Position numbers and translations under genes: made by a program
Notes under the pieces: generated by a model
Seen by the model: only the letters and a program-made list of their open reading frames with translations
Databases searched by the model: none
Told to the model about the DNA's origin: nothing
From: Nanobdellota archaeon
Lineage (GTDB): Archaea; Nanobdellota; Nanobdellia; Parvarchaeales; Parvarchaeaceae
Length of the DNA stretch: 64,000 nt
Assembly (NCBI GenBank): GCA_021797085.1
Contig: JAKAAG010000002.1
Span: forward strand, 3,544 to 67,543
Direction of reading: 5' to 3'
Shown here: piece by piece, positions 1-64,000 of the stretch
Layout: each line of letters opens with the position of its first letter
Numbering within the stretch: position 1 is the stretch's first letter

Positions 1-233
1 TCAGGACAACAGGATAGTGAGCTGGAGGATAAGAGCCAGTTCATCCTCAAACTTGTCGAAAATGATAAAGGGGGCAAAGGGCGCAATAATACAGCACAGT
101 CTAGTAAGAGCAATAGGAGATATATTCATAATATCAAACATAGTGACTTCCCAGTCTGAGCCTGAAACTTCAGAGGCAGAATAAGCTTTTAAATTAAGAA
201 AAGCTTAACTTTAAGTTTTAGTAAAAAGTAATA

Positions 234-2165
234 TTGTTTATGGATAATAACTTCAGCATCTCTTTTAAGACTACAGATGATATAAAGATACCTCCAAAGA
301 TAGTAGACCAAGTTATAGGACAGGAAGCTGCTGTCGAGATAATAAAGAAAGCAGCGATACAAAGAAGAAATGTTCTCCTAGTTGGAGCGCCCGGTACTGG
401 TAAAAGTATGTTGGGGCAGGCTTTGTCACAGTTATTGCCTGCTGAAAAACTAGTAGACATACTTGCATTTCCAAATCCAAAGGATGAAAATGAGCCTACT
501 ATAAAGACAGTTCCTGCAGGCGAGGGCAAAAGAATAGTCAACCAAGCAAAAGCCAGAAACATGTCTGCATTGGGTGGTGGAAACAACATGATAGTCTTTC
601 TGGGTTTCATAGTTGCTTTTTTTATAGCCACATATGTAGTTAGCATTCTAGTCTCCGATCAAAGGAATCCAATACTTGCAGCGGCAAATCAAATCTCTGG
701 TACATTGTTCATAATAACGATGCTTATAGGTTTTCTATTTGTTCTTTTGATGTATAGGCTTGGTAGAACATCTCTAAAGGCCAATGTGCCTGCCCCTAAA
801 CTTCTGCTTGACAATTCCAGTGCAAAGTATGCACCGTTTATAGACGCAACCGGTGCAAAGGAAGGAGCATTGCTTGGAGACGTTCAGCATGATCCTTTCC
901 AATCTGGAGGTTTAGGTACGCCTGCACATGAAAGAGTAGTTCTTGGAGATATACACAAAGCCAACGGCGGAGTTCTTTTCATAGATGAAATAGCAAACCT
1001 TTCGCCGGAAACACAGATACAACTGCTTACTGCAATGCAGGAAAAGAAATTAAGCATTACCGGAAGAAGTGAAAGGAGTGCCGGGGCGATGGTAAAAACT
1101 AACCCAGTTCCATGTGATTTTATACTCGTTGGAGCGGGCAATCCAAATACACTAAGTGAGATGAGCCCGGCCTTACGTTCTAGAATAAGGGGTTACGGTT
1201 ATGAGATTTATATGAATGAGACAATGCCAGATACTATAGAAAATAGGGATAAAATAGCAAGATTCGTTGCACAGGAAATTAGCAAGGATACTAAGATACC
1301 ACCATTTTCAAGGGATGCAGTTGTCGAAATACTAAATGAAGCCAGAAGAAAATCAAACAGGAAAGAGTCTTTGACTTTGAAATTAAGGGAATTGGGCGGA
1401 GTAATAAGAGTAGCAGGCGATATTGCCGTAGAAAACAAGCATTCAATTGTAAACAGAGATGACGTATTAAAAGCAAAGAACTACGCAGGCTCATTCGAGC
1501 AGCAGATTGCTGCAAGATACATAAAAGAGAAGAAAGACTATGATGTTATACAAGTAAGTGGATCTAGAGTAGGCAGGGTAAATGGATTAGCGGTAATAGA
1601 GAATTCTGATTCAGGTTTAATGCTGCCAATTGAAGCAATAGTTACCAAAAGCATGAGAAAAGGATCCGGAGAAATAATAGCAACTGGTAAACTTGGAGAG
1701 ATAGCTCAGGAGGCAGTAAAGAACGTATCTGCGATCGTTAAGCTTTATGCAAACAAGCCTTTAACTGACTATGATATCCATATACAGTTTTTGCAGGCTT
1801 ATTCCGGCGTTGAAGGGGACAGTGCAAGCGTAAGCGTTGCAGTTAGCATATTGTCTGCGCTTACTAACATACCTATAAAGCAGTCCGTGGCAATGACCGG
1901 TTCATTGTCAATATGGGGCGAGGTTCTTCCTGTTGGGGGAGTGTCAGCAAAGGTAGAAGCCGCCATAAACGCAGGAATCAAAGAGGTTATAATCCCCGCT
2001 TCTAATGTAGATGATTTAGTTTTGTCTGATCCTAAGGTTGTAAAAATAACGCCTGCAGATTCAATAATAGACGTAATAGAACATGCGATGGTTGACAACG
2101 CTCAGAAGAAAAAGCTACTTAATACCATAAAGAAATCCCTAAAAATAAAGCATGACAAAAAGTAA
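234..2165 (+). CDS. lon: Archaeal membrane-bound Lon protease (LonB)
   Basis: 643-aa ORF. Walker A is GAPGTGKS. Two hydrophobic TM helices are inserted in the AAA+ module before Walker B (LFIDEI). The C-terminal Lon proteolytic domain has the catalytic Ser motif GDSAS. Confidence 0.93.
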
Positions 2166-2859
2166 GGTTTTCTCGCATGTCTTTGATGAGGAAACACTAA
2201 GGAATGTAAATAAATTACAAGGAGATGGCTACATAGGCAATCTTCTCGGACCAATAGGAACCGGCAAAGAATCATACGTTTTTTACAGCAGAGACTTCCA
2301 CGATAAGTTAGTTGCAGTAAAGATACACAGACACAATATAAACTCATTCAAAAGTATCCCTTCTTACATACGTTTGAGAGGTAGGAAAAGTGGCGGTTTC
2401 ATAAAACAGATAAACGACTGGACAAAATTCGAATACAATTTTCTTTCAAAGGCCCATAACCTTGGGATAAACACTCCAGAACCTATCCGCTGCTATGAAA
2501 ACATAATAGTTATGCAGTTTGTAGGCACAGAAGACAATCCTTCTAAACCTGCTATAAAGGATAAGGATTTTGATGTAGAAAAATGGTATAACTTGATAAT
2601 AAGTTTTATAATTATTATGGCAAAAAATGGGATGATACACGGAGACTTAAGCCCATACAATATATTAAACTACAATGGGGAACCATTCATTATAGACTTT
2701 TCACAGGCATTAAAATTTTCTTCTTCAACAGTTAATTTTTTAATTAGGGATATAACTAACATAAATAACTGGTTTTTGTCGTTGAAATACCAAAAAATAA
2801 AAGAAGTAAATGATATAATTGATGAAATAGGTTACGAAGATGAAAACGAAGGAAGATAA
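2152..2859 (+). CDS. rio1: RIO-type serine kinase, Rio1-like (no N-terminal wHTH)
   Basis: Glycine loop [16 protein letters not shown] lysine, catalytic loop [10 protein letters not shown] and IDFSQA metal-binding motif. Overlaps lon by 14 nt. Confidence 0.85.
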
Positions 2860-3154
2860 GGTTTACCTTTTATTGACAAAGATACCAAGGGGAAAAGTTA
2901 CTACTTACGGTAGTTTAGCTAGAAAACTTAACATATCTCCAAGAGAAGTTGGTAAAATATTAAGCAGAAATGAACATCCTGAGAAATTTCCATGCTATAA
3001 AGTTGTAAGGTCTGATGGAAGTTTGGGAGGTTATACGATAGGAAAAAGAAATGATTCAAACACATTAAAGATTAAAAAGAAAAAATTGGTAAAGGATGGG
3101 GTAAAATTCCATAATAATAAAGTTGATCGTTCTTCTATGTTTTATAACAATTAA
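2840..3154 (+). CDS. MGMT-family DNA-binding domain protein (stand-alone C-terminal domain of O6-alkylguanine-DNA alkyltransferase)
   Basis: 104 aa. The segment IPRGKVTTYGSLA...PCYKVVRSDGSLGGY matches the HTH and PCHRV region of Ogt/MGMT, with Cys retained but His-Arg replaced by Tyr-Lys. Confidence 0.7.
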   Translation: MKTKEDKVYLLLTKIPRGKVTTYGSLARKLNISPREVGKILSRNEHPEKFPCYKVVRSDGSLGGYTIGKRNDSNTLKIKKKKLVKDGVKFHNNKVDRSSMFYNN

Positions 3155-3230
3155 ATTCATCCAATAATTTTAATTCATTTTAGTAATTTTTTCAGTTTTA
3201 TACAAATAAATAACTACAGGATAAAGAACC

Positions 3231-5006
3231 ATGATATTTATATTTATTGTTTTTTTATATAATACTATGTTATTCAGGCCATTATACAATGAGAAAAAAG
3301 AAGAGAAAAGAATAGATTCTAATATAGATCCGCAATTAAATAAAAGCTTGCTTATTTTAGCAAAAGGCAGGCGTTCCCAGTCAGCTCTAGAATACATGAT
3401 GACTTATGGCTGGGCTATTCTGATAATAGTTATAGTTGCAGTAATCCTATATTCAATGGGCATTTTTAATCCAAGTTCAAGTGTTACTTTTACAAGCACT
3501 GGCTTTTCACCTTTCAAAATTTCTTCTTCTTTATGCACTCCTCTGGGAATAGATTTCTCAATAATAGCCGGACCTATACCAAATGGGGCATCCTCTCTAA
3601 ATATAAATAAGTTATTTATAACTTCAGCAACAGGAACTAATACTAGTTCAGTAGAGTATTTACTTCCGTATACAATAAGTCTAACCTCGGGCAAATCAGC
3701 AACTATACTAATTCCTTCCATTTCTTGTACTTCAGTAGGTACTAAATACTCCTTATCAACAAACCTTGAATACAGTTATTCAACTACTGCTGGCAATGTC
3801 ATTACAAATGCTACTGGTACAATAGCGGGGACGGCATCGAGTCCGATACCAACAACATTTTCTGCGTTTGGATTACCTTCTGGTTCAGCTTTTACTGTAA
3901 ATTATGGAGGGGTAAATAAAACCAGTGTTGCTTCCTCTAATATTTCATTTGAATCGATGCAAAGCAATGTGTTTAAATTGTATCCAGTTGTATACGGCGG
4001 TGTAACATATTACCCAATTTATTCATCTGGTTCAAATCTACCAGTAGACTATAATTTAGAAGTAGACTTTATATCAAACTCAACGCCATTCTATATTGCA
4101 GATCAAGGAGCGGAAAATGCCACTGTTTTTTATCCTTATAATTTCTCATTAGGTAGGAACATAACATTAACTAGCAGTGATTATGGAAGCAGCGGAGTTT
4201 CTTTGATGCCGAATGGAGAGTACGCTTATGTTGTAGAAGATAATGGAATTAATAAGACTGCAGTTATATCTACATCAACTAATCAAATAGTTAAAAATAT
4301 AAGTATGCCAGAACCCTGCGCTATAACAATTACTCCTAATGGAGAGTATGCATATGTATCTAGCTGTAGAAATACAAATACAGTTGAAGTAATATCTACA
4401 TCCACTAATCAAATCATTAAAACAATTACGGTTGGAGATAATCCAATAGGCATTGCTGTTACACCCAATGGTAATTATGTTTATGTAGCTGATCAAGGAA
4501 GCAATAAAACATCAGTTATATCAACAAGTACAAATACCATAATAAAAAATATAAGTGGATTTTATTATCCAACAGGAATAGCAATTGCTCCCAATGGCTT
4601 AGTTTATGTCTCAAATTCTGGAAATGGGAGTGTAAGCATAATAAACAGTTTAAATAATAAATTAATCGGAAATATAGCCACTCCTTACAGTTCATCGCCC
4701 AGAGGTCTTGCCATAACTCGCAATGGCAAATACCTATATGTAACAAATGGCAATACTAAAGGAGTATCGGTTGTTTCGTTGTCAACAAACTCCGTTGTAG
4801 CTACTATCCCAATCCCCTATACTAAGCAATTTGCATTTAGTCCTAACGGTAAATATCTGTTTTCTACTACTCCTTATGCTTATCCCTACCAAATGGAAGT
4901 TATATACCTTATAAATAATAGTTATAAAAATATTACTGCAGGTAAAGGCTATTATAATATCTGCCCCATCAATAATGCCCCGACTGGGAATGGGGCAGAA
5001 TGTTAA
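3231..5006 (+). CDS. Class III (prepilin-type) signal-peptide surface protein with a Ser/Thr-rich stalk, a GLPSG-type domain and a C-terminal YVTN beta-propeller
   Basis: Motif KGRRSQ/SALEYMMTYGWAILIIVIVAVIL. The likely true start is the in-frame TTG at 3348, which gives a 10-aa leader. About six repeats of roughly 40 aa follow the pattern P-N-G-x-Y-x-Y-V ... V-I-S-T-S-T-N-x-I. N-x-S/T sequons are abundant. Confidence 0.75.
   Translation: MIFIFIVFLYNTMLFRPLYNEKKEEKRIDSNIDPQLNKSLLILAKGRRSQSALEYMMTYGWAILIIVIVAVILYSMGIFNPSSSVTFTSTGFSPFKISSSLCTPLGIDFSIIAGPIPNGASSLNINKLFITSATGTNTSSVEYLLPYTISLTSGKSATILIPSISCTSVGTKYSLSTNLEYSYSTTAGNVITNATGTIAGTASSPIPTTFSAFGLPSGSAFTVNYGGVNKTSVASSNISFESMQSNVFKLYPVVYGGVTYYPIYSSGSNLPVDYNLEVDFISNSTPFYIADQGAENATVFYPYNFSLGRNITLTSSDYGSSGVSLMPNGEYAYVVEDNGINKTAVISTSTNQIVKNISMPEPCAITITPNGEYAYVSSCRNTNTVEVISTSTNQIIKTITVGDNPIGIAVTPNGNYVYVADQGSNKTSVISTSTNTIIKNISGFYYPTGIAIAPNGLVYVSNSGNGSVSIINSLNNKLIGNIATPYSSSPRGLAITRNGKYLYVTNGNTKGVSVVSLSTNSVVATIPIPYTKQFAFSPNGKYLFSTTPYAYPYQMEVIYLINNSYKNITAGKGYYNICPINNAPTGNGAEC
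4083..4926 (+). repeat. In-frame tandem coding repeats (YVTN beta-propeller blades) with recognisable DNA-level similarity
   Basis: Repeated strings such as atatctacatcaactaatcaaata / atatctacatccactaatcaaatc / atatcaacaagtacaaataccata recur at about 120-nt spacing inside the CDS. Confidence 0.7.
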
Positions 5007-5011
5007 ATAAT

Positions 5012-5095
5012 CGCTGGGTGCAGGATTCGAACCTACGCAGGGAAAATCCCAACTGGCTCTCAAGGCCAGCGCTTTAACCGCTCAGCCAACCCAGC
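5012..5095 (-). tRNA. tRNA-Ser (anticodon UGA), class II, no intron
   Basis: The reverse complement reads GCTGGGT-TG-GCTGAGCGGTTAAAGC-...CTGGC CTTGAGA GCCAG...long variable arm...GTAGGTTCGAATCCTGC-ACCCAGC-G. The cloverleaf folds by eye. Confidence 0.9.
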
Positions 5096-5156
5096 ATTAA
5101 TTTAACTATAAATTCATTGTTAAATATAAGTATGTTTATTTTAAATTATAGCTGTT

Positions 5157-5981
5157 ATGGCAATAAAAGTAAATGATTTTTCACTGGATAGAACTCTTAA
5201 TTCCGGGCAGTTGTTTACTTTTTTTAAGGAAGATAACAGATGGTACTCATTTGTTGATAAACCTCTAGAGATAAGGCAGGATGGCAATGAATTAGTATAC
5301 TCCGGTTTAGATGAAAGTAATGTAAAGGAGCTTTTAGGACTTAATGACCCCATAAATGAGATAAAGGCAGAAGTGGATAAAGATGACTTCATAGACAAAG
5401 CTATAAGGTACTCTGGTTCTTTGCGTGTGGTAAAGAGTGGTATATGGCCAGCAACTTTGGGTTTTATTCTTTCAATACAATCGAATATCAATCTAATTTT
5501 AAGAAGGATAAAGGCAATGTCTAATTATTATGGGGCAGAAGGGGAAATAAACGGCAAAATATTAAAAAGTTTTCCATCCTTTGAAAAGATATACGAAAAA
5601 GGATACGATGACCTAAAACAGTTTAACCTTGGATTCAGAACTAAATTCGTATTTTCAGCGGCAGAGTATTTCTATAAGAATGAGATAGACGAAAGTTTCA
5701 CAGAAGAGGAAATCAGGAAAAATTTAATCAATATAAACGGTATAGGGGAGAAGGTACTGGACTGCATACTCCTTTATGGTATGCACAATCTTTCCGCCTT
5801 CCCAATGGACGTATGGATTTTGCGTACATTGTCGCTTTATTACAGCAATATACTTGGAAAAGCAAAGAGCTATAAAGATAAAAGAAGGGCGATGGTTGAT
5901 TATTTTGGAAGATACGGGGGATACGCCCAGCTGTTTATATATGACTATTCAAGATTGAATACAATAAGATCTAAAATTTGA
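5157..5981 (+). CDS. ogg: 8-oxoguanine DNA glycosylase/AP lyase (Ogg1-type HhH-GPD)
   Basis: N-terminal TLNSGQLFTF motif. The HhH-GPD region is INGIGEKVLDCILLYG...AFPMDVWI, with the catalytic Lys and Asp in place. Confidence 0.8.
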   Translation: MAIKVNDFSLDRTLNSGQLFTFFKEDNRWYSFVDKPLEIRQDGNELVYSGLDESNVKELLGLNDPINEIKAEVDKDDFIDKAIRYSGSLRVVKSGIWPATLGFILSIQSNINLILRRIKAMSNYYGAEGEINGKILKSFPSFEKIYEKGYDDLKQFNLGFRTKFVFSAAEYFYKNEIDESFTEEEIRKNLININGIGEKVLDCILLYGMHNLSAFPMDVWILRTLSLYYSNILGKAKSYKDKRRAMVDYFGRYGGYAQLFIYDYSRLNTIRSKI

Positions 5982-7071
5982 CCGTTTTTAGCTCCTTTAA
6001 GCTGTCTTTTATTATCCTATCCATCCCTATATCGCTTTCCAATTTTTTAATTATCTCTGGATTTGATTTTGTGGCAGGATTGTTTGATACTATCGAGCAG
6101 CAGTCCTTGTATTCCTCTATAGAAATGTCATAGAATCCATATCTTATGGATTTCTCTATTATCTCCCCTTTGTTATAACCTATAAACGGCCTGAAAACCG
6201 GCAATTGAATACCAAAGCTTATGGCATTTATATTCTCTATGGTTTGAGATGCAACTTGAGACAATGCATCCCCTGTTATTATGGCCATATATCCTTTTTC
6301 CCTGCTTATTTCGTCCGCTAATCTCAACAAGAATCGTTTGAAAAGTACAAGTTCATACCGTTTATCTATTTTTAATGCAGCAACGCTAAAATAATGAAAT
6401 GGCACAAGGTAAAGTGTCAAACCTGATTCTATCTCGCCCAATTTCTCCGCCACAGTTTTTATTTTGCTTTGGAGAGCAAAATCCGGAGAGTTCAACGCAT
6501 AAACATGCAATAAGTCAACCTTTGCGCCCCTTTTCATCATTTCCAATGGCGCTATAGCCGAATCTATCCCTCCAGAGAACAACGATAGCAGCTTTCCTGA
6601 ACTGCCTATTGGCAAGCCCCCCATGCCACGTTCTATGCCGTAATTTACTATGAACGAATCACTCATTATCTCTATTCTTATTTTTTTGCCGTTCTTGTCA
6701 AACCTTAACTTTAAATTTTTTGCAAGTTCTTCCTTTAATTTTAAAGATGTTTTCTCATATCTTTTGTCAACTCTTTTAACGTCAATGTTTAGATTCTTGT
6801 TTTCTCCTATTATTTTATCTATTAATTCGAGCAATTCTTTTTCATCCCTGTCAATTCTGTAAGCTTCACTGATCCATGCTACACCCGGCGTTAATTTCAA
6901 CTTTTTTATGTCTTCTAAGCTGTAATCCTCCAAAACAAGCCTGCTTTCAACTGCTTTGACGGGTTTGTTTATCTTTTCCTTTATATTTTTTATGAGAAGG
7001 GCTTGAAAATATCCTCTTTGTTTTCCTTTCAATGCTATTTCATCATAGTGAATAGATAGTATTTTTTTCAT
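5971..7071 (-). CDS. thiI: tRNA 4-thiouridine synthase ThiI (THUMP + PP-loop, no rhodanese domain)
   Basis: PP-loop SGGIDS with N-terminal ferredoxin-like/THUMP region. The start at 7071 forms an ATGA overlap with the archease stop. The longest ORF extends to 7092. Confidence 0.88.
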   Translation of the reverse strand: MKKILSIHYDEIALKGKQRGYFQALLIKNIKEKINKPVKAVESRLVLEDYSLEDIKKLKLTPGVAWISEAYRIDRDEKELLELIDKIIGENKNLNIDVKRVDKRYEKTSLKLKEELAKNLKLRFDKNGKKIRIEIMSDSFIVNYGIERGMGGLPIGSSGKLLSLFSGGIDSAIAPLEMMKRGAKVDLLHVYALNSPDFALQSKIKTVAEKLGEIESGLTLYLVPFHYFSVAALKIDKRYELVLFKRFLLRLADEISREKGYMAIITGDALSQVASQTIENINAISFGIQLPVFRPFIGYNKGEIIEKSIRYGFYDISIEEYKDCCSIVSNNPATKSNPEIIKKLESDIGMDRIIKDSLKELKTVKF

Positions 7072-7490
7072 ACATCTAAGACTATCTTGCATCTAATTAA
7101 TCCTTTTTCCTTTTTTACGACAAGATCATGCAAAGTTGCTGCTTTTACATCTGCTAAGAAATTGTTTTTCAGTCCTTCCAACTCTTCTGCAGTGGCATTG
7201 CACTTTAGGTTTAGTTTTTTGTCTATTTCCACTTCAGCATCGGTAATAAGTATATTTTTGTAATCTTTATAGAATATTATCTTGTTTATGAAGTCCACTA
7301 CAAGGTAATCAAGATTTTCTGAATGAAGATTAAAGTGTATTTTTTTGCTCCCCTCTCTTTTAACATTCAAAACCATTACATTTGACACAGCTATTGCTAT
7401 GTTCCTAAAGAGTTCATTGAGCGTTTTACCGTATGCTATAAATGCTATGTCTGCTGTTGCTTCATTTTTAAGCAGTCTGTACCTTTCCAT
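7068..7490 (-). CDS. Archease (RtcB activator)
   Basis: 140 aa with N-terminal ADIAFIAYGKTLNELF and C-terminal VKAATLHDL motifs typical of archease. Its start overlaps the rtcB stop (TAATG). Confidence 0.85.
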   Translation of the reverse strand: MERYRLLKNEATADIAFIAYGKTLNELFRNIAIAVSNVMVLNVKREGSKKIHFNLHSENLDYLVVDFINKIIFYKDYKNILITDAEVEIDKKLNLKCNATAEELEGLKNNFLADVKAATLHDLVVKKEKGLIRCKIVLDV

Positions 7491-8959
7491 TATCCTTTGA
7501 TGTTTCCTATTGGCCTTAAGCTGAGAACTTTCAGGCTTATCCCAGCTTTATCCATTGAATCCACAACTTCGTTTATGTCTTTGTAAGCCGATCCTCCTTC
7601 CTCGGTTAAGCCAGCAATGCTATTTGCTTTTACATATATCTCCTTTGCCTTCATGCTTTCCAGTAGTTTCTTGGAGTTTATAGCGCTTCTTGCTGCCACT
7701 CTGCTCATTGTCCTTCCACTTCCATGTAGGGTAGTACCAAAGCTTTCTTCTTCTGCCTTTTTTGTTCCAATGCAGAGGTAAGAGCCAGTTTCCATGCTTC
7801 CACCTACTATTACCGGCTGGCCTATCCTCTTTAGTACCCCTTTCAGTTCCTTGTTTCCCGGGCCAAAGCTTCTTGTTGCCCCTTTTCTGTGTACTATCAC
7901 ATTCATTTTTTTGTTTTCAACTGTATATTCTTCTATCTTTGCAGTATTGTGTGAAACATCATAAACAACCTCTAAACCAAGGTCTCTTTCGCTTCGTTTA
8001 AATATGCTCTTGAATGCTTCTCTTATCTGGTAATTTATTATCTGTCTGTTAACAAAAGCAAAGTTTATTCCGCAGGACATTGCTTTGAAGTAATCCTGCC
8101 CCTCTTCAGAATTAAAGGGAGCATAAGCCAACTGCCTGTCATTTAGATTTATTCCGTTTTTAGATGAGTACTCTAGAAACTTTTTGATGTAATCACTAGC
8201 TATCTGGTGGCCGAAACCCCTTGAACCAGTATGGAACATGACAACTACTTGTTCTTTCATTACATCTAAATCCAGCGAATTAGCTATCTCTTTGTTAAAG
8301 TCTTTGTTTACTACTTGGATTTCAAGATAGTGGTTTCCAGATCCAAGTGTTCCCAGCTGTTGTTTTCCCCTTTTAAATGCTTCTTCGCTTACCTTCGAGA
8401 AATCTGCAGATTCTACTTTACCCCGTTCCTCAATTCTTTCCTTGTCTTTTTTTGTAGCATACCCTTTTCTCATGGCCCAGTCTATGCCTTCTTCAGCTAT
8501 CTCCTTTAAATCAGATTTGGTCAATGCCTTTAAGTCTGTAAGCATCTGCGGTGAATTTGAGCCTACCCCAGCAGGCACCATTTTAAATAACGTATCTACT
8601 AATTCCTTTATCTTGGGTTTAACTTCCTTTAAAGTTAGGTTTGTTTTTATCAGGCGCATGCCACAATTTATGTCGAAGCCTATGGCCCCTGGGGAGATTA
8701 TCCCCTCGTTTAGATCAAATGCCCCCGCCCAGCCAACTGGCACGCCATATCCTATATGAGCATCACTGAATAAGTAGGAATATTTTAGTATTCCGGGCAA
8801 AGAAGCCGCATTTCCTGCCTGTTTAAAAACCTCATCTTCCATCTTTTTCAGGAGGTTTTCATTTGCGTATAGTTTTATGGGAACATTACCCACTTTTTTG
8901 GATTCCCAAGCATTCTTATCAACTTCTTTTAATGAATTTCTTATCTCTTGTACTTCCAT
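7490..8959 (-). CDS. rtcB: RNA-splicing ligase RtcB (3'-phosphate/5'-OH tRNA ligase), no intein
   Basis: 489 aa. Conserved blocks are DAHIGYG, GFDINCGMR, GSGNHYLEIQ, HTGSRGFGHQ and HGSGR. Confidence 0.95.
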   Translation of the reverse strand: MEVQEIRNSLKEVDKNAWESKKVGNVPIKLYANENLLKKMEDEVFKQAGNAASLPGILKYSYLFSDAHIGYGVPVGWAGAFDLNEGIISPGAIGFDINCGMRLIKTNLTLKEVKPKIKELVDTLFKMVPAGVGSNSPQMLTDLKALTKSDLKEIAEEGIDWAMRKGYATKKDKERIEERGKVESADFSKVSEEAFKRGKQQLGTLGSGNHYLEIQVVNKDFNKEIANSLDLDVMKEQVVVMFHTGSRGFGHQIASDYIKKFLEYSSKNGINLNDRQLAYAPFNSEEGQDYFKAMSCGINFAFVNRQIINYQIREAFKSIFKRSERDLGLEVVYDVSHNTAKIEEYTVENKKMNVIVHRKGATRSFGPGNKELKGVLKRIGQPVIVGGSMETGSYLCIGTKKAEEESFGTTLHGSGRTMSRVAARSAINSKKLLESMKAKEIYVKANSIAGLTEEGGSAYKDINEVVDSMDKAGISLKVLSLRPIGNIKG

Positions 8960-8988
8960 TCATCTTAATGAATTTTATTGGATAAATA

Positions 8989-9753
8989 TTAGCCATTGCT
9001 CATGTTGTTGTATCCTTTTATTACGTGCATATTGTCATTTTCCTTTTTCATCCTGTTTATCTTTTCCAGTAACTCTGTTTTGTCCATTTTTTTGCTGCAT
9101 AAAATTATCGTGTTTCCTGAACCTAGGGGATTGTTAACAAGATATACTTTAAAGTGTTTTTTGAGCTTTCCGACATAGTTTTGGAAGAAAACTATAGCCT
9201 TGAAGCTCATTGCATAGTTTACTGCCAGCACTCCATCTGCTGTAAGAACATCATTTATGTATGAAATTGTTTTTTCGTCAAGAAAGCCATCCGGTATTTT
9301 ATCTCCGTCATAAGCATCTAAAAACACCAATTCGTATTTTTTCTTGCTTCTTTTTAGGAACTCTACCCCATCATCTACAAATAAGTTTATTTTCTTTATG
9401 TCTTCAGGTATAAATTCCTTTGCTAGCTTAACCATTTTTTCATCTATTTCAACCACATCCATGCTTATTTTTCTGCCGTATAGCTTATTTATCTGGTAAA
9501 CAATTGTTCCGCCGCCCAAACCTATCATAAGTATATTTGGTTTATCATAGAGTAAAGGCAAGGGTGTGAAGTAGTCCCAGTAGGAACCTGTAAATATCCC
9601 TTTCTCAGCCCTTCTTGAATAGGTTATCCCGTTGAATTTCACGCTTATGCCCTCAGGGCCTTCTGTCAATGTCAAAACCTTGTTATCATCTTTTTCTGTT
9701 TTTATTATTCTTTCGCCTTTGATCTTTTCAATTACTTTATTTATTATGTTCAT
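8989..9753 (-). CDS. Spermidine synthase-like class I SAM-dependent transferase
   Basis: Rossmann motif MIGLGGGT, acidic loop VVEID and the FLDAYDGDKIP block resembling polyamine aminopropyltransferases. Confidence 0.6.
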   Translation of the reverse strand: MNIINKVIEKIKGERIIKTEKDDNKVLTLTEGPEGISVKFNGITYSRRAEKGIFTGSYWDYFTPLPLLYDKPNILMIGLGGGTIVYQINKLYGRKISMDVVEIDEKMVKLAKEFIPEDIKKINLFVDDGVEFLKRSKKKYELVFLDAYDGDKIPDGFLDEKTISYINDVLTADGVLAVNYAMSFKAIVFFQNYVGKLKKHFKVYLVNNPLGSGNTIILCSKKMDKTELLEKINRMKKENDNMHVIKGYNNMSNG

Positions 9754-12028
9754 ATTTCTTAAGCCCGGGCCACCAGTTGTACTTTTGCAGCAAAAACATT
9801 ATAGATGGAACTATGAACAGTACAGATAGAACAGAATCGATTAAAATTCCCACTGCGACTATGAATCCTACCTCTTCTATTATTGGAACGCCGCTTGCTA
9901 AGAGGGATAGAAAAACTATTGAAAAGATTATGCCTATGCTGGCCACTATCGGGCCGCTTTTTACAAGCCCCATCTTTATCGCTTCAAAGTTGTTTTTGCC
10001 TTCCTTTACATACTCTCTTATCCTCATCACTAAAAATATATCATAGTCTACGCCTACTCCCATTATGCTGGTTATAAGGAATATCTGCGCAATTGATACA
10101 AACGGCAAAGACAATATATAATGAAATATCAACAGAGTAACTCCATTAGCAGCTATAACGTTTGCTATTATGAGAAGGACTAAACGCAAGGGGGTATATA
10201 TCGAGAAAAGTATTACAAACAACACTATGAAAACCATTGCTCCCAACGAAAATATCAGTAATGGAACATCGCCATTCATAGTTTTAACTGCGCTGCCTAA
10301 GAAAACTTGCAGACCGTTAATGCTGTAGTTTGCATGGCTTGCTTCTAAGTAATTGTTTATCTTATTATAATCGTTTAATGCCGGAGTGCTGAACCCTAGT
10401 GGTTTTAAGTATGTTAATATGTGCATGGAATTGTTCCCTTTTGTTAATTGGGTATAGCTTACTCCGCTCATTGTTTTTATTGAATTGTAAATACTCGTTC
10501 CATTTATGTTTTGCGTGTTGTTTATAGTTATTATAAGCGGGTCTATAGGGTCAAATTTAAAGTTGTTTGTAGCCACGTAAAAAGCTGTTTTTGAGCCTGA
10601 ATTCGGTAGCAACCCTAAAAAATTCAAGCCAGGCTGGTATATTACAAAGAAATATGCAGCGATTGCAATTATTACAATAAAAATTGATATTATAAAGTAT
10701 CTGTTTTTATAGTTAAAGTGCGCTAACCTAGTAAATGAATTCTCGAAGGAAAAACCTGGTTTGAAATTTGGATAGAAAACCTTCTTTCCCAAAGAAATAA
10801 GAATCGATGGCATGAATGTAAGTGCGGATAAAAGAACAATGAACACCCCCACAGAATCTAGAATTCCCGTTGATCCAAGAAATGCTAGGTTAAATCCAGA
10901 TAGTATGCTGTATGCTAATACTACAGTAGTACCGCTTACGAGTATCGCCGCACCTGCTCCGCTAATGCTGATTTTAACGCTTTTCCTGTGGTCTTTTCTT
11001 AACTCCTGTTTAAATCTGTATAGCATGTACACCAAGTAATCAGTTGATATGCCAAGCATAAGTATCGCTGCAAGGGCCGGATCAAAAAAAGATACAGTAC
11101 TGTTTAGAATTACGTGATATATCACATAAAAGACTGAAAATGCGATTGTAAGATCAACTCCATAAACCATAAGAGGCACGAATGCCGCTATCGGTGAACG
11201 AAATATTAGTCCAGTCACTATTATAACCATCAGAATCCCTATAGCAATAGCGAGAAAGGTACCAAAGTTAGTTTCACTCTCTATATTGCTGCTTAATCCC
11301 TTAGAACCAGTTACATAGGCGGTAACCCCATAATTTTTTGAGATTTTACCAATGTATGAACTTACAAAAGAATAGTTCGAATTGTTTACAGTGGTTAGCA
11401 TCGTAGTGTGGTTGTAATTTATAAGTGTTACAGTTTCATTTGTATTTGGAATTACTGGGTAATCTGTGAAGTTGTAATTATTTATTATATACAATGGAGA
11501 AGAGTTGTAATATCCTTTTATGATTCCTACTATAAAATTATATGACGAATTGTGTTCTGTTATCTCTGAACTGTTAAGCTTATTTTTTATTGTCTCCGCA
11601 ACGTTTGCTATTATGGTATTGTTAAGGCTTTTAGGCACTGTTTTAGGTGTAAGGTTGTATTTCATATATGCAGAATCCAATGCAAATTCCGCGTTTTTCT
11701 GTATACTGTAGTAGGTCGAATTCAAAAGATTATACTCTATTGAATACAAAGAGGTAATGTTCCTGTATGCGAAGTTGTCTGAAATATTTTCAAAGAATTC
11801 TTTTGTACTGTTTGAATAGGAGTTATTGCTTACGCTTACAATCAATTGGAGGTTATTTCCACTGCTTGCATTGCTATTAGATGAGTTTCCTGTTACGTTG
11901 TAAGATACTATACTAAAAAGGTGCACTGCAATTGGTATAGAGATAAGAAAAACAGCTATCCATATAATCACTATTTTTTTATGGTGTTTATCTATAATAT
12001 CACTGAATTTGTTTAGGTTAATTTCCAT
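9737..12028 (-). CDS. MMPL/RND-superfamily membrane transporter
   Basis: 763 aa with two blocks of about six TM helices, each preceded by a large extracytoplasmic loop rich in N-x-S/T sequons. This is the typical COG1033/MMPL topology. Confidence 0.75.
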   Translation of the reverse strand: MEINLNKFSDIIDKHHKKIVIIWIAVFLISIPIAVHLFSIVSYNVTGNSSNSNASSGNNLQLIVSVSNNSYSNSTKEFFENISDNFAYRNITSLYSIEYNLLNSTYYSIQKNAEFALDSAYMKYNLTPKTVPKSLNNTIIANVAETIKNKLNSSEITEHNSSYNFIVGIIKGYYNSSPLYIINNYNFTDYPVIPNTNETVTLINYNHTTMLTTVNNSNYSFVSSYIGKISKNYGVTAYVTGSKGLSSNIESETNFGTFLAIAIGILMVIIVTGLIFRSPIAAFVPLMVYGVDLTIAFSVFYVIYHVILNSTVSFFDPALAAILMLGISTDYLVYMLYRFKQELRKDHRKSVKISISGAGAAILVSGTTVVLAYSILSGFNLAFLGSTGILDSVGVFIVLLSALTFMPSILISLGKKVFYPNFKPGFSFENSFTRLAHFNYKNRYFIISIFIVIIAIAAYFFVIYQPGLNFLGLLPNSGSKTAFYVATNNFKFDPIDPLIITINNTQNINGTSIYNSIKTMSGVSYTQLTKGNNSMHILTYLKPLGFSTPALNDYNKINNYLEASHANYSINGLQVFLGSAVKTMNGDVPLLIFSLGAMVFIVLFVILFSIYTPLRLVLLIIANVIAANGVTLLIFHYILSLPFVSIAQIFLITSIMGVGVDYDIFLVMRIREYVKEGKNNFEAIKMGLVKSGPIVASIGIIFSIVFLSLLASGVPIIEEVGFIVAVGILIDSVLSVLFIVPSIMFLLQKYNWWPGLKKYEHNK

Positions 12029-12043
12029 TAATGATCCTTACGA

Positions 12044-12424
12044 TCAATCAAGCTTTTTTAAGGTTACTTGCCCATCCTGACCAGGCCTGTTTATTACAAC
12101 TGCTTTTCCCTGATCAGTCTCTATTACTGCTCCTTTTGTGATTATATTACGCCTCGCATATGACCTATTTGCCTTGTTTTCCAAAACCCTTACTATCTTG
12201 ACCTTTGATGCTTTTTTGCTCTTTGGATCAAAAAGGTTCCCCTCATCTGTTTTTAATGGTATTATCTTTGTATTCCCGCCAACTGTTCTGGAGGTTTTTA
12301 TCTTTCTTTCACCTACCTGTAAAGGAACTGAAAGGTTCTTTGACTCGCTCCTTCTCTTGTCTCTTCTCTTTCCCTTGAATCCTCCTCCTTTTTTCTTAAG
12401 AGTAGGTGCTGTGCTTTTAGACAT
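12044..12424 (-). CDS. rps8e: 30S ribosomal protein S8e
   Basis: 126 aa with a basic N-terminus. The block ENKANRSYARRNIITKGAVIETDQGKAVVINRPGQDGQV matches the S8e signature. Confidence 0.9.
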   Translation of the reverse strand: MSKSTAPTLKKKGGGFKGKRRDKRRSESKNLSVPLQVGERKIKTSRTVGGNTKIIPLKTDEGNLFDPKSKKASKVKIVRVLENKANRSYARRNIITKGAVIETDQGKAVVINRPGQDGQVTLKKLD

Positions 12425-12466
12425 ATTGTTATCTTATAAAATATGTTATATTTAAATCTTTTTAAT

Positions 12467-13129
12467 TTACTTATCGATAGACGTTAATATGTCTACGTTT
12501 ACTTTGTTTGACAGTAATTTCTTAAATTCCTGTGCCTCTTTTTCAGTTCCAATGCCTGAGCCATAATGCATGGGAATGGCTATTTTTGGATTTATCTCCA
12601 AAGCCGCTTCCGCAGCTTCCTTTGGTGTCATAACATATATCCCGCTTACGGGCAAAAGCGCAATGTCCGTTTTAAAGCTCTCCATTTCAGGTATTTTATC
12701 CGTGTCACCGGCAATGTAAATCCTTACGTTGTCTACAATAAATATATAACCAACATTTCCTTTCTCTTTCGGGTGAAAAGCCATTCCTTTATCATTAAAC
12801 TTATTTATATTGTATGAAGGCACAGTTTTTATTGTTATATCTTTTACTATTTTTACTTCATTTGGCGAAACAAATACTTTGTCATTTTTAAATTCTTTAA
12901 GTAAACCTTGGCAGTCCTTAGGTGCAACTATTGTTGTTTTGTCATTTATTAGTTTCTTCATGCTTTCTTTGTCTAGGTGATCATAATGGTCATGCGTTAC
13001 AAGAACCAAATCAGCGTCATTATAATTGTTTTTGACTTTATAAGGATCAGTATACACAGTCTTATTTTTTCCTTTTACTCTAAAACATGCATGGTGCAGC
13101 CATTCTATGTTTATCTCTTGAAATATCAT
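12467..13129 (-). CDS. Metallo-beta-lactamase-fold hydrolase (UPF0173-like)
   Basis: THDHYDHLD metal-binding motif, 220 aa. Confidence 0.75.
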   Translation of the reverse strand: MIFQEINIEWLHHACFRVKGKNKTVYTDPYKVKNNYNDADLVLVTHDHYDHLDKESMKKLINDKTTIVAPKDCQGLLKEFKNDKVFVSPNEVKIVKDITIKTVPSYNINKFNDKGMAFHPKEKGNVGYIFIVDNVRIYIAGDTDKIPEMESFKTDIALLPVSGIYVMTPKEAAEAALEINPKIAIPMHYGSGIGTEKEAQEFKKLLSNKVNVDILTSIDK

Positions 13130-13210
13130 ATCAATTTATCAAGTTTTCAAGATAAATATCTTGTTTTCACAAAACAATAAATTTTTATACTGTAATAATT
13201 TAATCATTAC

Positions 13211-13732
13211 ATGATATTAAGTGATAAGGACATAAGAGAGTACTTGGACAAGAAATTGTTTTCTATAGAACCTCTTTCAAATGACACAATAAGGGAGAAT
13301 GGAATAGATCTTAGGGTAGGCGATGAATTACTGCGGTTTATCTATAATAAAGAGCCCGTCGATATAAACGACAAGTCGGCGCTTGAAAAGGTCTATACAA
13401 AAGAAAAAATAGAGAAAGACTTTGTTATATTTCCGCAGGAAAGAGTTTTGATAAAGATAGATGAAAAGATAAAGATGCCAAATAATCTAGTTGGCATGTG
13501 CAATATACGCTCTACATTTGCTAGATTGGGGCTTGCAATTCCTCCAACAATAGTAGATGCCGGTTATGAAGGTAATCTTACAATAATGATGATAGGCGGC
13601 AATGTCCCAGTAAGAATATCAAAAGGAACCCGGTTTTTACATTTGATATTAAGCACTACTTTAAGCGAAGTGCAAAAGCCGTATTCCGGAAACTACCATC
13701 AAAGTTCCAGTGTTACTGGCGCCAAGATATAA
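13211..13732 (+). CDS. dcd: dCTP deaminase (possibly bifunctional dCTP deaminase/dUTPase)
   Basis: 173 aa. MILSDKDIREYL start, GIDLRVG block and VDAGYEGNLT motif of the Dcd/Dut trimeric fold. Confidence 0.88.
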   Translation: MILSDKDIREYLDKKLFSIEPLSNDTIRENGIDLRVGDELLRFIYNKEPVDINDKSALEKVYTKEKIEKDFVIFPQERVLIKIDEKIKMPNNLVGMCNIRSTFARLGLAIPPTIVDAGYEGNLTIMMIGGNVPVRISKGTRFLHLILSTTLSEVQKPYSGNYHQSSSVTGAKI

Positions 13733-13756
13733 ATGGGGTGAAAATGTAATTAGTAT

Positions 13757-13873
13757 ATGAAAAGAAGCTCAAAAAATTGGAAAAAGTACCATAAAGACAG
13801 GTGGAAAACCCGAAAGAAGAAGATGTTGGACAGAAAACGAAAGAGAAGGCTTCTGCGTGAAAAGAGTGCTTAG
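13757..13873 (+). CDS. rpl41e: 50S ribosomal protein L41e (38 aa; below the ORF-track cutoff)
   Basis: My translation is MKRSSKNWKKYHKDRWKTRKKKMLDRKRKRRLLREKSA. It has the length and the KRSS..WKK..RWK..KKR pattern of archaeal L41e. Confidence 0.75.
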   Translation: MKRSSKNWKKYHKDRWKTRKKKMLDRKRKRRLLREKSA

Positions 13874-13883
13874 TTATAAATAA
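13874..13883 (+). promoter_or_regulatory. Putative TATA box for tRNA-Leu(UAA)
   Basis: TTATAAATAA is centred about 29 nt upstream of the mature tRNA 5' end and lies directly after the L41e stop codon. Confidence 0.4.
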
Positions 13884-13906
13884 TCAGTCGCACTTATCTA
13901 TTGAAA

Positions 13907-14028
13907 GCAGAGGTAGCGAAGTTTGGCCCAACGTGCAGGACTTAAGGTCCTTATCTGTCTTTGTATTTGCAAAGAATAAGATATCCTGTGGCTTAGCGCC
14001 CTCGAGGGTTCAAATCCCTCCCTCTGCA
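13907..14028 (+). tRNA. tRNA-Leu (anticodon UAA) with a 36-nt intron at position 37/38 (13947-13982)
   Basis: Acceptor GCAGAGG/CCTCTGC, anticodon stem CAGGA/TCCTG, loop CTTAAG^A, T-arm GAGGGTTCAAATCCCTC. The intron forms its own hairpin (TCTTTG/CAAAGA and CTTAT/ATAAG). Confidence 0.88.
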
Positions 14029-14033
14029 ATTAT

Positions 14034-14336
14034 ATGAAAATATACGAATACAAAAACGGAAAGACGACAAAGAAGAGCTTTAAAGAATACTTGCAGGACA
14101 AAAAAAGTAATTATGTTGTCTTAAAAGACTTACATGTTTTATTTACTGTAATATCCTTGCTTTTTATACTTCTAACAGTAATCATTGCCCTTTCTATAAT
14201 ATCCATTTTATTTTATAATGGATCTGTCCTTTTATCAATATTTACAGATCTTATAGCAGTTTTTTCTTCAGTTTATCTAATCGTCTTTTTCTGGTCTAGG
14301 TACAAGAATGATTTGCTAAAATCAAAGTCCAGCTAA
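14034..14336 (+). CDS. Small membrane protein (two TM helices), unknown function
   Basis: 100-aa ORF with two long hydrophobic segments. No recognisable motif. Confidence 0.5.
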   Translation: MKIYEYKNGKTTKKSFKEYLQDKKSNYVVLKDLHVLFTVISLLFILLTVIIALSIISILFYNGSVLLSIFTDLIAVFSSVYLIVFFWSRYKNDLLKSKSS

Positions 14337-14831
14337 TTTTTTAATCGTCTTAAGCTCCTTTACCCTTATGCTGGCGTAGCCCCTTATTGGAAAATGCATA
14401 ACATATACCATTGAATCGAATATTTTATTTTGTAATCCAAATCTGAATTTATTGTTTCCCTTGAACTTGCTAAATGTAACTTTTCCAATAAAGCATACAA
14501 CTTTCGGTTTTTTATTTTCTATTATTTTAGCTAGTCTTTTTACCCCGTTTATCTCTTCGCCTTTCTTAAGCTGTGATACATCTTTTGTCGGTTTATCTAT
14601 TATATTTATAAAATTTATCCTATATTTCTTTGAAATTACAGCGTAAAGTTTTTTAAGTTTTTTATCATTCTTTAAGAATTCCCTGGTTTCTTTTATTATC
14701 CCTGCTTCGGAAAGCAAGTACCAGAACATTTTGTTGTTAGAAAAAGGCACTCCTCTTCTATAAGAGCCAAAATGCGGGTTTATCCCTACGAATAGAATTG
14801 CGGCGTTTTTTGAAATGTAATATTTTATCAT
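14322..14831 (-). CDS. Uracil/mismatch DNA glycosylase, family 2 (MUG/TDG-like)
   Basis: The FVGINPHFGS motif resembles the GINPG motif of MUG, followed by PFSNNKMFW. 169 aa. Confidence 0.7.
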   Translation of the reverse strand: MIKYYISKNAAILFVGINPHFGSYRRGVPFSNNKMFWYLLSEAGIIKETREFLKNDKKLKKLYAVISKKYRINFINIIDKPTKDVSQLKKGEEINGVKRLAKIIENKKPKVVCFIGKVTFSKFKGNNKFRFGLQNKIFDSMVYVMHFPIRGYASIRVKELKTIKKLAGL

Positions 14832-14863
14832 GTCTATTTATATCTCTGCAGGTTTTAATTTTT

Positions 14864-15561
<698 letters not shown>

Positions 15562-15599
15562 TTTTAAACATTTAAATTCTTAGTTTTGTTTAAATTATA

Positions 15600-15833
15600 A
15601 TGGTAAATGAAGGTGATGTTTTTGTCGGTGTTTCTTATACAGCTAAATTGCAGTACGAGGAACTTAAAAAGGTAATTGACAGGGCATCTGATTCTTTTAA
15701 TAGGTTCAAAACTGATAGTGATAAATACGAAAGCCTGCTTTCAAATCTTTCATCCGATTTAAAAAGTATACATGAATCTTTTGAAAAAATATTCAATGAT
15801 TTAAACAAATCCAGCGTTGAAAACCAAAGCTAA
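15600..15833 (+). CDS. Small helical hypothetical protein
   Basis: 77-aa ORF that is charged and heptad-like. No known motif. Confidence 0.4.
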   Translation: MVNEGDVFVGVSYTAKLQYEELKKVIDRASDSFNRFKTDSDKYESLLSNLSSDLKSIHESFEKIFNDLNKSSVENQS

Positions 15834-15920
15834 TGTAATAACCAGCGTTTCAATAAATTTATTTAAACTTAACTGTTATATATTTTGAATACTGGAATAT
15901 ATTAAGTTTCAGATAATTTT

Positions 15921-16025
15921 GCAGGGGTAGCGAAGCCTGGCCAAACGCGGCAGACTCAAGAAAAGTGCGCGTTTGAGCTATCTGCTCTCTTTGTGAGTTC
16001 AAGGGTTCAAATCCCTTCCCCTGCA
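15921..16025 (+). tRNA. tRNA-Leu (anticodon CAA) with a 19-nt intron at 37/38 (15961-15979)
   Basis: Acceptor GCAGGGG/CCCCTGC, anticodon stem GCAGA/TCTGC, loop CTCAAG^A. Intron TTGAG pairs with exon CTCAA (BHB-like). T-arm is AAGGGTTCAAATCCCTT. Confidence 0.88.
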
Positions 16026-16076
16026 TTTATTTTATAAAGTATTTAAGCACTGTAAATCATACTTTATTTGGTTTTT

Positions 16077-17684
16077 ATGCAAGAAGTTAAAAGAAATGAT
16101 AGTGGTTTCCTGCGTTTTTATTATTTAGATGGGATGGCTGCAGTTTTTTATAGGGTTTTTCCAACTACAGAGATGCTAGCATTGGAAGACCTTTCTTTAT
16201 CAAGTCGCTTGAGCACAAGCAAGGGAGAAAGCCTGCTTGAAAAGCTAGTTTCAAAGTCTGCCTCGATCACAAACAAATATTCTAAAATATCCGATGAAAA
16301 GATTGATTTATCCGATCCAGTGGCTGTTAACAGATTTTTTAGCAAAGTAGACTCATCACTAGAGAATTCCACAAGAAAAAGTCTATATAATATTCAATCT
16401 GTGCTCGGGCATAGAAACATAGGCGAGCAATCTAATTTTATGGTGTCAATGGTTGTGCCTGAGATAACTGCATTGACTATACAGGACGAAGTCTTCATTT
16501 CATCTCAGGAACGATCTACACGTTATGTTAAGTTTGATGAGACGCATATCTCAGAGTATACTGATAAAGAAGCATCTGCTATACTATCGAAAGGCTACAA
16601 TGAATTATCTGGTTTATACAACTCTCTATTCGATAAATTAATGGAATTATACAAGCAAAATTTTATAAAAACAAATGGTTATGAGCCAAGCGATGAACAG
16701 ATAAAAACGATAATAACGCCAACTATACGTGATTCTGTAAGAAGTTTTTTACCTTTGGGAGCAAAGACTTCTCTTGTCATGCTTTTAAGTGCTAGAACGG
16801 CAGAGAACATAGGTAGAAAATTGCTTTCAAGCGAAAATATATATAATCGGCAAGCAGGTAAACTCTTTTATTCCGCAGTTTTAGATAATATACCTTCCTT
16901 GTCTACGCATATGACACCAGATGAATTTAACAGAGAAGTGTACAAAGAGAGGGTTAGTTTTGATTATTCCCATCTTTCAGATGATATGCACCTGTCCTCA
17001 TTGGAGTCTGTAATCGTAAATATAACGGAAGGCTCTCAAAACGAGAAGCAGCTTTTAAATTCAATTTATGAGCAGATGCCTTACAAAGATAAACGCAAAC
17101 CAAAAGAGATAGTAAGTGAATATCTTAAAAATTTATCCAATAGCAGAAAAGGTAAGTTTGATGATATTAATGACAGTGTTCTAAGGTCGTCATTTCTTCA
17201 AATAGACATAACCTGTTCATTGGGCACTGCAAGAGACCTGTGGAGACATAGGCTTTCCAGTAGAAACTTAGTAATACATTTAAATGATTATATAATACCC
17301 AGTATAGTATACAAAAATAATGAAGCTTTAAGTCTTTCAAAAGAAGTTTTAAGCGAAATAAATAGATATTCTAATAAATTATATGAAAGAGGGTTTAATT
17401 CCGAGCTTGAACTTTTAGCGCCTCTTGCAACTAGAACAAACTTGAAAATGTCTATGAGTTTAGCAGAAGCAATTTTTATAGCCGAGAATAGAAGTACGGA
17501 TGAAGCACACCCCGAGTACAAAAAAATTGCATTTGGTTTATACGATGAGCTAAAATACCGGTATCCTAATGTAATGAAAGATTTAAAGGTTTTCTTGGGA
17601 AATTCAGGTAGGCTGACCAGTAATATAGATTACTCCAGAGTTACTAAAGCAAATATAGATTCTGTGAACGATACTTTGTTTTAA
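16077..17684 (+). CDS. Long ThyX-like protein (putative flavin-dependent thymidylate synthase, duplicated/extended form)
   Basis: About 535 aa. An RHR-containing motif (DLWRHRLSSRN) resembling the ThyX signature lies near residue 390. The rest is not recognisable by eye. ATG at 16077; the longest ORF starts at TTG 16068. Confidence 0.5.
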   Translation: MQEVKRNDSGFLRFYYLDGMAAVFYRVFPTTEMLALEDLSLSSRLSTSKGESLLEKLVSKSASITNKYSKISDEKIDLSDPVAVNRFFSKVDSSLENSTRKSLYNIQSVLGHRNIGEQSNFMVSMVVPEITALTIQDEVFISSQERSTRYVKFDETHISEYTDKEASAILSKGYNELSGLYNSLFDKLMELYKQNFIKTNGYEPSDEQIKTIITPTIRDSVRSFLPLGAKTSLVMLLSARTAENIGRKLLSSENIYNRQAGKLFYSAVLDNIPSLSTHMTPDEFNREVYKERVSFDYSHLSDDMHLSSLESVIVNITEGSQNEKQLLNSIYEQMPYKDKRKPKEIVSEYLKNLSNSRKGKFDDINDSVLRSSFLQIDITCSLGTARDLWRHRLSSRNLVIHLNDYIIPSIVYKNNEALSLSKEVLSEINRYSNKLYERGFNSELELLAPLATRTNLKMSMSLAEAIFIAENRSTDEAHPEYKKIAFGLYDELKYRYPNVMKDLKVFLGNSGRLTSNIDYSRVTKANIDSVNDTLF

Positions 17685-20071
17685 TACACAGAGGATATGC
17701 CTGATTCTTTTTTCAGTTTTATTACGTTGTCCGCAATATTTTTCATGTTGTCTTCGTGAGTTACTATTATTATCTGCTTTAAGTCCGTTATCTTGGTAAT
17801 TGCGTTTGTAAGTGCGTTTATGTCCTCTTTGTCCAATCCAGAAGTTGGTTCATCCATTATTATAATCTCATTTTTTCCAATACCACCTAAGATTGAAGCA
17901 AGAGATGACAATGCTAGCCTGTATGCTATTGCTACAGAAGTTTTTTCTCCACCAGATAAAGATCTGGCATCCATTTTTTCATTCCCAGCCGTAATAATAA
18001 CATTATAGTTGTTATCTATATCAATGTCATAATCAACTTCATTTCTAAGTTCTTCAAAGCGTGTTTTGAAAAGGGATCTGAAATCATTTATAAAACGTAG
18101 CCTAACATATTCTCTTATTCCGCGGATATCTTCTCTTAAATTTGACATGGTTTTTAAGAAATTCTCCTTTTCATCAAGTAGCTTCGAAAGTTCTTCCTTC
18201 TTTTTTAGCTTTCTTTCAAGCTCTTCCCTTTCATTTTTATCCGTAATGAGCTGGGATTTTCTAAGCTCTGTTTCCTTTCTTATTTCTGTAATCCTGTAAT
18301 TCATTTTGTTTATTTCTTCAGAGATAAGCTTGAATTCATTTTCAATTTCACTTAGTCTTTTGTCATCGAATTTTATCTCCAATAAATTCTCTTTTAGTTC
18401 TGTTATTTCCTGCTGGTAATTGTTTATTGCTTTGTTTATTTCATCTATTCTGTTGTTATAGCTTTCTATTTCAAACATTTTTTTCTCTTCTTCTTGTATT
18501 AGTTTCATTTCTTCTCTTGCGTTTTTAAGTTGAAGTGAAATATTCTCCAATTTTTGTTTTTCTCTTTGGTAAGTTTCTTTTATGTCTAAGTATTCCTTTT
18601 CTTTTTCTTCTTTTTGGTCTTCCTTTAGTTTTGATTGAAGTTTTAATAGGTTATTTTTAGCTGTTTCTATCCTTATCTTGTTTAATCCTATGTTTTTTTC
18701 AAGGTCATTTTTGGAATATTTTATGTTGCTTGAAATGCTTGTTAATCTCTCTATCTCTTTTTTGTACCTATTTATTTTATTTGAGTATTCTTTTTCTAGA
18801 TGAGCTTTATCACTTATGTTGTTTCCGCACATAATGCAAACACCCTGCTCAATCGATTGCAAAAGCTCCTTCTCCAAGTCTTTTATTAAATTGTTTAATT
18901 CATATACTCTGCCAGTAATTTCTTCCTTATTTTCTATTTCGGTTATGCTTTTGATTTGCTTTTCAAATTCCTCCTGCTCTTTGTTTAGTTTATCTAATGT
19001 TTTATTCTCATTTTCTATCTCTTTTTGAAGTTCGTGAATTTCATTTTGTGCTTTTTTGTAAGAATACTCTATTTGGAAGAAATTTTCGTATATTTTTTTA
19101 ACATTTTCATCTTCAAGTTTGTTTTGCTCTTCCAGGTTCTTAATTGCTTTTTCAATTTCATCTTTTTTGGATTTTTCTATTGGTTTTACATTTTTTATGG
19201 CTTCCTCTTTTTTCTCCGTTACTCTTGTTTTTTCAATTTCAAGTTTGGATTTTTCATTTTCCTTTATTTTAATTTCAGTCAAAGCTTTTTCAAATTTTAT
19301 CTTTTTATCCCTCTCAAATTCTAGTTCGCCTTCCTTCTGTTTTTTCTCTATGCTTTTGTTATTTAAGAGTATCTGATTATTTGTTGCTTCTTCCTCCAAG
19401 CTCTTTATTATGTTTTGATTTTCATTTATTCTGTTTTCTATTTTTATTATATCATTCTGGTCTACGCTTAATTGAAGTTCCTTTTTATCTAGTTCTATCT
19501 CATTTTTTATTTTGTTTATAATTTCCTTTGTGTTATCATAAACATCTAGATATTTGTTAAGCTGTAGTAGGCCGTCTATATATTCTTGTTTGTATTGGCC
19601 TGTTTCAAATATTAGTGTTTTTAGTTCATCCTGTTTAATATATGTTATAGTTTCAAATGTTTCCAATGGGTTTTCTGATTCAATCTTTAATAATTTGTTT
19701 ACATATGAATTTATATCGGATGCTCTGTTCTGCAAGTCTACTCTCTCCTTGTTTTTGTTTATGTAATTTTTTGAGTCATCGTTTCTTACAGAATCGTTAA
19801 TTCTTTTTAGGCCTCTGCTTATTTCATATTCATTATTGCCGTTTTTTATCGTTATTTTTATTTCTCCTTCTGAAGAGTTTCTTCTTAGCAGCATTTTACC
19901 TTCTTCTTTCCCTTCTCCAATCTTGCCGAAAAGTGCATATTCTACTGACATTAATATGGAGGATTTACCACTGCCAGTGTTACCTGTTATTACGTTTATT
20001 CCCTCTGAGAATGGTATCTCTGTCTTGTGGTGACTTCTGATATTTTCAAGTTTAATCTTCGAGATTATCAT
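17681..20071 (-). CDS. rad50: DNA double-strand break repair ATPase Rad50
   Basis: Walker A GNTGSGKSS, long K/E-rich coiled coil with a central CxxC zinc hook (CIMCGN), signature LSGGEKT and Walker B IIIMDEP. The likely start is MIISKIKLENIRSH at 20071; the longest ORF reaches 20092. Confidence 0.93.
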   Translation of the reverse strand: MIISKIKLENIRSHHKTEIPFSEGINVITGNTGSGKSSILMSVEYALFGKIGEGKEEGKMLLRRNSSEGEIKITIKNGNNEYEISRGLKRINDSVRNDDSKNYINKNKERVDLQNRASDINSYVNKLLKIESENPLETFETITYIKQDELKTLIFETGQYKQEYIDGLLQLNKYLDVYDNTKEIINKIKNEIELDKKELQLSVDQNDIIKIENRINENQNIIKSLEEEATNNQILLNNKSIEKKQKEGELEFERDKKIKFEKALTEIKIKENEKSKLEIEKTRVTEKKEEAIKNVKPIEKSKKDEIEKAIKNLEEQNKLEDENVKKIYENFFQIEYSYKKAQNEIHELQKEIENENKTLDKLNKEQEEFEKQIKSITEIENKEEITGRVYELNNLIKDLEKELLQSIEQGVCIMCGNNISDKAHLEKEYSNKINRYKKEIERLTSISSNIKYSKNDLEKNIGLNKIRIETAKNNLLKLQSKLKEDQKEEKEKEYLDIKETYQREKQKLENISLQLKNAREEMKLIQEEEKKMFEIESYNNRIDEINKAINNYQQEITELKENLLEIKFDDKRLSEIENEFKLISEEINKMNYRITEIRKETELRKSQLITDKNEREELERKLKKKEELSKLLDEKENFLKTMSNLREDIRGIREYVRLRFINDFRSLFKTRFEELRNEVDYDIDIDNNYNVIITAGNEKMDARSLSGGEKTSVAIAYRLALSSLASILGGIGKNEIIIMDEPTSGLDKEDINALTNAITKITDLKQIIIVTHEDNMKNIADNVIKLKKESGISSVY

Positions 20072-21230
20072 GTGAATAAAATAATTTTTCAACCTCCTTT
20101 TTTATGTCATCTGTATTTTCTCCAAGTGAGTCTATTAGATATCTTGCGATTTTTATTTCTTTTTCATTATAACCTTTCTTCTTAAGAAATTCATATTCTA
20201 TGGTTGATAATTCCTTTGTTTTTATTTCATCCTCTTGTATGTCAGTATCTTTGTCGTTTAACTTTGATTTGTTTATGCTTATGTATGAATAACCTAGTTC
20301 ATACCCTATTTTTTTAATTTTTATAAGGTTCACATCAGATGCTTTATCAGCTAGTTTCCCTTCCAGCTTTACTACTAGTATCTCCCCCTCATTTTTCTTT
20401 AGTTTGTTAATAATTTCGTTTTCCAATTCAACGGCTTTTTTATTATCCGCATTTATTGTGAAAATTTGTTTATCTCTTGTTTTTATTATTTTATATTCTA
20501 CAGAGGTTATGCCCTCTTTATCATATGATATTACAAAAAAGCCCCTGTTTGGATTGTCAACTATCTCTTTTTCGTCGCAATATTCCAGAGAACCAGGATA
20601 CTGAATTATCCCCTTGTCATATTTTATGTTTTCCCTGTGCCCATGCCAGTGGCCCGCAGCATAGTAATCAAATCCTCTTGGGAGGCTTTCTGTTTCAAGG
20701 TCCTTAAATTTTTCTCCAAGGTAGGAAATAGTATGGTGAAATGCGAAAATCTTGATGAATGCCGAATTATTCATCTCTATTTTTAATTTTTTGAATATTT
20801 CATCTTCTACTTTACTTCTTTTTCCTTTTATTCCGCATATAAACGCATCTTTGTAGGTCTCTCCCTTTAGGTTTACAGTTTCTCCGAATTCAATATATTT
20901 TTTGGAGTTTAGGTTTATGAGAAGTTTGTTTCTATGAAAAAGTTCTATAATACTTTCTTCTTCCCCTACCCCAACATCATGCGAGCCGGGTATTACAAAT
21001 ATAGGTATCCCTGCGCTTTTTAACCTGTTTAATTCATCGGTTACGAACAAAAGCGAATCTAAGGGAGGGTTACCTGAGTCAAAAAGATCTCCAGAATGCA
21101 CAATAAAATCTATTTTTTCTGATAATGCATAATCGACCATCTGCACAAATGCTTCTTTTATATCGTTATTTCTTGTATCATTTTTGTATACTTGCCCTAT
21201 GTGGGTATCTCCAACATGCATGAATTTCAT
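20052..21230 (-). CDS. mre11: DNA double-strand break repair nuclease Mre11
   Basis: Calcineurin-like phosphoesterase motifs HVGDTHIG, HSGDLFD, GSHD and GHWH. Overlaps the rad50 start. Confidence 0.92.
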   Translation of the reverse strand: MKFMHVGDTHIGQVYKNDTRNNDIKEAFVQMVDYALSEKIDFIVHSGDLFDSGNPPLDSLLFVTDELNRLKSAGIPIFVIPGSHDVGVGEEESIIELFHRNKLLINLNSKKYIEFGETVNLKGETYKDAFICGIKGKRSKVEDEIFKKLKIEMNNSAFIKIFAFHHTISYLGEKFKDLETESLPRGFDYYAAGHWHGHRENIKYDKGIIQYPGSLEYCDEKEIVDNPNRGFFVISYDKEGITSVEYKIIKTRDKQIFTINADNKKAVELENEIINKLKKNEGEILVVKLEGKLADKASDVNLIKIKKIGYELGYSYISINKSKLNDKDTDIQEDEIKTKELSTIEYEFLKKKGYNEKEIKIARYLIDSLGENTDDIKKEVEKLFYSHDNLED

Positions 21231-21328
21231 TTTTATTATTGTTATTGCAGGAAATTAAAGCTTACATCATTAACTGCCTGTTACTTTGTTGATAATGTAT
21301 ATATATTCTAATTTAATTATATATCTTT

Positions 21329-22348
21329 ATGGATACTGAAGAGCGATTGAATTTAATAAAAAGGAATACTTTGGAGATAATAACCGTCGAAGAGCTGCAA
21401 AATTTATTGAACGATGGAAAACCTCTTTCTGTTTACATCGGCAGGGCACCTACTGGATCTATACACCTTGGCCATCTGGTTGCATTGGGTAAACTTTTTG
21501 ATTTTGAAAAAGCAGGGATACATACCAAGATACTAATAGCGGATTTACATGCAGCATTAGATGATTTGAAATCAAAATGGGAAGAATTGGATAAAAGAGT
21601 CGATTATACAAAGAAGTGCATAGAACTAGCATTTGACTGGGAAAGAATGCCGGAATTTGTGAGGGGGTCTGATTTTGAATTGAGCCAGCCATATGTTTCG
21701 GATTTGTTAAAGCTTTCTACGCTTACTACTGTTGAGAAAGGTATGCACGCAGCTTCTGAAGTTACAAGAATGAAAAATCCAAAGGTAAGCGAGGTTATCT
21801 ACCCGCTTATGCAGACTTTAGATGAAGAATACTTAGATGTAGACATTCAGCTAGGAGGTATGGACCAAAGGCACATCTTTGCGTATGCCAGAGAATACTT
21901 GGAAAAACTTGGTTACAGAAAAAGAGTGGAAGTTCTTACTCCACTCATAGCGTCAATACGCGGCCCTGGAACAAAAATGTCTTCATCCGTTCCAGAAAGC
22001 AACATTAAGATCTATGATTCAGAGGAGTCAATAAAGAAGAAAATAATGAATGGATACTGTCCGGAGGGAGTAATTGAAGATAACTTCATAGTTCAGATAG
22101 TTAACTTTTTCATACTGCCAAATGACGGCAAGTTTAAAATAGAAAGGGAAGAGAAATTCGGCGGTGACATAACAATAGAATCTCCAGAACAGCTGATACA
22201 GCTATACACTGAAAAGAAAATACATCCTCTTGATTTGAAAAATGCAGTTGCAATAAATTTAATAGAAAGATTCAAAAATGCACGGGAGTATTTCGAAAGA
22301 CAGACTGATATGCTTCAAAGTCTTGGAGAAAGCTTCATGCCTTACTGA
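21329..22348 (+). CDS. tyrS: Tyrosyl-tRNA synthetase (archaeal type)
   Basis: HIGH-type motif SIHLGH, KMSSS loop, and the blocks NPKVSEVIYPLMQ, KFGGDITI and HPLDLKNAVA. These closely parallel archaeal TyrRS. Confidence 0.92.
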   Translation: MDTEERLNLIKRNTLEIITVEELQNLLNDGKPLSVYIGRAPTGSIHLGHLVALGKLFDFEKAGIHTKILIADLHAALDDLKSKWEELDKRVDYTKKCIELAFDWERMPEFVRGSDFELSQPYVSDLLKLSTLTTVEKGMHAASEVTRMKNPKVSEVIYPLMQTLDEEYLDVDIQLGGMDQRHIFAYAREYLEKLGYRKRVEVLTPLIASIRGPGTKMSSSVPESNIKIYDSEESIKKKIMNGYCPEGVIEDNFIVQIVNFFILPNDGKFKIEREEKFGGDITIESPEQLIQLYTEKKIHPLDLKNAVAINLIERFKNAREYFERQTDMLQSLGESFMPY

Positions 22349-22350
22349 AT

Positions 22351-22752
22351 ATGGAGTATGACTATTCTTTTAAGGAAGATGTAAAAATATACGATACGGA
22401 TGCACAAGGCATTGTTCATTATGCAGGTTATTACCGGTTTTTTACCGATGCAATGCAGGAATTCATAAATTCCAAAGGATGCGGTTTTCCAATTATAGAT
22501 GAAAATAGGTGGATGGTGGTTCTAGAATCGAATGCAAAATACGTTAAGTCTGCAAGGCTGGGTGATACCCTTAATACACTGCTTAAAGTTAGCCTGATAT
22601 CAAATAAAATATTAAGGTTTGATTTTGACATACTACGAAATGAAGAACAAATTTGTCAGGGCTATATCCTTCATATATGCATAGATAAAAACAGCTGGAA
22701 ATCAACAGAATTACCGCAGGATTTTATCAACAGCTTAGTTAAAAAAGTTTAG
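22351..22752 (+). CDS. Hotdog-fold acyl-CoA thioesterase (4HBT/YbgC-like)
   Basis: 133 aa. The YDTDAQGIVHYAGYYRFF motif is typical of the 4HBT family. Confidence 0.75.
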   Translation: MEYDYSFKEDVKIYDTDAQGIVHYAGYYRFFTDAMQEFINSKGCGFPIIDENRWMVVLESNAKYVKSARLGDTLNTLLKVSLISNKILRFDFDILRNEEQICQGYILHICIDKNSWKSTELPQDFINSLVKKV

Positions 22753-23391
22753 GGTGTTAAAATTTGTGTATTTTACTGTGCTCCAAGTCTTTCTTATGAA
22801 CTTTTTGTAAGGTTCCTGCGTTATCCTCCCGTTTTCAGTTATTATTTTTATGAATTGCATTGTTTTTGGATCGGAAGGATAACCGCTTCCGAAATCATAT
22901 CCTAGCTCTTTTTTTATTTTCTCTACTTCTCTTTCCCTGTTTGCCTTGGCTATTATTGATGCAGCAGATACCTCAATATGGTTTCTGTCTGCATAGTTCT
23001 CCGCGATTACTTTTTTATTTTTTATCTTTTTCATTAGGTACTCTCTTATTTTAGCCGTGTTTCGGCTTGGGGAATCAACTATAACGGTTTGTCCTTCAAG
23101 AGAGTTTGCTATCTCTATCATGTTGTCAAGTTCTAAGTAATTCAAGTTCTTCCCATCTGCAAATCTGTTGTCTATCTGTTCTGCAGACAGTTTAATCACT
23201 TTGAAATTATTGCATGCTTTGATTATCTCTCTTTCTAAAAGGTATATTCTTTTAATGCTTAGCATTTTTGAATCCTTTACCCCAAGAAGTTTGAATTTTT
23301 TAGCAGTTTCCTCATCTAATCCTATACCTGCTATTGTCATTGGGCCTATTAAAGGACCCCTACCTGCTTCATCTATTCCAATAGTTATCAT
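22735..23391 (-). CDS. rnhB: Ribonuclease HII
   Basis: GIDEAGRGPLIGPM catalytic motif and DSK block. 218 aa. Confidence 0.92.
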   Translation of the reverse strand: MITIGIDEAGRGPLIGPMTIAGIGLDEETAKKFKLLGVKDSKMLSIKRIYLLEREIIKACNNFKVIKLSAEQIDNRFADGKNLNYLELDNMIEIANSLEGQTVIVDSPSRNTAKIREYLMKKIKNKKVIAENYADRNHIEVSAASIIAKANREREVEKIKKELGYDFGSGYPSDPKTMQFIKIITENGRITQEPYKKFIRKTWSTVKYTNFNTLNFFN

Positions 23392-23712
23392 CTAACCACT
23401 GCTTTTTCCGAGTTCATCGGCTCTGAATCTTGCATGTCCGAATTGTATAACTGCCTTTATCCCAAATTTCCCAAGGCCGATAGGCGCATCACATGCGCCA
23501 TAAGTACTTCCTCCCCATATGTATACCTCTGCTCCGGAGTTTTCACTTATCATGTCTGCAATGTCCAATGCGTGCAATTTAAAGCCATCAGGTATTTGTA
23601 TTGCTACTTTATCGTATTTTTTTTCGCGTATATTGTCTATTAGGTTGTCAAAGTCAATGTCATATTTCTCTGTCAAATATTTTAAACCATCATTTTTTAT
23701 TTGATATTTCAT
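23392..23712 (-). CDS. dph2: Dph2-like diphthamide synthesis protein, N-terminal domain only (truncated or split gene)
   Basis: 106 aa. The segment DKVAIQIPDGFKLHALDIA...EVYIWGGSTYGACD...AVIQFGHA parallels the first roughly 90 residues of archaeal Dph2, including the first cluster Cys. The ORF stops (TAG) immediately before the rnhB ATG. Confidence 0.7.
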   Translation of the reverse strand: MKYQIKNDGLKYLTEKYDIDFDNLIDNIREKKYDKVAIQIPDGFKLHALDIADMISENSGAEVYIWGGSTYGACDAPIGLGKFGIKAVIQFGHARFRADELGKSSG

Positions 23713-23770
23713 TTAATCCCTATTATTTTGGTGCTTAAATTATTTATTGCTGTAGTTTTATTGATGGATT

Positions 23771-24418
23771 GTGGACAAAGACGATTTTGTAAATGCAGTA
23801 AAGATCATAAGCAGAAAGTACTATACTAAGGAAAGAAAGGCAAGCCCATTTGAAATACTCGTGCATGGAATACTGTCCACAAGAACGAAGGATACTACAA
23901 CGTTTCCTGCACAGAAAAGGCTGCTTTCCGTTGCAGATACCCCTGAAAAGATAGCAAAATTACCGACGAAAAAAATAGAAAATTTAATATATCCAGTTGG
24001 TTTTTTTCGAGTTAAGGCCAAACTTTTGAAAAGGGCCTGCAATGTTCTTATAACAAAATTCGATTCAAGAGTTCCTTCAAATAAAGCAGATCTAATGCAG
24101 ATACCCGGGGTGGGAGAGAAGGTTGCAAGCCTTGTACTTGAGTGGGGATTTAACTTGCCTTATATAGCAGTGGATACGCATGTGAATAGAATATCGCAGC
24201 GCTTAGGCATAGTGCCTGAAGGGACAAAACCTGCAAAGACGGAAGCAGTGCTTGAAAGCATACTTAGTCCAAGTCTAAGGATTTCCACAAATTATTCGTT
24301 TGTAAGGTTCGGGAGAGAAGTTTGCAAGCCAGTCTCTCCGCAGTGCGGCATCTGCCCAGTCTACAAGTATTGTGGTTTTAAGCTAAAATCTAAATATGCA
24401 AAAAGAATGCTCAGATAA
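23771..24418 (+). CDS. nth: Endonuclease III (Nth) with 4Fe-4S cluster loop
   Basis: HhH motif IPGVGEKVA, catalytic VDTHVNRI and cluster C-x6-C-x2-C-x5-C (CKPVSPQCGICPVYKYC). GTG start. Confidence 0.9.
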   Translation: MDKDDFVNAVKIISRKYYTKERKASPFEILVHGILSTRTKDTTTFPAQKRLLSVADTPEKIAKLPTKKIENLIYPVGFFRVKAKLLKRACNVLITKFDSRVPSNKADLMQIPGVGEKVASLVLEWGFNLPYIAVDTHVNRISQRLGIVPEGTKPAKTEAVLESILSPSLRISTNYSFVRFGREVCKPVSPQCGICPVYKYCGFKLKSKYAKRMLR

Positions 24419-24459
24419 ATTAAGATAAGGATATTAATTATGCAACATAATTAATAATT

Positions 24460-25215
24460 ATGAAAGAGCAAAGCAATATCAGATCTGCATTCTCTAGCTT
24501 ATTTTATGGCCTTAAATCCTTGTCGGAACTTAGCTCGTTTTTTGCATTTCTTTCTATAACACTTATAATCTTTCTTTTGGGATTTGTTGTAATCTTCAAG
24601 TACTTGGGATTGGGCGCATTTTTGAATGGCGGCTTTATTTTTACCCCATCAACTACTACAATAATCGCAGGCGAATTTTCTTTTGTTGTTTCTTTTCTCT
24701 TAATTGTTTTTTCTTTGACAGCCATGTTTTATTATAAATTGTATTATCTAGTTTCAAGCAATTTAAATGTGGTGTCTTTAATTAAACGTTCCTTGAGCGC
24801 TTTTCCGAAGTTCCTTATAGCTACTTTTATTCAAGCCATAATTTCCATTATAGGCTTAATTGCATTGGTCATACCTGGAATATACTACGGCAGTTCGTTC
24901 ATGTTTTCCAACTTTTTCTCAATATATGGCAATTCAACATTGCATTCTGCAATTTTAAACAGCAGAATGCTAGCGAAGAAAATCCGCTTGGAGTCATTGT
25001 TTGTATTTGTTGTGTATCTTGTTTTGCTTTTTGTTTTCATTTATTTAGTTAGTAGCTTTAACCTGCCAGAAGTTTATTCCGCGTTGCTTTATTCAATTCT
25101 TCTTTCATACTGGCTTATAAGCTATAGTAACACGGCCTTTAATCTAGCCGACAAGAACGTAAATGGGCTTTCTGAAAGATCCTCTATATATAGAAAGATG
25201 TTAAATAATAGCTAA
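24460..25215 (+). CDS. Polytopic membrane protein, unknown function
   Basis: 251 aa with about six hydrophobic helices. No catalytic motif recognised. Confidence 0.55.
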   Translation: MKEQSNIRSAFSSLFYGLKSLSELSSFFAFLSITLIIFLLGFVVIFKYLGLGAFLNGGFIFTPSTTTIIAGEFSFVVSFLLIVFSLTAMFYYKLYYLVSSNLNVVSLIKRSLSAFPKFLIATFIQAIISIIGLIALVIPGIYYGSSFMFSNFFSIYGNSTLHSAILNSRMLAKKIRLESLFVFVVYLVLLFVFIYLVSSFNLPEVYSALLYSILLSYWLISYSNTAFNLADKNVNGLSERSSIYRKMLNNS

Positions 25216-25341
25216 ATGTATGTATTCATATTTTTAAAGTAGTGAATGTGAATTAATAGCGTATAATTTAGTAATAGAAAAGCTTAAATACTAGAAGTAT
25301 TATAGAATAGAATTATAAATTATACTTAAGAGGTTCCCCCC

Positions 25342-25575
25342 TTGGATATCGATGTATTTAATAGCCGTTTATCGCCGCAATATAGAATAATGCTCAAAGA
25401 GGAACTTGACCAATTGCTAAGCAAATACAACATTGTCATAAAGGACCTGCCAAAGATAAAAGTAAATGATCCTGCAGTTAAGCTTTTGGATGCAAAAGAG
25501 GGAGATGTTCTGGAGATAAAGCGTAGCAGCAAGACTGCCGGCCAGTACAATTATTATAGATTGGTGGTGAAATAA
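25342..25575 (+). CDS. rpoH: DNA-directed RNA polymerase subunit H (Rpo5)
   Basis: The blocks LPKIKVNDPAVKLLDAKEGDVLEIKRSSKTAG..YYRLV are the RpoH/Rpb5 C-domain signature. TTG start, preceded by GAGGT 9 nt upstream. Confidence 0.88.
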   Translation: MDIDVFNSRLSPQYRIMLKEELDQLLSKYNIVIKDLPKIKVNDPAVKLLDAKEGDVLEIKRSSKTAGQYNYYRLVVK

Positions 25576-25576
25576 A

Positions 25577-27055
25577 ATGGAAAAAAATACTTATCAAGCA
25601 TTGCTTAGATCAGCATTGGGTTCAACCGCTTTGGCAGCCCATCACATATCCTCATTTGAATACTTCATAGACAAAGGGCTTAACAAGATAATAGAGAGTG
25701 AGGGTTTGATAGAGCCTGTTATAAAGCCAGTAGGAGTTGAAGATTTTAAGATAAAAATAAACAAAATAACGATTGGAAAGCCTGATATAATAGAGGCAGA
25801 CAGCATAGTAAGGTTAATCAATCCAATGGAAGCAAGGATAAGGGACCTTACTTACGATGCGCCTTTGATGCTCTCTGTTTCATATCTAGCGGACGGCAAG
25901 GAAATCGTAAACGAGGATGTTTTCATAGGGCGTATGCCGATAGTTGTCAAATCAAAATATTGCAATCTTTACGGGCTGTCAGCAAGCGAATTGACTGAAG
26001 CAAAGGAAGATCCTACCGATCCAGGAGGGTACTTCATAATAAACGGCACTGAAAGGATAATAATAACAACAGAGGACCTCGCTCCAAACAACATACTTAT
26101 CTCTAAAGACAATCAGGAAGGATTCAAATTCAGCGCAAAGATATTTGCTGATGCCGATGCAATAAAAGTTCCGCATACTTTGCAGATCTCTGGTAGCAAC
26201 CTTCTTTACGTAACTTTCGGCAAGTTAAAGAGAGTTCCGATCATTACATTGATAAAAGCCTTGGGCGTTACTAATGAAAACGAAATAATCAAGAAGATAG
26301 GAAAAGACGATGAGGATATAATAAATACAGTAGACATGAATCTTATAGCTTTCAATATAGACTCAGAAAATGATGCACTAGATACTATAGGCAAGATGCT
26401 TCATTCAATTCACACTAAAGAGACCGCAGAGTTGAACATAGATTCCTTGTTGTTCCCATTTTTAGGTAGGGATAAGGACTCCAGAAAGATAAAGGCAGAG
26501 TACCTTATGTATGTTTCAAACCTTCTGATAAAGAGTGCATTAGAAGGAAAGGAAGTAGACAAAGACCATTACTCAAATAAAAGATTACATGCCGAAAGCT
26601 ACAATTTAGACATGCTTTTCAGGTTCATATTCAAGCAAATATTGAATGATGCCAAGTATAACTTTGAAAGAGGGATAAGAAAAGACAGAGTTCCTGATCC
26701 AAAGTACATATTCACTTCTGACCAATTGACTGCCAGATTAAGATCAGCACTTGCAACAGGCCAGTGGGTCGGCGGTAGAGTAGGTATAACTCAGCACCTA
26801 GACAGAAGAAGTTTTCCGTCAACAATATCGCATCTAAGAAAGGTTGAATCTCTGCTTACTTCAAACAGGGAAAATTACAGGGCCAGGGATCTTCATGGAA
26901 CACAGTTCGGAAGGTTCTGCGCAGTAGAAACTCCAGAAGGTCCAAAGATAGGTCTTACCAAAAATCTTGCTGTTTTATCTATGATGTCAAAAGAGGGCGT
27001 AGACACGGAAACAGTTAAAGGCCTACTGAAGAATTACGGGGTGAAAAAGATATGA
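25577..27055 (+). CDS. rpoB2: DNA-directed RNA polymerase subunit B'' (N-terminal half of split Rpo2)
   Basis: 492 aa. Rpb2 protrusion/lobe/fork blocks are present (HHISSFEYFI, GYFIINGTERI, HPSHWGRxC-equivalent region LHGTQFGRFCAVETPEG). ATGA overlap with B'. Confidence 0.95.
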   Translation: MEKNTYQALLRSALGSTALAAHHISSFEYFIDKGLNKIIESEGLIEPVIKPVGVEDFKIKINKITIGKPDIIEADSIVRLINPMEARIRDLTYDAPLMLSVSYLADGKEIVNEDVFIGRMPIVVKSKYCNLYGLSASELTEAKEDPTDPGGYFIINGTERIIITTEDLAPNNILISKDNQEGFKFSAKIFADADAIKVPHTLQISGSNLLYVTFGKLKRVPIITLIKALGVTNENEIIKKIGKDDEDIINTVDMNLIAFNIDSENDALDTIGKMLHSIHTKETAELNIDSLLFPFLGRDKDSRKIKAEYLMYVSNLLIKSALEGKEVDKDHYSNKRLHAESYNLDMLFRFIFKQILNDAKYNFERGIRKDRVPDPKYIFTSDQLTARLRSALATGQWVGGRVGITQHLDRRSFPSTISHLRKVESLLTSNRENYRARDLHGTQFGRFCAVETPEGPKIGLTKNLAVLSMMSKEGVDTETVKGLLKNYGVKKI

Positions 27056-28854
27056 GTTTTGTATTTGTAAACGGCGTGCTTTCAGGAGTTACTGACGATC
27101 CAGACAAGCTTGTTAAAGAAATAATAGAGGACAGAAGGCAGAGCAAGATACCAAAGGAAATAAATGTAAGATATAGAAAAGACACTGACAGTGTAATGAT
27201 AAATTCGGATAGCGGAAGGCTGCGTAGAGCACTTATAGTAGTTAAAAATGGAAAGCCAATGGTTACAAAAGAAGATGTGGAACTGCTTTCAGAGGGCCAT
27301 ATAACCTGGCAGGATCTGGTCGATAAAGGAAAAATAGAATATTTAGATGCTGATGAAGAGGAGCTTGCTTATACTGCTTTAAATGAGGAGGAATTGACTC
27401 CCGCGCATACTCATCTAGAGATAACTCCTCTCTCTGTTTTCGGTACACAGGCTTCATTGCTTCCATTCATAAACCACAGTAATGCACACAGAAACGTTAC
27501 GGCAGTGAAGAGCGTTCAGCAGGGAGTTGGATTGTATACTACAAATTATCTTATAAGGCATGATAATGACTCAATGATAGCAATTGATCAGCAGATGCCA
27601 ATAGTTAAGACAGAAATGTACGAGAATGAGAACTTCAAGTCGCATCTTTCAGGACAGAATATTGTTGTAGCCGTACTTTCTTATCTTGGTTACAACATGG
27701 ACGATGCAATAATAATTAACAGGTCTTCTGTAGAAAGAGGGCTTTTTAGGGCGATGTTTTTCAGACCATATAAAGTAGAGGAAATAAAGTATGTAGGGGG
27801 ACAAAGTGATGTTATAACAGTTCCAGATAAAGATGTGGCGGGTTATAGGTCAGAGGATTCATATAAATACCTAGATGAAGACGGAATAGCTGCAATAAAT
27901 TCGCATGTTAATGGGGGAGATGTTCTTATAGGCAGGATTTCACCACCAAGGTTCGTTTCATCAATAGACAAGTTTAGATTAGGAGTGCAGAAACAAGTTG
28001 AATCATCAATTGAATGTAGAACGGGAGAGAGTGGAGTCGTTGACAATGTATTTGTAACGTCTACAGCAGAAGGAAATAAATACGTATCTTTGAAAATAAG
28101 AGAGGACAGGCCTGTTGAAATTGGGGACAAGTTCGGACCAAGAAGCGGACAGAAAGGAGTTGTAGGAATGCTTCTGAATCAAGAGGACATGCCCTTCACT
28201 TACTCAGGGATAATACCTGATTTAATATTTTCACCTTACTCAATACCATCAAGGATGTCAATGTCTTACCTGCTTGAATTGATAGGCGGAAAGGTTGGAG
28301 CACTCGGTGGCAGATACGTTGATGGCACCCCCTTCACTGGTGAAACAGAAGAAGACCTCAGAAAAGAATTGATGGAATATGGATTCAGAGAAAATGGAGT
28401 AGAAACGATGTACAATGGTATAACCGGTGAAGAGATGAAAGTAAGAATATTCGTCGGAGACATGACCTACATAAGATTGAAGCACTTAGTTGAATATAAA
28501 ATACAGTGGAGGGCCAGAGGTCCGATACAGTTACTTAACAGGCAGCCTACCGAAGGAAAGTCAAAGCGCGGTGGACTTAGATTGGGAGAGATGGAGAAGG
28601 ACTGTTTCGTAGCATATGGAACTGCTTTGGCTTTAAAGGAAAGATTTGATTCCGATAAGGTTACTATCCCAGTTTGCTCAAAGTGCGGAATGGTAGCCGT
28701 TTATAACGTAAAAAAGAAGACTGGCTACTGTCCAATAGACGGTGAGGATGCGCAGATAAAACTCATAGAAGTATCAGTTTCGTTCAAAATACTTTTGGAT
28801 GAGTTGAAATCAGTAGGAATATATCCAAAGATGGTTTTGGGGAGTAAAGTATGA
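27052..28854 (+). CDS. rpoB1: DNA-directed RNA polymerase subunit B' (C-terminal half of split Rpo2)
   Basis: 600 aa. Blocks include GYNMDDAIIINRSSVERG, GDKFGPRSGQKGV, GGLRLGEMEKDC and the C-terminal zinc ribbon C-x2-C...C. Confidence 0.95.
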   Translation: MSFVFVNGVLSGVTDDPDKLVKEIIEDRRQSKIPKEINVRYRKDTDSVMINSDSGRLRRALIVVKNGKPMVTKEDVELLSEGHITWQDLVDKGKIEYLDADEEELAYTALNEEELTPAHTHLEITPLSVFGTQASLLPFINHSNAHRNVTAVKSVQQGVGLYTTNYLIRHDNDSMIAIDQQMPIVKTEMYENENFKSHLSGQNIVVAVLSYLGYNMDDAIIINRSSVERGLFRAMFFRPYKVEEIKYVGGQSDVITVPDKDVAGYRSEDSYKYLDEDGIAAINSHVNGGDVLIGRISPPRFVSSIDKFRLGVQKQVESSIECRTGESGVVDNVFVTSTAEGNKYVSLKIREDRPVEIGDKFGPRSGQKGVVGMLLNQEDMPFTYSGIIPDLIFSPYSIPSRMSMSYLLELIGGKVGALGGRYVDGTPFTGETEEDLRKELMEYGFRENGVETMYNGITGEEMKVRIFVGDMTYIRLKHLVEYKIQWRARGPIQLLNRQPTEGKSKRGGLRLGEMEKDCFVAYGTALALKERFDSDKVTIPVCSKCGMVAVYNVKKKTGYCPIDGEDAQIKLIEVSVSFKILLDELKSVGIYPKMVLGSKV

Positions 28855-31373
28855 AATTAGATTCGAACTTTGTTTTTAGTAAGATAGACGCTCTTGAATT
28901 CGGCATAATGTCTCCTAAAATGATACAAAAAATGAGTGCAGTTGCGATAACTTCATCTGAGCTTTATGATATTGACGGATTTCCAGTTGATGGCGGTCTT
29001 TCTGATTTGAGGATGGGAGTTATTGATCCGGGATTGACTTGTAAAACATGTGGAAATACAATAAGAGACTGTCCGGGGCATTTCGGCCACTTAGAGCTTG
29101 CCAGACCAGTATTCAATGTAAAAACCGTTCCTTATGTTTACAATCTTATAAATTCAACTTGCAATTCATGCGGCAGGATACTCATATCGGATGAGCACCT
29201 TAAAAAGCTAAGTGAAGACATTATATCTGCAGAGATAAACGAAGGACAGAAGAAGAAAATAAAACTAATAAAAGCACTTATAAAACACGCAAAGAATGTA
29301 ACAGTGTGTCCGTTCTGCAGAGCAAAGCAAAGAAAAGTGAAACTTGAAAAACCATATACATTTATAGACGGAGACCAAAAGCTTACTCCAATAGACGTTC
29401 TTAACAGGCTTGAAAAGATAAAGGACTCCGACCTGCAGTTCTTTGGATTAGATCCAGATTATTCAAGACCGGAATGGATGATGGTTTCCATATTAGCGGT
29501 ACCACCTATAACTATAAGGCCTTCTATTACATTAGAGAATGGGCAGAGAAGTGAAGATGACCTTACACATAAGCTTACTGACATAGTAAGAACTAATCAA
29601 AGGCTTGCTGAGAATATAAGATCAGGAGCTCCAGAAATAATAATAGATGAACTTTGGGATCTGCTTCAATACCACATAACTACCTTTATATCCAATGGCT
29701 CAGCTCAGGTTCCAGTCGCAAGACAGAAATCCAACAAGAAGCTTAAAAGCCTTGAAGACAGGATAAAGGGAAAAGAAGGAAGATTTAGAGGATCTGCGCT
29801 TGCTAAACGTGTAAATTACAGCGCTAGGTCGGTTATATCCCCCGATTCTTTCTTAAGGTTTGATGAAGTAGGCGTTCCAATAAAAATAGCAAAGGAAGTG
29901 ACCTATCCAGAATACGTTACAGACCTAAACATAGACAGATTAAAGGCCACTATTAAAAACTTCAATTCGTATCCAGGAGCAAACTATGTAATAACCCCAG
30001 ATAACATAAAAAGGAAAATAACAGAAATGACGGTTGACAACATCATAGACGAGCTTAAGCCAGGATACATAGTAGAAAGGCACATAAAAGACGGAGATAT
30101 AATACTTTTCAACAGGCAGCCTTCCTTGCATAGGCTTTCAATAATGGGTCACAGAGTAAAAGTTTTGCCTTACAAGACTTTGGGTATAAACCCCGCATCA
30201 ACTCTTCCATACAATGCAGATTTCGATGGAGATGAGATGAACATACATGTACTGCAGAATGAGGAAGCGCTTGCAGAAGCAGACATGATAATCAACATAA
30301 AGAACAACATTGTCTCGCCAAGGCACGGTCTGCCATTAATCGGAGCTGCGCAGGATTACGTTTCTGGTTGTGCTTTGCTGACTTCAAAAGAAACAGAATT
30401 TGAAAAGGAAAATGCTGAATTTCTGCTTTCCAACATAGGAATAGTCACTGATTTAAAGAAAAAGAAATACACTGGCAGGGAGCTATTTAGCATGATTTTA
30501 CCTGAGGACCTTAATTTTGAAAGCCAAAGCAGTACCTATAAGATAACAAAGGACGATGATTCAATTGTAAGGATTAAAAATGGTAAACTGATCTCGGGAG
30601 TAATAGACGCAGCGACAATAGGTAGGGAAAGCGGAAGTCTGCTTCAGTTCCTTTTTGTAAGGTATGGTTCCGAAGTTACAGCTAAATTCATAGACCAGGC
30701 AAACAAACTTGGACTTATGACCATATTCAACCTTGGAATGAGCGTAAATATAAGGGATTTCGACATTCCAAAAGCAGCATACACTGAGATAGAGAAGGCC
30801 GTTAAGGAAGGAGAGAGCAGCGTAGCCGAGCTATTAAAGGATTATGATGACATCGCCGAAGCAAAAATACTTAGCATAGCCAACAGGATAAGGATAAAGG
30901 TAAGGAATATAATAGATGCATACATAGACAAAAAGAACAACAATGTGGAAGCAATGATAACAACTGGCGCAAAAGGAAGCATAACGAATCTCATACCAAC
31001 TATCGGTCTTGTAGGTCAGCAGATGCTTAGGGACGTAAGAATAAGCAACGGATTTTCAGACAGACTTACATCACACTTTAAGAAGGGGGATAATGGGCTT
31101 ATCGCGCGTGGTTTTATCGTTTCAAACTACAGGAAAGGATTGAATCCAGTGGAATACTTCCTTCACGCTGCAAGTAGCAGGGAAGGATTAATGGACAATG
31201 TTATACGTACTCCTATCTCTGGTTACATGCAAAGAAGGCTGTCGTCAGCATTGAATGACCTTAAAGTAGCAGACGATTTGTCTGTAAGGTTGGGTAGTGC
31301 GATAGTACAGTTTAAGTATGGAGAGGACGGGCTTGACGTATCGGCAAGCGACAAGGGGGATCTTAAATTATGA
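28851..31373 (+). CDS. rpoA1: DNA-directed RNA polymerase subunit A' (Rpo1N)
   Basis: 840 aa. Zinc motifs CKTCGN..CPGHFGH and the catalytic [10 protein letters not shown]. Confidence 0.96.
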
Positions 31374-32500
31374 AAATAGAAATACCGGAAAAATACATTT
31401 TAGCATTCAAGGAAAAATATGGGGAAAATGCAGATTTATCTGAGCTGGAAAAAATATACACAAGATCATTGGTTACTCCTGGTGAGGCAGTCGGAGTAAT
31501 CGCCGCACAAAGCATAGGTGAAGCCAGTACCCAGCTTACCCTTAGAACAAAACATGCGGCGGGTCTTTCCGTGATTAATACAACAACCGGTTTACCAAGA
31601 TTGGTTGAGATATTTGACTCAAAAAAGGACATTTCTACTCCATTTATGGATATTTACTTAAAAGAGGAATACGCAAAATCAAAACAGAAGGCAAGCGAAA
31701 TAGCCAACAAAATGATTGAGATAAAGATAGGGGACATAACCTCCTCTTATACTGTATCTCTCCGTAAAAAATCCATAGAGTTTGTACTTGACAAGGAACT
31801 TTTGAAGGAATATGGATTTACAACCAAAGATGTTACAGCAAAGCTTTCAAATTTAAAAGTATCTACAGCATTAGAAGGAGACAACCTTTCAGTTGTAGAC
31901 AAATCGGCGGACAGCGTTAAAAAACTGATAAGGTTGAGGAATAAAATAGTAGAGATAAATCTTTCGGGTTTACCTGGCGTTTCAAGGGCGATTTTAAACC
32001 AAGATTCAAACGGGAATTACTGGATTAAAACCATAGGCACAAATCTTTCAGAAGTGCTTAAAATGGAAGAAGTTGATCAGAAAAACACAATATCAAATGA
32101 CATAATAGAAGTTTCAAAGGTATTAGGCATAGAAGCTGCAAGAAATCTCATAATAGAAGAAGTAAACTCTACCTTACAAAATGTAGGATTAACAGTTGAT
32201 TTAAGGCACATATTCTTAATAGCTGATGCAATGTGCCTTGACGGTACGGTAAGAGGAATAGGGAGATATGGACTCAGCGGAGAAGCTGATTCAGTGCTTG
32301 CAAGAGCATCATTTGAGGTCCCATTGAAGCATCTTATAGAGGCAGGACTTTATCATGAATCAGATCCATTTAAATACGTTGCAAACAATATACTCTCAAA
32401 TCAAGTAATACCCGTAGGAACGGGCGGGGTTGAATTAGTGGTGAAGGAAAATGGAAAAGGAAATAGCGAAGAAAATTCAGGAAAAGATAAAGAGCAATAA
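31370..32500 (+). CDS. rpoA2: DNA-directed RNA polymerase subunit A'' (Rpo1C)
   Basis: 376 aa. Trigger-loop region [28 protein letters not shown]. Confidence 0.95.
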
Positions 32501-32708
32501 AGTGTTTATAGGCTTAAATTCTACATTGAGGGCCTATAAGAACGGAGAGGTTTCTTTTGTAGTGTATGCTAGCAATGCCAGCGACAAAATCCTTGAAAAA
32601 TTAAATCAGGTTGAAGTTGAGAAATACAAGTACGATGGAGACAGCGATGCTCTTTCAATTGCCTGTGGTAAGTCATTTGGTATAACCGTATTGGGGATTA
32701 AGAAATAA
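32451..32708 (+). CDS. rpl30e: 50S ribosomal protein L30e (short form)
   Basis: 85 aa with an L7Ae/L30e-fold pattern ([26 protein letters not shown]...[13 protein letters not shown]). It sits at the conserved position after rpoA2 and overlaps rpoA2 by 50 nt. Confidence 0.8.
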
Positions 32709-32712
32709 AGAT

Positions 32713-33123
32713 ATGAACATAAAATTCGACAGCGATATTATCTTATCGATAAATTTGTTTTCTGATGTTACGAGCGTTATGCCGAGAGACTGCATAAATT
32801 TTGAGGACAAGATAGTGTTTGTTGTGAATCAAGGCCAGGCCGGTCTAGCGATAGGCAAAAACGGAATAAAGATAAAAATGCTGCAGGAAATGCTAAAGAA
32901 AGAGGTAATTGTAATAGAGTATTCCGACGATCCTGTAAAGCTATTTGAAAACGTTATAAGGCCAAACAAGCTTATATCAGGATACATAACAGTTAATGGA
33001 AAGGAGGATGAATCCAAGAAAGTTGAAGCCTCAGTTGACGGCAAAATAAGCAGTAACAAAATAAAACTGATTAAAATGCTAATGCAAAGGTATTTTAATA
33101 TAGTTAGTATAAATATTAAATAA
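32713..33123 (+). CDS. nusA: Archaeal NusA-like transcription termination factor (KH domains)
   Basis: 136 aa with the KH GxxG motif (AIGKNGIKIKMLQ). Conserved operon position between L30e and S12. Confidence 0.85.
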   Translation: MNIKFDSDIILSINLFSDVTSVMPRDCINFEDKIVFVVNQGQAGLAIGKNGIKIKMLQEMLKKEVIVIEYSDDPVKLFENVIRPNKLISGYITVNGKEDESKKVEASVDGKISSNKIKLIKMLMQRYFNIVSINIK

Positions 33124-33128
33124 AAAAT

Positions 33129-33566
33129 ATGGGAAACAAGACACGCGGATTATTTAACGGAAAAATGTTGCTTCGCCGAAAGGAAAGAGTAAGGTTCAGC
33201 AAGAACAAAAGCAAGTCTTACTTCAGCGGAAGCTGGAGAAAGAACGATCCATTGGCAGGGGCACCTCAGGCGAGAGGCATAGTTCTGGAGAAGGTTGAGA
33301 TAACGCCAAAGAAGCCATCATCCGGAAAAAGAAAATCATGTAAAGTACAGCTTACTAAAAACGGTAAAATAATAACTGCATACATCCCTTGGAGCAAGGG
33401 GGTTTCCTTCGTAGATGAGCACAATGATGTAATAATTGAAAGGATAGGCGGTGCACAGAAGGGAGCACGCGGTGACCTTCCAGGGGTAAAGTTTAAGATA
33501 ACAAAAGTCAATGGAATATCATTGAAAGAATTAGTTAAAGGAAGAAAGCAGAAACCTGTGAGATAA
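33129..33566 (+). CDS. rps12: 30S ribosomal protein S12
   Basis: 145 aa. Blocks GAPQARGIVLEKVEITPKKPSSGKRK and GDLPGVKFK. Confidence 0.95.
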   Translation: MGNKTRGLFNGKMLLRRKERVRFSKNKSKSYFSGSWRKNDPLAGAPQARGIVLEKVEITPKKPSSGKRKSCKVQLTKNGKIITAYIPWSKGVSFVDEHNDVIIERIGGAQKGARGDLPGVKFKITKVNGISLKELVKGRKQKPVR

Positions 33567-33567
33567 A

Positions 33568-34197
33568 ATGGAAGAAGAAAAACCATTGGAAAACGTAAAA
33601 AGGGAAAATGAAATAAAGCTCTTTGGAAAGTATAGTTTCGATGGAGTTACTGTAAATGATTTAGGTCTTAAAAACATAATTTCATTAAAGCCTGTTATAG
33701 TGCCTAAGACCTCAGGAAGGCTGTCTCAGCAGCGGCTTGCAAGAGAGAGAATGAGCATAGTTGAGAGGCTTATAAGCCATCTTATGGTTCCAGGTCATAG
33801 GGGAAAGAAACATTTAAGGACAAGCAAGTTAATGTCGGGTAGATTTAATACTGCATCTAATCTAGTTGAAAGCGCGTTTGATATGATAAGCAAGGACGGA
33901 TTAAATCCTTTGCAGGTTCTTGTAAAAGCAATAGAGAACTCAGCGCCTAAAGAAGAGGTAATGACTCTTTTGATAGGCGGGCAGAGGCTTGCAAAGCAGG
34001 TCGATACTGCACCTATAAGAAGGGTAGACCTTGCGTTGAGATGGATCGCAGAAGGAACATATCAGCTATCTGCAACAGGCAAAAAAGCAGACAGGGCATT
34101 ATATGAGATACTTACGCAGGCAGCAAATAATCAAGATATAGCATTTCCTATCTCTAAAAGAATAGACACTGAAAGACAGGCTGCATCAAGCAGATAA
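33568..34197 (+). CDS. rps7: 30S ribosomal protein S7
   Basis: 209 aa. S7 blocks VERLISHLMVPGHRGKK and AIENSAPKEEV. Follows S12. Confidence 0.95.
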   Translation: MEEEKPLENVKRENEIKLFGKYSFDGVTVNDLGLKNIISLKPVIVPKTSGRLSQQRLARERMSIVERLISHLMVPGHRGKKHLRTSKLMSGRFNTASNLVESAFDMISKDGLNPLQVLVKAIENSAPKEEVMTLLIGGQRLAKQVDTAPIRRVDLALRWIAEGTYQLSATGKKADRALYEILTQAANNQDIAFPISKRIDTERQAASSR

Positions 34198-34219
34198 AGC
34201 CTGAATTTTTTACTTAATT

Positions 34220-34966
34220 TTAAGGGGCAACTTTTCTTATAAAAAGGAGGAAAGCTGTATGTAGTATTCCATTGCTTTCTGGCCTTAATATGTCCCTTTC
34301 AATTTCAGTTTTCCAGTTAATTTCATTGTTTTGTATTAATCTTTCAACTTTCATGTTTTTAGGAAGCAATCTAAGTGTTTTCTCTACCTGTATGATAGAA
34401 GGAGAGTATGTAACTATCCTTGCCCCCACCTTGAAGTTTTTTGTTATTATAGGCAGTACTTCCCATGGATCTGGCAGATCAAGAACTCCGCAGTCAAAAT
34501 TCTTTTCTTTTATGCCTTTTTTTACGTCCAAGTTGCTGAATTTTATATTTTCTAGATTAAACAGCTCCGCATTTTTCTTTGCTACTTTCATGAATTCCTT
34601 CCTTATTTCATAGGAAAAAACTTTTATGTTTTTTGATAGGTTTGCCAGTGAGCATGCAACGACCCCAGAGCCTGTTCCCGCATCGAATATTTTGCTATCA
34701 TTCTTTACTCCCAGATACATTGCCATGCTTCCAACGTCTTTTAAAGTTACTATCTGCGGCAGTCTTATTATCTTTTTTATTAAATCAGGAGTTCCAGGTT
34801 CAATTACATAAAATGCATTCCCATTGTGCGTTTTTACTCTAGATCCAGGTTTTTTCCCTTTTATTTTGCTGGGTTTGAATATTCCGAATTGTGTATTGCT
34901 TTCTTTATTTCCATCTATGACTATTGAATGGTTTTCATTAAGCAAGAATATTCTGTCTTTTTTCAT
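34220..34966 (-). CDS. trmI: tRNA (adenine-57/58-N1)-methyltransferase TrmI (Gcd14 family)
   Basis: SAM motif FDAGTGSGVVA and the DLPDPWEVL block characteristic of TrmI/Gcd14. Confidence 0.85.
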   Translation of the reverse strand: MKKDRIFLLNENHSIVIDGNKESNTQFGIFKPSKIKGKKPGSRVKTHNGNAFYVIEPGTPDLIKKIIRLPQIVTLKDVGSMAMYLGVKNDSKIFDAGTGSGVVACSLANLSKNIKVFSYEIRKEFMKVAKKNAELFNLENIKFSNLDVKKGIKEKNFDCGVLDLPDPWEVLPIITKNFKVGARIVTYSPSIIQVEKTLRLLPKNMKVERLIQNNEINWKTEIERDILRPESNGILHTAFLLFIRKVAP

Positions 34967-35754
34967 ATCTCTGTTTTTATAATATTCACCATGTTGCCAA
35001 AACTTTTGTTTCCGGCTATTTTTTCAGCATTTGTAAGTATAAATGTTATTGTCTTATAAACTGTGCTATACCCCATCGCATTTATAAAATCCTTCTTTAC
35101 TATTGATTTTTTGTTTAATAAAATTACAACGACTTTTATGCTATGCTGACCATATAAGCAAAGGAAAACGCCTTTTTCAATTTCCTTTGGTTCTTGAAAG
35201 CCATTTTTTATTAATATTTCATTGAATTCCTGCCTTACAGGTTCTTTTTCTTCCCTCTTTTTTTTGATAGCTGTTTCACGTTGAACTGGTTTTGGTTTTT
35301 CATCCTTTGCATTTATAATTGATTTTACAGCGTCTAAGCTTAATCCCTGTTCGTAAAGGTAATCCGCCTTCTGCCCGGTTTGGTTGTCCTGGGCAGAGAC
35401 TTTTTTCATGAAATCCACAAGGTTCTGCGAGATATATCTTTCCGCGGAGGAAAGAGATTCCATATTAACAACCTTCTTTTCCCGTATTTTGGCTATCAAT
35501 GCCTTTTCTTGGTTGTTTAAGGTCTGCATGAGCAAATTCAATGCCTTTTCTCTGTCTTTTTCAAGAAAGTATACCGGCGAAGAGCCGAATTTTCTAGCCG
35601 TCTTTTTTATCTCACCCTTTGCTGCAAAATAATCTACTATTGTCTGTGTCTGTAAAGTATCCTTTTCTATTCTTTCTGCTATCTCCAGTATAAGTGAAGG
35701 GCCCTCATTCAATTTACTCATTATCTTGTCATAAATCTCATTTATATCTTCCAT
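34963..35754 (-). CDS. Hypothetical protein: two predicted winged-helix domains, a K/E-rich linker and a C-terminal alpha/beta domain
   Basis: 263 aa. Two roughly 60-aa helix-rich units each end in a beta-hairpin-like segment (..SSPVYFLEKD; ..LVDFMKKV). The C-terminal strand-K-strand pattern resembles an Mrr-type restriction-endonuclease-like fold without obvious acidic catalytic residues. Confidence 0.4.
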   Translation of the reverse strand: MEDINEIYDKIMSKLNEGPSLILEIAERIEKDTLQTQTIVDYFAAKGEIKKTARKFGSSPVYFLEKDREKALNLLMQTLNNQEKALIAKIREKKVVNMESLSSAERYISQNLVDFMKKVSAQDNQTGQKADYLYEQGLSLDAVKSIINAKDEKPKPVQRETAIKKKREEKEPVRQEFNEILIKNGFQEPKEIEKGVFLCLYGQHSIKVVVILLNKKSIVKKDFINAMGYSTVYKTITFILTNAEKIAGNKSFGNMVNIIKTEI

Positions 35755-35926
35755 TATTAACAGTCCACCATATATTATTTATATCTTGCAATTTAATATT
35801 TAATAATAAATGTTAGTGTTGTAATATATATGATAAAGGAGAATACAGTTTTATTCTGTTTGTTACTGTGTTTAACTCTTATATCGAAATCTTTACAGAT
35901 TAATATCATGACGGATTTATAGTTTT

Positions 35927-36454
35927 ATGGATAAAAAAGGGCAGATATTCACAATAGATTTGCTTATTGCTTTGTTTATATTCCTGCTTTTATTCACAAC
36001 TGTTCTGCTTTTTCTTTACTCAAATGCAGACATAAACAATTCTTACTCCTCATATTATTCACAGATAACCTCAAATTATATCAATAACCTAGCAGTTCAA
36101 GGGGCCAATTCCCTACTTGGTTCAGAGGGTTACCCCTCCAATTGGTATTCTTTTTCGTGCAACCAAATAAAGCAGCTTGGCGTAATGTACAATAACTTAG
36201 AGGTATCTCCAATAAAGCTGTATAATCTTTCTACCTTGCCAGTTTCGTGTCTGTCTTCTCTGTTAAAAGGCGGTGATTCATTTAATATAACGTTTTACTA
36301 TCTAAACGGTTCAATCCTAAATTTAGGAGGAAGAGAAGTAACTGCCGGCTTTCCAATAGATTACTCTTCCAGCTATGTTGCTTCTATACAGAGATTTGCT
36401 GTATTATACCCTGGAAATGAAATAATTAGGCTTTCTTACACGGAGTGGTCATGA
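35927..36454 (+). CDS. Class III signal-peptide (type IV pilin-like) protein
   Basis: N-terminus MDKKGQ/IFTIDLLIALFIFLLLF, followed by a secreted domain rich in Ser, Tyr and N-x-S/T. Confidence 0.7.
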   Translation: MDKKGQIFTIDLLIALFIFLLLFTTVLLFLYSNADINNSYSSYYSQITSNYINNLAVQGANSLLGSEGYPSNWYSFSCNQIKQLGVMYNNLEVSPIKLYNLSTLPVSCLSSLLKGGDSFNITFYYLNGSILNLGGREVTAGFPIDYSSSYVASIQRFAVLYPGNEIIRLSYTEWS

Positions 36455-37161
36455 AAAAAGGGCAGGTTTTTACGATTGATCTTGTTGTGGGGAGTATAAT
36501 AATACTTAGTGTTATAGCCTCTGCATACGCAATAACAAGTTATTACCTTACATTAAATAGTTCAATAACAACTAACAATGACTTCCTATCCCAGATTTAT
36601 TCTGCAGTGTCCTCCTTTTCAGTTGTTTCTTCCACAACAAACCAGCTTTTGTTATTTCAGAACGGTGGTTCGGTTTCCACGTTAAATTCCTATATATCAT
36701 CTGTTTTAAACCCAGAGATATCTAGCCCATTTCTCCTTGAGGTATTTACGAAATCTAATTATTCCAATAATGATACCCCCTCAAACCTTATATTTTCATA
36801 TAATTCTAGGTTTTCCCCATCTTCTTCTTACTCCACTTTTTATCAGCCGTTGCTTATAACAAATTACAGCAGTGCCTGCGGCTCATCGTGTAATTCATCT
36901 CTGTCTATAAAAAGCGTTTTTCCTTCTTATAACGATACGATAAATGCGCCAGATTGCAATGTGCTTTATGGAAATGGAACGGTAACGGGATGGACCATAT
37001 TAAATGATACTCCTTCGGGGTACTGCACAGTTCTTGTGCCGTCCTATGCAGATCCAAACAGCTATGATGTTGTAACCTCCTCTTCAACAGGCATTTCAAC
37101 CGGCTCGGCTACTTTGCACATTCTTGCTTTGGATCTTTTGAAATTTGAAGTCCAGAAATAA
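36451..37161 (+). CDS. Class III signal-peptide (type IV pilin-like) protein, paralogous N-terminus
   Basis: N-terminus MKKGQ/VFTIDLVVGSIIILSVI. ATGA overlap with the upstream pilin-like gene. Many N-glycosylation sequons. Confidence 0.7.
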   Translation: MKKGQVFTIDLVVGSIIILSVIASAYAITSYYLTLNSSITTNNDFLSQIYSAVSSFSVVSSTTNQLLLFQNGGSVSTLNSYISSVLNPEISSPFLLEVFTKSNYSNNDTPSNLIFSYNSRFSPSSSYSTFYQPLLITNYSSACGSSCNSSLSIKSVFPSYNDTINAPDCNVLYGNGTVTGWTILNDTPSGYCTVLVPSYADPNSYDVVTSSSTGISTGSATLHILALDLLKFEVQK

Positions 37162-37162
37162 T

Positions 37163-37405
37163 CTATATAAATATTATGGACTTGTTTCTTTCTTCATCTC
37201 TTAGCTTTGTTTCCATGTTATTTAGTTCGGATTCAACATCGCCTTTGTAAACACCTAGCTTTATAGCAAGGTTGTTTATATTCATCAGAAGTTTGCTTAG
37301 TTTCTGTGCTTTTTCAAAATCTATGTTGTTTTTGTACTGGTTGTATAAAGTTATTTGCTGCAGTAGCTTTTCATATAAACTCCCCTTTTCCTCCATCATT
37401 TCCAT
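37163..37405 (-). CDS. Small coiled-coil hypothetical protein
   Basis: 80-aa ORF with heptad-like charged sequence. Confidence 0.4.
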   Translation of the reverse strand: MEMMEEKGSLYEKLLQQITLYNQYKNNIDFEKAQKLSKLLMNINNLAIKLGVYKGDVESELNNMETKLRDEERNKSIIFI

Positions 37406-37509
37406 TTTTATCCCCCCTCATACCTATTTTAGAAATATTCCAAATAAAAAGGACTGTTTTGTATTACTTGTATATTATTAAAATAAAATTATTATTAACT
37501 GGCTTGTGG

Positions 37510-39228
37510 TCATTCAGCAAAGTACATGTTTGCTGCTTTCTGCTCTGCATCTAACCGGCTTCCTTTTTGATTTATTCTAGGCCGTCCGCTGTCTTTATCT
37601 CTCCTAATAGTAACATCAATATTCTTAAGGAAATTGTTTATTGCCTTACCAGTGCTTTCTATCTGGTCCGTCATTCCTTTTACCCCCTTTTTACCGCTGA
37701 ACAATATACTTTTTGGACAGGTGGAATCAAGAAAAGCAAGGTCATGATCAACGACTATTGCACATTTGTTTCTTGAAGAAATAAAGGAAGAAATTATACT
37801 CATGCATTCCAGCCTATCTTCTATGTCTAGATTTGCAGAAGGCTCATCTATGAGATATATGTCTGCTGGTTTCATAAGTGTAGTTATTATTGCAAGTTTT
37901 TGAAGCTCTCCTCCTGAAAGAGTATTCACATTTTTGTTCATCAATTTGTTTATCCCTAACTTGCCAATAGCAGACAAAATGCCCAAATCCTTTTCGTATT
38001 CTGGATTTATGCTCAACAAAGCGTTGCTCACAAGCATATCAAACGGCTTCAGTACCTGGGGTTTATATGATATTTTTATACCCAGGTCAAGTTTGCCTAT
38101 GTTAGTTTCAATCAGGCCGGCAAGTGCCTTTATAAATGTGCTTTTACCTATTCCGTTTTCTCCTATTATACCTATTATGTCCCCTCTGTAAAGTTTTCCG
38201 CCTTTTGTATCCAGCCTGAAATCATTTAAGTCAACAACAAATTCCGGCCATGAAATGAAGGGTTCATTTGTAACCGGTGGCAACGTTTTCTTGATCTTTA
38301 TGCTGTAATCCCTGAATCTGACGTTTTCAGTGGGTAGATACCCTTCTAAATAGGTGTTTATTCCATTTCTTGAAGGCATAATGTGAGAAGCTATCCCGTA
38401 GTTAGATTCGGAACCGTACAAAACCTGTATAAATTCTGTAAGGTAATCAAGCATTACCAAGTCATGCTCAACTACTACAACAGTTTTGTTTTCAAGGGCT
38501 TCTTTTATCTTTGTAGCTACATTTATCCTTGCGTTTATATCCAAGTAGTTCATAGGCTCATCAAATATATACACATCTGCTTCTTCATCTAATGTTTTGG
38601 CTATTTCAACGATCTGTGCTTCGCCACCGGATAAAGTTTCGGTATCTCTATTTAAAATGTCTTCAGTTACAAGGTTAAAGCGGTTTGTTTTTACTATATC
38701 CTTAACTTTTCCACTCTGTGTGAATGACTGCGCTTTTTTCGCTATTTTAAGGTTGTTGCTGTAAAGCTTTGTGAGATATGGTTGTATGTCCTTACCCCTG
38801 AATTCCTTTATTACCTCTTCATATGAATATTCTCTCTTGAAATTACCAAAATTTGGAACAAGCTCATTTGATATTAGTTTTATGTTTGTGGTCTTTCCTA
38901 TCCCATTTCTCCCTATCAGGCCAACTACTTTGTTTTCTATAGGGGTTGCTATATTAAAGGTTCTGAAGGTATTTATGCCATATTGAAATGTAATCTCCTT
39001 GGCCATTTCATCTGGCAGGTTTATTATCCTTATTGCATCAAATGGGCACCTTTTTACACATATGCCGCAGGATATACAAAGGCTTTCGGTTATAGCGGCC
39101 TTGCCATTTTCCCTTGCATACACCGTTTCTTTTGCCCCCTGCCTTACTCTTGGACAGACCTCTGCGCAGATGTAATTGCAATTATCAGGTGCTTCGCATT
39201 CCGATTCCTTTATTACGGCAACTCTCAT
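37510..39228 (-). CDS. ABCE1 / RNase L inhibitor (ribosome recycling factor)
   Basis: N-terminal diferredoxin domain (CISCGICVKRCP) plus two ABC cassettes (GRNGIGKTT and GENGIGKST; LSGGE signatures). Confidence 0.95.
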   Translation of the reverse strand: MRVAVIKESECEAPDNCNYICAEVCPRVRQGAKETVYARENGKAAITESLCISCGICVKRCPFDAIRIINLPDEMAKEITFQYGINTFRTFNIATPIENKVVGLIGRNGIGKTTNIKLISNELVPNFGNFKREYSYEEVIKEFRGKDIQPYLTKLYSNNLKIAKKAQSFTQSGKVKDIVKTNRFNLVTEDILNRDTETLSGGEAQIVEIAKTLDEEADVYIFDEPMNYLDINARINVATKIKEALENKTVVVVEHDLVMLDYLTEFIQVLYGSESNYGIASHIMPSRNGINTYLEGYLPTENVRFRDYSIKIKKTLPPVTNEPFISWPEFVVDLNDFRLDTKGGKLYRGDIIGIIGENGIGKSTFIKALAGLIETNIGKLDLGIKISYKPQVLKPFDMLVSNALLSINPEYEKDLGILSAIGKLGINKLMNKNVNTLSGGELQKLAIITTLMKPADIYLIDEPSANLDIEDRLECMSIISSFISSRNKCAIVVDHDLAFLDSTCPKSILFSGKKGVKGMTDQIESTGKAINNFLKNIDVTIRRDKDSGRPRINQKGSRLDAEQKAANMYFAE

Positions 39229-39869
39229 TTTCTTGATATCATATCTTTATCAATAAATAGGTTGTTCTTTCTTTTTAAACTATCTATACTCTCTCTTTCC
39301 TTTATTACCCTATCAAATATTTCATTATACGGCAGATTTACCTTATCTAATGCATTTTTTGCAAAGTCATATTCATAAAATTTAGAAGCAAATTCCTTGT
39401 CTTTCCATTTATCTGCGCTATCATGCTTTAGAAGATAATCCACCACATCTTTTGGTTCTTTAATTGTTTGGTTGAATTCAGAAAGTTCATCTCCTATAAT
39501 GTTGGATATAACCGCTACTTCAATAATATAATCATCAAGGCTTCCCTTGCTTATAGCATAAAGCTCTGCGATTGCTTCACTCAATGCAGGTTCTCTGCCT
39601 TTTTTATAGCTCTTAGAATGGCCTATCTCATGGTAAACTGTCATCTTTAAAGCGGATAAATACTTTTTGTCGTATTTACTGAGGTTTTGCACTTCTAATA
39701 ATAGTTTTTCGTCTATCCCTATTACGTTTTCGTTACCAACGTTCATGTTATATGAAAAGGACCCGGGCACAAATTTATACTCTTTTGCATCTTCACAGCA
39801 TGTTCCTATGATATCCTCTAGGTTGCGTATGTCCTCTGTTATTTTTGCAACGTCATAATTATTTTTCAT
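39225..39869 (-). CDS. Small HExxH (zincin-like) putative metallopeptidase
   Basis: 214 aa. It carries VYHEIGH with a downstream Glu-containing helix (SEAIAELY). 4-nt overlap with the ABCE1 start. Confidence 0.45.
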   Translation of the reverse strand: MKNNYDVAKITEDIRNLEDIIGTCCEDAKEYKFVPGSFSYNMNVGNENVIGIDEKLLLEVQNLSKYDKKYLSALKMTVYHEIGHSKSYKKGREPALSEAIAELYAISKGSLDDYIIEVAVISNIIGDELSEFNQTIKEPKDVVDYLLKHDSADKWKDKEFASKFYEYDFAKNALDKVNLPYNEIFDRVIKERESIDSLKRKNNLFIDKDMISRK

Positions 39870-39929
39870 TCCTTAGTATGAATGCAAGCCCTATAAATAC
39901 TTTTTATATCTGTAATACTTGTAATATAA

Positions 39930-40403
39930 ATGGAAAGCAATGATCCGGAATGTTCTATTGAGGAACATGAAAAGATACTGAAAATGCCAAAAGATAATCA
40001 CAGTGACCAAGAGGTAAAGGATATCCTTTCTAAATACAAAAAGGTAGCAGTTGTTGGTATGTCTAGGGAGGAAGGAAAAGACAGCCATGAAATACCCAAA
40101 TATTTAATAGGTAAAGGGTACGATGTAATACCTGTAAACCCAAATGCTGCTTCTATATTGGGTAAAAAATCATACCCCTCAATTTCAGATGTTCCAGAAA
40201 ACCCGGAAATAGTCGATATTTTCAGGCCTTCAGACAAGGTTTTACCAGTTGTCCAAGCCGCAATAAGCAAAAACCCAAAGGTGATATGGATGCAGGAAGG
40301 AATTTCAAATGAAGAAGCTAAAAAACTTGCGGAAAGCAAGGGAATAACAGTAATATTCAATAGGTGCATGATGAAAGAACACGTTAGATTGTTTGGGGAT
40401 TGA
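39930..40403 (+). CDS. CoA-binding domain protein (YccU/YneT-like)
   Basis: The block KKVAVVGMSREEGKDSHEIPKYLIGKGYDVIPVNP is the typical Rossmann-like CoA-binding signature. Confidence 0.8.
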   Translation: MESNDPECSIEEHEKILKMPKDNHSDQEVKDILSKYKKVAVVGMSREEGKDSHEIPKYLIGKGYDVIPVNPNAASILGKKSYPSISDVPENPEIVDIFRPSDKVLPVVQAAISKNPKVIWMQEGISNEEAKKLAESKGITVIFNRCMMKEHVRLFGD

Positions 40404-40451
40404 TAGGAATATTTATATATAATTATTACTATTCTAGAATCATTAAAATTT

Positions 40452-40859
40452 ATGGTAACTGCAGTTTGTGAATGCTACAAATGTAATTACAGGTTTAATT
40501 ATGAATATATCCCGGGGGTTTCCTATCATTCGATAAGACTTGGAAACAAAAGAATATTTCGATGCCCAAAGTGCAAAACACTGCAGAAGTTTGATTTGAC
40601 AGATAAAGGCCCTGATAAATCATTAAAAACATATGGCGACAGCTCGGAACTAGGGATTGGAGTAAAGATCTGGGTTACTATGCTTTTGCCAACCTTTATA
40701 CTTGTATTTGCAGGGACCGTTTCTTTCTTTACTTTCATACAACCTTTGTATCTTCATTTCGTTTTGATTGCAATTGCTGTTGTATGGGTATTCGGATACC
40801 TTACATATCTTATAATAACAGTAGGCCCAAAAACGGCAAAGGCGGGTCAGAGGAGGTAA
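40452..40859 (+). CDS. Zinc-ribbon membrane protein
   Basis: N-terminal C-x-C-x2-C...C-x2-C ribbon, then two TM helices. Confidence 0.5.
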   Translation: MVTAVCECYKCNYRFNYEYIPGVSYHSIRLGNKRIFRCPKCKTLQKFDLTDKGPDKSLKTYGDSSELGIGVKIWVTMLLPTFILVFAGTVSFFTFIQPLYLHFVLIAIAVVWVFGYLTYLIITVGPKTAKAGQRR

Positions 40860-40862
40860 GTC

Positions 40863-41411
40863 ATGGTATACAGCTTTGTAATTTCAGAGGGTAACTTCAA
40901 TTTTATACTCCTCTTACCTGTAATAATAGGAATAATTGTTATCTTCCTAGGGGTTTTTGCCAAGAAAAAGAATGAAAACACAAAAGGAATAAAAAATACT
41001 GTTTATATTACAATAGGAGTAGGTGCAGCTATTATTATAACTGGAATAGTTCTGTTTTTGCTGTTAACAGAACCCTATACTGTCAAAATAGGAAATGGTT
41101 ACATATCGGTATTAGGTTCTAGCATTGATGGCGGCAGCATAAATGTAACCTCCAATGAAATCGAATCCGCATATCTTGGCAATATAGCAACAGGTAATCT
41201 TACTCTATCTGTAAGAACTGACGGCACAAGTATTGGAAACATAAATGCAGGTAGTTTTTTACTTAGTAATAACGCGAAAGCATATGTTGCATCGGAAAAT
41301 AGTACTGATGTGATAATAAAGCTAAAGGGTGGCAGTTATCTAATTGTAGGAAATAACAATACAGATGCTTTGGCGGCAATAATTTCAAAAAATGTTTACA
41401 ATATAAGCTGA
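40863..41411 (+). CDS. Membrane protein with two TM helices and a beta-rich extracytoplasmic/PH-like domain
   Basis: 182 aa with two N-terminal hydrophobic helices. The C-terminal domain has no motif I can name with confidence. Confidence 0.45.
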   Translation: MVYSFVISEGNFNFILLLPVIIGIIVIFLGVFAKKKNENTKGIKNTVYITIGVGAAIIITGIVLFLLLTEPYTVKIGNGYISVLGSSIDGGSINVTSNEIESAYLGNIATGNLTLSVRTDGTSIGNINAGSFLLSNNAKAYVASENSTDVIIKLKGGSYLIVGNNNTDALAAIISKNVYNIS

Positions 41412-41464
41412 TTTGTAAAAAAGCAATAAAAAAGCATTTATCTTATAACCATCCATACTAATCT

Positions 41465-43228
41465 ATGACAGACTATATGTTAAACAGTAAGTTCAATGAC
41501 CCATTCAATAAGGTCCAGTTTGGGGTTTCTATCGGAGAGAGGAATCAGTTAGAGGAGTTTGCCAAGGTCCTTAGAAGCGGTGCAAGGATGGTTGAAATAG
41601 ATGTAGCAAGCGTATATGGTCTTGGAGGGGAGCAGGGGAATGCCGCAGACACTATCAGTAAAACAGAAAGAGAAGCAATAGCAAATCTTGCAAAGACAAA
41701 TGATGTTGATTTAAGTGTTCATGCTCCATGGGCAATAAATTTTTCAGGGATAGAGCCTCAGTCCAAAGCCAAATCAGAGCTATATGAACACCTTGTTGAA
41801 AGGGAGATAGGCACTGCTTTGGAATTTGCTGATGATATAAGCAAAAAGCTGGGCAGAAAAAACATGCCAGTTATCTTTCATGCTTCTTCAGACAATCTCT
41901 CAGATCCGGATAAAAGCCTAGTTTATTCAGTTTATGATCAACGGGAAAATAAAGTTATTCCGGTTACAAGGCAAGAGATTGATTTAGGAATTGACAAAAA
42001 CACTGTAAGCAGTACGGAGGAAAGAAAAAGACTGGCGATGCAAAAGTTTAGGGATCTTTATGGAGAAAGCTTCTATCAAAAAGTTTTTGAAAATACGGGT
42101 AATAAAAATCTGGGGTTTGTTTCTGACGATGGTAAGGTAATACTTAGCCCAGAAGGTGCGGTTGAACTTCAGAAAAAGAGTTTGTCACAGCAGATGAATC
42201 AAGAAAGAGCAAGCCTAAATATCAGCTTAAGGAATCTTGAATATCAGAAGATGGAGCTAGGAGTTAAGATGGAGAGTTTGAGGGCAAAACTAAATAATCC
42301 TAACATAACTACAGACGAATTAAAAAAATATCAAAGTGAATCCCAGAAGGTTGAAAAAGAGATTGGGAATATAGATGAGATGGTTAAGAATCTTAATCAA
42401 AAGTATGCAGAACTTGAGATAGATGAAAAAACCCTGCCAAATCGTTTCGTATCCTATGATAAAAAGGCACCTGAGCTTGCTGCCGAAGGCATAGTTAAAG
42501 CTGCAATGTTTTCTTATAATAATACAGAATCGAAGCCAATGATACTTGTTGAAAATCCAATGTCCCCAGATATGTCATTAAGTGATCCTAGAGATACTGC
42601 AGAAGCTGTTCGTATAGCTAGGGAGGAATTCGCAAAGGAACTTCATGAAAAACAGAAGTTATCCCTTAAGGAAGCAGAAAAGATAAGCAGTGATCTTATA
42701 GGTATAAACCTTGACATAGGGCATATAAATGTCTTTAAATCCTACATAAATCCAAATACTGGTAAGCCATACTCCGACAAGGACATAGTTGAAATGGCAA
42801 AGGCAGCCGGCGATTATTTAAAAAGATATCACTTGAACGATAATATGGGAAATAAGGACAGTCATCTTCCTTTGGGGCAAGGAAACGCGCCAATAAAGGA
42901 GGTTTACGATGCAATGATGGAAAAAGGACTTGATGTTCCAGCAATAATGGAGGTGTTTGGAGGATTGGGTGGACTTGAAAGTGGAACTATTCAATCACTT
43001 CAATACATGGGTGCGCCTTTATATGGCAACATTCCTTATGTATCTTTGCCTTCATATTTAGGCCAGCCTTATTCTTCTATAGTTGGAGATTACTCATCTT
43101 ATTCTAATCTTGGATTGAAACAGGATATGCTTCCCTATGGCGGTTTTTCAGGTATATTTCCCGCAGTAGGAGGAGGTTACATGGAAAATAAGGGCAATTC
43201 AAGCTTTTCGGGGGCGCCAATGGCATGA
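41465..43228 (+). CDS. Endonuclease IV-family TIM-barrel protein with a large coiled-coil insertion and a Tyr/Gly/Ser-rich C-terminal tail
   Basis: All Nfo metal-ligand blocks appear in order: VHAPWAINF, IFHAS, LVENP, LDIGH, YHLNDN, KDSHLPLGQGN, IMEVF. About 224 residues separate the second and third blocks, against about 36 in E. coli Nfo. Confidence 0.65.
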   Translation: MTDYMLNSKFNDPFNKVQFGVSIGERNQLEEFAKVLRSGARMVEIDVASVYGLGGEQGNAADTISKTEREAIANLAKTNDVDLSVHAPWAINFSGIEPQSKAKSELYEHLVEREIGTALEFADDISKKLGRKNMPVIFHASSDNLSDPDKSLVYSVYDQRENKVIPVTRQEIDLGIDKNTVSSTEERKRLAMQKFRDLYGESFYQKVFENTGNKNLGFVSDDGKVILSPEGAVELQKKSLSQQMNQERASLNISLRNLEYQKMELGVKMESLRAKLNNPNITTDELKKYQSESQKVEKEIGNIDEMVKNLNQKYAELEIDEKTLPNRFVSYDKKAPELAAEGIVKAAMFSYNNTESKPMILVENPMSPDMSLSDPRDTAEAVRIAREEFAKELHEKQKLSLKEAEKISSDLIGINLDIGHINVFKSYINPNTGKPYSDKDIVEMAKAAGDYLKRYHLNDNMGNKDSHLPLGQGNAPIKEVYDAMMEKGLDVPAIMEVFGGLGGLESGTIQSLQYMGAPLYGNIPYVSLPSYLGQPYSSIVGDYSSYSNLGLKQDMLPYGGFSGIFPAVGGGYMENKGNSSFSGAPMA

Positions 43229-44010
43229 TGGAAGAAAACAATGAGAAGGGACATTTGGAGTTAAGAGGATACGATGCTGCTTATAAGTTTGCAAAGGGAA
43301 TATTTGAAAGATATCCAAAAGTAATGAAAACAATCGTTTTATTCGGTTCTTACAGCAAAGGCAAAGAAACAGAAGATAGCGATGTTGACATAATGGTAGT
43401 AATGGACGATGTTTTAAATAAACTGGATGAAACCGTTCAGTCTTTGATATTTTCAGATGTTGACAAGCTAGTAAAGGAAAGCCAAGTTAAATTACACATA
43501 AACTTTGTAACATTGACTGCATTCTGGCGCGGGGTTATAGCTGCTGATCCAGTTTCAGTAAATGTTCTAAAATATGGCGTTCCTTTGATAGACACAGGTT
43601 ATTTTGAACCTTTGCAGGCTTTGCTTAACATGGGCGAGATAAAGCCTACTGAGGAATCAATATACGCTTCTTTAACAAGAAGCGAATTATATATGAATTC
43701 CGCAAAGCTTAAACTTGCTTCTGTGGTTACAGACATGTACTGGGCCGTTGTAAATTCTGCGCAGGCTGCGATAATGCGGCAGGGAGACATACCTCCCTCT
43801 CCAGAAGTTATACCTGAAATGCTTTTGAAACTGGAGGAAAGAGGGTTGGTAAACAAGAAACAGATTGATGATTTCAATGAGATATTCACGCTTGGAAAAC
43901 GGCTGTTTCATGGAGAAAAAATAGATATAAATGGAGAAAAAGCCCAAGAAATACTCATAAAAGGGATAGAATTCGATTCAAAGATGACGGATATTGCAAA
44001 ATCTAAATAA
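43225..44010 (+). CDS. Nucleotidyltransferase (MNT-type) fused to a helical HEPN-like domain
   Basis: The N-terminal half has LFGSYSKGKETEDSDVDIMVV (GS...DxD). The C-terminal half is a roughly 120-aa all-helical domain. The start overlaps the upstream stop by 4 nt. Confidence 0.65.
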   Translation: MMEENNEKGHLELRGYDAAYKFAKGIFERYPKVMKTIVLFGSYSKGKETEDSDVDIMVVMDDVLNKLDETVQSLIFSDVDKLVKESQVKLHINFVTLTAFWRGVIAADPVSVNVLKYGVPLIDTGYFEPLQALLNMGEIKPTEESIYASLTRSELYMNSAKLKLASVVTDMYWAVVNSAQAAIMRQGDIPPSPEVIPEMLLKLEERGLVNKKQIDDFNEIFTLGKRLFHGEKIDINGEKAQEILIKGIEFDSKMTDIAKSK

Positions 44011-44554
44011 ACAGATTTATTAATACGCCGAGAAAAGCGCTTATCCCTGCTATAAGTAACCCTACACCTGCGGTTTTTAGCCCTTCCTTTATCTTCTGTC
44101 TTTTTTCTTCCTGAGAGTAGCTTCCTATGATTGCAAGTATTATCAAACTTAAAACAAGTGAAATAATACTGGTTGCAACGCTTTGCGTTGCCTTCAAAGC
44201 ATAATACGCTATGTAAGGTAAAAGGACGATAACACTACCCAATAAGGTGGAGATAAAACCGAGTGCAGCATACCTAAGATTTTTAGCTTTTTTTAGCTTT
44301 GTAATTTTCTTCGGGTCATATTCTTTAGCAAAAAGTACCTTTCTGTATTCCTTCATCTGCTGGCCCAGCACAAAATTTTCAGCATTATAAGCGGAAAAGA
44401 AATTGGACAACGAGCCGCTTACCCCTACTAAAAGAATAGACGCAAATGTAAGCTGGTAACTGTGGAAAACGGAAATACCTAAGGAAATACCCAGCCCAAG
44501 AAACAATCCATCGCTTAGACCCAGTATTACATACCTACTTTTTGCTCTTTCCAT
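44003..44554 (-). CDS. VIT1/CCC1-family membrane protein (putative Fe/Mn transporter)
   Basis: The GLSDGL motif near the N-terminus, five hydrophobic helices, and pairing with a DUF211 gene. Confidence 0.65.
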   Translation of the reverse strand: MERAKSRYVILGLSDGLFLGLGISLGISVFHSYQLTFASILLVGVSGSLSNFFSAYNAENFVLGQQMKEYRKVLFAKEYDPKKITKLKKAKNLRYAALGFISTLLGSVIVLLPYIAYYALKATQSVATSIISLVLSLIILAIIGSYSQEEKRQKIKEGLKTAGVGLLIAGISAFLGVLINLFI

Positions 44555-44807
44555 TAGAACTTACTGTGGCTTCGTCTAAGCTGTTTATTACAGCCCCTCT
44601 ATCCTTCAAAGCTTTTTGTATGCCTTCAAAGTTTATTTTTGAGCCTTCAATAACTACTTTTAAGCCTTCTGTGTGTATGTCCACCTCTACTACTTTTATG
44701 AAAACATCCCCGTTTCTTACATGTTTTGCTATGTCATTAGCAAGATCTATTATACTATACTCTCCGATAGGTTTTACCGCATCTATTACAAGTCTGCTCA
44801 AATACAT
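44535..44807 (-). CDS. DUF211 (COG1888) protein
   Basis: 90 aa. The RLVIDAVKPIGEYSIIDLA... pattern is typical of DUF211. It lies upstream of and overlaps the VIT1-like gene. Confidence 0.65.
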   Translation of the reverse strand: MYLSRLVIDAVKPIGEYSIIDLANDIAKHVRNGDVFIKVVEVDIHTEGLKVVIEGSKINFEGIQKALKDRGAVINSLDEATVSSNGKSKK

Positions 44808-44934
44808 ATAACGTGTATTTTATATCTGTTTAGATTAATAAATCTTTAATTTATATGTAAGCCGCTTAACTTTTGATTTGTAGCTTTATCCGTAAAAAGA
44901 AATATTTAAATAGTATCAATTTTAGTATGTAAAT

Positions 44935-45327
44935 ATGATTTCAAACAGAAAAGCACAGGGTTTGCCTATCAATACTATAATACTTATTGCAGTAGGCTTG
45001 CTTATACTTGTTCTTTTGATTACCTTTGTACTTGGGGGCTTTAAAGGATTGGGAGCAGCCTCTCCATCGAGTTCTACTCTTTCAGCATTCTCAGCAACAT
45101 GCTCAACTTACTCTACTACAACTCCTGCAAGCCTTGGTTTTCAGCAGTGGTGCTCACATACTGTAGCCAATCCTTCAGGTTCTGGAGTTTATAATTGTTA
45201 TTCTAATTTGGCGGACCCTCCTGGAACTGATACCGCTACAATAGTGTTGTCTAATGGTACTACAGCAGCAGGGCCATCAGGAACAGATGCTCCAACAGGT
45301 TCAGGCATTATAAACTGCCCGACATAA
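44935..45327 (+). CDS. Small class III signal-peptide (pilin-like) protein, Cys- and Ser/Thr-rich
   Basis: N-terminus MISNRKAQG/LPINTIILIAVGLLILVLL, followed by an approximately 90-aa domain with five Cys. Confidence 0.6.
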   Translation: MISNRKAQGLPINTIILIAVGLLILVLLITFVLGGFKGLGAASPSSSTLSAFSATCSTYSTTTPASLGFQQWCSHTVANPSGSGVYNCYSNLADPPGTDTATIVLSNGTTAAGPSGTDAPTGSGIINCPT

Positions 45328-45389
45328 ACTTGAATTATAATCTGATACAATATCCAAAGCTTTTTATTTACTGACTTTGTTTTTAGTAA

Positions 45390-46025
45390 ATGAAGAAAAG
45401 ACATACTTTGACGAATGTATTGATGGCTGTATTTTTAATAATAATCCTTGTAGCGATATTCTATGCATTCAAAACGCACATAGTTCTTTTTAATTCCTGT
45501 TATTTTTCAAATGAAACTTTGGCGGTAAATAACTCCGGGCCGTTCTGTCTACCAAATAACGGTGTCAACATAATAATAAACCGTTCTATACTTTCGTATT
45601 ACCCAAATTCTACTTTGGCCATACATGACCAGAATGTTTCTGCTCTGCCATTCTCATTTTTTGAGGGTAAACCTTTGATAACCATATGGAATGAGCCGAC
45701 GAGTTTAGGTCCTGATTCATATTCCTTCCTTACAATACCTGACACTTTCAAAGTGCATATGCAGTATAATGCATCTGTTACAACTAATTTCATTGTTATG
45801 ACCAATGAACAGTACGTTAACTGGGTAAATACAAAGAACCTTAACAATAACTACGTGGCTATAGAAACCGGTAAAAATATTTCATTGTGGTTCAATCAAA
45901 GCACCGGGTGTGCAGGATACGTTGCAGTGATTGAATCAGTCTCAGGAAGCGCAGTTGCTATCTCACCCGATGAAAAAATACTTTATGACCCGGCAAGTTC
46001 ACCTACAGGAGCATGTGCTGGTTGA
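45390..46025 (+). CDS. Secreted/anchored protein with N-terminal TM helix, unknown function
   Basis: 211 aa. N-terminal signal-anchor LMAVFLIIILVAIFYAF and a beta-rich body with N-x-S/T sequons. Confidence 0.5.
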   Translation: MKKRHTLTNVLMAVFLIIILVAIFYAFKTHIVLFNSCYFSNETLAVNNSGPFCLPNNGVNIIINRSILSYYPNSTLAIHDQNVSALPFSFFEGKPLITIWNEPTSLGPDSYSFLTIPDTFKVHMQYNASVTTNFIVMTNEQYVNWVNTKNLNNNYVAIETGKNISLWFNQSTGCAGYVAVIESVSGSAVAISPDEKILYDPASSPTGACAG

Positions 46026-46063
46026 AATGTCAATTTTAAATTCTTTAATGTACATTATATAAC

Positions 46064-46675
46064 ATGGAAATCGATATTTTTGATGCGGTAAATGAACTAA
46101 AGAGCTTTTACGAAGAGAATGCACCTCTTTCGAAGATAAGTGGTTTGATAACTTACAAAAAGGTATCTATAAGCCTTGAATACAAGGAAGGCGTTATAAA
46201 GATAAAAGCCCAGCATCCATTGAGCATAAAAATCTATAAGATTTATAATATCCTATTGAGGCTTTTCCTTGTTAAAGCTGTAAAGTTAACCATTGATTTT
46301 GTAGAAAATAACCAGCAGAAATCAGTTTCAAAGCAATTCGGCTCTGATGAGAATATTGACCCAGTGATAGAAGATCTTAAGGGTTTGCCACATGATAGCA
46401 TAACGGATATAGTGATTGATACTGATTACTTCAAGATAGTTGAAACACAGGATATGAGCGATAATGTTTCTATAATGCTAAAAAAGAACGGCAAGAAAGA
46501 GCTTTTTAAAAGCCTTTCAAATTATCTTTTCCCCTTCGTAAACATGCCTGCAAATGAGTCTTTGCTTGAGGAAATAAACTTCTCAAAGCAGGAAGACCAA
46601 TTAACAGTCGATATCTTGATGAAGATTGACGGCTCCCCCATGGGAATAAAATCAAAGAAGGTTAGGTTGGTTTAA
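46064..46675 (+). CDS. Hypothetical cytoplasmic protein, first gene of the KaiC-like/GTPase/Roadblock cassette
   Basis: 203-aa ORF with no recognisable motif. It ends 1 nt before the next gene. Confidence 0.5.
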   Translation: MEIDIFDAVNELKSFYEENAPLSKISGLITYKKVSISLEYKEGVIKIKAQHPLSIKIYKIYNILLRLFLVKAVKLTIDFVENNQQKSVSKQFGSDENIDPVIEDLKGLPHDSITDIVIDTDYFKIVETQDMSDNVSIMLKKNGKKELFKSLSNYLFPFVNMPANESLLEEINFSKQEDQLTVDILMKIDGSPMGIKSKKVRLV

Positions 46676-46676
46676 T

Positions 46677-47345
46677 ATGGAAGGAATAAAAACTGGTTTT
46701 AAGAATTTTGATGAGCTTACCAATGGTTTGGATTACAGAAAAGTGTATTCCATTTTTGGAAATAAAGAATCCGGAAAAGAGCAGTTTATATACAAAGTTG
46801 TTCAATCGGCTCTTTCGTCAAAAAATGCGATAGTCTATGTATTAACCTCTAAGTCATACTCCGACTTAATAAATGAATTTAACTCTAGAGGGATAAACAT
46901 AAATCCCTACCTTGGAGAGGATTTTAAGATATTGGATGACTTCAGCAGGACAAACTCACCTAGTGCTACTGACAATTCCTACGCAAAAATATTAAATGGG
47001 CCGTTGGATTTAACGGGTTTATCCGTTTCTTTATCGAGCGCAAACAGTGATTTTGTAAAGGATGCAAAGCCGGTAATAAACATATTTGACAATCTTTCAA
47101 ATCTACTTATATACAACAACCCTGTAACTGTATATAGATTTCTTCAGTTTGTTTGTGGTAAGGCCAAATTGGCAGGAATAACTACCTTGTTTTCAATCGA
47201 TATAGCTATGCATCCCCCCGAAGTTATAGAAACTATAAAAAACCTTTCGGATGCAATAATAGATCTAAAGCTTGAAGAGGGTAAAAGATATTTCAGGCTT
47301 TCAGGTACAAGCAAGGAAGTGCTTGAGTTTAAAGAGCTTGAATGA
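46677..47345 (+). CDS. KaiC/RecA-superfamily protein (ArlH/KaiC-like) with atypical Walker A
   Basis: The N-terminus GIKTGFKNFDELTNGL fits the KaiC/RadA pattern. Walker A is GNKESGKE (Ser/Thr replaced by Glu), the Walker B-like strand is VINIFD, and the C-terminal block is EGKRYFRL. Confidence 0.65.
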   Translation: MEGIKTGFKNFDELTNGLDYRKVYSIFGNKESGKEQFIYKVVQSALSSKNAIVYVLTSKSYSDLINEFNSRGININPYLGEDFKILDDFSRTNSPSATDNSYAKILNGPLDLTGLSVSLSSANSDFVKDAKPVINIFDNLSNLLIYNNPVTVYRFLQFVCGKAKLAGITTLFSIDIAMHPPEVIETIKNLSDAIIDLKLEEGKRYFRLSGTSKEVLEFKELE

Positions 47346-47381
47346 TATATTTAAAAGCAATAATTACCATAATCTTGTTAT

Positions 47382-48626
47382 ATGGCAGAGTTTAAAGGAT
47401 TGGATGGAGTATCGGATAAGGATTTTGATCCTTATTTTGGAATAGCTAGGTTGGACGAGCAGCTTAAGGGGATACCTTCTAAGAAGATTGTATTGATATC
47501 TGCTTCACCATCAGTGGGGAATGAGGTTTTTGGATATCAAATAATACATAAGAATATAACCTCTGGAGTAAAAGTTCTTGTTTTTCTGAATAGAACCTCT
47601 CCACAGTCTTATCTTACAGACATGAAGGAATACGATTTTCCAGCTAATGACAATTTATTCATAATAGACGCTTACAGTGGTATAACAGGAATAAAGTCTG
47701 ATGAAACGGACCACATAAAAGTTATAAGTAATCCTTATGATAAGGAAGAAGTAAAGACAAAGGTTATCAAGGAAATTGGTAATGGATATGGGCTTTTCGT
47801 AATAGACTCATTTTCATTGCTTGCCGATTTCTTCGACTTTTCGTTTGCCGCTTCATTCATGAATGATATAAAACAAGAAATTATAAACAAAGATTCGGCA
47901 GCGGTGCTTCTTTTCACAGATTGGGGCTATGAAAAACAAAATGTAGATAAACTGCTTTCAAATGTTAATTCCACTATAGAAGTTAAAGGAATAGAGAAAC
48001 GTGTGATTTTTGGGCAGTATTTTGCGGTATTAAAGTGTGATTGGGTTGAAGAGAAACAGCAGACATTTTCATCCGTTCTATTCAAGGCAATAAAACCTGG
48101 AGGAATAAAGGTTTACTTCCCTAAGATTTTAGTTACAGGACCAACAGATGCAGGTAAAAGTTCATTCATACACAGTGCTTCTAAGAACGCTGTCAGTGTA
48201 GATAAACTTGGCGGAACGATAGCTTTGGACCATGGAACAGTCGATTTTCAAGGTTATCGCGCAGATTTGTTTGGAACGCCTGGACAGGAAAGGTTCGATC
48301 CTTTGCTTAAAATGCTTGGCGGAGAAGCAATCGGAGTATTCTTAGTAGTAGATTCAACTAAACCTGAGCAATTTCCTAGGGCAGTGGAAATGCTTAGGAA
48401 AACAGAGACTTATGGTTTACCTGTAGTAGTTATTGCAAATAAAGCAGATCTTAATGGTGCACTTAAAAAGGAGGAAATAAGAGAAAAGCTGCACTTGGAT
48501 TCTGCAATAACACTGGTACAGACAGTCGCTGAGGACCTATCGAAAGTAGATCCAAACGAACCAACAAAATTAAAGGAGGCGGGAATAAACGAGGCGTTAT
48601 CTGCTTTATTTAAGCAGTTAACATAA
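47382..48626 (+). CDS. Fusion protein: P-loop-less KaiC-like domain + COG2229/MglA-related small GTPase
   Basis: Residues 1-245 follow the KaiC-like strand/helix pattern (GIARLDEQLKGIP; LFVIDSFS; final GGIKVY), but the P-loop position reads SASPSVGNE. Residues about 247-414 have G1 GPTDAGKS, G3 GTPGQERF and G4 NKAD. Confidence 0.7.
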   Translation: MAEFKGLDGVSDKDFDPYFGIARLDEQLKGIPSKKIVLISASPSVGNEVFGYQIIHKNITSGVKVLVFLNRTSPQSYLTDMKEYDFPANDNLFIIDAYSGITGIKSDETDHIKVISNPYDKEEVKTKVIKEIGNGYGLFVIDSFSLLADFFDFSFAASFMNDIKQEIINKDSAAVLLFTDWGYEKQNVDKLLSNVNSTIEVKGIEKRVIFGQYFAVLKCDWVEEKQQTFSSVLFKAIKPGGIKVYFPKILVTGPTDAGKSSFIHSASKNAVSVDKLGGTIALDHGTVDFQGYRADLFGTPGQERFDPLLKMLGGEAIGVFLVVDSTKPEQFPRAVEMLRKTETYGLPVVVIANKADLNGALKKEEIREKLHLDSAITLVQTVAEDLSKVDPNEPTKLKEAGINEALSALFKQLT

Positions 48627-48656
48627 TTATTTAAATAAGAAAATCGTAAATTACAT

Positions 48657-49031
48657 ATGGCTACAAAATCAGAACAATTAAAAAGCGTTTTACAAAGATT
48701 AAGCACAGTTGGAGGAATAAAGGCATCTGCTGTTATATCAGCTAATGGTTTGCCAATGGTTTCTTTAATGCCAGAGGATGTAGATCCAAATACTTTTGCA
48801 GCAATGCTTGCTTCAATGGTAGGTTCAGCAGAGACGGCCATTAAATCCTTGGGTGCAAAGAATACTCTAGAAAGGGTAGTTGCAGAGTCAAAGGACATAA
48901 GGGTGGTAGCAGTACAAGCAGGTACAGATGCAATACTTACAATAATGATTGATCCAAACACAAATTATGGTTTGATTCTTTTGGAATCATCTAAAGCTTC
49001 AAATGAAATCGCCAGTATAATGAAGCAGTAA
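48657..49031 (+). CDS. Roadblock/LC7 (MglB-like) domain protein
   Basis: 124 aa. The segment GGIKASAVISANGLPMVS...FAAMLASMVGSAE...ILTIMIDPNTNYGLILLE fits the Roadblock/LC7 pattern. Confidence 0.8.
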   Translation: MATKSEQLKSVLQRLSTVGGIKASAVISANGLPMVSLMPEDVDPNTFAAMLASMVGSAETAIKSLGAKNTLERVVAESKDIRVVAVQAGTDAILTIMIDPNTNYGLILLESSKASNEIASIMKQ

Positions 49032-49043
49032 TCTAGAACTTAA

Positions 49044-49454
49044 ATGTCATTTGTTCTTTTCATCTGCAAATACAATAATGGTAGAAGCCAAGTAGCGGAA
49101 GCCTTTTTTAATAACATTACCAAGAAGCACAAATCTATAAGTGCAGCAGGCAGTTCAGTCGGCAAAGGTATAAATTCTTTAGACATAAAATTAATGAAGG
49201 AAAAATTTGGGATAGATATGAGTGGACAGTTTTCAAAAGCCCCTTCTGATTATTTACTAAAAAATGCGGATAAAATAATAATAGTCTGTGATCCTAATGA
49301 CTGCATACTTATACCCAAAAGCTATGTAGAGAAGGCAGAGCATTGGTATATCCCTGAATTGGACGGTCGTTCTGTCGAAGAGAAAGTGAAAATAATGGAA
49401 GAGATTCAACAAAAGGTTAAAGAACTAATTTCAGAGTTAGATAAAGAAAAATAA
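49044..49454 (+). CDS. Low-molecular-weight phosphotyrosine phosphatase / ArsC-family protein
   Basis: N-terminal active-site loop CKYNNGRS (C-x5-R-S). 136 aa. Confidence 0.75.
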   Translation: MSFVLFICKYNNGRSQVAEAFFNNITKKHKSISAAGSSVGKGINSLDIKLMKEKFGIDMSGQFSKAPSDYLLKNADKIIIVCDPNDCILIPKSYVEKAEHWYIPELDGRSVEEKVKIMEEIQQKVKELISELDKEK

Positions 49455-49459
49455 AAACA

Positions 49460-49732
49460 TCAGCTTTTTAAGGTTTTTAGTACTTCATCAACCTTGTCTA
49501 TATTATCCTGTTTTATTGCTTCTATTATCGCAAGCTTATCCTTTTTCCTTACCTTTATTTTTTCTCCGTTTTTGGTTATCTTTAACTGTTCTTTGTCTAT
49601 GTTTACAGGTAGTTTTTCGTTCCTCGGCTGGAAATCTTCATGCTCTTCTTTCTTAACGTACTTTACTTCATAGCCGTTGAACTTTACCTCTTTTACGGTT
49701 TTACCTTGCTGGTGTTTATACCATTCTTCCAT
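49460..49732 (-). CDS. Small Lys-rich hypothetical protein
   Basis: 90-aa ORF with no known motif. Confidence 0.4.
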   Translation of the reverse strand: MEEWYKHQQGKTVKEVKFNGYEVKYVKKEEHEDFQPRNEKLPVNIDKEQLKITKNGEKIKVRKKDKLAIIEAIKQDNIDKVDEVLKTLKS

Positions 49733-49811
49733 GATTATTATGAGATTTCAGAGGTTAAATATTTTGTGATAGGTATTTATAAGTTATTCTAAATTATATA
49801 TAATGCTTTAA

Positions 49812-49895
49812 GCTCAGGTTGCGTAACCTGGCATCGCGTAAGCCTGGAGAGCTTATGGGAGCAATCCCTTGAGGGTCCGAATCCCTCCCTGAGCG
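49812..49895 (+). tRNA. tRNA-Ser (anticodon GGA), class II, no intron
   Basis: Acceptor GCTCAGG/CCTGAGC-G, anticodon stem TAAGC/GCTTA with loop CTGGAGA, long variable arm, T-arm GAGGGTCCGAATCCCTC. An oligo-T tract follows. Confidence 0.9.
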
Positions 49896-50004
49896 CTTTT
49901 TATATTTTTTAGAAAGGCAGAAAAATAGTATCAAAAAATGTTTAGTTAAAATTTTCTTTTAATGTCAAGGTCACATTTAAATATAAAAAAATGTTAATTC
50001 TTAA

Positions 50005-50427
50005 ATGGAAAAGGTAATAATCTTCGTAACAAAGTATTCTGTAGAGTCTTTTTACAGCATGCAAGCTATACTTACTGGTTCAAGCAATACCAATGTTGAT
50101 ACAGAAATTATATTTAACGGAGCTTCTGTTCTTGCCATGACTAAAAATTTCTATAATAAATTTCCAAAATCTGATATAGAGAATGAATACGCTAAAGCAA
50201 TATTGGACATTTGGGATTCCGGTGAGTTTCCGGACTGGTTAAAAATAATTACTATGGCAAAACAATCAGGTAAACTAAAAATCTATTTGTGTCAGCCATG
50301 CGTAGAAATATTTAAAAAGAAATTCGGCGAACTCGAATTCTTTGATATAGTCGATGGAAAGGTCAATGGCGTCGAAATATTCAATAAGCTTAAAAACGAC
50401 AAGGACTATCTTTTCTTGACTGTATGA
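50005..50427 (+). CDS. DsrE/DsrF-like (COG2044) sulfur-relay family protein
   Basis: 140 aa. It has a KVIIFVT start strand, IIFNGASV, and a C-terminal KIYLCQPC block like COG2044 proteins. Confidence 0.6.
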   Translation: MEKVIIFVTKYSVESFYSMQAILTGSSNTNVDTEIIFNGASVLAMTKNFYNKFPKSDIENEYAKAILDIWDSGEFPDWLKIITMAKQSGKLKIYLCQPCVEIFKKKFGELEFFDIVDGKVNGVEIFNKLKNDKDYLFLTV

Positions 50428-50654
50428 ATATTACTAAAACAGTTCTTTCTGTCGGTTCTTCCTATTATTTTGTTTTATTAATGGCGTACACTTTTTCCAA
50501 GCAATTGAAAAGCGGCGAAGCTGTAAAAATATTATTTAATGATTTTGATCCTTCTTTGGTTGACTCCATAAAATCAGTTGCTGAGCAGAGAGGTTTTTCT
50601 TTGGAGATACATGCAGACGTTAAGCCCGCTTATATTGTTTTGATAAAAAATTAA
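50424..50654 (+). CDS. TusA/SirA-like protein lacking the CPxP cysteine
   Basis: 76 aa with a TusA-like pattern (GEAVKILFNDFDPSLVDSIKSVAEQRGFSL). The catalytic CPxP position reads SSYY. Confidence 0.55.
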   Translation: MNITKTVLSVGSSYYFVLLMAYTFSKQLKSGEAVKILFNDFDPSLVDSIKSVAEQRGFSLEIHADVKPAYIVLIKN

Positions 50655-50718
50655 ATTTTCAAATGAAAATTTCTTTGCTGTGTTATTATCTCAATAGCAT
50701 TCTTTTAAAGTCTTAATT

Positions 50719-51261
50719 TTACTTGACTCTAAATTCGCTTGCCCTGCTTAGAATTCCGGCTTTTTGCATTACGTATTTGGCTGCAACTAGTATAGTAATA
50801 CCTGCTATAAGCGTTAATATCCCATATATCGGTATTTTGAATATCATAAAAGCTACTGCTATGCCAATTGCAGGTGGGTGCTCACTATCGGTTTCAAACA
50901 GCAAAAAGGATACTATGAAGATAACTATCCCTGCCATAAGGTAAAAATTTATAAACTTTGACAGAAAAAAGCCAAGATACCCGAAAAAGCCTGCAATAAG
51001 GTAACTTTTAACAAACCTTGTTTTCTTTGCAGCCTTTGAATATGGCATTAAAAATAAAATAAACGCACTACTTGCGAAGGAGGTAAAAATCAATGCAGAA
51101 GCCCCGCTTATTTCCCGTATGTCAAAATTTATTTCATGCAGTATAAAAATCAGAAGCACAACTACAAACGAAGAGGCAATTAATGGTATGAAAATGTTGT
51201 TTCTGTTAAATTTGTGTTTTAATTTTTTATATTCTCTATGGCTTAGTTCATTTTTCTTCAT
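50719..51261 (-). CDS. HPP-family membrane protein
   Basis: 180 aa with four or five TM helices and the HPPA motif (DSEHPPAIG). Confidence 0.65.
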   Translation of the reverse strand: MKKNELSHREYKKLKHKFNRNNIFIPLIASSFVVVLLIFILHEINFDIREISGASALIFTSFASSAFILFLMPYSKAAKKTRFVKSYLIAGFFGYLGFFLSKFINFYLMAGIVIFIVSFLLFETDSEHPPAIGIAVAFMIFKIPIYGILTLIAGITILVAAKYVMQKAGILSRASEFRVK

Positions 51262-53155
51262 ATTCTGTTCTATTTTTTATATTATTTAAAAGATCATTTA
51301 TGAATTCGGTTAGGTCCACGTTATATTTTGTTTTTCCCTTTCTGTTTCTGACAGCTATCGTTTTCTTCTCTTCTTCTTTATCCCCTATGACAATGACAAA
51401 AGGTACTTTTTCAAGCTGCGCCTTTCTTATTCTATAATCAAGCGTGCCATTCTCAGTGTCGCTTTCTACCCGTATATCATTCTCTTTCAGTTTTTTAGTG
51501 ACTTCTTCCGCGTATTTATTGTTTCTTTCTGTTATGGTTAGTACTTTAACCTGTACAGGAGAAAGCCACACGGGGAGTTCTCCTTTTGAGTTTTCAAGTA
51601 TTATGCCCATAAACCTTCCTATAGTACCCATTATCGAGCGGTGTATAACTATTGGGAAATGTTCTTTATTGTCATTCCCAACGTACTTTGCATCAAACCT
51701 TATGGCAAGGTTAAAGTCTAACTGTATAGTCGATACTGCGTAGGCGTCTTCAACTCTTCCGCTGAAATCAAGTACATAGATGTCAATTTTAGGCCCGTAG
51801 AATGCACCATCCCCTTCCTTTATTTCGTATTTGTAACCTCTCTTTTCCAAAGCATCCTTAAGTATGCTTTCTGCCTTATCCCAAAGTGCATCCTCCCCTA
51901 TCCTTTTTTCAGGTCTTGTGGCAAGCTTCATAATTGGTTTGAAGTTAAAAGGCTTGTAAGTATCATCCATTATATCAAACATCCTAAGTATCTCGCTTTC
52001 TATCTGTTCTTCAGTAACGTAGACATGGGAATCATTCTGCTCCATTAACCTTGTTCTTAACAGACCGTCAAGCGTACCTTCAAGCTCGTATCTGTGCAGA
52101 AATCCGTAATCTGCCAGTCTCATAGGCAAATCTCTGTAGCTTCTTGTCTTAGATTTAAACAACAAGGCAGAAAAAGGACAGTTCATAGGTTTAAGTCCAT
52201 ACTCTTCATCGGATTCAAATGGTGTAACCTTGAACATGTTTTCCCTGTATTTGTCAAAATGCCCGCTTATCTTCCAAAGATCTATCTTTGCAATTAAAGG
52301 TGTTATTACCTCGCTGTATTCGTATTTTTTGTCTAGTTCTCTTGCAAATTTCAGAAGCTCATTGTAGATTACCGTTCCCTTTGGGGTAAAGAATGGTGAC
52401 CCCGGGGAAAGCTCGGAAAACTCAAAAAGATCCAAGTCTTTTCCTATCTTTTTGTGATCATGCTCCTTTCTTTCTTCCAATACCTTTAAGTATTCCTCTA
52501 ATTCCTTTTTGGACGGGAAGCTAATTCCGTAGATTCTGGTCATTACCTCTCTTTTGCTGTCTCCTTTCCAGTAAGCTCCTGAAACCTTCAAAAGTTTTAC
52601 TGCACCGATGTAACCTGTAGAAGGTATATGCGGACCACGGCATAGATCATAGAATTCACCGTCTTTGTATATGCTTAAATTTCCGTTTACTCCCTCTATT
52701 ATCTCTAGTTTGAATTTGTTGTCTTTTAACAGCTCTTTGGCTTCTTCTTTTGATACATCCTTTCTTTCAAAAACAAAGTTCTCTTTTGTTATCTTTTCCA
52801 TCTCCTTTTCTATCTTTTCAAGGTCATTATCTCCAACTTTAAGGTTGTAAATATCATAGTAGAAACCTTCGTCTATCGCTGGGCCAATACCAAGTACAGC
52901 TTCAGGATATAGCCTCTTTACAGCAGTTGCAAGAACATGCGCAGAGGAATGCCAGAATACCTTTTTACCAGTCTTATCTTTGAATGTAAAGAATTTTATC
53001 TCCCCATCCTCCTTTACTTCTGCAGACAAATCTATTAGCCTGCCGTTTATCTCCGCCACGATTATGTCTTTAGGGGCGTTTAATTCCTTAGCTATGTCTA
53101 TGGCCTTTTCTCCATTTTTGAGTTCTCTTTCCTTTCCGTTGTATACAATTTTCAT
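51248..53155 (-). CDS. thrS: Threonyl-tRNA synthetase (TGS + SAD editing + class II core + anticodon-binding domain)
   Basis: 635 aa. N-terminal TGS domain, HSSAHVLA editing-domain motif and class II motifs (FRYELEGTLDGLLRTR-type, GPKID..). Confidence 0.94.
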   Translation of the reverse strand: MKIVYNGKERELKNGEKAIDIAKELNAPKDIIVAEINGRLIDLSAEVKEDGEIKFFTFKDKTGKKVFWHSSAHVLATAVKRLYPEAVLGIGPAIDEGFYYDIYNLKVGDNDLEKIEKEMEKITKENFVFERKDVSKEEAKELLKDNKFKLEIIEGVNGNLSIYKDGEFYDLCRGPHIPSTGYIGAVKLLKVSGAYWKGDSKREVMTRIYGISFPSKKELEEYLKVLEERKEHDHKKIGKDLDLFEFSELSPGSPFFTPKGTVIYNELLKFARELDKKYEYSEVITPLIAKIDLWKISGHFDKYRENMFKVTPFESDEEYGLKPMNCPFSALLFKSKTRSYRDLPMRLADYGFLHRYELEGTLDGLLRTRLMEQNDSHVYVTEEQIESEILRMFDIMDDTYKPFNFKPIMKLATRPEKRIGEDALWDKAESILKDALEKRGYKYEIKEGDGAFYGPKIDIYVLDFSGRVEDAYAVSTIQLDFNLAIRFDAKYVGNDNKEHFPIVIHRSIMGTIGRFMGIILENSKGELPVWLSPVQVKVLTITERNNKYAEEVTKKLKENDIRVESDTENGTLDYRIRKAQLEKVPFVIVIGDKEEEKKTIAVRNRKGKTKYNVDLTEFINDLLNNIKNRTEYEEK

Positions 53156-53294
53156 TATTTTTTCTGGTTTTTAGTATATTAATAACTATTTTAGGTAAAC
53201 TTTGCAATTCCATAAGGATAGCATCTTATGAAATACTTACAAGCTACCTACTTTTTGGAGCTTTATACCTATAATTAAAATATTAATGTATTAA

Positions 53295-53486
53295 ATGACA
53301 TTGAAACTTATGCACATTAACAATAAAGGTATGGAACTGGGCATAACTATAATAATAATCATAGTGATAGCTCTGGCATTGCTTGTAATCCTGCTTTTTC
53401 TGTTAAAGAGCGGCATATTCTCGCCATTGACAAGTCTTATCCACTCTTCTCCAAACGCCACTTCAATAAAGAATGGCATACCATAA
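53295..53486 (+). CDS. Possible very small membrane/pilin-like peptide
   Basis: The ORF encodes ..MHINNKG/MELGITIIIIIVIALALLVILLFLL, a basic leader followed by Gly and a long hydrophobic helix. The start is uncertain. Confidence 0.3.
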   Translation: MTLKLMHINNKGMELGITIIIIIVIALALLVILLFLLKSGIFSPLTSLIHSSPNATSIKNGIP

Positions 53487-53538
53487 TTTTGACTTAATAA
53501 AAAATATATAAATACTGGGATATCTTTTAGAACTATTT

Positions 53539-54387
53539 ATGGTTATACCATTTAATGTAATATATATAGTTTCTGAATTATTGGTGATAACTTTAGTTTC
53601 GTATGCTGTATACTATCTTATATCAAAGTTTATAACTAGAATAAGCGATATTAAACAAAGATATAATCTAAAGAAGATATTAGCAATTATCATTCTTTTT
53701 ATTGACTTCGTTATAATTATTTCAATATTTGTAAATAACAGTAGCATAGTTGCATTGTCTGCCGGCCTTTTTTCTGCAGGAGTAGCTTTCTCATTACGAG
53801 ACCCACTTACCAGTTTTCTTGCATGGATAATAATTCTTCTAATGCGGCCAGTTAAAGTTGGTGATAGGATAAAAATAGGAACGGAAGAAGGTGACATAAT
53901 AGATATAAATATGTTTTTTATAACCATAATGGAAATAAACGACTGGGTAGAAGGTGATCTTTACACTGGTAGGATAGTTGAGATACCAAACAACAAGATA
54001 ATGAGTGAAGATGTAATAAACTTTTCAAAGAGCTTTGAGTATATCTGGGACAATATAACTATTCCAATACTATTTGAATCAGACTACAAGAAAATATCAA
54101 AACACATAGAGAAAATAGCGGAAGAGAAAACAGAAAAATTTCTTAAAGGGGCAGAAAAGGACTACGAAAAACTAAAGAAAGAGTACTTTATATCTAGAGG
54201 AGACATACGGCCAACAGTTTTTGTATCCTTTAATGATAACTACATAAAAATAAATTTAAGGTATATAACAAATTTGTGGGAAAGAAAGAAAACGCAAAGC
54301 GAGATAAGCTCGGCCATACTTGATTATCTTCATAAAAATAAAATAGAGGTGGCTTCCTCATCTATAATTGTTTCTAATAAAAAATAA
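53539..54387 (+). CDS. mscS: Small-conductance mechanosensitive channel (MscS family)
   Basis: Three N-terminal TM helices and the MscS beta-domain block RPVKVGDRIKIGTEEGDIIDI. Confidence 0.85.
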   Translation: MVIPFNVIYIVSELLVITLVSYAVYYLISKFITRISDIKQRYNLKKILAIIILFIDFVIIISIFVNNSSIVALSAGLFSAGVAFSLRDPLTSFLAWIIILLMRPVKVGDRIKIGTEEGDIIDINMFFITIMEINDWVEGDLYTGRIVEIPNNKIMSEDVINFSKSFEYIWDNITIPILFESDYKKISKHIEKIAEEKTEKFLKGAEKDYEKLKKEYFISRGDIRPTVFVSFNDNYIKINLRYITNLWERKKTQSEISSAILDYLHKNKIEVASSSIIVSNKK

Positions 54388-54407
54388 TGGAAAGTTTAAG
54401 ACTAATT

Positions 54408-54851
54408 TCAGCAAGATAAGTAATATATATTATAATTTTTGCCTGCCGGTATCTTTAATATTTTTGTCTGCTTACCCGAGTTAGTTGCGTTTGAGCATAG
54501 TTCACCGCTAGGCGTTAATACTGGATAGATTTCCAAGGAATAATTTCCGGGAGAAGAGCTAACGCTTATGCTGTTGTTTAAATAATACGTGTAATTCTGG
54601 CCGTTGAAGTTTATTGTCCAGTAATAAATTGAGCTTGGAAAAGTTGAACATGTAGAGCTGCAGTTATATGCAGTGAAATTAGTTGTAACCTCAGAAAGTT
54701 GCCCCGGGCTGGCAGATTTTATCCCACTTACTAAGCTGCTAAGATTTGTAAGTATATAACTTCTTATAGTTGAATCAAATAGCAATAGTATTATAATCGC
54801 AACTATGGCTATGATAAGCACCCAAGTCCCAAAGTTTACTTGACCTTTCAT
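54408..54851 (-). CDS. Class III signal-peptide (pilin-like) protein
   Basis: N-terminus MKGQ/VNFGTWVLIIAIVAIIILLLF, followed by a Ser/Asn/Tyr-rich secreted domain with sequons. Confidence 0.6.
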   Translation of the reverse strand: MKGQVNFGTWVLIIAIVAIIILLLFDSTIRSYILTNLSSLVSGIKSASPGQLSEVTTNFTAYNCSSTCSTFPSSIYYWTINFNGQNYTYYLNNSISVSSSPGNYSLEIYPVLTPSGELCSNATNSGKQTKILKIPAGKNYNIYYLSC

Positions 54852-55444
54852 ATCTTATTTGTTGTCTTATAGACTATAACGACTGGCAAACTATAATAGC
54901 TTTTTTTGTGGAAAGGCAGCGTCCTTTCAAGCTTAATGTCTTCTATCTTGTGTATTAAAAAGCCGTTACTATCTGCAATTTTCCTTATTTCCAGGTTGTC
55001 CTTATAGATAAAGAACAGATTATCTGCTAGTGAATTTATCTTTTTTATGAATGCACTCAGGCTGAAATTGCTTTGGAATCCGAATGGGGGATTTGATATA
55101 ACTATTTCGTATTTTTTGTCTACATCAAATATGTCCATGCGGATTGATTTCGCATTATTAATGTGGAGTTTTTCAATATTTTGTTTAGCAGAGTAAACTG
55201 CATTTTCATCTATATCATAGAGATCAACTTCTGCTGCACCAAGCAATGCAGCAGATATTCCTAATATGCCGTTTCCGCATCCTAAATCAGCCACATTTTT
55301 TCCAGTTATGCTTATATTATAATCAACGAAATTTATGAACTGGTAGGCAGTATCTATATCTGTAGAATACTGCTCCAACCTAAGGCTATTTTTTTCTATT
55401 TTATCCAGTTTAGCTATTTCTCTGTAAAAATCAATCTTTTTCAT
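54848..55444 (-). CDS. METTL5-like N6-adenine RNA methyltransferase (COG2263)
   Basis: SAM motif DLGCGNGILG, acidic loop LYDID and the NPPFG catalytic motif. Confidence 0.8.
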   Translation of the reverse strand: MKKIDFYREIAKLDKIEKNSLRLEQYSTDIDTAYQFINFVDYNISITGKNVADLGCGNGILGISAALLGAAEVDLYDIDENAVYSAKQNIEKLHINNAKSIRMDIFDVDKKYEIVISNPPFGFQSNFSLSAFIKKINSLADNLFFIYKDNLEIRKIADSNGFLIHKIEDIKLERTLPFHKKSYYSLPVVIVYKTTNKI

Positions 55445-57254
55445 CTTTTATCATTTCTAGTGCTATTTTGTAGGCTTCCTTAGCCTCAAAAGTTGTGCCT
55501 ATCCTATCTTTTAGATTTACTATAAGCGAATCGACTTTATTCAGCTTTTTGTCTTTTACCAGTTTCTCTATTTCATTCTTTAGTTCCTCGCTGCTTTTCT
55601 TTTTAAGGCCTTTTTCATTTATTATCTCATCAACGCTTTTGCCCGTCAATGCAATCCCTTCCATTATTATTCTTGCAGAATCTCTAACTATCTCATTGTC
55701 TTTTATTTTCTTCAGTATATCCTCTATATCTTTTTTATCTATCTCCTTTCCAAATTTTCTTCTAATATATTTCCAGTCCTCTACTGCAACCTGTATTATA
55801 ACATTAAACTCAATTCCTGTTTTATTGTTTAAGTATATTGCTTCGCTAAGTTTTCTTGAGGATATAAGCTGATCAAGAAACTCATCTGATATATTAAGTG
55901 AGGCTTTCAATGACTCTACACTCCTGCCAATGTACTCTTTTCCTTCTTCTAAAATTTCTTTTTCAATCTTTATTACTGGCAAATCAGTTTCAACGTACAT
56001 TCTGTCTTTTCCCCCCATCGGCCTTAAAAATCTAGTTGTATTGTCATCCTGCACAAGTCTTACCTCAGATGGCACGTCTTTAAGCAAAGAAGTAAGCCTT
56101 TCCTTAATTGCTTCCTCGGTAGCTTTTTCATACCCTTTGTCGCATATTGAAAATAGAAACGAGTCATTTTGGCTACAATTTAGTTTTTCTGCTATTCTAT
56201 TTTTTTCATTTTCGCTTATACCGTATGCGGGTAGCTCATCTAAATGTATTATACCATAGCCCAGTTTAATCTTAAGGTAATCGCTTATTTCGCTTCCAAA
56301 CCTTTTATTTTCGCAGACATATGTTCCAAGAAGTCCTTTTAGCCCCTCCAAATTCATGCCAATTATGCTTTTTCCGTTTTTTATTGCATTCTTTATAAGG
56401 TTTGATTCAGTGCTTTCTAATACCTCCTTTATGTCTTTAAACTGCCAATTTTCAATCTCTTTTGTAATATAACCAAAGTCATTCTTTATTTTTATTAGGT
56501 TTTCCTGCCTTTTTGCTTCGTTTAATATGACCTTGTCCATCTCTCTTATGTTCTGAAATCCTTTCAGCTCTACCCTTTTTCCTCCTTCAATTGAAAGGTT
56601 TACATCCTGCCTTATAGTGCCTATCCCCCTTTTAACATTGAACAGCCTTGTAAACTTTCCAAATTGCATCGCTATCTCCTTTGCTTCATTTTCATCAGTT
56701 TCTATTACTCCCGTTGCAATTTCTATCAAAGGTATGCCTATCCTGTCTAGAAAATAGACAGTTTCTTCTTTGCTTTCTGTTTCCTTTCTGGCCGAATCTT
56801 CTTCTATTGATATGGTGTCAATCTTTATCTTTTTCTCTTTGAAAGGAAACTCGCCGTTCACTGCTAAAATTGCCGTTCTCTGAAAACCGGTTGTATTAGA
56901 CCCATCTACTATTGTCTTTCTCATAAATATTAAATTGTTAAGTAAATATGCATTCAAAGCATAAGAAAGGTTAACTCCAGTAGAAAGTGCATCTCTATCT
57001 ATAGAATGTGGTGGCTCTTCGTCTATATCCACCAAACAGTCAGTGTCATTAAAAACCTTGTACACTATTTTTTTTGTCTTCCGGCCTTCAAATTCTGCGC
57101 TTATATCTATCTTCCCACTTTCACCGAAAGACGGTCTTATCAGCCTTTTTATCTCCGAGTAGTCTTTATTCTCCTTTATCTCTGATTTACATCGGCAGAA
57201 AAGCTTGCCAGAATCTATCTGCACATGCCATTCAAAGCCGCATCTTATTTTCAT
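55431..57254 (-). CDS. gatE: Glutamyl-tRNA(Gln) amidotransferase subunit E
   Basis: 607 aa. N-terminal GFEWHVQ block, GatB-like core and C-terminal YqeY-like tail. Coupled to gatD by a 4-nt overlap. Confidence 0.92.
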   Translation of the reverse strand: MKIRCGFEWHVQIDSGKLFCRCKSEIKENKDYSEIKRLIRPSFGESGKIDISAEFEGRKTKKIVYKVFNDTDCLVDIDEEPPHSIDRDALSTGVNLSYALNAYLLNNLIFMRKTIVDGSNTTGFQRTAILAVNGEFPFKEKKIKIDTISIEEDSARKETESKEETVYFLDRIGIPLIEIATGVIETDENEAKEIAMQFGKFTRLFNVKRGIGTIRQDVNLSIEGGKRVELKGFQNIREMDKVILNEAKRQENLIKIKNDFGYITKEIENWQFKDIKEVLESTESNLIKNAIKNGKSIIGMNLEGLKGLLGTYVCENKRFGSEISDYLKIKLGYGIIHLDELPAYGISENEKNRIAEKLNCSQNDSFLFSICDKGYEKATEEAIKERLTSLLKDVPSEVRLVQDDNTTRFLRPMGGKDRMYVETDLPVIKIEKEILEEGKEYIGRSVESLKASLNISDEFLDQLISSRKLSEAIYLNNKTGIEFNVIIQVAVEDWKYIRRKFGKEIDKKDIEDILKKIKDNEIVRDSARIIMEGIALTGKSVDEIINEKGLKKKSSEELKNEIEKLVKDKKLNKVDSLIVNLKDRIGTTFEAKEAYKIALEMIKDEKD

Positions 57255-58549
57255 ATCAAAAACTCGTCTATTTCCCTCCTCTCTTTTATTTCACCTGCTA
57301 AGTTAGTTGACATCATTTCTTTTACATCATCAAGTTTTTTGCTGTTTCCAAGGGCAAACATGAGTTTTACGAATGCCGTTTCAGTTGTCATGTCACCTAC
57401 GTATATGATATTTTCAAATCCTGAAATTTCACGCAATGTGCTGTATACAAACTTGTTTGTTGAGCCATAAATTGTTTGGGAAGTAATAACTATCGGTATC
57501 CCTTCCTTTTCTGCCTTTTTTAATGCGCTTACAACTGTTTTGTCTTCCAATGGCAGGTTGCCAAAACCAGTTGCAGCAATCACCAATCCATGCACTTTGT
57601 TGTCAAGGTAGTAATCTATTATATCTCCACCCATTGAGGGGTAGCCGTATATTAATTTTACCTTGTCATCTATTTTGTCGTTTAATTTTGTATCTTCCCT
57701 CTTAGCGATTATTTCCGAAGAAAGCTCGCTTATTTTTCCGTCAGTATAAACTTTGGCAAGTGGTTTAATGTTTATCGGCCTAAAGGCATCTCTTCTTTCA
57801 GTGTGCATTTTTCTTGCTTTGTTTCCCCTTAAGATATAATTATATTCATCGTTTAGGTTTGCATGCATGCAAATCACAGATTCGCCGCCAGGAAAGTTCT
57901 TTGCTGTAAATGCTGACAAAAGCAGGTTTGTAGACGCATCCGTTGATCCTCTATCAGTGCTTCTTTGAGATCCTGTAAAAACCACCGGAACGGAAAGTGG
58001 ATTCAATAGAAAAGAAAGAGCGGCTGAAGCAAAATGCATGGTATCAGTACCGCTTGTCACTATCACGCCTTTGCTGCCGTTTTTTATGCTTGTATATGAT
58101 TCTCTTGCTATTTTTATCCAGTCCGATGGCAACATATTCTCAGACAGCTTTCTCATTAAGTTTACCACTGCTATCTTTCCCTGTTTTTGCAGGCCGGGGG
58201 AAATTTGGAAGTAATAGTTGCTGTCTACAGATGGTGAAACCCCGCCGGTTTTATAATCTATCTTCGAGGATATAGTTCCGCCAGTCGTTATCATTGTTAT
58301 GTCTGGATTTTCAATTTTTGTTTTATTCTCTTTCTCCTCTTCTTTTTCTTCGTTTCTTGCTTTCTCTATAACAGATATGCTATCAACAGTCTCTTTTGGA
58401 AGGGCTATATCGTATCCCGATTTTAGTTTGATTATTATGAGATTTTCTTCTTCCCTTATGAATTCGCCATTAAACAACTGATTGTTTATCTTTATCTCTA
58501 TTACATCTCCGAAGGACAGGCTTTTAGCCTCTATTTTTTTTGCATTCAT
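57251..58549 (-). CDS. gatD: Glutamyl-tRNA(Gln) amidotransferase subunit D
   Basis: 432 aa. Asparaginase-like motifs TTGGTISS and HGTDTM-equivalent SGTDTM. Confidence 0.92.
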   Translation of the reverse strand: MNAKKIEAKSLSFGDVIEIKINNQLFNGEFIREEENLIIIKLKSGYDIALPKETVDSISVIEKARNEEKEEEKENKTKIENPDITMITTGGTISSKIDYKTGGVSPSVDSNYYFQISPGLQKQGKIAVVNLMRKLSENMLPSDWIKIARESYTSIKNGSKGVIVTSGTDTMHFASAALSFLLNPLSVPVVFTGSQRSTDRGSTDASTNLLLSAFTAKNFPGGESVICMHANLNDEYNYILRGNKARKMHTERRDAFRPINIKPLAKVYTDGKISELSSEIIAKREDTKLNDKIDDKVKLIYGYPSMGGDIIDYYLDNKVHGLVIAATGFGNLPLEDKTVVSALKKAEKEGIPIVITSQTIYGSTNKFVYSTLREISGFENIIYVGDMTTETAFVKLMFALGNSKKLDDVKEMMSTNLAGEIKERREIDEFLI

Positions 58550-58699
58550 TATAATAATTGCTGCTATAATGTTTTAACTCTTTTCATTTCTTATTTTTAC
58601 ATTATAAATAGTTTTAATAACCGCAAAAGAAAGTGTATACTCTATGACAATAAACTTTTTAAATGAACAACAATTACTATTGTTATTTAAATAAAATAG

Positions 58700-58729
58700 A
58701 AATTTGAATGTTGGGGAACATTCAAATTT
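58700..58729. promoter_or_regulatory. Perfect 13-bp inverted repeat with 4-nt GGGG spacer in the gatD-ftsZ divergent intergenic region
   Basis: AAATTTGAATGTT-GGGG-AACATTCAAATTT read directly. A second imperfect hairpin (AACAACAAT-TACT-ATTGTTATT) lies just upstream at about 58664-58685. Confidence 0.5.
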
Positions 58730-58825
58730 TAATCGCAACATTGTAAGTTTTGGGGTCACTTACTTGTTTTTCTTAATAAAATATAGACGCATTGGGAATA
58801 TAAAGCTTTCGCTTTTGTTTCTAAT

Positions 58826-59926
58826 GTGATGGAGGGGAAAATGGTAATGGATTTGCTTGTTGAAAGCGCATTGAAAGCCAGCAGAGAAGAAGGTATGAAC
58901 GAACCTTTATTCAACCAGGCTTTAATAAAAGTTGTAGGAGTCGGCGGCGGCGGAAATAACATGGGCAATTGGCTCTTTAAGAAAGGAGTCAAGGGCGCGG
59001 AGGTAATTCTAGCTAACACAGATCAGATACAGTTAAACGCAAGGAATGGAGACAAAAAGATTCTTATCGGAAAAGAATTGACTAAGGGATTGGGTGCAGG
59101 CGGTTTTCCTGAAAAGGGAAAAATGGCTGCAGAGGAATCCTCTAGGGAACTTAAAGATTCTTTGAGAGGAGCAGACTTAGTTTTCGTATGCGCAGGTCTT
59201 GGCGGAGGAACTGGTACTGGTGCAGCACCTGTAATTGCAAAGCTTGCAAAGGACATGGGTGCTATTGTAATAAGCACTGTAACAATGCCTTTTAAGACTG
59301 AAAGGAAGAGGGTAGAATCCGCAGAAGCAGGATTGGAGGAATTGAGAAACAGTTCCGATACTGTTATTGTAATAGACAACAACAGGTTGGTAAGCATGGC
59401 TGGAAATCTGCCAATAGACCAGGCATTCAATGTAGCAAATGAAGTGGTTGCAACCATGATAAAAGGAATAGTTGAAACCATATCAGATGCAAGTGCATTG
59501 GTGCACCTTGACTTCGCAGACATAAAGGCAATAATGAATAAAGGTGGTGTTTCCGTGATAGGAATCGGTGAAACAGACGCTTCGGACTCAAGGGTAACCG
59601 AAGTAGTTAGAAGAGCACTGAACAATCCACTTTTGGACGTAAGCTACAAGGGCGCAAAGGGAGCTTTAATACACATCTCAGGAGGGCCTGATTTAACACT
59701 TGCAGAAGTGAATCAGATCGGTGAGATGGCAACTCAGTCCTTAGACCCTGATGCAGTGGTCATATGGGGCGCAAAGGTAGACGAGTCTCTGTCTGGAAAA
59801 TTGAGGGTCATGACAATAATAACGGGAGTAAGCTCTCCTTACTTATTGGGACCTGAAGAGATAAACACTCTTTCCAAGACTACTGGCGCAATAAACCAGG
59901 AACTTGGTATAGAGATACTTAAGTAA
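58826..59926 (+). CDS. ftsZ: Cell division GTPase FtsZ
   Basis: GVGGGGNN, the tubulin signature GLGGGTGTGAAPVIA and the T7 loop NxDFAD. A GGAGGGG Shine-Dalgarno-like element at 58831-58837 suggests the real start is ATG 58841 or 58847. Confidence 0.95.
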   Translation: MMEGKMVMDLLVESALKASREEGMNEPLFNQALIKVVGVGGGGNNMGNWLFKKGVKGAEVILANTDQIQLNARNGDKKILIGKELTKGLGAGGFPEKGKMAAEESSRELKDSLRGADLVFVCAGLGGGTGTGAAPVIAKLAKDMGAIVISTVTMPFKTERKRVESAEAGLEELRNSSDTVIVIDNNRLVSMAGNLPIDQAFNVANEVVATMIKGIVETISDASALVHLDFADIKAIMNKGGVSVIGIGETDASDSRVTEVVRRALNNPLLDVSYKGAKGALIHISGGPDLTLAEVNQIGEMATQSLDPDAVVIWGAKVDESLSGKLRVMTIITGVSSPYLLGPEEINTLSKTTGAINQELGIEILK

Positions 59927-59932
59927 ATTTTT

Positions 59933-59948
59933 GGCCCCGTTTGGGGCC
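59933..59948. terminator. GC-rich hairpin downstream of ftsZ
   Basis: GGCCCC-GTTT-GGGGCC immediately after the ftsZ stop, preceded by a T-run. GC-rich stems stand out in this AT-rich DNA. Confidence 0.5.
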
Positions 59949-59983
59949 TATATCCTATTTATCAAAATTTCCTCAAAAAATCG

Positions 59984-60005
59984 ACGGGGGTTTAAAAGCC
60001 CCCGT
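59984..60005. terminator. GC-rich hairpin between convergent ftsZ and padR-like genes
   Basis: ACGGGGG-TTTAAAAG-CCCCCGT. It lies 6 nt from the stop of the minus-strand PadR-like gene. Confidence 0.5.
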
Positions 60006-60010
60006 TCCCC

Positions 60011-60304
60011 CTATTTTTGGATTTCTAAATATAACCTTTCAAAGTAAGCAAGTGCCTTTTTTTCTTCTAAACGGCCTTTTTTAGTAATAGAATAAACTTT
60101 TCTTTTTCCCTGTCTTTTTCCCACTATGAACCCGCTGTTTGACAGCCTTTTAAGCGCAGGGTAAATAGTACTGGCTACTGGTTTTTTGCCCCTATATTTT
60201 TCTATGTTTCTGGCTATTTCCTCCCCACATAGGTTGTTTTTCTTAAGCATGTTTAGTATCTGAAAGGAAAGCATTCCACGCATGTCACAGCCATCCTTTG
60301 CCAT
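60011..60304 (-). CDS. PadR-family winged-helix transcriptional regulator
   Basis: 97 aa. The pattern LSFQILNMLKK..LCGEEIARNIE......STIYPALKRLSNSGFI......GKRKVYSITKKG is the PadR pattern. Confidence 0.8.
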   Translation of the reverse strand: MAKDGCDMRGMLSFQILNMLKKNNLCGEEIARNIEKYRGKKPVASTIYPALKRLSNSGFIVGKRQGKRKVYSITKKGRLEEKKALAYFERLYLEIQK

Positions 60305-60353
60305 AATCTATTATAAAGTTACTATTTTTATATATTTAATTGCTTATTAAGGC

Positions 60354-60821
60354 ATGCAAAGCAGTGAGGATTCATCAGACTTGCATAGTTTTTACAATTA
60401 TTTTGTTTCTTTCTCTAGAAAAAAGCTTGAAGAAATTCTTAAAGGCAAGCCTTTGGAAGAGAAGGCTATTTTGCAGTCAAATCTGAATATTTGCATAAAA
60501 AACTATGCTATAGTTACAGAAGTAGCAGAAAGGTTGCTAAGCTTAAGAAAAAACAGTAAAATGCTTTCTAATATAAAAATAGAATACAAATACCACAATC
60601 AAAGTATAATAGAAAAAGCTTACTTTAATTCAATTGATTATGTAGACAGGCTTTATCACGGTATAGGAAAGGATTTTATGGATGCTCTTAAATTAGAAAA
60701 TTCAACACAGTCTTTTTGTTTTGCAGAAGAAGACTTCAATTATATGGTGGAAAGTTTCATGTCAAATTATAGCGAAACAGTGAATGAAGAGTATGTGCCG
60801 GTTCTAAAGATTATAATATAA
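60354..60821 (+). CDS. Hypothetical protein
   Basis: 155-aa ORF divergent from the PadR-like gene. No motif recognised. Confidence 0.45.
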   Translation: MQSSEDSSDLHSFYNYFVSFSRKKLEEILKGKPLEEKAILQSNLNICIKNYAIVTEVAERLLSLRKNSKMLSNIKIEYKYHNQSIIEKAYFNSIDYVDRLYHGIGKDFMDALKLENSTQSFCFAEEDFNYMVESFMSNYSETVNEEYVPVLKIII

Positions 60822-60840
60822 CGGTTTACTTAATTTATAA

Positions 60841-61371
60841 ATGGGAAAATTAGTCTACAAATCTCCATTTGATACTCTTAGAATAGAAGAGAGTTATTCA
60901 AGAGTGAGAGGTAAAAAACTGAAAAACTTCAAGATACTTAAAAACGATGCAGTTGTAATACTTCCGTTTTTTGACAAAGATACAATAATTATGGAAGAGC
61001 AGTTTAGATTTGCAGTAAGCAAGAAAATACTGGAATTGCCTGCTGGTTCAATAGACAAAGGAGAAAGCAGGGAAAATGCGGTAAAGAGAGAACTAGCGGA
61101 AGAAACTGGCTATTACCCAAAAAAGATAAAATTCATGTTTAAAACCTGGAATAACCCTGCATTAATGGATTATTTTGAGTACTTCTATATTGCTTATGAC
61201 CTTGTTAAAAAGAAAAGAAACCTTGATGAGAATGAAGTTATAACGCCTATTAAAATTAAATTAAAAGACGCAATGGAAAAGGTATACAAAGGCAAAATCC
61301 TAGACACAAAAACGATGCTTGCATTACTTTTCTACAGTAATCTCAATAAAATTAATGGTTTAGGGCCTTAA
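60841..61371 (+). CDS. NUDIX hydrolase (ADP-ribose pyrophosphatase-like)
   Basis: Nudix box GSIDKGESRENAVKRELAEETG. Confidence 0.85.
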   Translation: MGKLVYKSPFDTLRIEESYSRVRGKKLKNFKILKNDAVVILPFFDKDTIIMEEQFRFAVSKKILELPAGSIDKGESRENAVKRELAEETGYYPKKIKFMFKTWNNPALMDYFEYFYIAYDLVKKKRNLDENEVITPIKIKLKDAMEKVYKGKILDTKTMLALLFYSNLNKINGLGP

Positions 61372-61372
61372 A

Positions 61373-61987
61373 ATGGAAGAACTGTTCGTTTCATTGCACT
61401 GCTTCAAGCTTAATTTGAATGAAAATAAAATAAACAAAAAGGAGTTAGCTGAAAGAATAAATGAACTTGCTGAGAAAACAGCAGGTGAAGGGATATTTAT
61501 ATGCCGACAGTATCTTTCCATAAAATATAATGCAGATTTGATACTTTTCAACATTGCAGAATCCTTTGATATTCTTCTTTCATTTAAGGAAAAGCTCATG
61601 GAAATTTTCAGCAATAACCTAAATGAAACATACAGTTATCTTTCAATCTATGAGCATCCAAATCCAAGTTACTTAAAGGAGGACAGCAAACTAAGGTACT
61701 TAGTTGCATATCCTGTAAAAAAAGATCCTAAATGGTATTTGCTGGAAGAGAAAGAACAGAATAGGATAACAAAAGAGCATGTAAACTTGGCAGTAAGCGA
61801 TCCAAACAATCAAAACATAAGGTCATATACAACTTATTCATTTGCCATCGATGACTATGAATTCCTTGTTCTTTATGAGGTGGAATCGCTTGCAAAATGG
61901 ATGAAAGTTGCAAGAAATCTGAGAAAGGCAGAGGCAAGGAACTGGATAATTGTGGAAAGCCCTGTTTTTGTAGGCAAGAAGGTTTAA
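61373..61987 (+). CDS. Chlorite dismutase-family (Cld/HemQ-like) protein, short form
   Basis: 204 aa. The blocks YLVAYPVKKDPKWYLL, EH.. and YEFLVLYEVESLAKWMKV resemble the ferredoxin-like Cld fold signature. Confidence 0.6.
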   Translation: MEELFVSLHCFKLNLNENKINKKELAERINELAEKTAGEGIFICRQYLSIKYNADLILFNIAESFDILLSFKEKLMEIFSNNLNETYSYLSIYEHPNPSYLKEDSKLRYLVAYPVKKDPKWYLLEEKEQNRITKEHVNLAVSDPNNQNIRSYTTYSFAIDDYEFLVLYEVESLAKWMKVARNLRKAEARNWIIVESPVFVGKKV

Positions 61988-62292
61988 TTCCCTTCCTTTA
62001 CCTCATTGAATATTTTGTGGTAAGGCCTGCCTTCTATTATGCTTTTCCCATATTCAGTTGTTTCATGGAATGCCTTAGCAGTCGTGAATTCTCTAAATGA
62101 ATCTACATCCTTCCATTCACTGTATATCATGTACTCAGTTGTGCTGCTTCCTTCTCCAACTTTCTTGTATATGCTGGCCTTTTCGAAGCCCTTTACGTTG
62201 TTTTTTAAATAGTCGACTACTTTTTGGAAAGTATCTTCAAACTCCTTTTCATGTCCTTTCTTGACGTTGTAGTACATTCCTACGTTTATCAT
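61984..62292 (-). CDS. Antibiotic biosynthesis monooxygenase (ABM) domain protein
   Basis: 102 aa with the ABM pattern (VKKGHEKEFE..F..V......G......Y........YMIYSEWKDVDSFREF). Confidence 0.7.
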   Translation of the reverse strand: MINVGMYYNVKKGHEKEFEDTFQKVVDYLKNNVKGFEKASIYKKVGEGSSTTEYMIYSEWKDVDSFREFTTAKAFHETTEYGKSIIEGRPYHKIFNEVKEGN

Positions 62293-62369
62293 GTTTTAAT
62301 TTGGTAATTTATGTATATTAATATTTGTATCGTATAAGCTATATATAAATAAAATACCTTAAGGTAAAT

Positions 62370-63293
62370 ATGTCAGAGCTTAAATGGATTGAAAAGGAAT
62401 TCCAAGGCCATGAAACATTTGATGGCGCAGGAGTTAGGCTTAAGAGGATATTTGGTGGTCCGAACTCCTATCTTTCGACAGATCCATTTCTGCTGCTAGA
62501 TCACTTCGGTTCTGATAAATTGGAGGATTACATTGCTGGTTTTCCTTGGCATCCACACAGGGGCATAGAGACTGTTACATATCAGTTGGAAGGGAAAACT
62601 GAACATGAAGACAGCGAAGGTAACAGAGGTGCAATATACCCTGGAGATCTGCAGTGGATGACTGCGGGTAGCGGCATATTCCATAAGGAAATGCCAAAAC
62701 CTCTCAATCCGAAGGATGAAAAAGAGAATTTACTGAGCACCGGTATGCCCAATTCGGTTGTCGGCATGCAGCTTTGGATAAACTTAACAAGAAAAAACAA
62801 AATGTCTAATCCCGTCTATAGGTACATAAGCGGCCGCAAGGTTCCAGAGATAGAAAATAATACTGGAGCAAAGGTAAAAATAGTATCTGGGGAGTTTTTG
62901 AAGAACTTAGGAGCTTTAAGGATGAATGATGAAAGGGACATTACATACTTGGATGTTAAAATGAGGGAAGAATCTAGTTTTGATTTTGAGGTTAAAAATG
63001 GTTACACCTCTCTAGTTTATGTTCTTACGGGTAAAGCAATGTTAAACGGCAAAGATCCTTTACTAAAGAGCAATGCATACCTATTTTCACATTCTGGTAC
63101 AAAAATAAACATAAAAACAGATCAGGAAAAAACTAGGTTTATACTGCTTGCAGGTAAAACAATAAGAGAGCCTATAGCCTGGTATGGCCCGATAGTTATG
63201 AACACAAACGATGAACTTTCACTGGCATTTAAGGAGTTGGACGAAGGAAATTTCATAAAGAATAAAAAGCCTTCTTTCCAAGATGTAGATTAA
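62370..63293 (+). CDS. Pirin-family bicupin (quercetin 2,3-dioxygenase-like)
   Basis: The FPWHPHRGIETVTYQLEG metal-binding motif plus a second cupin domain. Confidence 0.88.
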   Translation: MSELKWIEKEFQGHETFDGAGVRLKRIFGGPNSYLSTDPFLLLDHFGSDKLEDYIAGFPWHPHRGIETVTYQLEGKTEHEDSEGNRGAIYPGDLQWMTAGSGIFHKEMPKPLNPKDEKENLLSTGMPNSVVGMQLWINLTRKNKMSNPVYRYISGRKVPEIENNTGAKVKIVSGEFLKNLGALRMNDERDITYLDVKMREESSFDFEVKNGYTSLVYVLTGKAMLNGKDPLLKSNAYLFSHSGTKINIKTDQEKTRFILLAGKTIREPIAWYGPIVMNTNDELSLAFKELDEGNFIKNKKPSFQDVD

Positions 63294-63324
63294 GCTTATT
63301 ATAAGCTGGCAATTAATAGTATAA

Positions 63325-63789
63325 ATGAAATCTTTTATACAGGGAGTAATACCAAACGTTTCATATGCAAATAAAGACAGCAAGCTTCTGTACTTGTTTT
63401 TCAGCTCATCTGAAATGTTTCTAGTAGATGATTCAAAGGTTGACAATATTCTTTCAGAATCTCCAATTGGGATGTGGCCTGCAAGTGGCGCAGTCATAGA
63501 CGCAAGCACACCCTCTACAGAATTGTCAAATTTTAAAGAAAAGATGGGCAAAACTTATCTGGAAGACATTGATTATAATTTCCTAAAGGGCTTATCTTAT
63601 TCCATAGTAGAATATTCAGACATAGAAAAATTCAAGCTGCTTTCTGACAACTTGAATTTCATAAAAATAGAAATCGAAAAAGGGAAAGAGACGTTAAGCT
63701 TTATAACGGATTACATTGATTCAGCTCTTCTGGAGGAATACAAAAAAATGCTTTACGCATTGTTTGGCAGCAAGTTCTCATTCAATTAA
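63325..63789 (+). CDS. Hypothetical protein
   Basis: 154-aa ORF with no recognisable motif. Confidence 0.45.
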
Positions 63790-64000
63790 TCAAGCCTTTT
63801 TATTATGTGGTAGCCAAACTGCGTTTTTACTGGCTGGGAAACCTGCCCTTTGTTCAAAGAAAATGCGGCTTTTTCAAATTCTTTTACCATAACGCCTCTG
63901 CCAAAATACCCCAAATCACCACCTCTTCTTCTTGAGCTGTCAATAGAAAACTGCTCCGCAAGCTTTGAAAAACTCTCTCCTTTGTTTATTTTCTCAAGTA
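63786..64000 (-). CDS. Parvulin-type peptidyl-prolyl isomerase (PpiC), C-terminal part; the 5' end lies beyond the window
   Basis: My translation of the minus strand is ..[70 protein letters not shown]. This is the parvulin signature. It is not in the ORF track because it has no start in the window. Confidence 0.8.

Follow-up and report, generated by a model that had tools for sequence, protein, structure and literature searches.

The window (that is, the whole 64,000-nt stretch of DNA that was analysed) harbours, between positions 46064 and 49031, four co-directional open reading frames (ORFs), all of them intact and separated by gaps of 1, 36 and 30 nt (between genes 1 and 2, 2 and 3, and 3 and 4, respectively). 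The genes, the two domains of gene 3 and the TATA-box-like motifs of the locus are as follows:

46034-46041, + strand: TATA-box-like TTTTAAAT, ~25 nt 5′ of the start of gene 1; possible promoter of genes 1 and 2
46064-46675, + strand: gene 1 (203 aa)
46677-47345, + strand: gene 2 (222 aa)
47346-47356, + strand: TATA-box-like TATATTTAAAA in the spacer between genes 2 and 3; possible internal promoter
47382-48626, + strand: gene 3 (414 aa)
47382-48116, + strand: N-terminal part of gene 3 (residues 1-245), a KaiC-like domain that is inactivated, with SPSVGNE where the P-loop would be
48117-48626, + strand: C-terminal part of gene 3 (residues 246-414), a small GTPase domain with all its motifs (G1 GPTDAGKS, G2 Thr279, G3 GTPGQERF, G4 NKAD)
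48630-48637, + strand: TATA-box-like TTTAAATA in the spacer between genes 3 and 4; possible separate promoter of the Roadblock gene
48657-49031, + strand: gene 4 (124 aa)

The four ORFs, their spacings and the motifs that the first-pass annotation had read in gene 2 (GNKESGKE) and gene 3 (SASPSVGNE, GPTDAGKS, GTPGQERF and NKAD) were all recovered. Tight spacing of co-directional ORFs is commonplace in prokaryotes; the arrangement is nevertheless non-random, because it is conserved across phyla, with the order KaiC-fusion-Roadblock at 58 of 84 fusion genes. A fifth co-directional gene, LMW-PTP/ArsC-like and absent from the first-pass annotation, starts 12 nt 3′ of gene 4 (49044-49454, + strand); it is syntenic in the three closest relatives only, and this phosphatase-like gene is outside the cassette unit.

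A motif resembling TTTTAAAT is found at equal distance in five related loci (L005, L007, L008, L010 and L085), with no enrichment of the motif over the 64-kb window overall. TATATTTAAAA was seen in the window, L005, L007 and L085 and is missing in L008 and L010, where the spacer is only 12-18 nt, while the position of TTTAAATA is kept in all six Parvarchaeales loci compared. Given the TATA-like motifs 5′ of genes 3 and 4, the sequence suggests that the cassette may be expressed as more than one transcript.

Architecture of the encoded proteins

Gene 2 matched the Pfam families KaiC (PF06745; 43.4 bits, gathering cut-off 26.6) and DUF7504 (37.7 bits, above cut-off), and its family profile retrieved KaiC (E 3.5e-31) and PH0284 (E 1.2e-25) from the PDB; it is a single-domain KaiC/ArlH-like protein of the RecA superfamily. 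Its Walker A (GNKESGKE) retains the Lys, with Glu in place of the Ser/Thr of the GxxxxGK[ST] pattern expected of an active ATPase or autokinase. Among 65 relatives of gene 2, the residue after that Lys is E in 35, D in 16 and S in 11; the Mg-coordinating Ser/Thr is lost in the 51 that read GKE or GKD, and canonical GKS is kept by Archaeoglobaceae, Hydrothermarchaeales and Methanobacterium. The window protein retains the Walker B Asp (FDNLS), and alignment of its ‘VLTSKS' with ‘VTFEES' of KaiC places Ser-Lys at the catalytic Glu pair, both members of which are lost in Parvarchaeales. Gene 2 thus appears half-degenerate: nucleotide binding is probably retained, because the Walker A Gly and Lys are kept in 64 of the 65 family members (the divergent ones of which share 21-31% identity with the window protein) and some lineages carry canonical GKS, and it is hydrolysis alone that is doubtful. 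The first-pass description of gene 2 as a pseudo-ATPase is, on these counts, too simple.

The N-terminal part of gene 3 (residues 20-245) also matched PF06745 (30.8 bits, gathering cut-off 26.6), and is homologous to gene 2 along its full length (hhalign probability 99.8%). A profile of this domain retrieved PH0284, PH0186 and SSO2452 from the PDB (E from 4e-22 to 7e-15), and Foldseek matched the gene 3 model to FlaH/ArlH (4yds; TM 0.78) and PH0284 (TM 0.82). In the PDB profile alignment, GPGTGKT stands opposite ‘sPgvene' of gene 3; the Glu pair is missing from the fused domain in all 82 relatives, where Gly or Glu often takes the place of the Walker B Asp. The loss of the P-loop, proposed earlier for the window protein, holds for the family: the inactivation of the fused KaiC domain is ancient, the P-loop having been lost before the archaeal orders diverged, since GK[ST] is present in none of the 82 relatives.

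The remainder of gene 3 (residues 247-410) matched Arf, Ras and TIGR00231 models (64 bits for TIGR00231, 44.5 bits for Pfam Arf). G1, G3 and G4 are nearly invariant over 83 gene 3 sequences (FGTPGQERF in 79), and G2 lacks Arg, its sequence being GGTIALDHG in the window and GTT in the majority of relatives. In the MglA family, GTPGQ at G3 marks Groups 2-5 and TVPGQ Group 1, and Groups 2-5 carry a Thr in place of the switch-I Arg (PMC4316618). The G3 of gene 3, which lacks the Asp (GTPGQ), is of the Group 2-5 kind, and the intrinsic arginine finger by the G2 Thr, a Group 1 feature, is absent; members of the family are single-domain proteins of about 160-200 aa, whereas this GTPase is the C-terminal part of a 414-aa fusion. 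Its best PDB matches are Arf1, Arl and Rab8 (E 5e-9 and weaker), with MglA not among the best 60. In the AlphaFold model (pTM 0.79) no linker separates the two domains, as the last strand of the KaiC domain (241-244) leads into strand 1 of the GTPase (248-252). As read from these motifs, the C-terminal domain is a predicted catalytically complete MglA-type small GTPase (Group 2-5 sequence type). Two first-pass assignments were thereby borne out, namely the KaiC-like nature of the N-terminal domains (by Pfam, PDB profiles and Foldseek) and the composition of gene 3 as a KaiC-like domain plus a complete GTPase (by Pfam, NCBIfam, PDB, AlphaFold and Foldseek). Wuichet and Sogaard-Andersen (2014), in their census of small GTPases in prokaryotes, took single-domain proteins only, thus fusions like gene 3 lie outside it; for archaeal Group 4 MglA they reported no neighbouring genes that were conserved (PMC4316618).

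Gene 4 matched Pfam Robl_LC7 (PF03259; 52.8 bits, cut-off 23) and, in the PDB, the Roadblock protein 9jue (E 5e-13) and Myxococcus xanthus MglB (E 3e-4), while its score against the NCBIfam MglB equivalog NF052242 (16.7 bits) is far under the cut-off of 200. Roadblock helix 2 (FAAMxAxMxGAAETA) and an RDGL motif are conserved in 58 gene 4 orthologues (Asp 93%, Gly 100%), the window protein reading ANGL, with Asn for Asp; a conserved helix 2 is an MglB feature, as is an Asp-Gly pair in the MglB proteins that are coupled to Group 2-5 GTPases (PMC4316618). Gene 4, for which the Roadblock/LC7 assignment made earlier stands, is an MglB-type Roadblock protein and the presumed regulator of the fused GTPase.

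For gene 1, no Pfam or NCBIfam family scored above cut-off. Its AlphaFold model (pLDDT 91, pTM 0.85) is an alpha/beta protein with no significant fold match in PDB or BFVD. The homologues form 35 clusters at 90% identity, and all 10 representatives found among 1.84 billion proteins are from DPANN.

Gene order and accessory genes across archaea

In species-representative genomes, at least 564 stretches matched, the best 80 of which are full-length fusions. These 80 come from Parvarchaeota, Altiarchaeota and Woese/Nanoarchaeia as well as from Methanosarcinales, Archaeoglobaceae, Methanocellales, Hydrothermarchaeales, Thermoplasmata, Methanobacterium and Halobacteria. The 58 fusion genes with the order KaiC-fusion-Roadblock span about a dozen archaeal orders, with junctions mostly overlapping or ≤5 nt (median gaps of 0-1 nt), and a permuted order, Roadblock-fusion-KaiC, is found in Thermoplasmata, Methanobacterium and Halobacteriales. 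A Roadblock gene is directly adjacent to the fusion gene in ~70 of the 84 (median gap 0 nt). The KaiC-like partner, the fusion and the Roadblock protein are a conserved trio across many archaeal phyla. Since Altiarchaeota and several Woesearchaeota loci have no adjacent stand-alone KaiC partner, gene 2 is not obligatory everywhere.

Gene 1 follows another pattern. The window, L005-L011 and Rehaiarchaeum (L085) all place it against gene 2 with a 1-nt gap or overlap, while the gene 1 homologues of L084 and L086 are located away from the trio. This coupling is confined to Parvarchaeales; in other DPANN lineages gene 1 adjoins a pyruvate:ferredoxin oxidoreductase operon. Gene 1 is an orphan, confidently folded and Parvarchaeales-specific accessory of the cassette. 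Thus, of the four-gene cassette proposed in the first-pass annotation, genes 2-4 form a conserved unit, and are neighbours in distant genomes also, while gene 1, found in DPANN only, joins the trio in Parvarchaeales alone. Trio operons elsewhere carry lineage-specific accessory genes, namely V4R, PAS-HTH or canonical KaiC, in place of gene 1; the V4R gene is found in Archaeoglobaceae and Thermoplasmata relatives and not in the window.

No further KaiC-like paralogue was found in the 64-kb window. PADLOC defence models gave two marginal matches only (E 0.004-0.008, 13-15 bits). Neither curated families, defence models nor the literature consulted yielded a function for the fusion, in keeping with the earlier statement that no experimentally characterised system with this fusion is known.

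A putative nucleotide switch and its alternatives

We lean towards the reading that the core of the cassette is an ancient three-protein archaeal nucleotide switch, MglA/MglB-like in kind and seated on a KaiC-like hetero-oligomer that would still bind ATP via gene 2. As judged from their paralogy and the tight coupling of their genes, the dead KaiC domain of gene 3 would assemble with gene 2 into a RecA/KaiC-style hetero-oligomer (a ring or a dimer), in which ATP or ADP could be bound at the gene 2 sites alone. Occupancy or phosphorylation of these sites would change the scaffold, and this change would reach the GTPase domain via the rigid junction. Like MglB with MglA, a Roadblock dimer would bind the fused GTPase in its GTP form and determine how long that form persists, acting as a GAP and perhaps also as a GEF. 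An effector would next be recruited by the multivalent complex in its GTP-bound state. Gene 1 would probably bind gene 2 as an adaptor or input subunit peculiar to Parvarchaeales, filling the slot held elsewhere by V4R, PAS-HTH or canonical KaiC. Several observations weigh against this reading: the GTPase scores nearer to Arf/Rab than to MglA structures, gene 4 falls far short of the MglB equivalog cut-off and has Asn-Gly in the window, some loci lack the stand-alone KaiC neighbour, and the TATA-like motifs 5′ of genes 3 and 4 hint at more than one transcript.

Alternatively, the KaiC-like parts may sense no nucleotide and merely oligomerise to present the GTPase domains jointly, leaving all regulation to GTP and the Roadblock protein. 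The loss of every ATPase motif from the fused domain fits this proposal, as do the substitution of the Mg-coordinating Ser/Thr in 51 of 65 gene 2 proteins, the loss of both catalytic Glu in Parvarchaeales, and the absence of a neighbouring gene 2 from Altiarchaeota and some DPANN loci. However, conservation of the Walker A Gly and Lys in all but one of the 65, despite identities as low as 21-31%, is hard to explain unless the phosphate-binding loop is in use, and Archaeoglobaceae, Hydrothermarchaeales and Methanobacterium keep the canonical GKS. A purely structural role of the KaiC-like parts is thus possible, though rather unlikely.

The DPANN module may instead control how type IV pilus-like filaments are assembled or where they are placed. 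Parallels are found in MglA, MglB and SofG, which act on Myxococcus type IV pili, and in the KaiC-like ArlH of the archaellum. In all Parvarchaeota loci, a pilin-like gene (44935-45327 in the window, with a conserved class III signal-peptide N-terminus) and a membrane protein gene lie directly upstream; in Nanoarchaeia L020/L002, and likewise in L004, a co-directional locus encoding a PilB-like ATPase, PilC-like proteins, several pilin-like proteins and a canonical KaiC precedes the fusion gene; and pilin-like genes flank L073, L075 and L081. Furthermore, type IV pilus loci of archaea often encode Roadblock proteins of arCOG02603 and KaiC-like ATPases (PMC4858521). Pilin-like ORFs are, however, dense in the window (4 in 64 kb), so that the chance of one within 6 kb is ~50% on a rough density estimate, and the window has no PilB-like ATPase. 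Moreover, Rehaiarchaeum has genes 1-4 without a pilin neighbour, and no pilus genes lie beside the trio in Methanosarcinales, Methanoperedens, Archaeoglobaceae and Thermoplasmata. A role in pilus regulation is therefore regarded as unlikely.

Far less probable still is a housekeeping GTPase tied to ribosome biogenesis or translation. DPANN lineages such as Parvarchaeota and Nanoarchaeia have kept the trio, and in Methanosarcinales and Methanoperedens it adjoins genes for YhbY/CRM, ribosomal protein S19e, a PDCD5-like protein and CysRS, with S19e near the trio in two Thermoplasmata loci too. This neighbourhood, however, is common mostly to one order and may be plain synteny; the Thermoplasmata S19e genes are several genes off and on the opposite strand, and the GTPase, which is of Ras-like/MglA type and is partnered by a Roadblock protein, does not belong to the TRAFAC ribosome-assembly families. 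Finally, chance adjacency or decaying genes that form no functional unit, as the degenerate ATPase motifs might be read, is effectively refuted by the conservation data, given the intact ORFs, the identical degenerate residues and many other positions conserved across phyla, the gene order and overlapping junctions kept at 58 of 84 fusion genes, and the confident AlphaFold models.

The nucleotide switch seated on a KaiC-like hetero-oligomer is thus the preferred reading. A bolder extension of it, which we would hold as speculative and improbable, is that the trio would be a previously unrecognised near pan-archaeal core regulator through which the cell's adenine-nucleotide or phosphorylation state acts on a GTPase switch positioning cell-surface or membrane machinery (for example, type IV pili in DPANN), and that its V4R versions would be prokaryotic forerunners of eukaryotic complexes of Roadblock/longin, TRAPPC3 and small GTPases.

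Few signalling systems are well understood in archaea. KaiC-like ‘hubs' and MglA/MglB-type switches were both proposed from comparative genomics alone, and the cassette unites them in one polypeptide and one operon. With the trio conserved from DPANN to methanogens, ANME and Archaeoglobi, the link between KaiC and GTPase becomes directly testable, and the cassette provides a clear example from nature of a pseudo-ATPase alongside a predicted nucleotide-binding paralogue. In some lineages, an operon that combines Roadblock, V4R (TRAPPC3-like) and small GTPase genes is relevant to how the GTPase regulatory complexes of eukaryotes arose.

Comparison with known systems

Circadian KaiC was rejected as a counterpart: genes 2 and 3 have one KaiC-like domain each and not tandem CI-CII, and a Pfam scan of the neighbouring genes showed no KaiB. 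The single RecA-like KaiC fold is shared with ArlH (FlaH), PH0284, PH0186 and SSO2452 (Foldseek TM 0.78-0.82; profile E down to 4e-22). ArlH and PH0284 carry a full Walker A, whereas one copy in the cassette has no P-loop and the other reads GK-Glu; no archaellum genes lie near the cassette, no PilB/ArlI-like ATPase is encoded in the window, and both gene 2 (21.0 bits) and gene 3 (20.6 bits) score well below the NCBIfam ArlH equivalog cut-off of 215.

Makarova, Galperin and Koonin (2017; cited in PMC5847659) reportedly described KaiC domains that are inactivated (iKaiC) and proposed that KaiC proteins form signalling hubs in archaea. The cassette resembles these in joining degenerate KaiC-like domains to signalling partners, and gene 2 matches DUF7504. 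The partners mentioned in citing papers are REC, HalOD1 and DEATH-like, with no GTPase fusion among them, unlike the cassette.

As in the eukaryotic and Asgard Roadblock/longin-GTPase complexes (Ragulator-Rag, TRAPP), a Roadblock-fold protein accompanies a small GTPase, and V4R, summarized in PMC3791482 (citing Podar et al. 2008) as a proposed ancestor of TRAPPC3/Bet3, is present in the Archaeoglobaceae and Thermoplasmata operons. However, the window has no V4R and no Rag-type C-terminal Roadblock fusion, and the likeness is one of architecture.

With the MglA/MglB polarity switch of M. xanthus and Thermus thermophilus, the cassette shares a Ras-like GTPase without the G3 Asp, an adjacent Roadblock-fold regulator, the catalytic Gln and a conserved helix 2. 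It differs in having GTPGQ at G3 where MglA has TVPGQ and in lacking the intrinsic arginine finger; its GTPase forms one chain with a KaiC-like domain rather than being stand-alone and scores closer to Arf/Rab than to MglA structures, and RomR/RomX or Frz partners are absent.

The conservon (CvnA-D) and Mfp operons encode a GTPGQ-type MglA-family GTPase, a Roadblock protein, an ATP-binding signalling protein and an uncharacterised accessory protein (PMC4316618). The partner in the cassette is KaiC/RecA-like while CvnA is histidine-kinase-like, there is no DUF742 (CvnC), with no Pfam match to either histidine kinase or DUF742 in genes 1-4 or the flanking genes, the GTPase is covalently fused to its scaffold, and the host is archaeal, not actinobacterial. 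Yet the overall layout is that of the actinobacterial conservons and mycobacterial Mfp: a multi-gene operon that combines a GTPGQ GTPase, a Roadblock protein, an ATP-binding-type protein and an accessory protein.

Layout of the cassette and its surroundings

The cassette consists of an orphan protein gene (gene 1), a stand-alone KaiC/ArlH-like gene (gene 2), a gene fusing a KaiC-like domain to a small GTPase (gene 3, the fusion) and a Roadblock/LC7 gene (gene 4).

Genes of the cassette and features on its 3′ side
46064-46675, + strand: gene 1, co-directional ORF, 203 aa
46677-47345, + strand: gene 2, co-directional ORF, 222 aa
47382-48626, + strand: gene 3, co-directional ORF, 414 aa
48657-49031, + strand: gene 4, co-directional ORF, 124 aa
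49044-49454, + strand: gene 5, LMW-PTP/ArsC-like (Pfam LMWPc, 53 bits), starting 12 nt after the Roadblock gene
49812-49896, + strand: tRNA-Ser (GGA), in the gap 3′ of the cassette

The ORF coordinates reproduced the arrangement described in the first-pass annotation, namely four co-directional ORFs with gaps of 1, 36 and 30 nt (between genes 1 and 2, 2 and 3, and 3 and 4, respectively), and all motifs quoted there were found in the window ORFs. The co-directional block is limited at its 3′ side by a convergent gene and the tRNA-Ser. The nearest relatives of the encoded proteins, at 87–94% identity, are from Candidatus Parvarchaeota/Parvarchaeum (ARMAN-type DPANN archaea), and the remaining content of the window is archaeal housekeeping (RNA polymerase B/A operon, ABCE1, Rad50, GatD/E and ThrRS). 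An antisense ORF of 183 aa (48410-48961, − strand) overlaps genes 3 and 4 and has counterparts in 16 related loci; as these merely mirror the conserved coding sequence on the sense strand, it is probably not a gene. Gene 5 was rejected as a KaiC phosphatase partner, since its synteny does not extend past the three closest relatives and Rehaiarchaeum has an unrelated gene there; it is outside the conserved unit.

Genes 1 and 2 are probably translated together, and genes 3 and 4 may have extra promoters of their own. Genes 1, 3 and 4 each have a TATA-like TTTAAAT(A) element 25–35 nt 5′ of the start, and those of genes 1 and 4 keep their position in divergent Parvarchaeales. As the TATA motif TTTAAATA is not enriched across the window (21 matches versus 18 expected), the support for these promoter calls comes from position and conservation only.

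Domain identities and nucleotide sites

The KaiC-like assignment of gene 2 and of the N-terminal part of gene 3, the C-terminal GTPase of gene 3 and the Roadblock/LC7 identity of gene 4, all proposed at first reading, were supported by profile searches, and for the N-terminal domain of gene 3 also by structure comparison. Gene 2 matched Pfam KaiC at 43.4 bits (cut-off 26.6) as well as DUF7504, and its family profile retrieved KaiC, PH0284 and SSO2452 from the PDB at E values of 1e-31 to 1e-24, the latter two being single-domain archaeal KaiC-like proteins. Residues 20–245 of gene 3 matched Pfam KaiC at 30.8 bits, and Foldseek placed this domain near PH0284 (TM 0.82), SSO2452 (0.80) and FlaH/ArlH (0.78); residues 247–410 were recognised by two models of small GTPases, TIGR00231 at 64 bits and Arf at 44.5 bits. 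In the confident AlphaFold model of gene 3 (pLDDT 88, pTM 0.79; from 63 sequences) the two domains are joined without a linker: strand 241–244, which ends the KaiC-like domain, continues directly into strand 1 of the GTPase (248–252). Gene 2 and the N-terminal domain of gene 3 are homologous along their full length (hhalign probability 99.8%, 13% identity). Gene 4 matched the Roadblock/LC7 model at 52.8 bits, with the archaeal-type Roadblock 9jue (E 5e-13) and Myxococcus xanthus MglB (E 3e-4) as its best PDB relatives.

The two KaiC-like domains, both described in the first-pass annotation as pseudo-ATPases, differ in their nucleotide sites. For the fused domain the description holds: in the profile alignment the fusion family has 'sPgvene' at the Walker A of PH0284, GPGTGKT (in gene 3 of the window, Lys is replaced by Asn and Thr by Glu), neither GK[ST] nor the KaiC Glu pair occurs in any of 82 distinct fusion proteins, and Gly or Glu frequently replaces the Walker B Asp among them. 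Judged by these residues, the fused domain is thus a pseudo-ATPase of ancient origin. For gene 2 the description does not hold in full, since 64 of 65 orthologues retain the Walker A lysine. The residue that follows is Glu in 35, Asp in 16 and Ser in 11 of the 65, a canonical GKS being kept in Archaeoglobaceae, Hydrothermarchaeales and Methanobacterium, and the position of the KaiC catalytic 'EE' reads Ser-Lys in the window and Arg-Glu in most Methanosarcinales. This conservation suggests that gene 2 probably binds nucleotide, but with poor or no hydrolysis.

The GTPase domain of gene 3 is complete, with G1 (GPTDAGKS), G2 (Thr279), G3 (FGTPGQERF, identical in 79 of 83 fusion-family sequences) and G4 (NKxD; canonical NKAD in the window). 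It carries the signature of MglA Groups 2–5, that is, GTPGQ together with Thr in place of the switch-I arginine finger (Wuichet and Sogaard-Andersen, PMC4316618); by raw sequence score, Arf/Rab structures rank above MglA. In a minority of the fusion family (for example, proteins P0031, P0044, P0046, P0049 and P0107) G4 reads NKxN instead of NKxD, which might alter base specificity.

Conservation of the trio and its lineage-specific partners

Databases contain 723 relatives of the fusion protein, and full-length homologues at 40–44% identity, from Altiarchaeales, Nanoarchaeota, Methanosarcinales, Methanoperedens and ANME-2, are annotated merely as 'GTP-binding protein' or 'hypothetical'. A scan of species-representative genomes gave at least 564 matching stretches; the 80 best are full-length fusions and span about a dozen orders, and relatives from Methanosarcinaceae and Methanobacterium are among the matches. 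The window proteins were compared with 83 fetched loci (L-numbers below) containing 84 fusion genes, and their homologues were mapped. The KaiC–fusion–Roadblock order was found at 58 of the 84, and a Roadblock gene directly adjoins ~70; in six loci (Thermoplasmata, Methanobacterium and Halobacteriales) the genes are rearranged to Roadblock–(V4R)–fusion–KaiC. Junctions within the trio have a median gap of 0–1 nt, the majority overlapping. This conservation across phyla far exceeds what inherited gene order predicts, thus genes 2, 3 and 4 are a functional unit. In distant genomes the neighbourhood is kept for the trio, whereas gene 1 is linked to it in Parvarchaeales only.

Gene 1 has no family in Pfam (only sub-threshold matches to DUF1717 and phi29 GP3) or NCBIfam. 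Its database clusters number only 35, all from Parvarchaeota, and its representatives among 1.84 billion proteins only 10, all DPANN. Its AlphaFold model is confident (pLDDT 91, pTM 0.85). No known fold was recovered by Foldseek in PDB and BFVD at E ≤ 0.001, the weak recurring matches to CYTH/triphosphate-tunnel and Roadblock/LAMTOR proteins (E 0.01–0.3, TM 0.1–0.3) being not significant, and a divergent V4R or Roadblock was rejected by hhalign (probability 0.1% and 1%, respectively). In the window, as in Rehaiarchaeum and seven Parvarchaeota loci, gene 1 overlaps gene 2 or lies 1 nt ahead of it; the Rehaiarchaeum fusion is 49% identical to that of the window. Distant homologues in Haiyanarchaeum (L084 5001-5645) and a DPANN-like contig (L086 5001-5618) have no trio nearby and lie directly 5′ of a pyruvate:ferredoxin oxidoreductase gamma/delta/alpha/beta operon. 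Gene 1 is thus a Parvarchaeales-level addition outside the ancient core.

Two further loci types were observed. Two Halobacteriota MAGs (L014 and L029) each have two fusion genes plus three to five Roadblock genes within ~10 kb, showing that duplication of the module can occur. A contig of 6.6 kb that had been assigned to an Anaerolineales bacterium (JAIWAT010000091.1) bears a Methanosarcinales-type trio and is likely a mis-binned archaeal contig.

The accessory genes of trio operons differ between lineages. A V4R gene is present in Archaeoglobaceae (KaiC–fusion–Roadblock–V4R) and Thermoplasmata operons, a PAS-HTH gene accompanies the trio in Woesearchaeota and Hydrothermarchaeales, and a canonical KaiC (214 bits against Pfam KaiC) does so in Methanobacterium and Woese/Nanoarchaeia. 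In Woese/Nanoarchaeia a small predicted membrane protein, encoded between the fusion and Roadblock genes wherever a Roadblock gene is present, hints at anchoring of the complex at the membrane.

Accessory genes of trio operons in other genomes
L015 8860-9462: V4R protein inside the operon
L019 9498-10094: V4R protein inside the operon
L070 7421-8005: V4R protein inside the operon
L071 9515-10102: V4R protein inside the operon
L048 2382-2978: V4R protein inside the operon
L069 7463-7981: V4R protein inside the operon
L078 3861-4379: V4R protein inside the operon
L014 6385-6972: V4R protein inside the operon
L004 6187-6561, L018 9200-9526 and L020 9209-9529: small predicted membrane protein (106–124 aa), immediately 3′ of the fusion gene

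The V4R-bearing loci, from Archaeoglobaceae, Thermoplasmata and one Halobacteriota MAG, unite Roadblock, V4R and a small GTPase in a single archaeal operon. In a passage of PMC3791482 citing Podar et al. (2008), V4R is given as the proposed ancestor of eukaryotic TRAPPC3/Bet3.

Proposed mechanism, alternatives and known systems

The fusion unites a complete MglA-type GTPase with a dead KaiC-like domain in one chain; a Roadblock protein accompanies it, as does, in most cases, a KaiC-like paralogue that keeps the phosphate-binding lysine. Oligomers of the RecA/KaiC family and the MglA/MglB mode of regulation are both established, and the mechanism proposed here builds on them. Gene 2 and the fused KaiC-like domain would form a hetero-oligomer with ATP/ADP sites on gene 2 only; through the rigid junction the G domain would sense the state of these sites; how long the GTP state lasts would depend on a Roadblock dimer; an effector would be recruited by the multivalent complex in its GTP-bound form; and gene 1 may act as a lineage-specific adaptor or input. 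Taken as a whole, this scheme is considered reasonably probable, any single step being much less so. A scaffold with a purely structural role is a tentative alternative and rather unlikely.

Slightly less probable still is a pilus-specific regulator in DPANN archaea, a reading that concerns the output only.

Pilin-like and associated genes of the window
44935-45327, + strand: type IV pilin-like gene; its N-terminus, a class III signal peptide, is invariant (N[RK]KAQGLPINTIILIA(V/I)GLLILVL), its C-domain variable and Cys-containing
45390-46025, + strand: membrane-anchored protein gene, N-terminally anchored, Cys-containing
35927-36454, + strand: pilin-like ORF with class III signal peptide (MDKKGQIFTIDL...)
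36445-37161, + strand: pilin-like ORF with class III signal peptide (MVMKKGQVFTIDL...)
54408-54851, − strand: pilin-like ORF with class III signal peptide (MKGQVNFGTW...)

The first two, directly 5′ of the cassette, keep their synteny in every Parvarchaeota locus and are absent in Rehaiarchaeum. In Nanoarchaeia/Nanoarchaeota, a type IV pilus-like locus precedes the fusion gene (L020 512-9529, with L002 on the same contig, and L004 193-6937); both encode a PilB-like ATPase, to which L004 adds two PilC-like genes and L020 a canonical KaiC and four or five pilin-like genes. No PilB-like ATPase was found in the 64-kb window. Pilin-like ORFs are dense in the source genome (about one per 16 kb in the window) and the pilus link is absent outside DPANN archaea, therefore it was not taken as the main explanation. 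A role linked to the ribosome is very improbable, and a non-functional cluster can practically be dismissed.

The view that no characterised system contains this fusion was upheld. A profile search of the PDB gave no entry with a KaiC–GTPase fusion, NCBIfam gave only a generic domain match, and a defence system was rejected as PADLOC models gave no match. No description was found in the searched literature on KaiC with Roadblock proteins or GTPases, where an earlier, purely computational mention is possible. The 2014 small-GTPase census covered single-domain proteins and did not report the neighbours of archaeal Group 4 MglA as conserved (PMC4316618).

Among known systems, genes 2 and 3 belong neither to circadian KaiC nor to ArlH, for which autophosphorylation has been shown; the ArlH model of NCBIfam was matched at ~21 bits against a cut-off of 215. 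The gene 3 GTPase is not a Group 1 MglA, as it has no arginine finger, and unlike single-domain MglA it is part of a fusion; gene 4 is no MglB equivalog, scoring 16.7 bits against that NCBIfam model (cut-off 200). At the system level the trio resembles the actinobacterial conservon, which likewise combines a GTPGQ-type GTPase, a Roadblock protein, an ATP-binding sensor and an accessory protein, yet the trio is without CvnA or CvnC. In its working the trio, known here from sequence and predicted structure, is likened to the MglA/MglB pair, and it is classified as an MglA/MglB-type switch with a conserved, unstudied KaiC-like scaffold.
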